Shown: positions 1 through 64,000, numbered from the stretch's first letter. The stretch is DNA of 64,000 nt from Prorocentrum cordatum (GCA_963575745.1 CAUYUJ010000003.1:1302001-1366000), one strand, 5' to 3'. Notes: generated by a model from the sequence alone, not told the origin. A program made the numbers and translations.

Positions 1-212
1 GCGTGCGGGAAGCGTTATCCTTTTGCCGGAAAGGGGGGGGGGGCTGAAATACTCCATGAGGCTAAGCACGCTCGGGAGGCCTGGAGGCGCTCGCGCCGTG
101 CCCGATAAAGACTCGGGAGGGGATGCTTGCTCGCGTCGGGGCATGGGCCGAGGCTGGGCAGCGCCCGAGAAAGCGGGGCGTGGGGCCCGGTACGCGCGCT
201 CCGCGCTGAGCC

Positions 213-314
213 GCCCGCGTGGTAGAGCGTGCCGTCGCAGTCGAGCAGGAAGGCGTCGTAGTCGCGGAGCAGGTCCGCCACGGTGGCCGGCGAGCCTGAC
301 TCCACGGCCTCCAT
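213..314 (-). CDS. First exon of a HAD-superfamily subfamily IIA phosphatase (phosphoglycolate/4-nitrophenyl phosphatase-like)
   Basis: MEAVESGSPATVADLLRDYDAFLLDCDGTLYHAG contains HAD motif I (FLLDCDGTL = DxDGT). Similarity stops at a possible GC donor (214 or 211). A candidate second exon follows CCAG at 80 (GLPSVLSLMEYF). The gene would run off the window. Confidence 0.72.
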
Positions 315-2377
315 GCTCGTGGCGCCTCCCCTGGAGGAGGGAGCAGGGAATCTTCCGTGGTCCCATGCGAACCGATGCTAGTCGACGCTAATGGGTGCTA
401 ATCGACCCTAAGTCGACGCTGATCGAGGCTCACGCACGCAAGCGCACTCTAAAGACGGAATCTCGAGGACATACGAGGCTCCCATGAAATGCCATCGAAG
501 GAATTGGCTTCGTGGTCGCTCAGCCCTGACAATGTATGATAGGTAGCCCAACGTCACGAAAAGCGGATATAACCTCCGCGGCATCGCGCCGCCCTGGAGC
601 CTCTCCAACCCAAGCCGAGGGGCTCGAAGCACAGTGACCTTCGCCCCCACACGGGTGACCTGAGGCAATCCCAGGACAAGCTGCGCCTTCTCCAGACCAG
701 GCTTGGGACGAGCTGAACCTGGCGTTGATGCTTGTCTGCCAGGCTGGGCCCAGCTTGAGTGTTATTGGGCCCCCACTCTCTAGCCAGCGAGCTCTGTGGC
801 AAGGCCTCCCGTTCCGCTGTGGGAAGCAATCGAAAACGAAACTGGATGTCTGCAGTGCCATGGGTCTTGCGAGACCATACCGTACTTCTGAGGACCCTCC
901 TTCATCACCACCGCCCCTCCCTCATCCTGCAGCGGCGTTGGGCACTACATGGCGCACTATGCTCTCGCACCGGCGTGCCGCATCCCGCATCTGGCTGAAT
1001 AGCGAGCCGAAACAGCTCTGTCACGGGGGCAAAGCAAAAAGGTGAAGCGAAGGCAGTGGCCTCGCCTCCCCTGACTGATTGCACCAGACCGTGTCCTTCG
1101 GGTGCCGCAAGCCTTGGCAGCGAACCGTATGTCGCACAAGTGCAGTGGAAGAAAGAGAAAGGGAAGGAGGACGAGGGGGAGGAAGCAGGACGAGGACGAC
1201 GAGGACGACGAGGAAGACCACGACGGCATAGCGGGCATGTAAGGAGGATCCGCGGGCACATGCCACAGAGGCGGGAGGAACGAGACGGGCGCAGAGCAAG
1301 CTGGTTTCTCGTGCGGTCGCCCGAGCGCACAGGACTGCCTCACGGCACGTTGACTCCTACACTAATGCATGGAAAGATCTACGACGACTCGGGTGCCCTT
1401 GTTCAGACGACCCCCGCATCCCCTGACAAACAAGGTCACAAAAGGGTACGCCACCAGCTGTGCGAAACGAGCCCCTTTGATCGCCCGCTGGGGATCAGAG
1501 CGAAAGTCTCGAAAGTTGGAGGCGGCCAGGGGGTTGAGCTAATTTGGTTGGGCCTCTAAATAAAATCGGTCAAGAAGGGAGGGGGGGACGCCAAATCCGC
1601 TCAAAATCGGTCCCCAGACCCCTCCCAGGGTCCATCTGGCGCAGTTCTTAACACCCGATCCGTTTTTGACGGTCCAGGGACCCGGAAACGGTCCCCAAGG
1701 GACCGGAAAAGCCCAAAACATCCCCGAACCCAGAACCCAGAACCCCGAACCTCCGCCTCCCTTCCTGCTGGCCAGAAACAGTGGTGGGCCGCTTCAGACT
1801 TCCAGCTGTCTTCACCAGGACATGAACAACATCGGGCACGAATTAGCTACTCGGCGATCTCGAAGAGCTGGCGGGTCCAGAGGAAAAAACGGCCGCCACT
1901 GCTGCTCTGAGGATGCTCTCAGAGAGCTCAGGTGCTCCGTATCCCAAGGTTGCGCCTGAACACTTCCCTCCCAAGGTGTCTCGGAGGAAGAATCGGTACA
2001 AACATACACTGTCGACGGTCCGCGCGGACTTCCTGGATAGGCGCTGGACCCCCCTCCACGCCAGGGGCGACGCCGCAGGAGCCGCCAAGTGGCGGGTAGG
2101 CCAACGCCGATCTAAGGAATCCGCGCGGACCTCAGAAAATGTATGTTTATTCCATTGGTTGTTTGTCAATGTTTCTCTTCCGTACAAAGTCGCACAATTC
2201 CCGCTCGTGGGGCGCAGACGGGCACCTAACCCGTCGCAAATGCAGATTGGCAGCGGCACCGGTCGCTACAGGGGGCTCGGGCAAGAGGGATGCAGTCAAC
2301 CGAAAAGGGACAGAAACGCATGCAGACACCGTCGACGATCCACCTGCTCATCCTCCTCCCTGTTGACAATAATGTTT

Positions 2378-3063
2378 ATATATGGATGAGCATACAAATT
2401 ATACGATATATATACATATATATATATATATATTGAAATATACATAAGCATGTTGTACCTACATAACTATATACACACATACAACTATACATGCATGCAT
2501 CCATGCATACGTACATACATCCATACATACATGCATACATGCGTACATGCATACATCCATGTATGCATACATGCATGTATACATGCATACATATATATAT
2601 ATATATATATATATACATAGGTATACGTATACATACATACGTACATACGGACGTACACACATACACACATACATACATACATACATACATGCTTGCATAC
2701 ATACATAAATACATGCATGCATGCGTGCATACATACACACACATACACACATACATGCACATATACATACATACATACATACATACATACATACATACAT
2801 ACATACATGCATGCATGCATGCATGCATGCATGCATACATACATACATACATACACACATACACACATACATATATACATACATGCACACACATACATAC
2901 ATACATGCATACATACATGCATACATACACATACATACATACATACATGCATACATACATACATACATATACATACATATCTATTTATATACATATATAT
3001 ATAAATATTCATATACATATGCATATGCATATGTACATATACATATCTATATACACACAGGCA
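2378..3063. repeat. (TACA)n/(TGCA)n/(TA)n compound microsatellite
   Basis: Directly visible. Confidence 0.97.
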
Positions 3064-3295
3064 TGCACACCAGAACGGTCCGATTGCCCGAAGAGGCTCC
3101 GAAGAAAACCGCAGGAGCCCAATACTGCCCAAAATGGCCCCAAGATGTCCCACGATGGCCCCAAGACGGCTCAAGATGCTGCCAAGACGGCCCAAACCGT
3201 CTCCAAGAGGCCTCCCAAGAGGGCCGTACGAAGCAAAAGTCAACGAGTCCCCAATTTTTTGCAGGCTTTTGCAGGTTTCTTAGCGACAGCCTAAC
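3064..3295 (+). repeat. Dispersed GGCCCCAAGA/CCAAGACGG-rich repeat family
   Basis: Repeated ccaaga(t/c)gg motifs. Related tracts at ~10900-11620 (reverse), 14960-15220, 23690-23810, 32640-32900, 36380-36860, 37965-38120, 45420-45670, 47620-47720 and 55130-55440. Confidence 0.75.
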
Positions 3296-3299
3296 TATG

Positions 3300-6200
3300 A
3301 GTTCTGGCCTGTCGCACACGCATTGATTATCCCCCTTCGTCTCCGTGTCGACAGGGTGGAAACCACCTGCTGCCGCTAGCGGGGTTGCGATATTGAAGTC
3401 CATGGTTTCTATGTCACCGTCGCTCCAAAATTCCGCACCATGGCTGTAGCTTTGGTGTAGCACATGGATGAGATCAGTATCGCGGAAAGCATATACTCCT
3501 TCAGCAAGAGATTAGTCCTTCGCTTCCTGATCAGTTTTGACCCTCATGCCCCATCTCTCCCTGGATGGGAGGAATACCAGCGTTCAGGGGCGCGTGGAGC
3601 TTCCGGACATCAGAAGCGCGTGAGAAAATTTCCCATTGTCCCCGCCTGACACGGTCATGGACACAGTCAGGCCACAAGAACGGAATCTCGAGCATGGCAC
3701 AAGTTTCATGTTCAACAAATCGCGTCCTTACCCGAGTCGAATAGAGCAGAGCACGACGAGTTCGCACTTGATGTAGTGTGCAGACGTCTCGTAAACAAGT
3801 ACTCAATGGCCATCCGCTGGCAATATTCTGCCGCGATTCGTGGGGAGCGTGCCAGGCGCATCATGGCCAACACCCGCTTACGGGTGGGCACGCGTCCTTT
3901 CAATCCGTCGTACCAGCCGTCGGCATCGTAGAACTGCTCAACGAGAAACTCTTCAACAGCGTGCTCCCTCTTGCGGGGAATCAGCGTAACCTCGTAATCA
4001 ACGACCTGGTGGGGTCCTATTATATAGTCTCGACATGAGGCAGCGTCCCGGATTCGGCCCTCAGCCCCCTGACCACAGCTGTTTGATGATCTTCGCATGC
4101 GTTGAAAGTGTGGGCAGGGTATGCGACCATTGCCAAAGTTGCAGACGATCTGCTCCTCGTGGCCAGTAATTGTAGAGTGATGAAGCACACTCTGGATGAT
4201 CGTTTCCCAGAGGGGTCTTCCAGTAGGGCCAGATCCCGACGACGATGATGCTCCGGTCGGAGCCTTCGTCGCTTCCTTCACGGTCGGCGCCGCTGGTTTG
4301 CGAGACTTTGCCGTGAAAAGCATGGCCGTTCCTTTTTCGAGTGCCTCTATCACATTCTTCATATTATCATCGATGGGCAAGGTCTCCATGGGGGACCCTG
4401 CTTCCACTTCCATTCCGTAAATAGACGCTCCGTCGTCATACGGCACTGACGTTTTAACGTCGGTCTGCCCATGCCTGCCTGTCATGGTTTTCCACCAGCC
4501 ATGATGAGAAGTCCCTCGAATTGATATTGACGGACTCAGGCTGCACGTACTGCGGCGCTCCAATATCACCGAATGGTAGAAATTCCCCCTCCTGGCAGCG
4601 CACGTGGTGGCCGCCAGTGGGTATGACATGACTCATCACCGGACCCTTCGCGCCTGGGGGCAGGGGTGCCGGAGTCGACGCCTTCGGCGGGGGAGCAGTC
4701 GGTGGCGGAGGAGGAATGGTAGACGATGCGGCACCATAGGGGCGATCCGCCACGTCGAACGTGGGGCAGCACAGCTCGTAGCACACCTTCGCCGCGTTGA
4801 TGATGTACTTGGCGAAGTCTATGGCGCACGTGTAATTTTCCCCTCCCGGGAGGAAGTGCCAGTCGTCGCCCTCTGGGTGCTCTCCTCGGTGATATAGCTC
4901 CGAGCCGCGTAGTAGTAGCATCCTGGGGTTTTGGCCAGCTTCCTGGTAGAGGTTGATCCTGTTCTGTCCCCGTGCAAACACTCGGGACGCGAGCGTCTCC
5001 CAGTTTCGGCGGTCAGATCCACCTTCGATATGATGCCAGCTTTGTCCATCGCCAAGGGCGAGCATCACGAGCATGTCACCTGTCGCATTGGCGACGTATG
5101 CCTGCCCGTCCACGACGTCGTCTACCATGGATAGAGCGTCTCTCTCCACCTCGTCGTAATCCGAGGGCGTGTATTCTCGTCTTGCCCCCTTGTACTCGTT
5201 TTTGGTCTCCGTCGTGGTGGACGCACAGCTCGTTGCCGTTCCATATCATAACCCGACATCGGGTCTTGCTGCGTCCATGGGGGGCCTCCCAGTTCATGGA
5301 ACGTAGGTTGGCTCGAATATCGTCCAGACTTCCACCGTTCTTGACATGCACGCGCGCCCCTGCCCCTGTCGAGCGACCTTCAAATTGTTGCTTCAGGGCG
5401 ACATTGAGCGCTGGACTTCCTTTGGCGCTTAGGAACGCTATCGTGGAGTCGGAAGAAGCGAGGTATTCCACATCGTTGAACACCCTATCGCCTTCGTTCA
5501 AGTCAGCCCCGAGTTTTCCGGCCCACGTTTGAGTCGGGACGGGCCTGAACCACGTCGAATGTGGAATGTCATAGGCTGCGTAGAGGTAGATCGCCTCCCC
5601 CGAAATGCAGGAAGGGATCCCAGCCGCCCTGATGAGGCTACTCAGCGCAGCGCAAGCCTGGGGAAAGTCGAGCATGGCGAAAGCCGTAGCCGCCTCTGGC
5701 TTGATGACGTAGGCGAGGGCCTTGCCAATCGATTACTGCCGTGACGTACTCAGGCCTCGGCCCTGTCAGTGGCAAGACGTTCAGGTCCAGACGAGGGTCG
5801 GGTCTGCTCTCCTTCTTGTACCGCTCGTAACAGTACTCAAGAGCGTTCCGGTAGCCGTGTACTCCTACCGTTTCAGCAAAACCACACCTGTTCCGCTTCT
5901 TCGCCGTCTTGGAATCGTCGGCTTGCGAGCGGCCAGCCATGGGCTGTTGGGCCGTTTCAGCTGACCCGGTACCGTGGGCATGGCCCTGGGTACCTGCACT
6001 CCCCGTGTTCTTCACATCGTCCTGTACTGTATCATGTACTTCGTGAGGGGTCTGGTCAACTTCGATTTTCTCGGGAGGCGGAGGATCCTCGACGACATGG
6101 TCGTCCGGAGTCCTCGTACCTTCCTCCTGAATCGGCTCCAACTTCTCCTCTTCTTTCTGTGGCGAATTGGGCTCCATTTCCACGACGGGCAGGTCCTGGT

Positions 6201-7944
6201 CCTGCTCGGCGTTCTGAAGGGTAGACTCAGCCGTCTTTTGTGCGTCGACGGATTTCTCCTCCAGGTGGCGTTTTTCAGCCATGGACATCACTGTATGCTC
6301 CGCGTTGGAGACCGATTGTTCATGTGTCGCAGTAGCCTCCTGGGGCTTCAGACGGATATGTTCCTCTAGCCTGGCTTCCCTGTCTTGTGCTCCCCGGAGG
6401 GCAAGACGGGCCTGTTCGGCAATGGTTCGTTCAGCTCTCTTTTGCTCCTTAGCCTCACGGTCCGCCGAAAGCGCAGCCTCATGGATGGCAACATTCTCTT
6501 CCTTTTCCATTCGAAGGATTACATTGAGTTCATTTTCCGTTTGCTGTGCAATGAGTTCGGTTTGCCTTTTCTGATTCGCTTCCACGTCAGCCATCATGCT
6601 GCGCGTGGTTGCGATATCAGAGAAGCGTTATTGTTCTCGTTGATGTTGCCTCATCTCCTGCTGTTGCTCCCACTCGCGGCTTTTGTAGGCGGAGCAGTCG
6701 TGTTGTTTCGGAGGCAGACACTCATGGCACAAGTAGCTTAGAGCATTGAACATAATCGCCTCGGCATACAGGCTTCTGGCACTGTCGAGTATCGGTCGCT
6801 CTGCCCGGAAAGCAGTTCTCTGGGCCCTCTGCGCAATCCGGCACGCGGTGCGCGCAGGTTTCTCTGATCGTAAATCGGGGCGTCGATGACCTCGAGAGAG
6901 ATGAACCGTGGTGTGACCCCCTTGAATTGCGACTACGACCGCCCTTTCCCGATCGTGACCTCTGAGAGATTAAGCCCGGTGAATTGAAGAGCTGCCTCCC
7001 GCGGGATCTGGCGCCAGGGACTGGAACGGGTTCGTCATGGACGCCCGAACCGCCAGGCTCAGTCTCTGGACGCTTTTCATATGGGGATAGCTTTATGTCT
7101 ATCGGATCTTCTCTCGGGGTCCTTCCACGCCGCGCATCTGTCGCGCCCCCCCCCGGATGATGCCCCTAGGTCTTCCGCGCGGGCGCCGTCATCCACGGGC
7201 CCATGCTCTTTTCCGCGCGTCGGACATGGCTCGCGGCATGCTTCTTCGGCGCGCCTTCAAGGGTCGATGTCTCGAGGATCTCGGAAGAGCTCGATATGGA
7301 CACCGTCTCCTCCTGGTTAGTCGGAGTCTTGACATCGCCCTCTCGTCGGACGAGCTGGAGTTCACGACTTAGGCTTGCACGACATTGTCGGACAATGGGT
7401 TCCGTGGGCGACCTTCTCCCCCGCGCCATTCCTCTTCCTCATATGAATCGTCTTCGGGAAGAGGCGCATCTTGCCGCCCACGGTTGATCGGGCCGCCGTC
7501 ATCTCGTATCGCGTCGCTGGCAGGAGAAGGATCACGAATGAGGGCGCACGGGTTCCTCGACGCCAGCTTCAGGATGGCTTTGTTGCCCCGCTCAGTAAGG
7601 GAAAGCTGACGTGTGGGTGCGATGGAACTCCCCAATATCGTCTTCTCTGGTTCCTGGATGCGTTGGGCGGTCGACTGCTTCGGCCCGTCGGCTTGCACCT
7701 CATGCCTTCCTAGCTCTGTAGGGTCGAGATCACCTCCATCATTCTTTTCATCTTGTGAGATGGTGTTCTTACTTGCCCCAAGACGGCCGACGCGGTCGGT
7801 CGCCCTTGGATTGGAACCTTCGGCTGGGAAGCCACCTTTACCCAACTTAAGCCCAACAGGGCTCAAATCATCAGGTAGTACTGGCCGTAGTGGCGGGGTC
7901 CATAGTTGCGGAACCAAGGACATGGCGGAAAATAAAGGTTCCAA
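3300..7944 (-). pseudogene. Long frameshifted ORF (Cys/His finger, coiled coil, SGNH-hydrolase-like domain), probably a retroelement ORF1/gag-like relic
   Basis: Overlapping minus-strand ORFs 7369-7944, 5638-6597, 5076-5675, 4454-5149 and 3712-4629 read as one frameshifted protein. Motifs: CQKPVC..QCSK/LCHECLPPKQHDC (~6700-6790), an E/Q/K/A-rich coil (6250-6600), and SDST...NGG...IWNGNE...DDWH. Confidence 0.55.
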
Positions 7945-8689
7945 TGTCCGCTAAACAATGTGGAAAGGAAATATGCGTTGCGTAAGCAAAGCGCGCGCGG
8001 GGGCGCGCGCGGGTTCTTTTCGATCTGGCACAGCTTCGGTTTAGTACATGTTCAAGCAAGGTTATATATGTACATGAACGGCGGCAAGGAGCGCACGGCA
8101 ACGACTTGGGGGCCGTGCGCAAGGCTCAGAAACGCATAAACGAGGAACTGCGGAAAAACGCAGAAAGCATTAATTCTTTAACATATTCAAGGGTTCGGAG
8201 ACCTCAAAGGTTTCGTTTTTTCTTGTTCTCTGCGAGCTGAGGGATGGCTTAAAAGCGAACAAAACAAAAAGCATGCGATTCCACATTGTTCAAGTTGCCG
8301 CGCATGTGCTGCGGGTTCGAAGCTTTCTGGATGCACGCCGCGGTCTGTCGGGATGCCTCTCGGGGTCTTCTTGTAAAAATAAGCAGAGGGCGCGTAGGAA
8401 ATGCACAATTGCTTTTCCCCGACCACCCTCTGGCGTTGGGTCCTCGCTTGAAGAAACAGCGCCCCGCGTTCCTTTCTCCTCCCGTTGCCCCCCACCCTGC
8501 CCCCATCACCAGCACCATCGCCACTATCGTCGCAATCTCCCATCACCCACCGGCATCATCATCTGCAGCTGCATCCTCATCCGCATCATCATCATAATCA
8601 TCACCATTAACACATCGCCATCATCATCATCGCCCCCACCACCCGTGCCGGCACACCCCTCACACACTCCGCGGCTCCATAGGAAGCCC

Positions 8690-9590
8690 CAACTAAGGCC
8701 CCAGTGGCGCAGCTCGCACGGCGGCGCCGCCCCACTGCGGCGCGCCCGTCGCGCGCTTCGCGGCCCCTATGGGGTCCAAATAAAGCCCTAATAGCGCAGC
8801 TCGCATGGCGGCGCCGCCCCACGCTGGCACACCCGTCGCACGCTTCGTGGCCCCATGGGGGGCTCCTCGTCAGATCCCAGCGGCGCAGCTCGCATGGCGG
8901 CGCCGCTCCATTTTGGCACACCCGCCGCGCGCTTCGTGGCCCCATATGGAGTTCCAACTGAGGTCCCAGTGGCGCCGCTCCCACTGCGGCGCCGCCCGAT
9001 TTTGGCACCCGCCACACGCTTCGCGGCCCCGTGGGGAGCTCCAAATAAGGCCCCAATGGCGCAGCTCGCATGGCGGCGCCGCTCCATTTTGGCACACCCG
9101 CCACACGCTTCGCGGCCCCATACGGAGCTCCAACCAAGGTCCCAAAGGCGGCGCCGCCCTATTTTGGCACGCCCGCCGCGCGCTTCGTGGCCCCATGGGG
9201 AGCTCCTCTTGGGGTCCCAGTGGCGCAGCTCGCATGGCGGCGCCGCTCCATTTTGGCGCACCCGTCGCACGCTTCGTGGCCCCCCATGGAGCTCAAACTA
9301 AGGTCCCACTGGCGCGACTCGCATGGCGACGACGCCCCATTTTGACACGCCCCTCACACGCTTCGCGGCCTCACAGGGAGCAGGCCCCATTGGCGCAGCA
9401 CGCACGGCGGCGCCGCCCCATTGTGGCACTCCCCTCTCGAGTACCATGGCCCCAAAGGGAAGAGGTCCCAGTGGCGCAGCTCGCATTGCGGCGCCGCCCC
9501 ATTCTGGCACTCCCCTCACATGTATCGCGGCCCCATGAGGAGCTCCAACCAAGGTCCCACTGGCGCAGTCCACATGGCCCCGCCGCCTTG
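8690..9590. repeat. GC-rich tandem repeat, unit ~89 bp, ~10 copies
   Basis: Recurrent ggcgcagctcgcatggcggcgccgctccattttggcacacccg...cttcg(c/t)ggcccc. Confidence 0.93.
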
Positions 9591-9659
9591 TTTCTTTCGG
9601 CCCCGTGGGCTCTCGCCCTGGGCCGTCTGCTGTCCGGCGCGCTGCCCCCTCGGCCGACG

Positions 9660-9925
9660 TCGCCAAAGCGCGATCCTGAACTGCGGCCGCCACGAGGCCG
9701 GGAACGGCAAGAAGGACGACGACTGGTGGCTGGAACTCCACGCGCTGCTCTCGCGCGCCACGCGCCACGAGGACCTCCTGCTCACGCGGGCGCCGCGCGT
9801 CGAGTTCTTCCTGACAGGGCCGCCGGAAGGCTTGCGGAAACAGCTGGAGCAGTCTGCTGCGCGCACGAATCGGCGCAGAAGGAAGGCGGCGGCCCTCGCC
9901 AGGGAACTGGGTCACCGAGTTTATC
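9660..9925 (+). mobile_element. C-terminal fragment of a PIF1-family (Helitron-type) helicase
   Basis: SAILNCGRHEAGNGKKDDDWWLELHALLSRATRHEDLLLTRAPRVEFFLTGPP resembles SF1B motif VI (YVALSRA) and its flanks. Confidence 0.6.
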
Positions 9926-12790
9926 CGCGAGGCTTGACCCGCCCGACCCTCGCCGTCTCTCGACGGTCTGACTGTTTGGCCTTGCGCCACGGGCGACCCG
10001 CGCGCGTCGCTGGGACTTTCTCGGGGCGACCAATGCGCGCCGCGGGAACTGCACGATGCGCTCTGCCCGGCGCCTCGCTCGCCCCCATCGTCGCTCTGCC
10101 CAGCGGCCAGAGACTTGCCCGCTATCAGCCAGCCTGCTAGCTCTTTCTGCTCCGCGCAACGGACGACCCGCGCGCATCGCTGGGACCCCTTCGGGGCGAC
10201 CAACGCGCGTTGCGGGGACTCCGCGCGGCGCCGCGCCCAGAGCCTCGGACATGGGCGCGCGCGGGCAAGGAGGGAGAAAAAGAACGGGGAGGAAGCGGGC
10301 GCGATCCTCGCGAGGGGCGCGCCGACATGGGCGTCGACATTTACGCAAGTAGAATCACGCGCGCGCAGACTCATTCACAATCAGACTCGCTCGCGCTCAC
10401 ACTCACCCGCTCTCAATCTCTCGCGCAAAGACCTATCGTCTTCGTTCGCGCCGTGTGCCCCGCCACGCCTTTCTGCACGCCCCTCGCACGGTCCGTGGCC
10501 CCATGGGGAGCGCGGGCGAAGATGATATTCGTAAGTGCGGCACTCACAACTGCATATGGTCGGGTCCTTCGCCATGAAAATGTTCAACTCAGGAGATCGT
10601 GGGATCCCGATTTCTACGGTGGTTTGAGGGGCAGCCAAGGGAGAGAACACGAAGACGATCCAAGAGAGTGCCAAGATAGGCGTCAGAGAGTTCAACAGCA
10701 TTCCCGGAATATCTTTGCATGTGACCCCGAAGTCTTGATGGAACTCGAGGGAAAGGATAGGGAGTAGGAGTCCCAACTTGGAAAACAAGATCTATGGAAT
10801 TCAATTGTTGTTCAAGTTCCTCGGTCTTTGAACGTTGGAAGCGGGAAAAAGGCGAAAAACATATATAAAAAAGAAAAAATGGAAATGATCAGTGTTACCC
10901 TCTTCGGGCTCTCTCGGGACGGCTCTCGAAGCTCTCTTGGGCTATTTTGGGGGCCTCGTCAGGGGGCCTCTGGGGGGGTCCGGAGTCCTCTCGGAGAGAG
11001 ATCTCTCTGGAGGCCTCCTGCTCCCGCTCTTGGGCTCATCTTGAGCCTGTTCCGGGCTGGTCTGGAGATGTTCTGAGCGTCTCTTCGGCAGTCTTGGGGC
11101 CTTCTTGGCTCGACTTGGGGCCGTCTTGGGAGCCTCTTGGGCGGTCTTGGGGCGGAATTGAAGGCCTTTTCGGCCGTGGTGGAGCGCTGGAAACATGAAA
11201 TGGTGACAAAACCAAAACCAGGATACAGGGTCCCGGGGCAGGGTACCGGGTACCTGGGGCAGTCGGGATTGCCTTGGAGGGCTGCCTATGTGCCACAGCT
11301 CTGCCCGCTTTCTCCTGCCGGATCCTGCCTTAGGCGTTGCTTCGCTGCATTAACGCAGAGCGAGGGGCGGCCGAGGTAAGCCAAAACCTTCGAAAAAACA
11401 AATGACAATAAACGATTTTAGGTTATCCGGGCGATCCATGGAGGCCTCTCGGAGCTCTCTTGAGGTCTATTGGAGGCCCTGGGAGCCTGGAGAGCCGCGC
11501 GAAAGCTATCTTGGGTTGCTTGGGAGCAACTTCGGCCGTCATTTTACGTTCTAGGGGGTTCTTCGGGTCGTCTTGGGCTGTCCGTTGGCGTTTGGGGGGC
11601 TCCCAAGGAGGCCCGGAAGCGCAGTACCGGGAGCGTAATCCAGATGTCATCGAGGTGGAAGACCCCCCGGGAGGGGCCCCGCCCTTTTTATTTATGCTAT
11701 AGACTATGTATGTATGTACGTATATAAAATACATGCTTCCAAGAAGCCCCAAGATGGCTCGAGGTGGAACTGAGCCTCCGAAGAATCAAGAGTTCAGAAA
11801 AGGATGATGACAAAGATTTCGAACGGGAGCGGTGTGGGGCAGCAGGGGGGCCAAACTAGAGGAAGAAAGAACGAACGAGTGGGCTCAGGGGGACACACCT
11901 ACATCGACATAGACGCCAGGATGACATACATAACATACATATCTTTCTCGCTTCCCCACAATTTTCCATAGTTTCTCCTCTTTCACAAAAATCAGCGTTT
12001 GTTTAAATTTGTGCCTACTGCTCCTCCCTGAACCTCTCTGAACCCCTCTCCCCGGCAAGGGGAGCTCACCAGAGACAGCGCCGAAGTCGCCGCCAGGGGT
12101 CCAGCGCAAATCCGAAAAACCCGCGCGGACTTCCGAAAATAAATGCTCATGTCTTTCAACATCATTCGAGAAGGCGGTGGGGAGAGATTCGGGCCGCACG
12201 CCAGGGGGGGAATAAAGTGAGGGTTGAAGAATCAGCTCGCGTAGCTGATCTCTTTGGCGCCCTCCCAAACCTTCCGAGAAGAGCTTATTCGACAAGGCTT
12301 TGCGAGCTCATTCGGCAATCTGCCTTCACTTTGGCCAGATAAGCTCTGGGGAAAGTATGGGGAAGTGCTCTCTCGCATCGGGAATGCTGCGCATTTTTAC
12401 ACTTTGTAGCTTCGCTAGACTGGATAAGCTCTCGCCGCTGACGCTTCCCAGATAAGCTTTCGGGGCCTCCTGGATACGCTCTCTGGTCAGTCACTCAGTC
12501 AGGTCGCCTTGCGCCAGATGGTGCGCGAGCAAGAGAGTATGCTTCAGCACGAGCTGCTGCCTGCGCTGGCTTCGATGGCGTTACACCGATCTGGGACATT
12601 ACTCTGCCTACGATGCGAAAGCCACACAATATCGCAATACGTTTTGAATGATGTGCTCCGAGCGTGCTACAGCACAGGAATCAAACGTGCAATGCGCGGA
12701 CAGCTGACTCCCACGCCAGCGCTGCGCCGCCCTCCGGGGAAAAGTAGTCAGCAAGACGGGTCAGGGTGCCAGCAATGTCCAAACAACTGT

Positions 12791-13320
12791 TTAGTACCAT
12801 TCTTCCCACATTTGCCGGGGACGTCCTCTTTTCCGGGGACCTGTCGGCTGCTTGAGAGCGAGACAGCCTGATTCAAACACCGACTGTCTCGGTGGATCGT
12901 TGCCCACGCGTCTAATGCGCTGTCCAAAGAAAATATTTTGTCGTTTGACGATGAGTTCACTGAGCAGACGTTCACAAGCAATGCTTAGCACTGCACTGTT
13001 CGACACGCGACTGACATGAGCAAATGGAATCCGAAATACTGATTTCAAACAGTGCGCCTGAAAGCCGTCAACTCTTGAACGTTCTGCCTGACTAAGACAG
13101 GCTGCAAAGAGACAGTGTACAAGTTTAGAAACAATGTGGGCGTTGAAAATTGCTACTTTGCTCTGTCTGCTCAATGACAAATGCGACCATACCCATTTCA
13201 ATGATTCGAAATATTGTTGGACCATGCCAATTCGCATGTTTAGCTCCGATCCGCATCGTCCGTTTGACGAGAGCTGGGTGCCGAGGTAAGTCAGAGCCTC
13301 TTCTCTAGCACTTAATATCC
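12791..13320 (-). mobile_element. 5'-truncated RTE-clade LINE, C-terminal part of the RT ORF
   Basis: LTYLGTQLSSNGRCGSELNMRIG...SKVAIFNAHIVSKL...VDGFQAHCLKSVFRI...VSNSAVL...GPRKRGRPRQMW matches the RTE thumb/C-terminal pattern (YLG, RI, GRPRxxW). Confidence 0.88.
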
Positions 13321-14123
13321 GGCGCTGTTGTGCAGGTGAGCCTCAGAGCGGACCTTCATCAGCTCCACTTTCCTCCAGTTCAGACTCAGACCATAGTGCT
13401 TGCCGCATTTCTCGACGCACGCCATCATCTCGCCCACTACAGCGGATCAACATCGAGGAGTAAGGTGTCGTCCACCCTCTGATCGAGAGAGCGTATTCGG
13501 ATAGCACTTTTGCACCGGGTAAGCTCTGCGGCCCACCGGCTGGGCCCCGGCGCCGCCGGCGCCAATGCATGGAAGAGAGGCGCCCGATGGTGGGGCCGAC
13601 ACCAGCTGCAACAAATTTGACAATTACCCTGTGATGACGATGATAAATGACGATGACGATGACGATGACGTCATCGTCATCGTCATCGTCATCGTCGTCA
13701 TCCCCCCCTTCGTCCGACTCGAGAGGTGGGTGTGGAGGGAAGATGGAGGCAAGGTCACACTACCCCGCCGGGGAGCCGCGGGAGCAGCTCGGTGTCCTCG
13801 GCTTGCCGCGGGGAGCGAACGGGATCAAGAGGAGCGCGCGCGCGCCAAGCACCACGCGCCAGACTCGAGCGGGCCTCGTCTCTTGCAGCATCCGCGGATG
13901 GCGGCTTCGAGGCTGTCCCCGCAGGGCGGGTTCGGAGGACTTCCCGTCTTCGGCCACGCCGATTCATGGGCCCTGGTTGGGCCCCCCCGACCTACTCTAA
14001 CGGGAGGACACATCAACCGCGTCCGCACGTGGTCGCGCCGCCAGCTCAAAGAGTGAGACAAGTGTGCACACATGTCCAAATCAAGACTGATAGATGGGGA
14101 ATTCTGACACCCCATTGCTCTGA

Positions 14124-15620
14124 TTAGCTCCGAGGAGGCAAACAGCCTGCCCTCATAGGCAGGGGGGTCCAGGAGCAGCTGTCAAACTGCCAGGAGACAT
14201 CCAGAGCTGCCGAAGGGAGCGCGCAACCAAGAATGCCTGAAGATTCGAAAAAAAGAAATGCATGATCAATCAGCGACTGCATCTTGGGACTGAGGCCCAG
14301 CCCCTTCCTCCAGGTCTCCATCGGAAGGAAGACAAGAGGAACAAAGAGCCCCACAAGGCGAATCACAATCAGTGGGCGAATAACGGTATAACATAAACTG
14401 CTCCGCCATCGCCGACGCCTGCCCCAGGGCGGCTGGCAAATCTACGGCGGCACGTGTGGGCACAAACTGTCCAACCGCACTGTGACAGGCGTTCCCGACG
14501 ACGGACGAACAACTGTTATACATTTGTTTGAAACATGCGGCACGGCCCAAGAGCATAGGTACCCAGGAGATTACAAAGGGGCTTGCAGGACAGTTCAGGC
14601 CAGGAGTTCGTTTGGTACTCCTGGTAATGGCAGGCAAAACATGGACACGATGCCCAGCAGCTAATGTCATCCAATACCAACAGCAGCCGCTGTTGGGCGA
14701 GCGACTTTTTGTCTCAAGTGGACACACCCGTCGGCGGCGACACCGACAGCGATCCCTGTTCAAAATGAACTCGAACATTCCTGCCGAAGGCGCAAGTTCT
14801 TCAGTGGAATGCGATGGGACCTCCCCACCGCGGTCGCGATCCCTGGCTTGGCCCGGCGGGCCCCTGCTCCCAGGGCCACGACCCATCGTAAATTCAATGG
14901 GGTCTTCTTTGGTTTAGCCGCGATCCTTCTGAAACATGCATCGAATGCATTTAGGAACCGCACAAAAAGACCAGGGGCCTACAAAACGGCCGGATGTTGT
15001 TCCAAGACGGCCTCGCTGAGGGCTCGGGAACCGGGCCTCAACGGGTCACCAGGAAATCCCCGAGACGGGGCTCAGAGAAGCCTAGGCGGCATCACAGGAC
15101 CACGAAACGTCCAAGACGTCCTCATGGCGGCCACGACGAGCAAGTCGAATGGGCCTCCGATGGGCCCCGAGACAACTCGAATAAGGCCCGACCTCGAAAC
15201 ATCTCCAGAAAAGCAAGGATGAGGAGAGACGCGAGGAAGAGGGGGGGATGGGGGGGCGAAAACGACGCGGAAAGCAAAACGAAACGACAGGGCTCTCGGT
15301 GCTTAAGGCACTTGGTTCGCCAGCAGTGGTCTATGGTTTCCGCAAATGAGCTGTAGAACGTCCACTGGTTGGAAAATCATACCAAAATGGCTGCGGAGTC
15401 TGCTCGCCACTGCCCCGCGATCTCCTCCACCGCCTCTTCCTTCCAGTCTGTCACCTGCCTTTCTACGTCCAAGCCCCCTCTCCCAATCCTCGGCCCCATC
15501 CCTTTTTTCAATGGAAGCGTACAAAAACTGATGTACCGACAACACGACGGCGATGCTGCCCTCGGAGAAATTCTTCATGGGCCTACGGCCGAAAAGTCCA
15601 TGACAACCACTGCATGTCGC
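14124..15620 (-). pseudogene. Degraded protein-coding relic, possibly a MULE-like DDE transposase, split by a CCAAG-repeat insertion (~14960-15295)
   Basis: Across stops and frameshifts: HAVVVMDFS, VERQVTDW, and GAGARRAKPGIAT/PSHSTE, spaced like D-D-E motifs. Confidence 0.35.
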
Positions 15621-16234
15621 TCGGCAGGCCTCGTCGACAGCGGAAGTGGGGCACAAGCAGGAAGCATTCGAAGGGGAATAAGGGCAAAGGGCGCGGGCGT
15701 CGCTCCAAGCGCTGACGCCCGTGCCGCCATAGCCGACCCCGGCCGGCGCCGACAGAGCTGCCGCCGGCGCCGCACCCCCTGCCGAAGTTGACCTCGCCGC
15801 CGCCAAAAGCCCGAATGGACGCCGGGAGTGGTGCAGAGGGGGTAGAAGGCGAAAGAATCAGATGCAATTGTGAAAGTGGAAACGATCATAGACACTCGGG
15901 GCGGCCTGGCCCCCAACCGCTCAGCGCTGCTAGTTCGCGACGCAGGTAACGTGGCTTCCAATGGGACGCACGTCCAATGTTTCAAAGTGTCCCTCATTTG
16001 GCGGGGGGCAACGGGGCGTCTGTCGGGTTCACTGACCTCGCTGCGCCTTTGGCCACGGTCTGCGCGAATCAGGTGAGCTCGAGGGCGCACGTTATCGAAC
16101 GGTTGCGAAGAAGAGCTCAACAAAACTATAACTCGGCGGCGCGCCCCCCGACGCACCACGGAACCTTGAGTTGAATGAAGAACCGGTTCGCTAGGAGGGC
16201 GGAGCTGTCGACGCAACGAACCATGTATCGGGGC

Positions 16235-16640
16235 CGTGTTGAACTCGGCGAAACGAGCGCCGAAGCCGAACTGACGGCGAAATCTACTCACCAGGCGACG
16301 CGAACGCCGTCTTAACGAACTAGGTGTGGAGGCCGAGTTGACGACGCGCGCGTCTTGATGGCGATATCTGCTCACCAGGGCGACTCGAGCGTCGTTTTCA
16401 AAAAATATTGGGGCCGATATGACGACGCGGGCATCTTGACGGCGATATCTGTTCACCAGGGCGATTCGGACGTCTTAACGAACCGAACGTTGGGACCGAA
16501 TTGACGACGCGCGCGTCTTGGCGGCAAAATCTGTTCACCCGGTCGACTCGAATGCCGTCTTCACGAACCATGCTTCGCGGCCGCGTTGACGACGCGCGCG
16601 ACTTGGCGGCGCAGGTGTCGGTGTTGGGCCAGAACTGACG
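16235..16640. repeat. Degenerate ~80-bp tandem repeat
   Basis: ggccgagttgacgacgcgcgcgtcttg..ggcgatatctg.tcacc at 16331, 16411, 16492 and 16579. Related motifs at 26720-26850. Confidence 0.85.
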
Positions 16641-19600
16641 ACATGATATGCTAACTTGTTTTGTTTCCCATCTCTCTCTCTCTCACTTCCGCGCGCAGCC
16701 GAGGTTCCCTCGTGGGCACTGGGAGCAAACGGCGGCGCAGCGGGCGCGGGGCGAGACGGCAGGCTGGCCAAGCAGGCCTGCAGGAGGAGGTCGAGGAGGA
16801 GCGAGCAGGAGGAGGACGAGGAGGCGTGGGCCCTAGATGCAGTGGAGAAACCAACCTCTTCTCGCAACGCTGCCCGTGCCAAGGCAGATCGCAGCCCTAA
16901 CCCTAAACAACGCAGACTCAAATGCGCCCCTTTCCGGATCTCGGCGCTAAGTCCCCTGGAGCGTTCACGGGCCAATCCTGGGGCGAGGCGAGCGCTTTGC
17001 CCCCCACCCTCCCCCATCCCCCAAAAACTTCCGCACCTAAGCAGCATGAACATGAACCTGACTCAGGGACTTTGCGGGCTGTTGCGCTGTTTCCGTGTTC
17101 AGCCCAGGAAAGCAATGTGCCGCCTTGATTGCTCGTGCCCAGCCAGGGCTGCCCAATTCGCGCCGCGGGGCCGAGGGCGCTGGCGTCGAAAAACAACGGT
17201 GAACCACGGTCGATGTGTCGTCCAAGAACCGCCGGGACCAGCCTCCGCAAATCGCGCGGCAGCGCCGGCACGTGCAATTAAACGAATCATCCCTCTACGC
17301 TTGCATCGGACGCGCCCCCGTCCAGCCCCCTGAAGAAAACGGCACCGCCCGCCCGCCATTCTACGCAGCGCATGCAGTATTGCTCAAATTCCCTCTGCAA
17401 GTCCAGCATGCCCACGTGGATCGGGGCCGTCGAACGAGCGCGCAATGCCTTGCCGCCGGCACGCAGCACACTGCAGCGAACCACTTGCCATCGCAAGCCC
17501 AATTCATAGTAGGACCACCAAATAACCAAATTGCGGCACATGGCCCCGCGCATGAGTGGACGCGGGCTTCCCCCGTTGAGACTTCGCCGCGCCGAACTCC
17601 AGCTGGCGCCACGTCGCGCAATTGTCGCCCGAGCGCTGTAGCTCCCAGAGGCTTCGGGGCTTATGTTGCCATCCGCGCTTGGGCCCCCCCAATCGTGTTC
17701 CGCGTGCTTGAGGTCGCGGCGGTAGACCAGAGCGGCTCAGCTCGTCAAGGCAGATAAGCCATCGCACGTAACGTCCAGGTCAGGAGTAGTTCAGCACTGT
17801 GCCAAGGTGTGTCAGAGCCTTGTGTCTCCTGGCTCAAGTCTGGGACAGGACTCGATATGGTTGGATCAGCTGGACGCCGCCCGTAGTTCAGCGCTGACAA
17901 CCGCTTCTCTGCAGGGGTAGCGTAGGACTGGACCAAAATGGAGCGCATGTGCGTCCGTGTTCAGTTACATGCCAGGGCTCGGGCAGGTGGTTCGGCCCTT
18001 CGCCACTGCGAGGAAAGCGACGTCGGCTTCCAGCCCAGAAGCTGCTCAAAGCGATGCCAGCCCAGGAGCAGCTCAAAGCGATGCCAAGGCGGCACAGCGC
18101 ATGCAACGGTCCAGACCAAGTCTACAGCATAACGGGGACAACGTTGCTCGGTCATTCGGGGCGCGCAGTTCAACGTTTACGGCATCTAGCTCTGGCGCGG
18201 CCCAGGGCTAGCTCAAGGTGGTTTAGCGCATGCGCGCCTGGGCCCAATTCTACGTCGAGAACAACCCGCTGCGGCGCAGGCTTGTCTCGGTGATAAGTCA
18301 GCGAGGACATCGCCGAGCTAGGGGACAATTCGGGGCCAGGTCAAGCTTAACCAGCGCACGCAGCGACAGGGTGGCTCATCCTTCCCGACGGATATTCTAG
18401 TGCTGGTCATGCATTATTCATGCGTACCCATGGGTAACGCGGGGCGTTGCATCGCTTGCGGCGTCGTGGCTCTATCCTGGCCCTGGAGGACCCAGGGGCG
18501 CGCCCGCCGCGCGCCGCTTGTGACTTGGCGCGGGCCGCGCTTAGTGCAGGGGCAGCCCTGAATCAGGTCGATTAAGTGGTATCGTGGGAACTGAATGGGT
18601 GACGGTCGTTACGCTGTCCTGGCGCGGCCGCGCCGTGCCGTTCCTCCCTCACTTCTTGAATCCACCAACGGCGCACGCACGTGATTGTCGGTTGTTCTCA
18701 GGACACGGCGGCTCGACGTCTTGTTGATGTGGTAATGGCGAAATAGCGCCGTTATGCCCTGCGCCGCTGGTCGCGCGCAATGTATCAATGCAGCGGCTGC
18801 TTGTCACATGTGCGCCTTGAGCCGATACGACATAAGGCACGTGCGCCATGGCGGCTTCGGGGCTGACTGTCGAGCCCCACTAGCCGCCTTAACGATTTCT
18901 AACTGAGGCACTGACGCGTGAACCGTTCAGCGGGGCACCGCGCCATAATGCCATCACATAAACGCGCTCATGCCATGCCATTGCAGCGCAGGGGCCCAAT
19001 CATGCCACGATGGCGCAGCGGGCGCGTGGGTTAGCACATCTGCGCACCAAGCCGCGACGGCCCCGACGCAGCTCCGCAGTAACCAGCGCGCGCGCAATAC
19101 CTCTAGGGGGCAGCGCTTGCATTCGTTGGCACATCATTGCGGCACTGCCCTGGGTTGATTATGCGGCAACTCGCGCATGCAAGGTTGCTCTAGTGCGCTA
19201 GTGCGTTCTAGCCGTCGGGTTGTTGTGGAGCTGCGCTCGCGCGCGCGCCATTGCAGCTCTGCCCCAGCGCGGCATCGCACCCGCGTTGTGATTTGACTGG
19301 CACCGCAACGCAATGGCGCATTACAGTGTGGAATTGCGGAGGTTATAACGTGGTAGCCCGTCAAGTGCTTCATGTGAACACAAGTTGCTGGCTTCACATG
19401 TGATGGCTTCATGATGCGTGCATGCATTGATACATTTCTGCCTCGGCGGGCCCTCGCCTCGGGCTCCACTGGACGCGCCGCAGGGCGCGGGGTCAAAGGG
19501 CGCCGCCCCTCTGGGGCTCGGAGAGCACGCGGCCACTGAGGGCGATCGCGGCGGACTCTCACTCCATGCGATTTCCTCGCCCTCCACCTCACTTCCCCCC

Positions 19601-19949
19601 CCCCCCCCTCTCATCCTCTTCCTCCTCTCGCCGCTGGGCGCCGCCCAAGGGGCCCCGCTCCATGGGGCCCCAAACTGAAGGGCGCCCCCGCTGCCCGAGG
19701 CCCCGCTCCATGAGGCCCCGACCCACGAGGTTGCACTCTACGTGGCGCCGTGGGGCCCCGCGGGGCCCCGACCCGCGCCCCGCCCCGAGGTTCGGGCGGG
19801 CGCCGCGTCGCACTGGGGCGGGGTCTGCGGCGACCGCGGGCTGCAGCGAGACCGGCAGAAAGTGAAAACCAATCTCAATTCTATCCACTGGCTTCGCCCA
19901 GCCCGACAACTATTTCCATCTCGAGGCCGACGCGTTTGCGGTTGGGGGC

Positions 19950-22640
19950 TGCCGGCCATTATGGTTCCAAGGCGTTTGCTTTGGAAGGGGGGGCCCATGT
20001 GGCGCTGATGGAGGTGGTTGCGGCGTTGACGATGAGATGTCGCCTCGCATCTGTCGAACTCAAGTCGACTTGTCGGCGACGTCTCTCGGAGCACAGCGCT
20101 CCGACATCATTGCATTGTCTGTAAAAAATGCACTGTGAGCCGCCTCGGAGAGGCAGAATTATTCGACGTCGTTCCTGCCAGGCCTCCAACGTTCATGCCT
20201 CGCCTGGCCCATCGTGAATGCCTTGGCCATCCGCGTTTTCAAAACGCACAACTGGCGCCTGCACTCCGAACTCCTCTGTCCACTGCTTGGCGCCGCGGTG
20301 GCAGTCGCGCGCGGGGCGCGCTGGGTCGGGGCGCGTAGCCCGCAGCCCGCTGCCCCCGCGACCAAGGTGGGACCCCCCCTCTAGCAGCGCGCCGTCGATC
20401 TGCACAGGGCACTGGCCCCCGGCATCTGCACCTTCAGCTGCGTCATCCTCATGGCCCGAGGACGCTGCTGCCGAGGACGAACTGTGCGAGTCCGCGCTGA
20501 ACCCCCAATACCGGTCGTTCTTGACGGCTGGCGGCGGCGGCGGCAGCGCGTCCAAGTCGCCCCCGTCGATGTCTGGATCAGTTGGCGCCTCCAGCCGTCT
20601 CGAAGCTGGCGCTGGCGCGATATTGTCGAACTCTGCAGGGCCATCTGCATCAGTCAACTGCTTCAACTTATCATCGTATTTCTTGGCTGCCAATCCAGGC
20701 TCCAAGGCTGCGCAATTGGACTGGGGCCCGTCGGATCGAACTGCTTGCAGCCGCCGTCGAAGAGCATGGGCGAGGGCGCATTTCAAGTAGTTGCGTTTCG
20801 ACGGGAGCTTTCTGCTGTCGCACTCTGATGGCCGTCCACTGGGCACGCGGGCCACCATGCGATCAACTCCGCAGGGGCCCCTGGGCTGCAGCTCCTGGGG
20901 AACAGAACATTTGCTTAGATTGCAAACTGGACCCCCGCCCTAGCCCCCCATCCTCCTCGTCGCCCCCCCCACCCCCCCCTTCCCGCCCTCCCCCGCTGCG
21001 CGCCAGGCGTCCTCCGCCAAGCACAGCGCGGGGCACGAAGCATCCACGTGCGCCATCTGCGGGACCACGGGCCGACGATCCAACAGAAGCGCGCCCCCGC
21101 CCGCGTCCGAAAGGCCAGATCTCCAAGAACGCATCGCTTGCCGAAGTAACTCCTGGAGTCGCCCCTAGCATGGCGAGCAAATCGACGCGGCCAGGAGGCG
21201 GGCCCACGAACGCGCCCAAGCTCTCGGCGTCGTGGTGGACGGCCTGCGACCCCCAGACCTCGAACTCCTGCGCGGACGCCTGCAAGCCGAAGTCCTGCAA
21301 CTTGTCGGACTCGACCGTCGAGGCCGCCATGCGAATCACGTTCACGCAGAGCACCTCCACGACGACCATCTCCTTGCCAGCTTGGGCGCTCACCGTCCAC
21401 AAGCAAACACAGTCACGCTGCTTCGCCGCAGCCAGGAGCAACTCTCGCACAAGCAACGCAGTCTCAACCTGCTCCTTGAACAATTTCGCCCCCATCTTGC
21501 CGGCGTGGCCGCTACTTGCCAGTGTTGAGCGTCGGCGCATGCGCGCCCTGTCTGGCGGGCCGCCTCCGTCGCCGTCGATGTCGTCGACCTCGGGGCTGGC
21601 GTCGCCACCCTCGTCGTCGGCGTTGCGCTCGCCATGGAAATCGCCGAACCCGCTTCGCAAGAAGAAGAGCCGACCGACGAAGACATCCTTATTGAATCGC
21701 ATTAACCGCCCAAACTTCTTGACCAACACCTGAACCGCCTGCACGTCTCGGACCACGTTGGCGCCGCGGCCTCTCCGGTAGAATGGCGAGAGGTCGGCCG
21801 CCCCTTGACGATGTGAATATACTAGACAAAGCCCGTAGCACGCCAGGCAAAGTACCCCGCCTCCACTCGGCAAAGTAAGGTAGGGGAGCTGCCTTCGCAA
21901 GTTCTGCAGCTCCGACGGCGCCGCCATGTCTCAGGATATTCTCCAAGTCGCTCCTGTATTTCCTGATGGACTTCACTTTCCCCAGGAAGTCTGGGAAGAG
22001 CTGCAATGATGCACGCGCGCGCCCCGTGACGCGATCCATCACATGCCGCCAACCTGGCACCGGAAGACACCGAGGCATAATGTAGGAGAGCTGCATCGCT
22101 ATCGCTGGGATGCGCCCGATCGTCCTGAAGAGCCGCGCCAGCATGTCCTCGTGGTCCGCCAGCAGCCGCCCAACGCCGAAAGCGACCGCGAGGGACCCCG
22201 CGCGACTTAGAAACGCCCGGGCGCCCTCGAAGCGCGGCCCAGCCAGCAAGAACACCTGCCAGAGAAGAGCAAACGCTTTCCCAAGCGTTGTGGACATTGC
22301 CATGCCATGTTCCACGGCGAACATGCCACTGCCACCGGGGTCACGCAATATAAAATCGAAGGACGATGCGAACAGCTCCACCCCAGCCCACTGCGGCGAC
22401 CCATCGCGGTGCAGATGGATGTTGCAATCATGATGAGCGAATGCTCTGAACCGTCGCCTGCAAAAAGACATGGCCATGCAGTCACGTCGCATACGCCCGA
22501 ACATCAGCACGCTGTATCCAACTGTCTCCTCCACTGATACGGCATCCAGTTGTCTGGCACGGCTGATTAGCGCATTCCATTTCTTGCATGCTGCATCTGT
22601 CATTCGAATATGTCTGTCTGCGTGAGGTCCCGCGTCGCAT
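19950..22640 (-). mobile_element. Degenerate, internally deleted hAT-like DNA transposase
   Basis: ORF 21689-22972 has HLHRDGSPQWAGVELFASSFD, GKAFALLW, PGWRH (CxxH position) and FAEWRRGTL (tRW motif). It continues in frames 20863-21927 and 20193-20858. Confidence 0.6.
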
Positions 22641-24389
22641 CGACCCGACCAAGATGCGCATGGAACGGCTTGCTCTGAGAGTGGGGCTCGCCAGGCGACG
22701 ATGAATTCACGAATGGCGCCTCCTGCCGCGCACAATCGAACGGCCCGAAGTTGCTCATGAGACGCCTGACCTGCCAAGCCGAAGGCGAATCGCCCAACGC
22801 GCGTTTCCGACAAAGTCGCCAACCGAGCACCGCGGCATGAAAGAACGCAAGCTTCGCAACTGTCGCCAACGCCGCGCGCAGACCGAGCTCGACAACCACC
22901 ACTGGCCATGTTCTGCCTTCGTGGATATACCCACGCCAACGGCGAAATACTGCAATGAATTGTTCTGGCCAATCGTCGGCGTCGTCACATTCGACTCGGA
23001 AGCCCACCGAGACCTCAGCAAACCGCTGACTTGCATCTCGACCATCGCAATCTGCAGTGCCATCGAAGGGGGAGCGCACTGTCACACGGCAACATAGCAA
23101 GAGGCATTGGCGCCCCCATTCCACGACGAATGGCCGAGCATAGCATGCTGGACACCCCCGTCGCAAGATCGCGCGGAAACCCTGGGGCGCGCGTCCAATG
23201 GCCAAACGCAGCCCCTACAACGTGAGACGTTGTTATTGGGGCCCCCATCGCGTCGATCTCATCTTACAACCCCCCCCCCCCCCCCCCCCCCCCCCGCATC
23301 CCACCAGGGGTGGCAACGATCAAATAACGCGCGAACGGCCCACGCGTGATGCGTTTTTGTCACTGGGGGTGGGGGTGCTGCGACGATATCTTGCCCATCC
23401 ACGTCGCTGTCTGCGCGATGCTGCGCGGGCCGAACAGAGCCCCCATCAGTGGGCGCCAAAAAAAATCATTGAATGTGTGAGACGCAAGCCGACCTGCAGG
23501 GCCGAACATATGTATTGTTTGGTGTTGCTGGATATGTATCTCAAGATTGTTGGGCCCCTTGAAGGCTCTCCGAATCTCCCGCGGCCACGGCTCGCAGCAT
23601 CTCGAACATCTAATCAGAACGCACCTCTGGTAGGGTTTTTCGACGCGCGACAAAGACCCCTCCCCAGAGGGCCTCGCGACGGCCCTGCCTAGCCCCATTG
23701 GGAGGTCATTCGGAACCTTTTGCCCCCCAAACACGTTTGCCCCAAGACCCCCCAAAAGCCCCTGAGGAGCCCTTTGAGCCCTCAGACAAACCCCATGGGA
23801 AATCCTCGGGGGCCTGTTGGGCCACCAGCCGCGATCTCACAATCCATTGCGCAGCGTTGCTCTTCAGGCGTGTTGACGTTGTATTCGACCCTATTCTAGC
23901 CTATACCCTGACAGGCAATCTTCCTTTCCCCGCACAGCTGATACCTATTTTTTTGCCAAACTATTATGGCCTACTCCTACTGCGTCCTACGTTACGCCTG
24001 ATCTACGCAACTCATATAATGCGTGCTACTTTACCCTGTTCCGCATCATCCTCCCCCGTATGCATTCTACAATGCTCTACCCCCGCTCCGCGCTGAAATT
24101 ATGAGTCAGCTCTCCGCCAACCCTGCCAGGCGACTCTGCGCCCGTCGCGCGATCATGTTCGGGGGCCGTCTCTCGCAACGCTGTCGCGGCGAAGCGCATC
24201 GGCGCGTTCTGGCAATCGCAAGGGCCGCCAGCACGGCGCGAGCTTTTGCGCGGCACGATCGCACGCGGCGCCCCATGGCGCAAGCGCAGCGCACCCAGCG
24301 CGCCACGCATGCTACGTTTCTGGGCGACGCGCGAAGCATCATACAGGTTTCGATTTCGTTGTAGTCGCGCATTGTCGTCTGCGACGGCG

Positions 24390-25200
24390 CTTGCATGAAG
24401 AACACAAGTTTGTGGTCAGCATTTCTAAGTGGCCCCGCGCTTGCGCCGTGAACTCGCGCCCCCCAAGCGAGGCGGCGCCGGCGTCGCGCGCGGGGAACGA
24501 CCCTTGGCGAGGTCACAAATGCATTCGCCGGCACTGCTCGACGCGTCGGCCCCCCCCCCTGGCGCCGCGAGGGCCCGAGCGGGCCCGCTTGGGCACCCAC
24601 CTGCGGATGTCCGAATCAAGAAGACGCGCGCATCCTTGCAAGGCCCTTTTTTCTGCCGCTTCGCGACTTCCGCGTTCAACGCGCCAAGCAAGTCGGAGCT
24701 ACAGGCGCGCGGCCCGAGACGCCGACGCCAGCGCGCGCGCGCCTGAGCCAGAACTCTCGCGAGAGGTTGGCCAACGACGCCTTGCCGAGGGGGGCGCCCA
24801 AGAGTGCGCGGGGCGGCTTTTCCTGCGAAATTGCCACGCGGCGCCGCGCTAATCCGAAATCGCGGCGCAACCGCTTGCGCCTCGTTGGCGCCCGTCTCGA
24901 GCGCGGCCAAGAGGGCGACCGCGTTCTCCGCCGCCACAGGCGCTGGAAGAGCGGCCGCCGCCGAGCCCCCGGCCACCGGCGCCGGCGCGCTCGCCGCGGA
25001 GATCCCCGCGCGCGCGAGGCGCTTTTGCGCGGCGCCCAGTTCCCCATTGCAAAAATGAAATCCTCGAAAGCCGCGCCCTCGATGTCGGCGATCGACATCG
25101 CCCCCTGATGGCGGAGCGCGGCCACCGTGGCCCCGAGCCAACTGGCGTCGCGCGCCGACGCACCATCCAAGGCGCCAAGAAAACTGCCGAGGTCGCCCAT
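24390..25200 (-). pseudogene. Frameshifted ORF, possibly gag-like (DIRS-type)
   Basis: MGDLGSFLGALDG...IADIEGAAFEDF, then KASLANLSREFW / LNAEVAKRQKKG / DSDIRRWVP in alternating frames. No enzymatic motif, so the family call is weak. Confidence 0.3.
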
Positions 25201-25299
25201 CGCGAAGATCGGCGGCGCGCGGCGCGAGACTGCTTGGGCGCGCGACTTGGCAAGCTCCCAGCGCGAGCACGCAAAGGGCGGCGACCGCGCGGGGCCCCA

Positions 25300-25830
25300 A
25301 GAAATGGCCACCAGGGCCTGCGCCCCTCCCGAGATGGTGAACGCGCCCACGCCGCGACGGGGCCCGCTGGCAAGTGCCCAACCCAAGACAGGGCCCTGGG
25401 GCATTCCCAAGAAGAAGCCATGAGCCCAGCAAAACGGGGACCTGGGGCCATCGCCCTACCCAAGACAGGGAACCAAAGGCCTGCGCCCTCCCCCTAGCAC
25501 GATTGGGTCCCGAGGCCTGCACCCTACCCAAGACGGGGGTCCAGTGGCCTGCGCCCTCCCCCGCGCGCGACTGGGTCCTGGGGCCTGCGCCCTACCCGAG
25601 ACCGGGGTCCAAGGTCCTGCGCCCTCCGCCTCACGAAACTGGGCCCTGGGGCCTGCGCCCTTCCCAAGACAGGGATCCAGGGGCCTGCGCCCCCCCCTCA
25701 CGAAACTGGGTCCTGGGGCCTGCGCCCTGCCCGAGACCTGGAACTAAGGGCCTGCGCCAAGCCCCGCGCGCGTGATACGCACCCTGGGAGCACTGGGGCC
25801 AACGCCAGCCCAAGACAAAAAATGCCCCAG
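25300..25830. repeat. ~30/61-bp tandem repeat (GGCCTGCGCCCT core)
   Basis: Repeated ggggcctgcgccct(a/t/c)ccc(a/g)agac. Confidence 0.9.
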
Positions 25831-28800
25831 ACCAGCGGGGCCGCAGCCCAGCGCACAGCCTGGCCAGGAGGCCAAGGCGACGCGAGCGAGGTGCCCACAG
25901 GGCCCGCGCTGGCGAGGGCCCGCGCGCGAAAAAGACGAGCCACCGGCAAAGCGACGAGGGGGCAGGCAGGCAAGCACGCAGCCACCAGGCACGAGGGCAA
26001 AAGCAGCACGCCACCCGCCAACAAGCCCCGCGACGAGCAGACGGACGAACGCGCGCGCCGACGAGCAGCAGACGGCGGCAAGGGGGATGGCAAAGGGGCG
26101 CGCAGGGGCAACGGCGAAGGGAACCGCGAAGCAACGCGGCGCCGAGCGAGCGAGCGAGAGCGCCGACCAGCACAATCCAGGACGACCCCACGCGAGTAAC
26201 AGCGACAACCGAACGCGAGGGCGACGACGACGACGACGGCGGACGGGAAACAGAACGCAGCGACGAACGAGCACGCGACCGCGCAGGCCAGCGAACAACA
26301 AAGGCAGCCGCGACACACGAGCAGGCCACGAGGGGCGACGAGCACAAGCGATCAGCGGGGGGGCAACATGCGACGAGGGACGAGCACAGAGGGCAGGCAG
26401 GCAGGAGAAAGCGGGAGGAAGAAGAGGGGGGATAGAGAGAGAGAGAGGAACAAAAACAAAAAAACTGCGAACGACGGCGGCGCGCGCGCGGCGCGCCCCG
26501 CGCTCAAATCGCGAGCGCAGGGCAAGGCCCAGGCCCTTCCTGCAGCCAACCCGCGCTCAATTCAGGAGCGCAGGGCCGATGGGGGGAGAGGCACCTGCGC
26601 AAGCGGGAGGGCGGCCCGCCGAAGGAGCGGCGGCAACGCGCGCCAGCCGGGCGGAGGGTCTAAGGAAGGTCCGGTTCGTTAAGACGATCAGTTTCAGAAC
26701 CTGCTCATTTGTAGAAGACTGATCGTCTTAACGAACCGCCCGTTAGAGCCGACTCGGCGACTCTTCTGTCACGACGAAACACAAGTTGGGGCCAAGTTGA
26801 CGTTTAGATCGGCGTGACGATCCCAATGTTGGGGCCGAGTTGACGGCCCCCCGTGGATCCCCGTGGGCACTTTTGCAGACGAGCTCCGTATCAGCCTTTT
26901 CAGCCGTGCTCAACTCCAAACCAGGGATAGCTGTTGTCACTCGAGTAGGGGGTCGGCTACAGAATTGATGAACCCCCAAACTGACTTGTCCGTCGATCCA
27001 CGAACTTGTTCCCTGGATATACGGCGCCTTCTGTGCATCTCTCGTAAATCCGACGAAACAAATCAATGTTAGGGCGAATCGTTTATTCAGTCGATCTCCT
27101 ACTCGAGTCGATATGAGTTGCAGGTTTGTGAACCAACCGCGCCATGCACTGCTGGGGGGGTATCCTGCGGGCCCGCACCAAAAGCCACTCCGGCGAAGGC
27201 TCACCCTTGAGCGTAGCCGATACTCGAGAGACATGTTTCTTCATTCCCGGGTAACGATCGTTACCCAGAGGTGGTGGATTCTGGCGGGAGGGTAATGGTA
27301 ACGGCGGCCGCGGCGTGCACCCGCCAGGGTGCGTCCGCGCCACCAGCACAATGCCTGCCAGCATGTAGGGGGGGTCCAGGCCACACACCCCAATACGATC
27401 GCTAGCGTTACCCAGGGAGGGGGGGGGTTGGGCCCGGGCGTTACTCTGGGGAGGAACAACAACAAAACGCTCGCTCCGATCGTCCAAGCCTTCGACAATG
27501 CTCCCCGACGAATGCATTTCGTGCCCGAGCCCGAACCAAGGGCACCACATGCGTACCCCCGGGGTCCTGTCGCCCACACGTCTTCGACAAGGCTCTGCGC
27601 GGAATGCCCGCCCCTGGGAAAAGGCGGAGGTACATGGGGGGCGATGAATGTAGAGAGCTGAATATCCACTCCCTCCCATCATCAGCGCCCGAACGAGCGA
27701 AGCCGTTTAGTTAACGCGCCCAAGGAAGGAATCGGACACAGCTGGGCTGTCTATATAGCAAACGCCCATGGCCGTTTAGTAGACGCCAATTGTCGGGGTC
27801 GGGGTGGATTTTCAATGGAGGCGGCAGCGAGGGCTGCGGAAAAGGGCCCCTCTGGGGCCCCTCAAGGGGCCCTTTTTCTGAACCCAAAGGAAGCCTTCGG
27901 GGCCCGAAAAGGGCACCTCCGCTCCCCCCCACTCATCGCCCCCCAGTAACTCGCGCCCAACTGGGCCATCCAGGCAACTCTTTGGCACATGCCGCGACGC
28001 GCCCAGCGCGGAATGTTCGCGCTCGCGCCCGCGCGGGTGGCCCGAAGACAACGCGTTCGGAAGCGACGCCCGCAGCCACAAGCGGCGAGCATATCCGTCT
28101 CCGCGCCCTTGCGGCCTGGACTCCAGAGGCGCAGATACGCGGTCGCACGGACGCGTTCCGCGCGGGGCATCCGCGCACAAAAGGCCCCGCATCCGCGAGC
28201 CAGTGATTTGCCGACAAGGGTCAATCCAGACCCGGGCTTTTCTGGCTTTGCAGGATCCTGCAAGATCCTACAAGACCCTGCAGGATCCTGCACCCAAGCC
28301 TGGGCCAGTGCGACCCTGCCCTGCAGGATCATGCCAGAGCCAGCGTTCTGACTGACCCTCGTGTGCATGGACCCCCGTCTCTTGAGCCCCGAGCGATGCC
28401 GCGGCCCAGGGGCCCAGCCCGCGAGGCCGCGGATACAGGTGCGTGCTTCGCCGACGGGGAGCGCCGCGCGCTGGCGCGGCGGCGCGGCGGCGGCGGCGCA
28501 GGGCGGGGCGGCGGTCCGACGCCGAGTCTCCCCGGTCGCCCTCGCGGCGCCAGGTCCTCGGGGCCCACCCCGCCAGGGTTGGCCCACCGCATTCCTGCTT
28601 CGTCGCCGCCCCCCCCCCGGCCCGCAGAAAGGAATCGAGGAAGGGGGGGATGGACGGAGGGAGCGAGGGGGAGGCGGAGAGGGGGAGATTCACAAGCTAG
28701 GTGCGCTCGCGTCATATCTGACGTCCTGCCCCTCCCTCCCATCCCTTACCATGGCGCTGATTTTCTCTATCCGCGGACGCGTGTCGTAGCGGACCTGTGG

Positions 28801-28859
28801 CTCCGCGCGCGCGTGCGTAGTGGGTGGTGGTGCACGTGCGTGCGTGCGTGCGTGTGTGC

Positions 28860-29155
28860 GTGGTTGTCGTGGTGGTGGTGGTGGTGGTGGTGGTGGTGGT
28901 AGTGGTGGTGGTGGTGGTGGTGATGGTGGTGGTGGTGGTGCTGGTGGTGGTGGTGGTGGTGCTGGTGGTGGTGGTGTTGGTACTGGTGCTGGTGCTGGTG
29001 GTGGTTGTGGTGGTGGTGGTGGTGGTGGTGGTGGTGGTGGTGGTGATGGTGGTGGTGGTGGTGGGCTGGTGGTGGTGGTGGTGCTGGTGTGTGGTGGTGG
29101 TGGTGGTGGTGGTGGTGGTGGTGGTGGTGGTGGCGGTGCGGCGCGGTGGTGGCGG
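28860..29155. repeat. (GGT)n microsatellite
   Basis: Directly visible. Confidence 0.97.
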
Positions 29156-29649
29156 GCGGATGGGCGCGCGAGAAAAAGGCCCGCGCTGGGGCGAGAACGC
29201 CATCCTGAACGACGGAGGCCAAGCACCGATCCGAAAATGAGGCCCACGCTGCAGCGGGAGCACGATTCGGAACGAGTCGGGAGCAGAAATGAGGCCGGCG
29301 CCTCAACGAGAGCAGCACTTTGGGAAAAAATGACGCCAACGCCTCAGCGAGAGTCGTTTCCCGGGATTTCTCGGGAATCCTGTGTAAAAAAACAGTACGC
29401 GGAGGGTGCGCGGCCATCACCCGGACGCCATCAGGGGAAGAGGGAGAGTATTTTCATATTGAGTAATTGTGAAATCATGAGAAGAAGAAATTGACAACCC
29501 GCAGTTGCGGATAAGAGTGAGGGGGCGGCGACGACGTCGTCAGTCTGCGAGGCTCCGAAAAAGCCCGTCGCAGGCGCCTAACTTTTACATACTATGCAAT
29601 GAACGAGCCCGCCGCAGGCTCCTAACTGTTCTCGTTCGAGCAATGTGGG

Positions 29650-29930
29650 TGTGTGGGTGGATCGCGGGGTGGGTCCAGGGTTGGGTCGCGGGCTGGGTCG
29701 CGAGGTGGGTCGCCGGGTGGGTCGCAAGGTGATTCGCGGGGTGGGTCACGGGGTGGGTCGCGGAGTGGGTCGAGGGGTGGGTCGCGTGTGGGTCGCGGGC
29801 GGGTCACGGGGTGGGTCGCGGGTGGGTCGCGGGCTTTGTCGCGGGGTAAGTCGCGGGGTAGGTCGCGGGGTGGGTCGCGGGGTGGGTCGCGGGGTGGGTC
29901 GCGGCCTGGTCGCGGGCGGGTCGCAGGGGA
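29650..29930. repeat. 12-bp minisatellite (GGGTCGCGGGGT)n
   Basis: Directly visible. Confidence 0.93.
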
Positions 29931-30199
<269 letters not shown>

Positions 30200-30957
30200 G
30201 CACGACTGGGGACACTCCGTTCTCACCAGTGCCAGGGTTTTCATAGGAGGCGGGCAATACCCCCACTTTGTGGGGGGGCCGGTTCAAGCTCTACCAAATT
30301 TCCAAACGACTCTTCGCCACCACCCACACCCAGCTTCCCGCCCTATGACGTTCGGACACTTCACTTCGTGGCATGCGGACGACCGTGGCTACTATTCAGG
30401 GCCCCGCGGCCGACGACGACGGCGTGCGCGCGCGAAGAAAAAACGAATGTGTCCCGCATGGTATTATTTGACAGGGATGATGGCCCTGGCAGGTGCGCAA
30501 CCGTTGTTGCAGAAGTTCGAAAAAGTTGCTCGCAAAAGCCCGTTTGACAGAAATGTTTAAAAAGTGTTGGGTTTCCTACGAATCCGCAAGAGCGCGCGGG
30601 ATGAAATTTCGACAATTTTTTTTTTGAAAAACCATTGGTTTTTTGATGTTTTTATGTTAAAATCGCTACGAAAACTAAGGTTTTGGAAGGATTTCGTCTT
30701 GCGCGCGCGAATGTCCACTTTACCTTATTTTTTGCAAGGGATTCTTGAAATTTGATTATATTAGAACAAGAAATGTCATTTTATAGTGTTTTTTGCAAGG
30801 GAAAACGGATTACAACAAAACAACCGGATCTGGATCACATCGTTTTACCTGAAGCTTCCTCACGAAAATGATGAAAATGCAGCTGCGGCCTAGGCGGCGC
30901 AGGGGGGGCGCGCACCAGGGGGCCCAACAATAATTATTCTTTAGATAAATAATGTTC

Positions 30958-31106
<149 letters not shown>

Positions 31107-31459
31107 TGACTTTAAGACTGTTCGCGTCTCTCTGCTCGGGTGTCCAATAACGCGTATTTCCCAAACCCTCGATACCCGCCCCCTTCGTCTTCGATCGAAC
31201 CCCTTTTGGGGGGTATACCTTTCTTCCCTGCAGGCCAGGCCCCGGCAAGTGGCGGGGCGGCTGCGGACCGTCGGCCTGGCCAGCGGCAGCGCTGATCGGT
31301 GGGGCGGCCGCGGACCGTCGACCCGACCCCAAGAGGACGGACAGGGGACCGACCACGACGACGACCACGACGACGACGACGTCGACGACGACGGCGACGG
31401 CGACGACGACGACGGCGACGACGACGAGCGAAAGCGAGAGCGAGAGAGAACGACAGCAG

Positions 31460-32210
31460 GGCCACAAGGACACGAAGTAGGCCACGAAGGGCGACAGCGG
31501 GGACACGAAGGGAATGCGCATGGGGCCACGAAGAGCGCGAACGAGCGGGGGCCAAGAAGGGCAGATAATGCGGGGCCACCGAAGGCAACGATGGGGCCAC
31601 TGAGGGTAGCAACTGGGCCACGTAGGACAGTGAGGGGGCCACAAACGGCGACAACGGGGCCACGAAGGGCATCCATCCGGGGCCACCACGGGCACGAACA
31701 AGCGGGGGCCACGAAGGGCATACGTATACTGGGCCGCGGAGGGCAAGGACGGGGCCACCGAGGGCAGCAACGGGGTCACGAAAGGCAGCGGGGCCACGAA
31801 GGGCGACAGCGGGGTCACGAAGGGCATGCATATGGGGCCACCAAGGGCGCGAACAAGCGGGGGCCACGAAGGGCATACGTATACTTGGCCGCGGAGGGCA
31901 ACGATGGGGCCACGAAGGGATGCAACGGGGCCACGAAGGGCAGCGAGGGGGCCACGAAAGGCTGCAACGGGGCCACGAAGGGCTGCAACGGGGCCACGAA
32001 GGGCAGCGAGGGGGCCACGAAGGGCTGCAACGGGGCCGCGAACCAAAGCGAGGGGGCCACGAAGGGCTGCAACGGGGCCACGAAGGGCAGCGAGGAGGCC
32101 ACGAGGGGCTGCAACGGGGCCACGAAGGGCAGCGAAGGGGCCACGAAGGGCTGCAACGAACAAATCGAGGGGGCCACGAAGGGCTGCAACGGGGCCACGA
32201 AGGGCAGCGA
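31460..32210. repeat. 21-bp minisatellite (GGGGCCACGAAGGG core) with alternating variants
   Basis: ggggccacgaagggctgcaac alternates with ggggccacgaagggcagcgag. Confidence 0.93.
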
Positions 32211-32389
32211 GATCCCGATTCCTAGGTAATCTGTAAAGCGTGAGCGCGACTCCTGGGTGCCTGGGTGTCGGGAGCGCGGAACTTGAGTACATTGCAGGAA
32301 ATTCCAACGCAAGGGCGCTATTCTTCAGTAAATTGCCAACAAATATCCAGCGAGAGCGCGACTCCATAGCGCTGGGAGAGCGATTCCTG

Positions 32390-32975
32390 AATCCGCCGAC
32401 CCTGTCGGCGTGTGCAAGGGGCTTGGCTGTTCGAGTCGTCGTCTCCGTTGGTCGTCGCCTCCGTCGTCCCCTTTCCCTGCAGCTTCCTTCTCAAGCTCGT
32501 GAGCGAGAGAAAAATCTAGCAGTGTCGTAATCGAGTCGAAGGGAAGCCTCTTCCCTTCGATCCCTTCCCCAGGGGGGGGGGTCCCGGGGAGGGTGGGGGG
32601 GGGGTCCCGGGGGGGGGTCCCGGGGTGGGTCCCCTCGGGCGGCCTAGAAACCTCGAAAACACTCAAAATGAGGTCCGAATGCCCAAGATGGCCCCCGAGA
32701 CGGCCCAAGAGGGCCCCGAGTCGCCGAAAGATCGGCCGAAAACGCCCACGATAGCCCCAAGACCGTCCAAGAAGCCTCCAAGACGTCCCAGGCCCCCTCC
32801 AAGAGACCCCCAGGAAGCCCCAAGAGGCCCCCACGAGGCTTCCAAGCGGCCCCTCAGAGCTTCCCAAGAGGCCCACAAACTACCCCCAAGAGGCCCCCAA
32901 GAGCGCTCGTCGTCGTCGTCGTCGTCGTCGCCATTCAGGGTCGGCGGCACCGGCCGTAAGGCCTTCGCAATAAAT
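32390..32975 (+). mobile_element. Non-autonomous Helentron/HINE(DINE)-like element
   Basis: 12-bp inverted repeats CCGCCGACCCTG (32393-32404) and CAGGGTCGGCGG (32936-32947), a 5' local hairpin cgccgac-cct-gtcggcg, and a 3' stem-loop GGCCgtaaGGCC (32952-32963) beyond the second IR. Confidence 0.6.
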
Positions 32976-33204
32976 TGTAAGGGGGTCCCAAGCGAGAGCG
33001 CGATTCCTCCATAAAATGCGAGGACGTCTCGGTCGGGAGCGGGGGTCCTGGCCAAATTGTGAGGAGGTCTAAGGCGGGAGCCGTTGTTGTTGTAACTCGG
33101 GGGCCAAGGGCCCAGTTTGAGCCTCAAGACTCTCCCTGTTAAAAAGAACAAGGTGCGAGCGTCGAGGGGCACACTTTGACTGAAAAAACATGTGCGCCGG
33201 TGGG

Positions 33205-34366
33205 GGGGATCAACAATAATTCTTCTTCAAAAATGAAAAATCAACCACAACACCAACAACAACCATTTGACCCTCATGTGCGATGTTTCCACACGAAGCA
33301 TGCGACCACCATGCTAACCATCCACATCATGGGGGACTATTGTTCTATAGCGGGGTCCGTTATTCCCATTCCCAGATCTCCCGCCCCATGAAGTCTGGCA
33401 AACCCCTCCTCCGAGGATGTTCAACATTTCCCGCCCCGAAAACACATGCCCGCGCCTTGCTGCGCAGATGCGAGACCGCCAATGGAACCCCAGCGAGGGG
33501 TAAAGCACAAGGAAGTATCGAACGACAGGGACAAGATTGCCTTGGTGGGGATGGGAGCTGTTGGCGGTGAGGCAAGGACCTGACCCTGAATACAAAGGGA
33601 GGAGGTCTCGAGCAGGGCTGCTGTTGTTGCTGGGAGCGGCGCCAATGCTGAAGAGAGTAGGGCGCTAGTCCAGCGTAAAACAAAACGAAGTCTCGAGCTG
33701 GAGCGCTGGTTTTGTCGGGGCGGCGGCTTTCGGCGGCGAGGAGGAACACCGCCTTGAATAAGAAGGGAGGAAACATCGAGCGGGAGCCGTGGTTTTGTCA
33801 GGACGGGGGCTGTCGGCGGCGAGGAACAACACCGCCTTCAGGAAAAAGGGAGGAAGCCTCGAGCGGGAGCGTTATTCTTGCTGGGAGCAGCGCCAATTCA
33901 AAAGAGAGTAAGGCACCAGTCCAGCGTAAAATGGAAGGAAGTTTCGGGCGTTGTTTTTGCTGGTGGAGGACGTCTCGAGCTGGAGCGCTGGTTTTGTCAG
34001 GACGGCGGCTGTCGGCGGCGAACGAGAACACCAGCCCTGAGTAAAAAAGGAAGAAGTCTCGAGCGGGAGCGTTGTTTTTGCTGGAGGTGGCGCCGATGAG
34101 AGAAAGACTAGCGCGCCAGTCCAAGGTAAAACGGGAGGATGTCTCGAGCGGGAGCGCTGGTTTCGTCAGGACGGCGGCTTTCGGCGGCGAGCAAGAACAC
34201 CAGCCCTGAGTAAAAAAGGAAGACGTCTTGATCGGGAACGTTGTTGTTGTCGGGTGACCGGTCTTGGCGGTCCACTAAACAGTTCGGGCGTGAGCTTCAT
34301 TTTCAATGAAAATTTAGCCGGCGCCTCGGCGAGAGCGCCAGGGCGCCTATAAATAACAACAACCAC

Positions 34367-34434
<68 letters not shown>

Positions 34435-35910
34435 GCAACAACAACAACAACACCAACAATAACAACAACAGCAGCAACAACAACAACAACAACCATGTGA
34501 TCATCGTGCGCGACGTTTCCACACGAAGCATGCGACCACCATGCTAATCATCCACATCATGGGGGCTATGATTCTATAGCGGTGTCCGTTATTTCCATTC
34601 CCAGATCTCCCACCCAGTAAGGTCTTTAAAACACCTCCTCCGAGGAAAAAAAATCTCGAGCGGGAGCGGTGTTCTTGCTGGGAGCGGCGCCAATTCAAAA
34701 GAGAGTAGGGCGCCAGTCCAGCGTAAAATGGAACGAAGTCTCGGGCGGGAGCGCTGGTTTTGTCGGGGAGGCGGTTTTCGGCGGCGAGAAGGAACACCGC
34801 CCTGAATCAGAAGGGAAGAAACATCGAGCGGGAGCCGTGGTTTTGTCGGGACGGGGGCTGTCGGCGGCGAGGAGCAGCACCGTCCCGAGGAAAAAGAAAG
34901 GAAGCCTCGAGCGGGAGCGTTGTTCTTAGTGGGAGCGGCGCCAATTCAAAAGAGAGTAGGGCGCCAGTCCAGCGTAAAATGGAAGCAAGTCTCGGGCGGG
35001 AGCGCTGGTTTTGTCGTGGCGGCGGCTGTCGGCGGCGAACGAGAACACCAGCCCTGAGTAAAAAAGGAAGAAGTCTCGAGCGGGAGCGTTGTTTTTGCTG
35101 GGGGTGGCGCCGATGAGAGAAAGACTAGCGCGCCAGTCCAAGGTAAAACGGGAGGACGTCTCGAGCGGGAGCGCTGGTTTCGTTAGGACGGCGGCTTTCG
35201 GCGGCGAGCAAGAACACCAGCCCTGAGTAAAAAAGGAAGACGTCTCGATCGGGAGCGTTGTTGTTGTCGGGGGACCGGTCTTGGCGGCCCACCAAACCGT
35301 TCAGGCGTGAGCCTCATTTTCAATGAACATTTAGCCGGCGCCTCGGCGAGAGCGCCAGGGCACCTATAAGGGGTCCAACTATAATAACTGTTTAGTAATT
35401 AACATTCCGCAGCAACAATAACAACAACAAACACAACAACAACAATTGTATCATCATGCGCGACGTTTCCACACGAAGCATGCGACCACCATGCTAATCA
35501 TCCACATCATGGGGGACTCTTGTTTTATAGCGGTGTCCGTTATTCCCATTTCCAGATCTCCCGCCCAATGAAGTCTTGCAAACACCTCCTCCGAGGAAAA
35601 ACAAAAGAAGGAAATCTCGAGCGGGAGCGGCGTTCTTGCTGGGAGCGGCGCCAATTCAAAAGAGAGTAGGGCGCCAGTCCAGCGTAAAATGGAAGGAAGT
35701 CTCGGGCGGGAGCGCTGGTTTTGTCGTGGCGGCGGTTGTCGGCGGCGAAGAACACCGCCCTGAGTAAGAAGGGAGGAAGCGGGAGCCGTGATGTTGCTGG
35801 GACGGGGGCTGTCGGCGGCGAGGAAAAACACCGTCCCGAGGAAAAAGGGAGGAAGCCTCGAGCGGGAGCGTTGTTCTTGAGCGGGAGCGGTCCAACAATA
35901 ATAATTGAAT
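33205..35910. repeat. Three tandem ~1.0-1.2 kb units with internal ~60-bp TCTCGAGCGGGAGCG subrepeats
   Basis: gtttccacacgaagcatgcgaccaccatgcta.. occurs at ~33284, ~34514 and ~35465, each preceded by CAA tracts. The third unit is truncated. Confidence 0.92.
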
Positions 35911-36860
35911 AACTAACACTCATCAAACACTACGACGCATCAAGCATAATCCTCACGACGGATCCCCACTTCAGTCACGCACCCAGGGATAATGAATGAC
36001 CGCTGGGCCCCCTCCCTCTGACTAGAACCATCGCGCGCTTGGCGCCTGCTCAAGTTTCACCTGCCCTGGGGCCACGTGGATAGTGCGTCAGAGGAGCCGT
36101 GTCAGGATGATCGGGTCCTTGGCTTGAGAGCCCATTCGTTGGCGTCTGAGGTCGCATTGACGTTTGGTATTTCGCGTCAGTCCTGGACAATCCTTGAGCA
36201 ATAGTGCAGCTCTCTTCGGGGCCACTGAGGCTTCCGAGGCCATCTTGGAGCCACAGTGTCGAAAGCCCGTCGGGGCCCTTGTTTACTTTTTTCCTTCGGA
36301 GAAGGGGTGCCCCCCCCCATCCCCCCCCCCTCTGTTGTTTGATTTGTTTCGCCCCAGGTGCCCCCCGGAGGGCCTCCTATGCTCCGAGGTGGCCTGCAAG
36401 ATGGTCTCCAAAGCGGCTCAAACGAGGATGGCTCAAGATAGCATCTGGCATGCCTCCAAGAAGCCCGACGAGGACCACAAGACGGATCCAAATTATGTTG
36501 GAATCACCGTCAAGACCCCCCTAGAAGGCCAACATCCGTCAAAAAACAATGGAACACCAATGGTTTCCATCTTCTCGCTTTTTCGCTGTCGATGCGCTGC
36601 GAGGCAGGAAGATGGCCCCAAGATAGCCCAAGAGAGCCCCTTGACGGGCCCCAGAGGCCCCCAAGACTGCCCAAAGAGCGCCTCAGATCGCCCCAGGAGC
36701 ACCTCAACAGGGCCCCAAGGGGCGATTTCGAGGGCCCAGAAGGGGGGAACAAACGTCAGGACCCCCTTATTTTCACCGACGCCTACCACGATTGCCCCGA
36801 AAAGCCCTCCAGGGCAGCCAAGAGGCCCCCAAAAGAGCACTATGAGAGCCCCAAGATGGC

Positions 36861-36882
36861 TCCGCAGCCGCTTTCGCTCAAG
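36861..36882 (+). other. Relict dinoflagellate spliced leader (DinoSL)
   Basis: TCCGCAGCCGCTTTCGCTCAAG matches DCCGTAGCCATTTTGGCTCAAG at 18/22 positions without gaps. Confidence 0.7.
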
Positions 36883-37065
36883 ATGCTTGCGCCTGGGGGG
36901 CTCCCGCGCCCTCGTGCCAAAGTGGGATAGCTCTGTTTCCCGAGCTCGCGATACATCTCCTTGCGGAGCCAGGTCCGCCCCTGGTGGCCACCTGCCCCCC
37001 TCAGCCCGAAGCTGGTACGCAGTCCATGTTCTCATTGTCCTGGCCTGCCGGGCCCTCCTGCTCTC

Positions 37066-37521
37066 ATGGCGAAGCGCTGGCTGTGCGCGAAGTGCGGCAA
37101 CTTCGCGCCTCGGCGCCTCTCGCTATGCATCAAGGCAGGGTGCAGAGGCAGGCAGAAATATCATATCGCTCCAGCCGCTCGAGACAGAGGTCGCATGCCC
37201 GGAGGCAAGCGGGCGCGAGGCGGATGTCTCGCTGCCGCTCCCTGGGCCCGGCGGCACGGTAGCAACGGCATCGGCAAGTCGCGGCACGGTAAGGGTGGGC
37301 CTAACGGCGAAGGGGCTGCCCCCATTACCATCACCCTCACGCCAGACAAGATCACCGCCTACGCTGCCATGGCTCCAGAAGCGTACGACGTGGTCAAGGA
37401 CGAACTCTCTAGAAGCTCTCGGGACAAGATCGAGCTGGCACGCCGAAAGCCAGCCGCTGGGGTCTTGGGTTCGGATGCGAAGCCAATCTTTATACACCAC
37501 CACCAACACCCGCAAAAATAA
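37066..37521 (+). mobile_element. Truncated LINE ORF1-like ORF with N-terminal RanBP2-type zinc finger
   Basis: MAKRWLCAKCGNFAPRRLSLCIKAGC (W-x-C-x2-C...C-x3-GC), followed by a Gly/Lys-rich stretch. Lies upstream of same-strand LINE RNase H fragments. Confidence 0.55.
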
Positions 37522-38149
37522 ATTGCCGCAAAAAGGGTTAGGGGCAGAGTCATGCCAGACGACGCTGCGATTTCACGGCGAAAAGGAGCGCGGCGCAGCT
37601 CGCAGGCGCGGTGGAATGGGGAGCTCCTGAAGCAGAAACAGCACTTCTTGGTGGTGGTGTATAAGAGTCGCTCCTCTTGCTAACCAACATTTTATACACC
37701 ACCACCGCGCGTGCTTTGATGAATCCTGTTTCGGTCCTCAAGAGAGAGGGGGGGCAGCCCGGTTGCCGTTGGCGGCGGGAGGGGGGCTGCGGGCTTTTCA
37801 CCTGAGCAAAACTGCACCAAATCGCATCGTAAATTCTTCTCGATCATGGTGGTGGTAGTCATATGCTATGCTCGGGTCGGAGGCTCGCAAGCTCCCTGCG
37901 GCAGTGGATGAGGCCTCGGTGGCGCCGGCGGTTGCGGCAGCGAAGGGGGAACGCCTTCTGGCTTCCACAAAGCCCCCGAAGGCCCCCAAGACGGTCCAAG
38001 ATGGCTCCAAGTTGTCGAACGATCAGTCCAAGACACCCCAATGTGGCCTTCAGGTGACCCAAGACGCCTTTTAAACGCCCCAAGAGGCCACCAAGAGCCC
38101 TCCCAAGAGGGCCACCACAGGCAACCGTCGTCGCGGTCAACGGCGGTCA

Positions 38150-39540
38150 GTGGACCCGCGAACGTCAGCAGCAGGCGGGGCATGATTCGGAGGTGGTGTG
38201 CCAGCGGTGTCAGTCAGAGCAAGAGACGCTGTTTCACCGAACTTGGACCTTCCCGTGCAATGCGGGCCATGCACATTCTGATGCCAACGAATGGCTGGTT
38301 GGTCGTGCTCGTGCTGGTTGGGAACAAGATCCTGCGCTGTGGTTTTGGGGTGCGTGCCCTTCCGAGCTGAAGAAGCCGATCTTCGACGAGTGTCGGGCCG
38401 ACTGGGTCGAGGCCTACGTGGAGCAACTCGACGAGTGCAGGGCCGAGCGCGACCAGGTGCTGCGCGTCTCTGGCAACGCGTCTGGCGGACCGCACTCAGA
38501 CGACCCTCGTCGGCGCCGAATCGGAGCTGCCGCGGTGGCTCTACGGCCAGATGGGGGATCGTGGACGCCAACCGCCACCATCGTCGGCGGCCTGCGGGCG
38601 CCCATGCAGACTGCACCTCGGACGGAGTTGCTCGCCCTTGTCTTGTGCCTCGAGCGGTCGACGGGAACAAATCGCTTCCACGCCGATTGTTCCTCGTTGC
38701 TTGGCGGCTGGAACGCCGGGCGCCTCGCTTCGTGCATTGGGGGCAACGGTGATCTGCGCGTGCGTGAGAGAGCCGCCCTGTCAGCTCGAGGATCGGCCCC
38801 AGCTGACGTTGAAATTGTCTGGGCCCCTCGAAGATGATGTCGAGCGCGCCGAGCGTGAAAGTCTTCAGTACGTTGCCGTGGGCAGCGTGTGCGCCGACAA
38901 GGCGGCCGGGGACGCGGCCCGCAGGGGGTCTCGACGCACCGTCGGCAGTGCACCCCGGACCGAAAAAAATTGGATGCCATCGCTGCCCTTGTGAGGCGTC
39001 GGGCGCGTTGGGCACTCACACGGACACGATGTCTCGAGATCCTTGGAATTCAGCTCGTGTCGAGCGCGCCCGCCGGCCCAGGCTCGTCTCCAGATTGCGC
39101 TCGGTCGAAGTCAGCACTCGTGGGGGAAGGTCCAGGGTCGCTGGCTATGCAAGTGCTGACGCAAACTTGTCTTGTCCGCCCAGGTCCTGGATGCCGCTGA
39201 CACTGTTTGTGCCCCCCCTCCTCCCCTGCCCCTGGGGGGAGGCTTTGCCGTTCCGAGGAGTGCTTCGGCGGCCCAGGGTCCGATCTGCGTGGGCGGCGCG
39301 CAGGCACGCAGCTCGCACGGTTTTTCAGTCCTGGCCTAAGCTTTCTCTGCTTCTTTCCGTCCCGTCCGCGGCAGGGCGGCCTCGACGGACTGCAGGCGCC
39401 TGTGCCGGCCGTGCCCGCCATCGCGCAAGGGGAAGGAGAACCCTGCGCGCAGCTCTGAAAGCTGTTTTGGCGGCCCAGAAGGTCCTCGCAGGCGGGGCGT
39501 CGGGGCCCTCGTCTGGGGCTGCAGGGGGATGGGCCTCCTC
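38150..39540 (+). mobile_element. LINE fragment: CCHC-like region plus degenerate RNase H
   Basis: CQRCQSEQETLFHRTW, GNASGG...RIGAA, QTAPRTELLAL, FHADC, GSVCADKAA. Confidence 0.85.
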
Positions 39541-39609
39541 GTAGGCGCAGGGAGGGGCACTGCGTCCCCAGGCTCCTACTCCTACTCCTCCTTGACGCCG
39601 CTTCCTCGA

Positions 39610-41990
39610 CGAAGATCCTGCATGGGCCCCATTTTGTCACGCACGGGGTTGTGGCTGGGTGCAGTATGGCTACTACCTTTGTGCGAGTGTATGTAAATCC
39701 TGCCGTGGACCCCATCAGGTTCCCCAGCAGGTCTCCCTTGACATCTACATTGACGATTACGGGCTCTCGAGCTCTGGGACGTCTAGATCGGTGGATTCCT
39801 CGCTTAAGGAGGCCTCGGTGGACCTCTCGATGGCTCTGGAGACAGACATGGAGGCCACTGTTTCTACGGACAAGGCTGCGGTTGTTTCGTCTCATGCGGA
39901 TGTTGGGCAGGCCATCAAGACGTTCCTTGGGCAGCACGGCGGACCTTCAACTGACGCGAGGACCTCGGTCAACCTCGGAGTAGACGACGGCGCTGGACAG
40001 GCTCGTCGCACAGGAGGTCGAGGCAAGAAGGCCAGAAGCAGAATGCAACATGTTCGGGTTCGATGTAAGCGCGTTCGTAAAGCTCGTTAAGCTCTTGGCC
40101 GTCATACCCGCCAGATTTGTGTTTCAGGGCCGCTGGCATCTGTGAGCTACGGCTCCGAAGTCTATGGTGTATCTGATTATGAACTGGGTCTGCTTCGAGC
40201 TGGGTTCCGGGAATCGGTCAAGCCGTCCGCGGGATCCGGGTCTCTTACGTCCCTCTGTATCCTGGAAGGGGACCCTGTTTATCATGCTGCCATTTCGCCG
40301 ATTGCCAGATACTCCAGGGAGCTGTGGGACGCCCACGTTCAGCATACTCCATTCGCATTAGGTTTCGCAATACTTAGAGATGCCTGGCAGCAGACACGGT
40401 CCAGACCGCCGTCTTCGTGGCGGCGAGTTCGTGGACCGATCGGCGCCATGTATCTTTCTCTCTGCCGCATAGGTTGGACCATGCCCAACTACGCACAGGC
40501 GGTGAGAGATCTAGGCGTGCCCTGCTCCCTCGCTACCTCGTACCCCAAGCTGATCAAGAATATGTTGCGTGAGGGCGTGGTCCGACAACTGTGCCGCCTT
40601 TCGGGCGAGAAGCTCGGGCTCGGCGCCAGGCTGTGTTATGATTATGTGATCCGCGACCTCAGCAGCTCCAAGTTTACGCAACTTGAGAAGGGCTCGATAA
40701 GAGCTAATGTGTGCGGGGCCTGCTGGACCAAAGAGAGAGCCGTCCAGTGTGGGTACCAACTCCAGGACACGCGTTGTGTTTTGTGCCAGGGGCCCTCGGA
40801 CTCGGCATTTCATAGGCTTTGGGTTTGTCCTGATCCAGAGGTCGCGGAACTCAGACAGGAGATTGTAGACAGGTCTGTGTTGGAGGCCGCCCAGGAGCTA
40901 GACCTCGCGTCGTGCTCCATGGAGGATTGGCTTCTCTTCATCAAGGGCCTCTTCCCCCACCCAGGCGATGTCCACCCTCGCCCCGTCCAGAAGGTCGCCC
41001 CCACGGTCGTCCGAGAGGGCGACCCTGAGCACCCCGACGAGCAGTTGTTACCTGGAGGTTCGGTATTCATGGATGGGTCATGTGAGAAGCATGTCGTAGA
41101 GGAATTAAAGAGGGCAGGATGGGGCTTAACGGTGTATGATTATCAACAGGTTTTGAAGCTCCGAATGTGGCCTCCCCTTTGGGACCGTTTCCCTCAGACC
41201 CCACAGGCTGCGGAATTCGGGGCTTTAGCCAACTCGTGTCTCTGCCTCACGGACCTTGCATTAGGGTTCTCGGATTGTCTCAATGTTTGTAGGCCTTTTT
41301 AAGATCGACCGTTTTAAGAAGCTGTCGTACAAAAGGCCTTACGCGGGCCTCATGATCAATGCCCTGGGGTCCCGTTTTCTGACGTGTTGAATGTTAAGGC
41401 CCATGCCCGAGGAGCGTTTCTGTGAAATTGGCAATGACGAGGCTGATCGCTCAGCCAATCTTGGGGCCGCGGCGCGTCCCAAGCCTTCTCCTTCTCAAGC
41501 CGACAAGCTGCAGTGGCAGCTGAAGGTCTCCCGCATGGTCTCGCGTCTGGCCGCCAGCGTGCTCGTTTCATGGCCGCGCCTGGACCTTTCTGATGTTCCC
41601 TTCATTGCACCTGCCCGCCCCCCCCGTCCTGGGGCCGAGGCGCCCGAGGGAGTGCACAGATGGGTGTGGGTCAAAACGTTTTGGAGGTGCAATCGATGTC
41701 TCAGATTTCGTCGGCAAGCAGCGCGCCCCGCAGACGAGGGCTGTGCTGGTGACTTGCCCCCAGTTGCGCGTTCTGTCATTGATCGAGGCCACTCCTGTCT
41801 TGCATTGGAGTGTGCGAACGATCAGATGTTGACTAGTTGCACCCGCTGCAAAGCGTTTTCGACCCTCGGCCAATTTAAGCAACTCCGCAATGACTGCACA
41901 CGTCCACTCGCCAAAGCGGCGGAGTAGTGGTCCAGGGTCAAGCGGGGCTGGCATCCGAAGCGGTCCCCATCAGAGAGTGAAGCTGGTGGA
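39610..41990 (+). mobile_element. 5'-truncated LINE: RT, CCHC, RNase H and C-terminal Cys clusters, with frameshifts
   Basis: GVVAGCSMAT, IYIDD, VNLGVD, SYGSEVYG, CVLCQGPSDSAFHRLWVC, FMDGSC, PQTPQAAE, SDCLNV, GNDEADRSA, WRCNRC, CTRC. Confidence 0.93.
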
Positions 41991-42512
41991 GAAGGGCGTT
42001 CGTCAAAATTCCTCGAAGAAGATCCCTGCTGCTCCTCCTCCTCCTCGTCATCATCACCCTGCTCCTGCCTGTCCTCCCCGCTCTCTTCAATCTCCCCCTC
42101 CTTCTCTTCCTCCACGTCCTACTCGTCCTTCCTCACCTCTACCCCTCCTCATTCTCCGCTCTCCTTCCCTCCTCGTCTTCAGCACCCCTCCCCGACACCG
42201 AGAATCCGACAGCGACAACATCTATCAAACATCAACGGGGTACCACCATGTTGTTTGCATCAGGAGGATCTCTTGATGGTCCTCTTGCGGGTCTCTTGTG
42301 CCGTCGACGGGGCCTCGTGGGCCGTCTTGAGGCTACCTTAGGCCGCCTTGGGTTTATAGGGCCGCCTCCAAGCTTCAGGAATCGCGCTGGCGCCACCCGA
42401 GGTCTTCGTGGAGCCATGTGAAACCCTCCAAGAAATCCACCAAGGGCTGGAATTACGGGCATGACTGGGGATCGGGGAGGTGGAACGGAGCCCAGGGCTG
42501 GGACCCGGAACT

Positions 42513-43092
<580 letters not shown>

Positions 43093-43229
43093 GTCTGGCT
43101 GTTTCTGCATTCGATATTTCCCAAACAGTGCTTGCACTTCCTGCCTGGGGCTATGGCGCTCACTGCTAAACCCCATTGCGTGCGGGGAGGAATTCGTAAG
43201 TTGACCCTCTCCCGCTGTACTCTGGCTAA

Positions 43230-43715
43230 CTTCCACCGAGACTCTGCCAGCAATAACCGCGCTTCCACCGAGACTCCGTCGGCAATCCTCCGCACCGACT
43301 CCGTGGCATTTGACTTCCACGCCCCGCCGGCCGGAGAGGGGGGGACGAGATTTGTTAACACCCCCCAGTGCTATTTTCCATTCCACCGAGACTCCGTCGG
43401 CAATCCTCCGCGCCCACTCCGCGGTATTCAACTTCCCCCCCAGCTGGCCCGAGGGGGGCGCGATTTGTTGACGCCCCCCGGTGACATGTTCCATTCCGCA
43501 GAAAATCAGACCAAACAAACTCTCCCGCTTCCCCTTCCAAAGGCGGGGCCATTGTGTGAATCCCTGTCCCGGCCGCGTGGCCGACGACCACGAATCCTCC
43601 GGACCGCCTCCGTGACATTTAGCTCCCCCCCGCCGGCCAGAGCGAGGGAGGGCACGATTTCATATTGCGCTTAAGCTCTGTCGGCAATCCTCCGCACAGA
43701 CTCCGTGACGTTTAA
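43230..43715. repeat. Degenerate tandem repeat (ccaccgagactccgtcggcaatcctccgc core)
   Basis: Core at 43265, 43383 and ~43676, with partial copies between. Confidence 0.75.
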
Positions 43716-44903
43716 CGTCCCCCCCAAGGGCTGACCCCATTTCTACATGTCTCGTAGCATAGCGTAGAATGCGGAAGAAAGGTTGTGCACGAATTAACGG
43801 GAACCGTGGGTTTCGAAGCCAAAGCCTTCGTTGCTGCAGGTGCGACTCGGACTAGTTCTTGGGTAGGGTGATGGGGTGTACACTTACTTTCAAGTATAGA
43901 TGCGTGTGAGCACGTATTTCCCTCCGATGCGCCCCCCTCCCGCCCTCGGGCTGTTTTCCCCCGCCACGGCAGGGGAGGGAGGGGTGGGGAAGCGAATGAG
44001 TGGACAGGGAAGGGATGAGGTAGCAGGGGGGGGGGCAATGACGGACGAAGGGGACGCAGGAATAGGAGGAAGGAGGGAGGGCGATGGGGAATAGGAGGAA
44101 GAGGAAGGGGAAGGTGACGAGGACGTCAGAGAAAAAGGAGGATGGAGGGTGAAGATCAGGACGATGAAGAGGACGACGAGGATGACAGGGCAGATACGTG
44201 CGGAGACAAACTCTTACCTTGGCCCATCTACCACATCCTGACTCCTAGAGCCATTTACCTGGTACTTTTTGGTTGTAGCTTGAACTCACTTCGGGCCTCC
44301 GACCTCCTCTGTGTCCTGACCGACCCTGCCCTCCCACCTGCCCCGTATTCACCTGGTCTGACACTCCCACGTCTTTGACGATGTCTTCTTGGGGCACCTC
44401 TCCCAGGTTATTTTCAGCACGGAACCGACCCTGCGCCCACCTCGTCCCCGTTGCGCCAGACCCACGCAACTGGACTCGTACTGACGAGACCCCCCAATCC
44501 CCTCCACTTCCCACCCGCAGGTTGCCCCACCTCCACCGCGCCCGCCATCGCACATAAGGCGCCCGACATCCCCCCCCCCCAACCCACGCTCCTAGACGCG
44601 TTGTTTTGCGACCTCTGACCACACCCGTTCCACGCCCGGAACGTCGCCCCGTTTCCACCCTGCCCCCACCGCGCCCGACGTCTCCAACCCCTTAATCGAC
44701 GCCCTTAGACTCGTCTTCTTGATGCGCCCCACCCCCGCCATTTCCCGTCCAGACCCCACCCCGCCTCTACACCGCCCCCACCATGCCCGACTCCCCGGAC
44801 CCTTCAGCCCACGCTCCTGAAAATGAGCACTGCCACCCTATCCACTATCTCTCCTCTGGGGAAACATTAGCAGGGTGACGGCACACCGGGGCGCTATCCG
44901 ATT

Positions 44904-45095
44904 CCAGCCGATTCCAGCCGATCAGCCGAACAGCCGATAAGCGACCGAGCAGCCGATCAGCCGAACCTCATATCGGCTGATCGGTTTCTTGGCCGCTGAT
45001 CGCCTGATCGGCTGATCAGCTGCTCGGCCGCTGATCGGCTGATCGGCTGATCGGCTGATCGGCTGCTCGGCCTCTGATCGGCTGATCGGCTGATC
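44904..45095. repeat. Fold-back octamer array (AGCCGATC)n followed by (GATCGGCT)n
   Basis: The two arms are reverse complements. Followed by a (GAG)n tract. Confidence 0.88.
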
Positions 45096-45677
45096 AGGAC
45101 GAGGAGGAGGAGGAGGAAGAGGAGGAGGAGGGAGAGGAAAAGGAGGAGGAGGAGAGGAAGGAGGAGGAGGAGGAGGAAGACGAGGAGGAGGAGGAGGACG
45201 AGAGGAAGAGGAGGAGGATAGGCAGGAGAGGGAGGAGGAGAAGGAGGAGGACGACCAGGAGATGGAGGCAGGGCAGGAGAAGGAGGAGGAGGAGGAGAAC
45301 GAGGAAGAGGAGGGGGAGGAGGAGATTGAGGCAGGGAGGCAGGGCGGCAGGGAAGGAAAGGGAGGGAGGGAAGGATAGATAGTTGTCGGCTGCTCAGTGG
45401 CTGGCCGACACGCGGGCTGTCGAAGGCTCAAGACGGCTCATGACGGTTCCAAGCGCGTTCCAAGGCAAACCCAAGATTTGAATCTCGAGTTGAAAAAACG
45501 AAGACCTGCGCTACAGAAAAGGGTTCAAAAGGATCGAGCGGCCTCCAGGTGTGTTTGTAAATCCCCCAAAAGGCTTCCAATCCGCCTGGCCTCGTCCTTC
45601 CATGAGGAACAAGAGTGCTCATATCTGTCTCCAACGAGGTCTTCAGAGGCTGCCAAAGAGATACCATGAACCGTCGG

Positions 45678-45779
<102 letters not shown>

Positions 45780-45991
45780 AGCACAATCCAAGCACGGTGA
45801 GGGCATGTGCTGGAGGCGCAGAGATATCTCCCAAAACTGTCAACCAAGGATCCCGTGGGCGCGATGAGCCCCAAAAGCTCTTGACGAGGAACCCAACAAA
45901 GTATCACAACGCCTCCGATATACATTACTTGAAGAAGCACCAGAAGGCGCTTCAGAACAAGCCTGGCCGTTTTGCCGACCCTCCCTCAGCC

Positions 45992-46063
45992 TTTCTCTCT
46001 CTCTCTCTCTCTCTCTCTTTCTATCTCTCTGTGTTTCTCTCTCTTTCTCTCTCTTCTCCTGTC

Positions 46064-46097
<34 letters not shown>

Positions 46098-46100
46098 CCC

Positions 46101-46140
<40 letters not shown>

Positions 46141-46611
46141 ATTATCCATCGTTTCCCCTTGTCTGCCTCGCGCAAGCGCTCGATTCGTTCGAACGCGGTC
46201 GCGAACTTGCCGCTGTGAAAACCAATATATACTCATGGCGCGTGTGATTAAGAACGCTCGCACGCGCGTCAAAATACACAATGCTCACCGTGCGTAACCC
46301 CTGCCTTCCCCCAAAAACCACTGTGTTTAAACTTTTCCTTGCTCCGAACGTTCGCGGGCATGTTCGCGGTTGCTAACGCCAGCGAGGCCGACGCGGGCGA
46401 ACGCGTGAAAACATACTACGCTTGGAACAACTTTGGGGTGACGCACCGGAAATCTCAACGGTTTTGGCTGGAATCGCGGAACTAATCTCGTAACTGTTCC
46501 GCTCTTTTCTCGCCCGTTCCGTTCGCCCACCGCCGCAATAGCCAGCGCCGCTCAATTACCGCGAGGGTCGTTAACGACGCAAGGGTCGGGGGGGGGGCGA
46601 GGAGGGAGCAG

Positions 46612-46694
<83 letters not shown>

Positions 46695-46700
46695 GGGGGG

Positions 46701-46784
<84 letters not shown>

Positions 46785-46805
46785 AAAGAGAGAGGGGGGG
46801 AGAGA
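45992..46805. repeat. (CT)n tract 45992-46140 and (GA)n tract 46612-46805 (with a 37-A run) flanking a ~470-bp segment
   Basis: Directly visible. Confidence 0.9.
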
Positions 46806-47109
46806 ACTCAAGAGACACACTGCAGCATTTTCAAGCCCCTTCCGCGTAAGGGGTTGCGCCCTGTGCGTGGATGCGGAACGGCAGCAACGCTTCGTGACCT
46901 GCCCCGCGAGTCGCGGTTCCGAGCACTTGCAAAGGCGCATGCGGATCCCGAGCCTCTCTCGGACTGCGCGCCTTCCCAGGCCAGACCGACCTGATCCCAG
47001 ACCGCGCGGTAGCCTAAGATACAGAAAAACCAAGCCCGAAGGCAAACATGAGGTCGGCGCAAGCCTGCCAAGGCTCGGGCGGGCCACGGCATGCATCCGC
47101 AAGATGAAT

Positions 47110-49764
47110 TCAAAGGAAGGGTGCGAACAAGTGCTTCATATGGTCGAGGCCGTCGTCATCCTCGAGCTCAACCCCGAGCATGACAACGGCCTCCAAGCGC
47201 TGCGCCAGCAGGGCGTCTCGCTCTGCCCACGGCGGCAAACGACCAGCGCCGTAGTGGCGGTAATTAAACTGCAGGAAAGCGAGCTGGCCGAGGACGTTGA
47301 ACCAGCGCAGCGACACCGTGCGAGCGCCCCGCGGGAGCACCCCCTTGAGACACTCCCACAGGCGCTCCACGGGCACGGTGCCCGACTGAACGGGCACCCC
47401 CGCGGCCCGGATCGCCGGCGCCGCTGACTGCCAAGCCCACAGGCCCTCAACTCGCAGGGGCTTCAAGAGGCGACGGTAATGCGCCCGGACCATGGCGGTC
47501 CAGACGCCGCGAAGGCCGCGGACCCGCTCGGGCTGCTTCTTGTCGCGGATCCGCCGCCGTGCCCCGCGGCGCGGACTGGGCGCGTCGACTATTCCTCTCT
47601 CCCGCCCGAAGAGGCCCCCAATGATCTCCCGAACGCCCCACCAAGGGCTTCCCAAGAGACCCCCAGGGAATTCCAGGAGGCCCAAAAGAGGCCACCAAGA
47701 GGCTCTAAAGAGGCGCCAAAATTTGCTGCAGATGCCGTGGGCGGCGAAGAAATTGCCCCCCAAATATCTCGCAAGGGGTCAACCACGAACTCGCAGCTCA
47801 CATCCGTCAGCCCAGGCGCGGCGGCGGGCTAGGCCCAAGGCCATTGGAGCATTCCCCGACGCCAACGGGTGGAGCGGCGGCCAGGTCTGCACCACCCGGC
47901 GTTTCTACGGACCTCCGCCTTGACCTGCTTCGGGGAGGCGTGCCCGCGAAAGGCCATGGACGAATCCACTTGAACCCCAGCGCGCCGCGCGATGCGCGAC
48001 ACCACTCCCCGCGGGAGGTATGCGCCGAACTCCTTCTTCCAAAAGCAGCACTTCGACACGTTCGGCAACTGCAGGAATCGTCGAAGGTCCGCGGCTCCGT
48101 CGGCTTCAGCGCCCATGCTGGCCTGGAACGTCGCCACGGTCTTTTCGACAGCGGTTCTGAGCAACGCCACGCCCGCCTCCGACAGATCCTGCGCGCGCGA
48201 GCGCGCAGGCGCTTGCCCGGCAGGCGGGGCGCCCGGAGGCGGCGCTGACAAACGTGACAAAATGTCCTGGTGGTCGCGAATGAAATCCCGGCAGTCGTTG
48301 CACGACGGGCTCGCGCACCGCCGCAACGCAATGACCTCAGACATCTCGCGACGGGCATCGATCGGCCGCTGGTTAGCCAGGGTTTGGATCTCAGAACCGA
48401 TATGATCAAGGATCAGCCAGATCTACGATTGCATCGGACCTAGCGCAGGCCGACCAAGTAACCGCAGCCCGACCCGAACTCCCCCCTGGGCGAGCGGAGG
48501 CCGAGGCGGCGGCGTCGTGAACGGGGTCGCCAGCGATGGCTGTCAGGGGCTCACTGAAGCGATCCACTGCCTGCGAACCGTCGGCTTTCGGAGTGTCGGC
48601 AACGACGGTAGTCGTCTGTTCGGGGTACTTGCCCATGTAGAATTCGGCGAGCTTAAATCGATGCTTGCCGTAGACGCCCGTGCAGTGGCAAATGGGCGCG
48701 ATGGCGGCCAGGCCCAAGCCTGCTTGTAGGCGGTCGCGTTTGAGGCTGGATACGACGTCGTCGAGGTCGGGGAGAAGGTCGACAAGGTCCTCGGTTTTGC
48801 TCGCAATGACAGGCTTGAGGAGCGCGCCATCCACGCCAATCCAACCCAATATCACGCTGAACTCGCGCTCCTTGTTGTTGAGGACGCGGGCGGCGAGGCC
48901 CCAATTATCGCCCCCTCTGACGACGGAGCCACTGTAGACGTCGACGTGTTTTCTCATGTGCTCCACCAGGGGGGCCAGGTAGTTCTCCAACGCGTCGCAT
49001 ATGAAAGCCCTCAGCGCGCAATTGCTGGGCACTGCCGACAAGTACCAGAGCGCGCGCGACCCCATTGAAAAAGCTAGACAATGTGCGCTGCAGTCCTCTG
49101 CAATTGCTCGGCGAGAGGCCCGCCCGCAGAACGTCTCGCTGAAATTCCGGAGCAAGTGCAGCAAGAAGAAGCGCGTCGCAAAGATGAGGCCGTGCTTCTC
49201 GGTCTGCAGCACCAACACCCCAGGACAGGCTGCTCGGACATCTGCCAATGTCGCTGGAAATCCGCAGTCACGCGTGCCACGGGCATGGCGCGTCTCGCAC
49301 CTGTGCGCCCCCACTTCAAGTTGAAGCGGCAATGGGATGTCCAGGGCGAAGTGGGTCTTGGACTGGTCGGCCCGGGGGGCCGTGCAATGGCGCTCGCCCC
49401 CGGCGGCGGCCTCTGCCACGTGAGCATCTAGAGCAGCAGGACGAACAACGCAGACGTTGCGCAATCCAGGGCCCCTCTGGCGCGACTGCGCGCGGTCGCG
49501 CGCGACGCCCCGCAGCGCCGCCAGCGTGCGACTGAGTTGCGCTGGCGCCGCGTCGCGCCCAGCCTCGTCACGCAAGGGCGTGATGTGGGGGCTCGACCGC
49601 TGGCCGCCGGTGCGCGACGCTGCCTGGACATGCGCCCCGACGTCGGGAATGTCACTCTGCTTCACCGCGCAAAGATCCTCGTACTGGGCAACCCAGGTCG
49701 CGCGCAAAGGCCGCAAGGGAACGCGCTGCCGGGCTCTGCGACGCAGCCGGACGACGTCGGCCAT
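47110..49764 (-). mobile_element. Spliced DUF6729-like DDE transposase gene; predicted exons 49764-48514, 48335-47855, 47594-47110; probably inactive
   Basis: YSGSVVRGGDNW, FSVILGWIGVDGALLKPV...TE, RLQAG...PICHCTG, GDPVHD|VIALRR, SGTVPVERLW. Three ORFs join in frame across GC..AG (48513-48336) and GA..AG (47854-47595). Confidence 0.62.
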
Positions 49765-50135
49765 CGGCGCGCTGCGGCGAGAAAAAAACCCCACGATAAA
49801 CGCCGGGTCGCCGGCGATGCACCCGAACAGCCCGCCCTGAGGGGGCAGCCCATGATCGCTATCCACGAAGCGTTCTGGCTGGTGGAGCAAGCTCATGCGC
49901 ATCAAATGTCCGCCGCCGCGCCCTGCGGAATGAAGTGGGCGCGCCTTCAGTTCCCCTGGCACTGGGCCCCAGGATCATTCCTTCAGGAATCTTAGAAGGC
50001 CAACAGCCAGAAATTCAAATATCTCTGACTTTCTGGGCCTAAGACGAGGTGGCCACAAGGTGGCCCTAAAGTGGCAACGTCCAGGATGCCTCTGACCCGC
50101 CAGCCAGGCACGGTGGCGGGATATGCCGAAGGCAA

Positions 50136-51059
50136 CTAGGTAGCAGGCGCGGCAGAGCGCGGCCCGCCGCCACGCGTTGCGCTGTGTCCTGGCGCGGCCA
50201 CGCTGCGAGAGTCCTGGCCAGGAGCTCGCTGCTGCAGGGTGGCGGGCGAGTTCGCTGGCGCCACAAACTCCTCCGCGCGGAGTTTCGCTTTCCCCTTCTT
50301 GGCCGTTGCAGCCGATCGGAAGACGTCGCGCCTGACCACGCCGCGAGGCGGCCGGGCGGCGGGATCCAGCACTCGCTTCCGAACTCCGACGTCCGCCCGA
50401 ACCTTGCGAGGGAATTGGCGGGGCCACCGCGGCATGGAGGCGCGATCGTGGCTCCGGCTCTCCCGTCGGCTCTCGCTGAGAGCGATCCCTGACTGGGCCC
50501 CTGGCGGCGCAGGCACCGCAGGCGGCTGCGCGGAGCGTTCAACTGGCCCCGCCGACGCGCTGGCGCACGTCGCGCCCGCGGCGCGCCAAACATCGGGGAA
50601 TCGCCTGATCTGCGCACTATCAACTGCGGTGGACACGAGCTCCTGGACTGCCTGGTCCTTGATGTACCACTGGCTTTGGCCGCCCTTCAGACTCACGACG
50701 GGGCTGCTGAACTCGCGCGCGGCGTCGATGACGTAGCGCCAAGACCCTGCTGCAGGCATGGCCCAGTGGCGCGTCACGGAATCCAGAAGCACTTTCTTGG
50801 CCAAGTGCACCTGGCCCACAATGCACTGGCGGGGCAGCGCGCTCTCAGCTGGGGCGTCTGACCCAGTTCTGGCCAAGGCCTCTTGGCACGCGGGGCACTT
50901 TGCAATCGAATCCTTGCCGACGCGCAGACTGTGCCACCCAGGTCTCAGCCGCGCGAAAGGCCGGGTCTCCACGGGCTTGATGCCTCGCAGCATTGCTAAT
51001 GCCATCTGGGGGCCGTAAACCGCAAAGGTCCGCCATGGAAGGCGGGCGTCGGCCTCCAT
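50136..51059 (-). CDS. ASCH (PUA-like) domain protein
   Basis: PQMALAMLRGIKPVETR (GxKxxExR), LPRQCIVGQVHL, HWA...WRYVI...SPV..KGGQSQW. Domain ~50650-51050, followed by a low-complexity basic tail. Confidence 0.8.
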   Translation of the reverse strand: MEADARLPWRTFAVYGPQMALAMLRGIKPVETRPFARLRPGWHSLRVGKDSIAKCPACQEALARTGSDAPAESALPRQCIVGQVHLAKKVLLDSVTRHWAMPAAGSWRYVIDAAREFSSPVVSLKGGQSQWYIKDQAVQELVSTAVDSAQIRRFPDVWRAAGATCASASAGPVERSAQPPAVPAPPGAQSGIALSESRRESRSHDRASMPRWPRQFPRKVRADVGVRKRVLDPAARPPRGVVRRDVFRSAATAKKGKAKLRAEEFVAPANSPATLQQRAPGQDSRSVAAPGHSATRGGGPRSAAPAT

Positions 51060-51131
51060 GCCAGGCGGGACAGACGCGAGCCCCCCCCCGAGCGCCTTTC
51101 GAGCCAAAGCGCGGCGGCACGGAAGAGGGTA

Positions 51132-51685
51132 AGAAAGGCGGGATGTCAGGGCGTCAAAATGCACCATGCTTCCCCGTGCGTACCCCCCCACACCTTCTGA
51201 AAAACAATGGTTTTTTGTTCTGCGTTTTCTTCCCTGAGCGACCGCGGTTGTCTTCGCGCTTGCCGGCGCGAGCCTGAACGATCCAACTGAATGCGCGAAA
51301 ACACCTTGTGTTTAGCGCAGTTCAGGGGTGACGCACGGGATTTCCCTTGGCGTTTTGGCTTAATCTTGGTGCTTGCCATGGAAGTACGAGCCAAGACATG
51401 GGCAGACGATTGGTCTGGATGCCCTCTGCTTCAAATGCAGACGCAGCCGCTGTCATCGCGACCGACTGCACGTTGGGTCAGAAAGGCGGGATGGCAGGGC
51501 GACAAAATGCACTATGCTCCCCCGCGCGTAACCACCATGCCTTCTGAAAAGCATGTTTTTTACGTTTCCTTCCCTGAGCGACCGCAGTTGTCTTCGCGCT
51601 TGCCAGCGCAGGCCTGAACGGTTCAACTGAATGCGTGACAACACCACGCGTTTAGCGCAGTTCAGGGGTGACGCACGGGATTCCC
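51132..51685. repeat. Two ~210-bp direct repeats (51132-51345, 51480-51685), with a diverged third copy at 46266-46453
   Basis: Shared gcg(t/a)caaaat(g/a)cac.atgct..ccg.gcgta...ggggtgacgcac.gga. Confidence 0.88.
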
Positions 51686-51840
51686 CAACGCGGCGACGAA
51701 CGATTTGCCAGCCTCACGAGGCCAAACGCAAACACGATAAAATCAGACACTGCCGTAGCCCTAGCACTGGTAGTCGTAGCGTTTTATATATATATATACA
51801 TACATATATATATATACATATGAATAAAATATGAATAAAC

Positions 51841-51994
51841 TAGTTGTAGATGTAACAGTAGCAGAAGCAGTAGTAGTAGTAGTACAACTACTACTACTAC
51901 TACTAGTAGGCACTAGCAGTAGGTATTAGTAGTAGGTACGACTGGTAGTAGGTACTAGTAGTAGGAACTAGTAGTAGTAGTAGCTATAGTAGTT

Positions 51995-52025
<31 letters not shown>

Positions 52026-52530
52026 AAGTAGTAGTAGTAGTAGTAGTAGCACTAGTACTAGTACTAGTAGCCGGTACTAGTAGTAAGTACGAGTAGTAGG
52101 CACTAGTAGTAGGCACTAGTGGTGAGTACTAGTAGTAGGCACTAGTAGTAGGCGCTAGTAGAAGGTACCAGTCGTAAGTACTAGTAGTAGGCACTAGTGG
52201 AAGGTACCAGTCGTAGGTACTAGTAGTAGGCACTTGTAGTAGATACGATTAGTAGGTACTGGTAGCAGGTACTGGTGGTAGGTACTAGTGGTAGGTACTA
52301 GTAGTAGGTACTAGTAGTAGGTACTACTAGTAATAGGTACTAGTGGTAGGTACTAGTAGTAGGTACTACTAGTAGTAAGTACTACTAGAGGTCGGCACTA
52401 GTAGTAGGTACTCGTAGTAGGTGTTAGTAGTAGGCACTAGTAGTAGGTACTAGCAGTAGGCACTAGTAGTAGGTACTAGTAGTAGGTACTACTAATAGTT
52501 GGTCCTAGTAGTAGGCGCTAGTAGTAAGAG
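51841..52530. repeat. (TAG)n / (GTACTAGTAGTAG)n satellite
   Basis: Directly visible. Confidence 0.96.
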
Positions 52531-52639
52531 TAATCGTAGACCCCCAAATGAATGTGAGTAGCCCTGCAGAAACCGTTGGTTTTTGACGCACCGCCCCAAA
52601 AAACCTAACAACAACAAAAAGCAACACCAGGCAACAGAG

Positions 52640-53640
52640 TGTTCATTGCTTGCCTCCAGCGCCCTGGCAGCGCGCGAGAAAGCACGAGAGCGCAATCGCG
52701 AGTCCAGCATCTTGCCCAGCATGCGCAACTGGCCCTCGCCGTCGGCCTCCTTGCCCAAGCGCACGCCCAAACGCTTCGCCTCTGCTGTGAAAAGATGGCG
52801 TTGGTACCGCGGGTACGCCTGCACCACTACCACTGCGCACTGTTTAGACGCGCGCTGAAAAGCAACGACATCCAAGCCGCGACCCTCCGCCATGTCACCG
52901 CCCGACTCCTCGCGATACGTCGTCTGGGCGCGCCCGACCCCGTCGTCGCAGTTGAACCGCAACCGCGCCAACCACACAGCAAGCAGCTGCACCCCCAAGC
53001 GCGCGCCAATGAACTCACTGAACACATGCATGTCAGTGTTGTTCATCGGATAGTTACATTCCCCCCGCGCGTGGTCTGACCACTGCGGGCCCTGCCAGAA
53101 AACAAAGAAAAGCAACCCAAATCTCAGGACACGGAACTGGAAGACAACACTGTGTTTCATGCCGCCGCCACTCTGAGCGCAAAGGGCACACTCGGCACGG
53201 AAATCCAGCTAAACACCGCGCCCAAAACAACTGAACCCTTTTTTTCCGTTTCGCCACGTCCTGGAGTAACTGCAACACGGCCGGGTCCACGCACACCTGC
53301 TCAAAGAAGGCCTCGGCGGCGGCTGCCCCGTGAATTTTCTCCACCGTGCTGACCGCTGCGGCGTTGGCATAAGCGGCCAGCTCCGAGACGCGCTCGCGGA
53401 TGTTCATCGGCCCTCTGCGAAGTCCGTCAAGCCTGTGTCCTGCACGCGGCGCCGCTGAAAAAAAGAAGAAGCTGTAGCAAAAAATGAGGTGGAACAAAGC
53501 AGGGGGGTGAAAAAAACAAACCTGGGCATGCTCTGTGACATTTTCACTCCGTCCTGGAAGCTCATGCCCTCCATGAGCGCGACAGCATGGATTCCCATCG
53601 GCGTCCACGCAACGTGTTTGGTGTTTACTGTCTGGGCCAT
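52640..53640 (-). pseudogene. Spliced gene of unknown function, partly degenerate
   Basis: Phase-0 GT-AG intron 53236-53092 joins ...LQDVAKRKKR to GPQWSDHARGECNYP... A further T-rich GT..AG intron at ~53521-53440 does not restore the frame cleanly. Confidence 0.5.
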
Positions 53641-53719
53641 CCCCGCCCCGATGGGGACAGCACCTCACTCGATTAAGCACCAGTTGGGCCAAACTCCTGA
53701 GGTAAGGCTTGGGAGGGCG

Positions 53720-54670
53720 ATGAGGGTGAAGATGATGATGATGATGATGCTGATGATGATGATGATGCTGATGATGAGGAGGGGGGAGAGGATGAACTGG
53801 ACGAATGCGAAGATGATACGGAGGAGGAGGAGGAAAAAGGGGAGGAGGAGGAGGAGGAGGAGGAGGAGGAGGGAGAGAACGAGAAGGAAGAAGATGATGA
53901 GAAATGAAAACATGAGGAGGAGGGTGAGCAGAAGTAAACGAAGAAAGAGGCGTGCAGAAATGCAAGGGGGAGGAGAGACAGAGGAGGAGGGAGAAGGAGA
54001 GAAAACGAAGGGGGGGGAACGAGGGGGAGGAGGAGGAGGAGAAGGGGGAGGAGGAGGAGGAGGAGAAGGGAGAGAACGAGAAGGAAGAAGATGATGAGAA
54101 ATGAAAACATGAGGAGGAGGGTGAGCAGAAGTAAACGAAGGAGGAGGCGTGCAGAAATGCAAGGGGGAGGAGAGACGGAGGAGGAGGGAGAATGAGAGAA
54201 AACGAAGGGGGGGAACGAGGGGGAGGAGGAGGAGGAGGAGGAGGAGGAGGAGGAGGAGGCAGCTGAGGAAGAGGAGGAGGAAGAGAAGGGGGAGGCAGCT
54301 GAGGAAAAGGAGGAGGCAGAGGAGGAGGAGGCAGAGGAGGAGGAGGAGGAACATGAAGAGGAGGAGGAGGAGAAAGAGGAGGAGGACGACGAGGAGGAGG
54401 AGGAGGACGAGGAGGAGGAGGAGGAGGAAGAGGAGAGAGAGAGAGAGAGAGACGGAAATAATGTGGGGCAGAGGAGGGGAGACAAGAGGAGAGCCGAAGG
54501 TGGAAAAAATCCGCACTGATCGTGCCCACGGGTCGGCCTCGACCGAAAACGTTGGCCGATCTTCCACGAGGAAGAGGAGGAGGGAGGAGTAGCAGCGAGG
54601 GGAGGGGGATGGAGGAGGAGGAGGCGGAGGAGGAGGAGGAGGAAGAGTAAGAGGAGGAGAAGGAAGACGA
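53720..54670. repeat. (GAT)n/(GAG)n purine-rich tract containing a ~197-bp tandem duplication
   Basis: gggagagaacgagaaggaagaagatgatgagaaatgaaaacatg occurs at 53871 and 54068. Confidence 0.9.
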
Positions 54671-54677
54671 GGGGTCG

Positions 54678-55022
54678 GTCAGCCGATCAGCCGATAAATT
54701 ATCGACCAGCCGATCAGCCGAACAGCCGAAAAGCGGTCCTGCAGCCGATCAGCCGATCAGCGGTCGACCAGCCGATAAGCCGATCAGCCGATAAGCGGTC
54801 GACCAGCCGATAAGCCGATCAGCCGATAAGCGGTCGACCAGCCGATAAGCCGATCAGCCGATCAGCCGATAAGCGATCGACCAGCCGATCAGCCGATCAG
54901 CCGATAAGCGATCGACCAGCCGATCAGCCGATCAGCCGATTAGCCGATCACTCTTATCGGCTGATCGGCTGATCGGCTGATCGGCTGGTCTGCGTCTGAT
55001 CGGCTGATCGGCTGATCGGCCA
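54678..55022. repeat. Second fold-back (AGCCGATC)n / (GATCGGCT)n array
   Basis: Arm orientation switches at ~54950. Adjoins a (GAG)n tract. Confidence 0.9.
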
Positions 55023-56899
55023 GATCGAATAGCCCCCCCGGGCTGCAGCCACAATGAACATTAACCCCTCCGACTACCCCCTCCCCAGGGGTCTGGGCAG
55101 GAAATCGCGACCAGTCAGAGCGTCCGCAATGGCCCGAGATGGACCAAATACTGCTCCAGGAAACTCGCCATGACCTCCACACCGCCCTGAGACCCAATCC
55201 CCCCTTCAAAAAATCAACTTGCTCGACGGCGTCTCCCTTCTCGCTCTGTCACTTCCGGTAGGCCTCGGAGGCCTCCAGAAGGCCTTAAGATGACCAACCG
55301 AGCCCAAAGAGTGGCCCAGAATTGCCCCAAAACGGCCCCCTGGGTCCCCACGAATACCTAAAGAAAGCTCAAAGAGGAGCCTGGGAGGCGAGTATGTCCA
55401 GCTCCGAAGGGGCAAACAGCCTACCACAAGAGACTCTTGAAAGAGACTCCGACAAATCTCTGAATTGGCAATGTGGGGGGCTGCCCGCGCTGACACCAGC
55501 TTGGGTTTGACGCGTGTCTGCCCTCACTCTCCCACTATATGCTCGGGCTGCTCGAGCTGACCCCAGCTTCGGATCGACGGGTGTCCGCCCTCACTCGCCC
55601 TCTAGACGCTCCTCCACTTCTTTGCTGACAGCAACTCGCATAGGAATAGGTTCTGGACAGGCTGGTGCGGATGCTGGACAAGTCGAGAACTGCAAATTGC
55701 ACGAGCCATGCGCTCACATGGTTCCAAAACATTCTACTCTAGAGGCGAACTCCCGACCACCTTAAAATGCTTGGCATCTGGGCAACACACCTTCACCACT
55801 AAATATCACGCCATGGTCGCCGCGAGAGGAGAACTATGACGAAAACGACAAGCATGACGATGACATCGATGCTTTTATTGTTTGCCAAAATGCGGCCAAG
55901 GACTTGAGCAGCACAGCAGCTCGCATCGTCCTGAAAAATAGCGAGTGCATCGTCATGCACGATATCCGCCACCGTGCCCACGGGCACGTAGAGACATGGC
56001 ACACTGCCATGGCTTATTTGCAGACTTCTTGTAGCTCTCCAGTGTCCCCCTCCTCCTCCTCCTACCAGCACAGTCGCTGCAAGGCTCCTTGAGCGCACAG
56101 ACGCCTTCTGGCGCTCTCCAAAGACTCTCAGATGGACAACATGTCTTCCAAAACGGCTCAGCAAGAGCACGGGATGTCCTTGGACTGGCTTTGGGGCTGT
56201 TTTTGTTTGCGCTGCCTCGGGAGGGTCTTTAGCCCCAGTTGCGCCGTCCAGGCTTGCAAGAGCGTATCCATGACACACAAATCGGCGCTTGCGGGTTCGT
56301 CGGGAAGTCGCTGAACAGCATTGGAGCATTGACTGGCTTTCAGATGAAATGTCGGGGCAGTTGTTTGCTGAACTTGGGATGCCGTGGCGTGTTCTTGGAC
56401 TGGCGTTGGGCTGTTTGAGAAAGTGGGATCCGCAGAAATCGTGTAAACCCCTGGACCTTCCCTTGACAAGCTCTAGCACCCCTAGCCCTTGATAAGCTCA
56501 CAGATGCACGCGTACAAGTACGCACACACATGGCACGCACATGAACTGAAGAAGTAACACAATCGCGAGCCGAGCAGAGACGTACTTCTGATCAGGATAC
56601 ATACTGACGCACTAAATGAAGAACCATGCAAATCAATGCACATATTGAACAAATGCACTGCGTCGGAACGGCAGCGCGATTTAACGCACAATCGTGGAAA
56701 TGGTGCGCAATAGCCGTGCAACGCATTGCAACTCAATGCAAACCATTGCAAGGAGACGTGGAACTCAAATGACATGCAAAGCAACGTCTTGCACATCCAA
56801 GATATGGAGCGGTTGGGAGGTCGGTAGGTGCGATCGTTCAACCGTCGTCTGCCAATATCAGGGTCTTCTCTAGCCGCTCACACCCATGTGTCCTCGCCG

Positions 56900-57075
56900 T
56901 TGGGTGAGCCTTCATGGGAGCCTCTGCGGACCGCCGCGGCCCTTTCATCAACGTGATTTCGACGGGACGTCGTCTAGGTTTCGACCACCCCTCTTCACCC
57001 TTTCGTCCAGATGTCGTCCAAATGTCGCCCAGATTTCGTCGAGACGTCGCCCAAATCCGACGAAATGCAAGCGAA
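56900..57075 (+). repeat. Dispersed ~170-bp repeat, second copy at ~62196-62365
   Basis: ccttcatg.gagcct...cgtgatttcgac.gga...ctttcgtccagatgtcg.ccaaatgtcg is present in both. Confidence 0.85.
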
Positions 57076-57559
57076 ATCTCCCAAACCGCTGGGAATTTGG
57101 GGGACCCCCCGAGGCCCCCGTGAAGGGCGACGCTGCTGGGCGCGCAGCTCCTCGAGAGCGGGTCTCCCGAAACGCCCACCTGCGGCATGCAGGCCTGCCA
57201 CACGGAGCAGGCGAGCAAGCCTCCGCGCGCTCGCGCGCGGCAACGGCGGGCATGGGAGGGACAATGCACCGGGAGGCATTCCTCCCTCCTCCCTTCCTCC
57301 TTCCCCCCGCCTCTCTCCTCCCTCTTCCCTCCTCCCTCCTCCCTCCGCCTCCCTCCTCCCTCATCCTACCTACATACTACCTCAATGGGAGCACACCTAC
57401 CTACCTATCCTCCCTCTCCCTCCCCCTCCCTCAGGGGGAGCACACCTACCAACCTACCTACCTACCTACCTACCCACCTTCCCCTCCTCCTCCTCCTCCT
57501 CCTCCTCCTCTCCTCCTCCTCCTCCTCCTCCTCCTCCTCCTCCTCCCTCCCCCCGCCAC

Positions 57560-60500
57560 ACTTTCACCTGAGAAAGCTGTGCTTCTTTCGTCCTCCAAAT
57601 GTGTCGGCCTCCGCATTCAGGAGCTCATGGGAGTTCGACTCACAGGCCCTATTGTGGCTTCCACCCCAAACCTCGGGATCAACGATACTATCGGGACATC
57701 TCTTAGAGTCCAGGGCCGTAATGAGCGCTAAGCAGCGGGTTCATGTGGGGACTGCTGGGCCCGTAGAGTTGCCAACTTGGCCAGAACCCTTGGAAGGCGG
57801 TGTCGCATGCTGTGGGTGGCGGGCACATTGAGCGTCTTCAACTATGGTTGTGAGTGCTGTGGAGTCTTTCCCCAAAAGCTGTTTGGCCTTCGGGGATCTG
57901 TCGCCAAGGCTCTCAAACCTTCGGCTGTTCAGATCTCTAAGAGTCCGACTTCTCTTTGAGAACGATCAGACTTGGATCACGCGAGTTGTTTGTCTTTGGA
58001 TGGCATAGTGAGATCTGGGCGGCGGACGCTCGGACGCACGACGCTGCGCTGTCCCATGATAAGCATCGGACGGTTTGTGAGGCTGTCGAAGCCGAAGGAG
58101 TTCCACCGCGGAGAAGAATTGCGGGACCGATACCCGCCATATGACTGACACTTTCCAGACTGGGATGGGGGATGTCATCTTTTTGCACCCTGCTGGACGA
58201 CCTCGGTAACATTCATGAATGTTTATGTACTTCCCCCGCCCACTTCAGGACTCATCTCCGGCTTTCCGTGTTCAGGACTTTGGAAAGGGAGTTCTGGTGG
58301 AAACAACATTACAAGCATTGGATGTCGTTCGGGGTCGTCAGCGCTTGCCTGGCGTCCAAGAAGTTCACGCCTTTGGAGAAGGGCTCTCTCAGAGCAGGGG
58401 AAGGGCTTTGGACCAGAATGAGAGGATCGGAGGTGAGGGGGTGAGATCGCAGTGGAGCGGAGAGCCCCCCACTGGGAAATCGGTTTCGGTTTCGTGTTCG
58501 TGTCGCGCGTGCGGGCGAGGCGAAGCTGCGTGGGCGTACGAAAGGAGTGATGTCGCCGTGGGTCGGGGCTGTGGAGCGAGTTGTCCGCCACACCCCCCCC
58601 CCACGGCGCGGGCGCGCGGTGGCCGGGGGGGGTCCCGTCGGTGGCACGTCGGGGTCCCGTCGGTGTCCCATCGGTGGCGCGGCGGTGTCCCATCAATTGC
58701 GCGGTGTGTCCCGTCGGTGGCGCGGGGTGATCCGTCGGTGGCACGGCGGTGAGATCGATAGTGGGATCGATAGTGAGATCGATTGTGAGATCTATTGTAA
58801 AATCGGTAGTGAGATCTCTTGTGAAACTGATGGTGAGATCGCTCGTGAGATCTATGATGGGACCGACAGTGAGATCGATTGTGAGATCGATTATGGGATC
58901 CATTGAGGGACCGATATGGAGGTCGATGGTGAGATCGATTGAGAGATCGATAGTGCGACCGACAGTGAGAACTGTTGTGAGATCGATAGTGAGTCCGAAT
59001 GTGAGACCGATCGTGAGTTCAACTGTCAAATCAATGGTGGGATCGATAGTGAGATCAGAAGTAAGGTCTGTTGTGAAATCTATGGTGAGATCGCCTGTGA
59101 TGTCGACAATTCAATCGATTGCCAAATCGAGAATCAGGTTGATTGTGGGAACGGTAGTGACATCGGTTATGAGATCGATCATGGAATCGATCGTGAGATC
59201 GATAGTGAGAGGATCTGTTGTGAGATCGATAGTGGGGTCATGTGTGAGATCGATAGTGAGATCTGTTGTGAAGTCGGTCGTGAGATCGCTTGTGCGATCG
59301 ATGGTGGAAACGGCAGTGAGATCGATACCGCGAACGATTGAGAGGTCTATTGTGAGATCGATTGTGATACCGACCGTGAGAACTGTTGTGAGATCGATTA
59401 TGAAGTCGATCGTGAGATCGATAATCGAAACTGTTGTGATATTGACCGTGCATCTGAATGCGAGATCGGTTGTGAATTCGATTGCCAGATATATAGAAAA
59501 TCGATTCGGAACTCGATAATGGCATCTGTTGTGAGATTAACCGTGAGATCGTTTGTGATATTGATAGGGAGTGAGTTCGATTGTCGAATCGACAGTGGTA
59601 TCGATTGTAATATCGATAGTTAGATCTGTTGTGGGATCGATAGTTAGATCTGTTGTGAGATCGATAGAGAGATCTGCTGTGAAATCGAGAGTTAGACCGA
59701 TGTGAGATCGATTGAATGAGACGTTGGCTCACCCGCCTCCCCCCCGAACCTCCATATCACCCGATGGGTAATCGAATACGATATGGGTTGTCAATTTCCC
59801 AGCGAACGCGAGCAATTCGGAAGCCCCTCGGACTATGTCTTCCACCGTGTATGACAGTGCCCTGCTGGCGGCAAGGAGCGTAGGGACTTGATACCCGCTG
59901 AGCTCGTTGAAGGTGTCAACGAGTTTGCTTCGCAAGGTAGTCACAAGCTGTTAATACTAACCTGGCATTCCTCACCAAGGAGATCGCATCCCTCCCGTCG
60001 CGTATGGACGAATGATCATGGGACTGTCACTGATATGTTGACACCCCCCACAAAAGACAAACTTCAAGGGAAAATCTCTGTAGACGATTCGTGCACTACG
60101 TTGCTTGTTCCTGAGATGAATACAGCCTCCTGGAGTGTTGTTTCGTATGTTCAAGGAGCACCAGCATGCCGCATCATCGGGTCCGTCTGGGAACATTTCC
60201 CACAAACCCCTCAAGCTGGTGAGTTGTGTGAGCACCTCGCTGCCATCCAGTGTATAACGGGCTCCAATACCATCTGCACTGACTGCAAGAACGAGATGGA
60301 CTCTCATGCTCTGCCAATTTTCAACCAATATTCTGAAAAACGCAAGTACGCCGGGCACCTGACGCATGCTATTGCGCACCCCCCTCGTATAAGTGTGCAG
60401 AGTGTCACGCACATGCGAACTCAACAGAGTCTAGACGAAGCTAATATCACAGAGAAACTCAGATGTGTTCGCGAAGGGAACAATGCGACTGGTCAGGCTG

Positions 60501-61030
60501 CCAAGTCTGCAAGAGCGCACCATCCTGTTCCCGATCGGTCTGTCTTGGAAGAAGTCGTTATTGAGCTCAAGTATGCTCATGTTTATGTCTTCTGGGTATG
60601 AAACTTCTGCCTCATTGAAGTCCCTGAGAGAAATCAAGACGACGGAATATTCCCCCCTTCCCCCCGAAAGCCGGGGCAAGAAAAGCCGGTGCGACCACCT
60701 CACGGAAGGGCTGCTTTCGAGTCCTTTTGGCGCTGCTCTGTGTGCTGGAGGGTTCGCAGAAAGAGATGGCCTCGAAAGCCACCCCAGTCTTCCAGTCGTG
60801 GCCAGTCTCATTCCTCGATTCGAAGATTCGCTGACAAAAGACACAGCTGCATGATCCTCCCGTGCAGTAATAGTCCGTCCTTTGTCATCTGTGATTCGTG
60901 CAAACCGTACAGCTCACATGGGTGGACTGTGGCTTTGGAGGACCTGTGCTCCCCTCCTCCTTTAACTTTCGAAAGTCGACCCGAAGCATGATTTGTAGAG
61001 GCAGACACCCCGAGCGACCTGATGTCACAG
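57560..61030 (+). mobile_element. 5'-truncated RT-RNase H LINE of the same family as 39610-41990, interrupted by a ~1.3-kb insertion
   Basis: EKAVLLSS, NLGIND, NYGCECCG, SKKFTPLEKGSLRA..LWT | SDYVFHRV*QC, SVDDSC, FPQTPQAGE, TDCKN, GNNATGQAAK, WRCSVC, RHSC..CDSC. Confidence 0.9.
58600..59720. repeat. Minisatellite insertion: CCCGTCGGTGGC-type repeats then a 12-bp (GTGAGATCGATA)n array
   Basis: Directly visible. Splits the LINE ORF between ~58425 and ~59770. Confidence 0.9.
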
Positions 61031-62479
61031 CTAGCTGTCCTTTCGAAGACACTGAGCTCGAGCCTGACCTAACCAGGCCCCGAGTGTGTTCTCTGGACCT
61101 TCCCTCATTTGGGGGATGAAGCCAGAATAGATGACGCGGCAGCCAATTTGAGTCAGAATGTTCATCTCAGAGCCGTGGCGGAGTGGCTCAGAGAAGGGGA
61201 TCATGACGCCCCAATTGTGCCAACTGGAAAGGCCATGTGGGTCCGAGTCGGGTTCGGAATAACTTTCACTAACATTGAAGGTCCCTAAGGCTGGCCTTTG
61301 CTCAAGCATAAGCCGCTGCTGCAACGCCTGTCGCTCCCGCCTCGTCGCGACATCCGCGTGCCTGGCTGCCGCCTAGTCCCTCAGGGTTTGAGTTAGGGTG
61401 TGTTGTAGCTTCGCTCCTAATATTTCGAGGCTTGCTTTCGTGCTGTCGGAGTGGGCGATGCCAAGCAATGTTGCGCTGTGGGGAATGGCTTGCTGGAGTG
61501 AGTTACCGCAGCCTGGGCCTCTCGACACTGAGCGTCCTACAAACACGTTGCGCCTGAGCCTGCAATGCCTCTCCTCAGTCGCCCCCTGGGGAAAGAGGGG
61601 CCGACCTGGCCAAACGTGCCCAGCCCTCGAAACATTCGGCAGAGCACGCCACGCCTGCTGCAATCAAACGTTCAGCGGTTGAAAGGAAATTACACATCCT
61701 CCCCCCTCCTCCTCCTCATCCCTCCCCTCCTCCTCATCCCTCCCCGCCCCCATCCCTCCATCCCCACCCCCATCCTCCCCCCTCTTCCTCATCCCTCCCC
61801 TCCCTCACCTCCTTCCTCCATGCCCCCCGCGCGCGCCAAGCGGAGAAAGGGGGAAGGGGGAGGCGGGCGGTGCACCGCGGCATGGGCACCAGAGCCGATG
61901 GGCCGCCCACCTCAAACAAGGGCGCCTAACTTCGCGCTTCGCGCTGCGCGAAAAACTTCGCGCTCTCGGAGGAATCAGAGCCGAAGCGCGAAGCGCGAAG
62001 CTCGAATCAGGTCGCGCCCTCGAGCGCCCTTGTCCAACGGCATCAACTCAAACTGTCGACGGTCCGCGCGGATTTCCTGGATCGGCGCTGGACCCCCTGG
62101 CGCGCGGAGGCCCAGCGCAAATCCAAGAAATCCGCAAAGACCGTCGAAAGTTTATGCTTATGCCACTTCTCCTCCTTCGACTCCATTCCTCTCGTGGGTT
62201 AACCTTCATGAGAGCCTTTGGACCTCCACGGCCCTATCCTAAGCGTGATTTCGACCGGATTTCGTCCAGATTTCGGCCACCCCTCTTTTATCCTTTCGTC
62301 CAGATGTCGCCCAAATGTCGTCCAAATTTGGTGAACATGTCAACCAAATCCGACGAAGTCCAAACGGAATCACTAAAAAATCATTAATGTTGAGGCCCTC
62401 TGAGGCTGCCATGTGACAGTTTTCCTTCCTCTGAGGCTCTGGGTACACGGGGGAGAGGGGGGTCGGGCGGGAGGTCACG

Positions 62480-62875
62480 GTAACGGCGGACGCAGCGTGC
62501 ACCTGCCAGGGTGCGTCCGCGCCACCAGCGCATGAATCACCTGTGCTGTGTGCCCCCAGTATATAGAGGGAAGTCTAGGCCCACCTCCTAAAACTTACGA
62601 TCGTTAAGGGTCATTGGGCGGGGTGTGGAGTGGTCCGGGTGACGAGCGTTATCCTGGGGAAGAGAAAAGAAACGTTCACCCCGAAAGACCACACAACCAT
62701 CGGGGATCTACTGACCCGGGTCAATCCAGGCCCAGGCTAGTCAGGCATTGCAGGATCCTGCAGGATCCTGCAACCAGACCCGGGTCAATGCCACCCTGGC
62801 GCTGCAGGACCCTGCGAGATCTGGCGCTCTGACTGACCCCCCTTTTGCATCGACCCCCGTCTCTTGAACCCCGCA
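62480..62875 (+). repeat. Dispersed repeat related to 27295-27400 and 28215-28390 (GGATCCTGCA-rich)
   Basis: Shared gccagggtgcgtccgcgccaccagc and tctgactgaccc...gcat.gacccccgtctcttga.cccc. Confidence 0.82.
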
Positions 62876-63099
62876 ACCACTCCCCCGTCTCCACCGGCCA
62901 CGCGCCTGTGGGGTGGCTCCCCCGAGGGCCCTCCCGAGCGGTGAATCCGTCGGCTCCCCCCCACGGCACGGGGCGCTGGCCGCGCCCCGCGCCCGCCGCT
63001 GGCCGAGAGGGCGCGGGGGTCAAGGCGAGGGCGTGGGAAGGGTCTGGGTCGGGTGCTGCTGGAGACAGTTTTGCATGTTTCGGTGACGCAATCGCAACG

Positions 63100-63740
63100 C
63101 TGTCAGAAGGAACCCTGACTACGGAACGAGGCCCCTTTCTTCCATCAATGGAATTTCGGTCTCCCACGGAAAACCTAAGGAAACCTGAGGCACACTGTGG
63201 ACAATTAAGGAACACTGAGCCCCTCCCAACGAAAAGGGTTCCTTCTTCAGCGGCCCGACTGTAGCCCAGGGTATCCGAAGGGGGACATTGGGGGGACGGC
63301 CGATAACCTAGCTTTTTCGCCTTGGGCAGCCCCACGTTTGCCCGTGCGCCACAGCGCTGCGTACCGTCCTTCGGGCCTGCGCAACCGACAAGGTCATCCA
63401 AGGGGACGATGGGGGAGTGCGGGTCCGATAACCCAGGTGGTCGCCGCCTGGTCCCATAACAATGCAGTCTCCTAGAAGTGCCCCTGACCCAGGGAGCCCC
63501 CAGGATTTCCAAGGAGGCCCCCACGGCCTCCAGAGCACCCCTCACGAGGCCCAGGGGGCCCAGGGGCTTCAAAGTGGAGCGAAAAGCTGGGGGCAACTTG
63601 AGCCAGGGGCACCTTTAACAACCCCCGAGGGGGCAAACGGCGGCACATTCTGTCCACAGAACATCATCGTCAGGCAAACCATCGCCAGGCAGACGATCAG
63701 GCGGAGCCGACAGGTCAGCACTGTCAGTCTTAGGAGGCAT
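63100..63740 (-). pseudogene. Fragments of a possible retroelement 5' region (MPPK.. start; DUF4326-like FVGRGS motif)
   Basis: ATG at 63740 gives MPPKTDSADLSAPPDRLPG. GTLFVGRGS lies at ~63220-63245. The fragments are separated by repeat DNA. Confidence 0.28.
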
Positions 63741-64000
63741 CTTCTGATAGGTCTTTCGTCAGAGCGACTAAGGGCCATTGAAGCTAGATCGAGCTACTGT
63801 GCTCCCAAAGTTGTTATACAAACTGGAATATATCTGGTTACTTCAAGCGGATCGTAATCGATTGGATACTTTCTAAGCTCTAAGCAGCATGCTTGAGGAA
63901 CATATTGAAAGTGCCACATGCGTATCACTCCAGGGTGTCAAACGAGGAGTTGCGAGGAAGAGCGAAAACTAAACCATCGGCCGCAAACTTACTTCGCAAA

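What the first reader, a model, noticed from the sequence alone, without database searches (positions are those of the whole stretch)
46266..51685. ASCH-domain gene coupled to a DUF6729-like transposase inside a direct-repeat-bounded cassette
Seen: an intact ASCH signature ORF (GIKPVETR) lies ~370 bp upstream of, and on the same strand as, a DDE-like transposase. Related ~200-bp repeats in the same orientation lie on both sides (46266, 51132, 51480). Known: ASCH is a PUA-like nucleic-acid-binding fold, with members acting on RNA or modified bases, and dinoflagellate DNA is rich in 5-hydroxymethyluracil. Inference: a DNA transposon carrying an ASCH accessory gene, possibly a reader of modified bases or an RNA-level regulator. 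I do not know of a described eukaryotic element with this pairing.
Basis: partly seen in the sequence, partly recalled or inferred. Interest (0 to 1): 0.8.

Follow-up and report, generated by a model that had tools for sequence, protein, structure and literature searches.

The report
ASCH-domain transposase fossil in a dinoflagellate
This stretch of the dinoflagellate Prorocentrum cordatum holds a decayed copy of a multi-copy, transposase-like gene whose protein begins with an ASCH nucleic-acid-binding domain, a pairing I did not find described.

Summary
The sequence features are real. On the minus strand an ASCH-type ORF (GIKPVETR) lies upstream of a transposase-like ORF, and three same-orientation ~200-bp repeats flank them.

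ASCH is not a separate accessory gene. In 10 of 83 diverged relatives, and in paralogue P0003, the ASCH domain, a conserved basic linker and the transposase-like body form one protein.

The 372-bp "gap" in the window is that linker. It is broken by a 2-nt frameshift and a 232-nt insertion of the introner or MITE type.

The window copy is decayed. It has two or three such insertions, and three conserved residues are lost: both candidate catalytic Asp and one Cys of a CxxC motif.

The transposase identity is probable, not proven. Supporting it are a conserved D..D..DxxH..E pattern, many dispersed and decayed copies, and language-model similarity to DUF6729 and Mutator clusters. Against it, no HMM hit was found and the core did not fold confidently.

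The 200-bp repeats are not shown to be element ends. A paralogue also keeps the gene upstream of them.

Verdict: a new variant of a known kind, of moderate interest.

The parts
51475..51690 (+). 200-bp repeat, copy 3 (distal upstream copy of the near-tandem pair)
   Evidence: 84.5% identical to copy 2 over 220 nt.
51127..51350 (+). 200-bp repeat, copy 2. It ends 68 bp upstream of the ASCH ATG and holds a 15-nt internal inverted repeat (51173-51187 / 51325-51339).
50550..51059 (-). ASCH domain coding region (ATG at 51059; GIKPVETR at 50961-50984). Intact, TRIP4/EOLA1-type, with the GKER motif.
50141..50549 (-). Basic linker shared with the whole family (FPRKVRAD 50391-50414, ANSPA, QRVAAGRALPRLL 50141-50179). 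It is broken by a 2-nt frameshift near 50186 relative to paralogues P0002 and P0003.
49909..50140 (-). 232-nt insertion between '..PRLL' and 'HLMRM..'. It is introner/MITE-like (element A). Its ends share an inverted motif with element B, and GT (50136) .. AG (49931) would splice in frame.
   Evidence: A sharp depth spike at 50088-50139 in run X1. Introner elements in P. cordatum are described in PMC10666404 (passages).
48502..49908 (-). Transposase-like body, first part. It holds the CxxC site (window RCETRH, 49282-49302), the D1 motif (window GGD in place of GDG, 48904-48936), the D2 motif (window TG in place of TD, 48658-48687) and GDPVHD (48514-48531).
48336..48501 (-). 166-nt segment that breaks the frame. 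Gene model P0001 removes it as an intron. It is absent from distant relatives, which read HD straight into VIA..
   Evidence: One X1 contig skips 62 nt here.
47913..48335 (-). Transposase-like body, middle part (the predicted alpha-helical insertion region).
47550..47827 (-). Introner/MITE-like insertion B inside the coding sequence. Its short terminal inverted repeat is CCCGCCGCCGCGCC .. GGCACGGCGGCGG.
   Evidence: An X1 contig joins 47547 to 47851, skipping 303 nt, and depth spikes at 47502-47687. The continuous L001 ORF leaves only 17 aa for this interval.
47110..47544 (-). Transposase-like C-terminal part with the candidate catalytic Glu (VPVERLW, 47356-47376) and the stop codon at 47110-47112.
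46266..46470 (+). 200-bp repeat, copy 1. This weak copy lies about 640 bp downstream of the stop, between (CT)n and (GA)n/poly-A tracts.

Best explanation
The locus is one decayed copy of a dispersed, multi-copy dinoflagellate gene family. The family encodes a protein of roughly 1000 aa with these parts, in order:
- an N-terminal TRIP4/EOLA1-type ASCH domain with the GxKxxExR motif intact;
- a basic, NLS-like linker ending in R[VI]AAGRTL..L..LM;
- a CxxC-containing region;
- a probable RNase-H-like cut-and-paste transposase core, with conserved GDG (D1), about 86 aa, TD (D2), about 51 aa, G[DE]PxH[DE], about 225 aa, P-x-E-R-[FLW]-W (E).

In intact relatives I infer that the ASCH domain serves as the nucleic-acid-binding or targeting module of the transposase, in the place where other superfamilies use BED, THAP or WRKY domains.

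The window copy is very likely inactive:
- a 2-nt frameshift separates ASCH from the rest;
- two introner/MITE-like elements and a 166-nt segment interrupt the frame;
- both candidate catalytic Asp and one Cys of the CxxC are replaced.

The ~200-bp repeats are flank or promoter-region repeats, possibly small foldback elements, and not demonstrated termini.

Shown: the ASCH fold, the fusion architecture, the multi-copy and decayed state, and the insertions. Inferred: the catalytic fold, mobility, and what ASCH binds.
For: ASCH fold:
- A phmmer search found 84 relatives at E<=1e-3.
- G, K, E and R of the motif are nearly invariant in 50 aligned sequences.
- The five best PDB hits of the profile are all TRIP4/ASC-1 (E 0.015-0.28).
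- The model has pLDDT 86.8.
- The Foldseek top 8 are all TRIP4 ASCH (E 7e-8 to 8.5e-7).

Fusion:
- P0003, a P. cordatum paralogue, starts MESDARLPW..GIKPVETR and runs into the transposase.
- 10 of 83 ASCH-search representatives carry the linker or transposase after ASCH, always in the same order.
- The window's own ASCH ORF runs on into the family linker.

Transposase-like core:
- D1 is present in 11 of 14 sequences that cover it, and D2 in 11 of 12. E is present in all 9 sequences that the motif scan matched there. The L001 ORF reads AGTIPVERLW, which the scan pattern did not match.
- This layout matches the D-D-[C/D]xxH-insertion-E signature described for the P superfamily (PMC8230255, passages).
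- ESM look-alikes of intact paralogue P0091 are DUF6729 clusters at 0.94/0.93/0.92 (18 of 30 hits, 183 shared features). A Mutator cluster scores 0.82.

Multi-copy and decay:
- Five P. cordatum gene models lie on five contigs.
- 330 contigs of run X1 lay on the locus: 10 at >=99%, 43 at 95-99%, 103 at 90-95% and 174 below 90% likeness.
- P0002 and P0005 also lack D1.
- The window-specific defects are documented.
Against: No profile library recognises the protein as a transposase:
- Pfam: 0 hits for the window ORFs even at E<=10, and none for P0089-P0094 or the L001 ORF.
- NCBIfam: 0 of 5 proteins.
- PHROGs: nothing relevant.
- PDB sequence profiles: none.

The AlphaFold model of P0091 is poor (pLDDT 56.7). 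The putative core came out as low-confidence helices, so an RNase-H fold is not shown. Foldseek and VIA-align gave nothing above chance.

No terminal inverted repeats or target-site duplications were found around the window copy or at the ends of the block shared by L002 and L004.

ASCH is not universal in the family. The continuous 994-aa L001 ORF has none. L002 and L004 carry another N-terminal domain with no detectable profile match (hhalign probability 0.3%).

The Pfam ASCH model itself does not score in any of 86 proteins.

The fusions are gene models whose DNA I did not see, and P0005 shows that such models can be chimeric.

The frameshift could be an assembly error, and the insertions could be spliced introns, so the window gene might still be expressed.
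Confidence: 0.65

Rival explanations
1. A DNA transposon carries ASCH as a separate accessory gene upstream of its transposase, and the ~200-bp direct repeats mark the ends of the cassette.
For: In the window the two ORFs are in different frames and are separated by a stop. The annotators' model P0001 starts after the ASCH ORF. The repeats occur only around this gene in the 64 kb.
Against: Relatives align through the gap, and in 10 of 83 representatives plus P0003 the two parts form one protein joined by a conserved linker. The separation in the window comes down to a 2-nt frameshift plus a 232-nt insertion. The repeats are direct. Two of them form a near-tandem pair 68 bp from the ATG. Paralogue model P0005 keeps the upstream neighbour gene (53407-52831) beyond the repeats. 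One X1 contig joins 48142 to 51684, at the outer edge of copy 3. The repeats are absent from related loci L001-L007.
Confidence: 0.08
2. The family is not a transposase. It is a lineage-specific, expanded dinoflagellate host gene family, for example a nuclease or a chromatin or nucleic-acid-modification factor. It has an ASCH module, or it is an anciently domesticated transposase that no longer moves.
For: There is no HMM or fold evidence for a transposase, and no TIRs or TSDs were found. P. cordatum genes are massively duplicated: 64.8% are dispersed duplicates (PMC10666404, passages). The same ASCH-like domain is also fused to an AlkB-like 2OG dioxygenase (P0060, E 8.5e-11) and to a GNAT domain (P0086). 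L002 and L004 share a conserved three-gene block.
Against: The invariant D..D..DxxH..E pattern with transposase-like spacing. ESM look-alikes of DUF6729 and Mutator type. Many decayed copies with lost key residues and insertions, which is typical of mobile-element fossils.
Confidence: 0.2
3. The window copy is a live, intron-containing gene. The three interrupting segments are spliced introns (introner elements), and the 2-nt frameshift is an assembly error or is bypassed, so a full ASCH-transposase protein is made here.
For: Segment A has GT..AG ends that would splice in frame. P. cordatum introns are often introner elements with inverted repeats, and donors are GC 51.4%, GT 24.7% and GA 23.8% (PMC10666404, passages). 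P0001 is an annotated model that removes two of the segments. The spliced product aligns with continuous relatives.
Against: D1 (GGD for GDG), D2 (TG for TD) and the CxxC (RCETRH) are altered in this copy only, or together with other decayed paralogues. The ASCH part is out of frame by 2 nt.
Confidence: 0.12

Closest known systems
TRIP4/ASC-1 and EOLA1 ASCH domains (PUA-like superfamily; GKER octapeptide subgroup)
   Different: Only 14-18% identity. The Pfam ASCH model does not score (0 of 86 proteins). Here the domain sits at the N-terminus of a transposase-like protein, not in a transcription or ribosome-quality-control cofactor. Neither binding nor catalysis was tested.
Eukaryotic cut-and-paste DDE transposases with a [C/D]xxH motif and an insertion domain (P element/THAP9, hAT, Mutator-like)
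   Same: The order and approximate spacing match: D, D, DxxH, a long insertion, then E. Compare P0090 (D90, D176, D227, E453) with the P element (D230, D303, D339, E531; PMC8230255, passages). The protein also has an N-terminal nucleic-acid-binding module ahead of the core and occurs as multi-copy decayed paralogues. Non-TIR MULEs, and a MULE clade with a RING ORF beside the transposase, are described (PMC6446971, passages). L001 has a weak RING ORF upstream.
   Different: There is no sequence-profile or structural match to any of these families. No TIRs or TSDs were found. The N-terminal module is ASCH rather than THAP, BED or WRKY (that list is from my own recall).
Pfam DUF6729 (PF20499) proteins of animals
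   Same: They are the nearest protein-language-model clusters for P0091 (0.94, 0.93, 0.92; 18 of 30 hits) and for P0001 (0.85).
   Different: The Pfam scans, at cut-offs from 0.01 to 10, listed no DUF6729 match for any family protein. No paper mentions DUF6729 or PF20499 in the searched library, so its function is itself unknown.
Introner elements / MITE-derived introns of P. cordatum
   Same: The two inserted segments A and B share short inverted termini and lie inside coding sequence. One has GT..AG ends, and parts of both are highly repeated in run X1. Such elements are reported for this genome (PMC10666404, passages).
   Different: Splicing was not shown here. I did not compare the segments with the paper's own element set, because I did not open its supplements.

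Membership tests
ASCH superfamily (TRIP4/EOLA1 type) | PUA-like beta-barrel fold superposable on solved ASCH domains | tested here: met
ASCH superfamily (TRIP4/EOLA1 type) | GxKxxExR octapeptide motif | tested here: met
   GIKPVETR at 50961-50984. G31, K33, E36 and R38 are nearly invariant in 50 sequences. The motif definition and the GKER subgroup come from bioRxiv 10.64898/2026.02.27.708502 (passages).
ASCH superfamily (TRIP4/EOLA1 type) | Match to the Pfam ASCH profile at its gathering score | tested here: not met
   No Pfam family for the window ORF at E<=10. 0 of 86 family proteins hit ASCH at E<=0.01. A profile of the family does find TRIP4 ASCH chains in the PDB, but only at E 0.015.
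ASCH superfamily (TRIP4/EOLA1 type) | Nucleic-acid binding or N4-acylcytidine amidohydrolase activity | not testable with these tools
   This needs biochemistry.
DDE/RNase-H-like cut-and-paste transposase | Conserved acidic triad in the order D, D, E, with a [C/D]xxH motif after the second D | tested here: met
   Met at family level. D1 is present in 11 of 14 sequences and D2 in 11 of 12. G[DE]PxH[DE] is present in 9 sequences. E is present in all 9 sequences the scan matched, and L001 has it too by eye. The window copy itself has GGD and TG at D1 and D2.
DDE/RNase-H-like cut-and-paste transposase | RNase-H-like fold of the catalytic core | tested here: inconclusive
DDE/RNase-H-like cut-and-paste transposase | Terminal inverted repeats and target-site duplication | tested here: inconclusive
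   No non-low-complexity inverted repeat flanks the window copy. None was found at the ends of the 8.7-kb block shared by L002 and L004. True ends are unknown because no set of genomic copies could be aligned, as no genome is held.
DDE/RNase-H-like cut-and-paste transposase | Dispersed multi-copy family with decayed members | tested here: met
   Five P. cordatum models on five contigs. 330 X1 contigs at graded likeness. Loss of D1 in P0001, P0002 and P0005.
Pfam DUF6729 (PF20499) | Match to the Pfam profile | tested here: not met
   No DUF6729 match was listed for any family protein in the Pfam scans. Cut-offs were E<=10 for the window ORFs and P0089-P0094, <=1 for the locus ORFs and <=0.01 for the 86 proteins. 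Only language-model look-alikes point there.
Introner elements / MITEs (for segments A and B) | Short inverted repeats at both ends, location as an intron in a gene, and many copies | tested here: inconclusive
   Shared inverted termini of 9-13 nt. GT..AG ends for A. Depth spikes of 181 to 1044 in X1, and a contig lacking B. Splicing and true copy number were not shown.

The most novel reading that the evidence does not exclude
Dinoflagellates harbour an undescribed superfamily of large DNA transposons with a DUF6729/Mutator-like DD(DxxH)E transposase and a companion ORF-A. Both proteins have repeatedly recruited TRIP4-type ASCH domains with an intact K/E catalytic motif. The ASCH module would read, or even hydrolytically edit, a base modification of the heavily modified dinoflagellate DNA (5hmU-marked repeats or an N4-acyl cytosine). 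That would target or license transposition, coupling mobility to the host's epigenetic silencing marks.
Probability: 0.15. Interest if true: 0.85.

Novelty: new variant of a known kind. Interest (0 to 1): 0.55.

Why it matters
Cut-and-paste transposases are known with zinc-finger or helix-turn-helix DNA-binding heads. I found no described case with a PUA-like ASCH head. The searches were 'ASCH domain' + transposase (11 papers, none a eukaryotic fusion) and ASCH + dinoflagellate (21 papers, none of the 10 listed relevant by title).

ASCH domains bind nucleic acids, and some remove N4-acetyl groups from cytidine. Dinoflagellate DNA is rich in 5hmU, which marks repeats and silences transposable elements in Amphidinium (abstract of bioRxiv 10.1101/2023.11.30.569493). 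An ASCH-headed transposase family therefore gives a concrete, testable link between base modification and transposon biology in these genomes.

Practically, it shows that several 'unnamed protein product' gene models of P. cordatum (P0001, P0002, P0003, P0005, P0091) are transposon-derived. Some of them are chimeric or decayed.

Tried and rejected
- Whole-genome survey: no genome is held for this window.
The taxa of most ASCH relatives are therefore unknown.
- The genome search with PF20499 on L001, L002 and L004 could not run because the records are not held.
- Pfam, NCBIfam, PHROGs and PDB sequence searches of the transposase-like proteins gave nothing usable.
- The structure of P0091 from a 16-sequence alignment was too poor in the core. 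Foldseek and VIA-align on it gave only chance-level rows.
- RNA evidence: no RNA holder was listed for the locus. The three runs laid were contigs of uncertain kind ('DNA?'). X2 laid nothing and X3 only 3 short pieces.
- Rfam and tRNA scans of 45.5-52.5 kb gave no credible match for the repeats.
- The 200-bp repeats and segments A and B have no counterpart in loci L001-L007.
- Neither the ASCH HMM nor hhalign finds the window-type ASCH in L001-L007.
- Earlier findings of this scan held nothing on this genome or family.
- The first search for related loci attempt failed because the alignment was too diverse. A narrower alignment worked.
- Other long ORFs of the window gave no informative Pfam hit: 12 of the 25 ORFs of at least 300 aa were scanned.

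Full report
**Origin and anatomy**

The 518-aa minus-strand ORF at 48406-49962 is 100% identical, over 82% of its length, to a gene model named 'unnamed protein product, partial [Prorocentrum cordatum]' (P0001, 694 aa). Four further relatives were found, three of them P. cordatum models on other contigs. No whole genome is held for the window.

P0001 joins three minus-strand ORFs: 48406-49962, 47829-48344 and 47110-47763. Upstream on the same strand lies the 351-aa ORF at 50136-51191. It carries GIKPVETR at 50961-50984, and its likely start is the ATG at 51059, which corresponds to residue 1 of paralogue P0003.

**The repeats**

Two diagnostic patterns each hit exactly three sites in the 64 kb: 46266/46435, 51151/51325 and 51499/51665. 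All are on the + strand. Chance expectation is 0.17 and 0.00 matches, and 0 of 100 shuffles reached 3.

- Copies 2 and 3 are 84.5% identical over 220 nt, with a period of about 348 nt.
- Copy 1 shares only a 37-nt block at 86% and a short exact block. The three-way alignment has 76% mean column identity.
- In copy 2 the best-conserved blocks form a 15-nt inverted repeat, CCCGTGCGTACCCCC / GGGGTGACGCACGGG, 137 nt apart. By eye, similar blocks stand in the other two copies.
- Rfam and tRNA scans gave nothing for the repeats.

**ASCH**

Pfam gives no hit for the ORF even at E<=10. None of 86 family proteins hits the Pfam ASCH model at E<=0.01. Other evidence nonetheless supports the fold:

- An exhaustive phmmer search found 84 cluster representatives at E<=1e-3, 30 of them at E<=1e-10, matching residues of about 50-205.
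- In a 50-sequence alignment, G, K, E and R of the GxKxxExR motif are nearly invariant.
- The five best PDB hits of the profile are all TRIP4/ASC-1 ASCH chains, aligned over nearly the full domain, at E 0.015-0.28.
- The AlphaFold model has pLDDT 86.8 and pTM 0.84.
- The Foldseek top 8 are all TRIP4 ASCH (E 7e-8 to 8.5e-7), followed by ZmASCH, EOLA1 and CXorf40A.

The domain is therefore a TRIP4/EOLA1-type ASCH of the 'GKER' subgroup. In that subgroup K and E are needed for ac4C removal, and several members bind DNA (bioRxiv 10.64898/2026.02.27.708502, passages). Solved TRIP4 ASCH entries include dsDNA complexes (entry titles).

**One protein, not two genes**

- P0003 (640 aa) begins MESDARLPW..GIKPVETR and continues through a linker into the transposase-like body.
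- Among the 83 representatives found with the ASCH query, 10 also carry the linker or transposase part: P0006, P0010, P0017, P0020, P0032, P0034, P0047, P0048, P0080 and P0081. The order is always ASCH, then a basic stretch, then R[VI]AAGRTL..L..LM, then the body. These 10 are 28-40% identical to the window domain.
- The other 73 are mostly short, or have other architectures.
- The window's own ASCH ORF runs on into the first half of that linker (FPRKVRAD, ANSPA) up to about 50187.
- tblastn of P0002 and P0003 covers the 'gap' except for 49909-50104.

Relative to P0002 and P0003, the window has a 2-nt deletion near 50186. It also has 232 extra nucleotides (49909-50140) between '..PRLL' and 'HLMRM..'.

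One caveat applies. The fused proteins are gene models whose DNA I did not see, and P0005 shows that such models can be chimeric.

**The interrupting segments**

Segment A (49909-50140) and segment B (47550-47827) share short inverted termini: CCCGCC[A/G]CCG[T/C]GCC .. GGC[A/G]CGGCGGCGG.

- A has a GT at 50136 and an AG at 49931, which would splice in frame.
- In run X1 a contig joins 47547 to 47851, so it lacks B. Other contigs join about 47693 to 50088. Depth spikes at 47502-47687 (181) and 50106-50291 (1044).
- The continuous 994-aa ORF of metagenome locus L001 leaves only 17 aa for the interval that holds B.
- The P. cordatum genome paper reports introns enriched in introner elements with inverted repeats at both ends, and mostly GC donors (PMC10666404, passages).

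I read A and B as such elements.

A third segment (48336-48501, 166 nt) also breaks the frame and is removed as an intron in P0001. Distant relatives read HD straight into VIA...

**Is it a transposase?**

Evidence for:

- Conserved motifs are YSGSxIRGDG (D1), H[AS]TDSYGKHR (D2), G[DE]PxH[DE] and TGT[VI]PxER[FLW]W (E). D1 is present in 11 of 14 sequences covering it. D2 is present in 11 of 12. E is present in all 9 sequences that the scan matched, and L001 has AGTIPVERLW by eye.
- Spacing in P0090 is D90, D176, D227 and E453. This resembles the P-element signature D230, D303, D339(xxH), E531 with an insertion domain (PMC8230255, passages).
- The family is multi-copy and dispersed. Five P. cordatum models lie on five contigs. 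330 X1 contigs lay on the locus, of which 10 are at >=99%, 43 at 95-99%, 103 at 90-95% and 174 below 90% likeness.
- Protein-language-model neighbours of the intact paralogue P0091 are DUF6729 clusters at 0.94, 0.93 and 0.92 (18 of 30 hits, 183 shared features). A Mutator cluster scores 0.82. For P0001 the top score is 0.85, which is a lead only.

Evidence against:

- No Pfam, NCBIfam, PHROGs or PDB-sequence hit was found.
- The P0091 model is poor (pLDDT 56.7, core unresolved), and the fold searches stayed at chance level.
- No TIRs or TSDs were found.

I rate 'cut-and-paste transposase of the D-D-[C/D]xxH-E group' at about 0.7.

**State of the window copy**

- D1 reads GGD instead of GDG (48904-48936).
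- D2 reads TG instead of TD (48658-48687). This is the only sequence of 12 that lacks the Asp.
- The CxxC reads RCETRH (49282-49302), against RCxTC in relatives.

Together with the frameshift and the insertions, this marks a fossil. Paralogues P0002 and P0005 have also lost D1.

**Are the repeats the ends?**

This is not shown, and several results argue against it.

- The repeats are direct, not inverted.
- Copy 2 ends 68 bp from the ATG.
- The N-terminus of P0005 maps to 53407-52831 at 89-90% identity. This is the gene upstream of the repeats, so at another locus that neighbour also accompanies a transposase copy.
- One X1 contig joins 48142 to 51684, the outer edge of copy 3.
- Related loci L001-L007 lack the repeat.

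The decisive copy-by-copy alignment could not be done.

**Wider family**

- L001 carries a continuous 994-aa transposase-like ORF without ASCH. An 824-aa ORF-A lies upstream, with a weak RING match below the Pfam cut-off.
- L002 and L004 share an 8.7-kb block at 78-81% identity. It holds ORF-A, ORF-B and a transposase with a different ~110-aa N-terminal domain joined by the same linker.
- That different domain has only two PDB sequence hits, 2dp9 (TthASCH) and 1wk2, both at E of about 1. This is a hint only. hhalign to the window-type ASCH gives 0.3% probability.
- ORF-A of L001 and L002 are homologous (E 1e-37). Two ASCH-search proteins, P0074 and P0012, combine the ASCH-like domain with ORF-A sequence.
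- The ASCH-like domain is also fused to an AlkB-like 2OG dioxygenase (P0060) and to a GNAT domain (P0086).

ASCH is thus a mobile module within this system and in nucleic-acid-modification contexts.

**Literature**

- DUF6729 and PF20499: 0 papers.
- 'ASCH domain' + transposase: 11 papers. In the two I read in passages, the nearest case is a bacterial EVE-transposase fusion.
- ASCH + dinoflagellate: 21 papers. None of the 10 listed is relevant by title.
- Supplements of the P. cordatum paper, which may list repeat families, were not opened.

**Verdict**

The interpretation needs revision. This is an ASCH-headed, transposase-like gene family, not a transposase with an accessory gene, and the window holds a decayed copy. 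The repeat 'boundaries' are unproven. It is a new variant of a known kind, of moderate interest.

Noticed in passing
window 49909-50140 and 47550-47827: Two introner/MITE-like insertions with shared short inverted termini lie inside the coding sequence. Parts of them (50088-50139 and 47502-47687) are highly repeated in run X1, and X1 contigs join the two parts directly.
   Followed up: partly
window 52831-53407 (minus strand): The gene just upstream of the repeats is 89-90% identical to the N-terminus of paralogue model P0005. At another locus it therefore also sits next to a transposase copy. This points to a duplicated unit larger than the proposed cassette, or to a chimeric gene model.
   Followed up: partly
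L002 3172-11852 and L004 3071-11797: An 8.7-kb block, 78-81% identical between two metagenome contigs, holds three same-strand genes: ORF-A (about 690 aa), ORF-B (about 430 aa) and the transposase-like gene. Homology stops right after the transposase stop codon, and no TIRs were found.
   Followed up: partly
L001 2626-5100; L002 3432-5492; proteins P0074, P0012: ORF-A, the companion gene upstream of the transposase, is conserved between L001 and L002 (E 1e-37). It also occurs fused to the ASCH-like domain in P0074 and P0012. It has no Pfam family except a weak RING match in L001.
   Followed up: partly
proteins P0060, P0064, P0086: The same ASCH-like domain is fused to an AlkB-like 2OG-Fe(II) oxygenase (P0060, Pfam E 8.5e-11) and to a GNAT acetyltransferase (P0086). 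By eye, P0064 looks like a longer dioxygenase fusion.
   Followed up: no
L002 8514-8900: The alternative N-terminal domain of the L002/L004 transposases has only two PDB sequence hits, both weak (E about 1). They are 2dp9 (TthASCH, an ASCH protein) and 1wk2, a Thermus protein that also appears among the fold matches of the window's ASCH model. The domain may be a second, divergent PUA-like head.
   Followed up: partly
window 45979-46143 / 46616-46780, 45680-45780, 46700-46740: Long (CT)n and (GA)n tracts form a 165-nt, 79% complementary inverted pair around repeat copy 1. Poly-A runs of about 100 and about 37 nt lie beside them.
   Followed up: no
window 51840-52552: A (TAG)n-like array and a 13-nt-period tandem array (28 overlapping copies reported) lie between the repeats and the upstream gene.
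   Followed up: no
window 47604-47712 and 32799-32903: Part of insertion B resembles a short stretch 15 kb away (73-79% identity over 52-78 nt). This is consistent with a dispersed small repeat.
   Followed up: no
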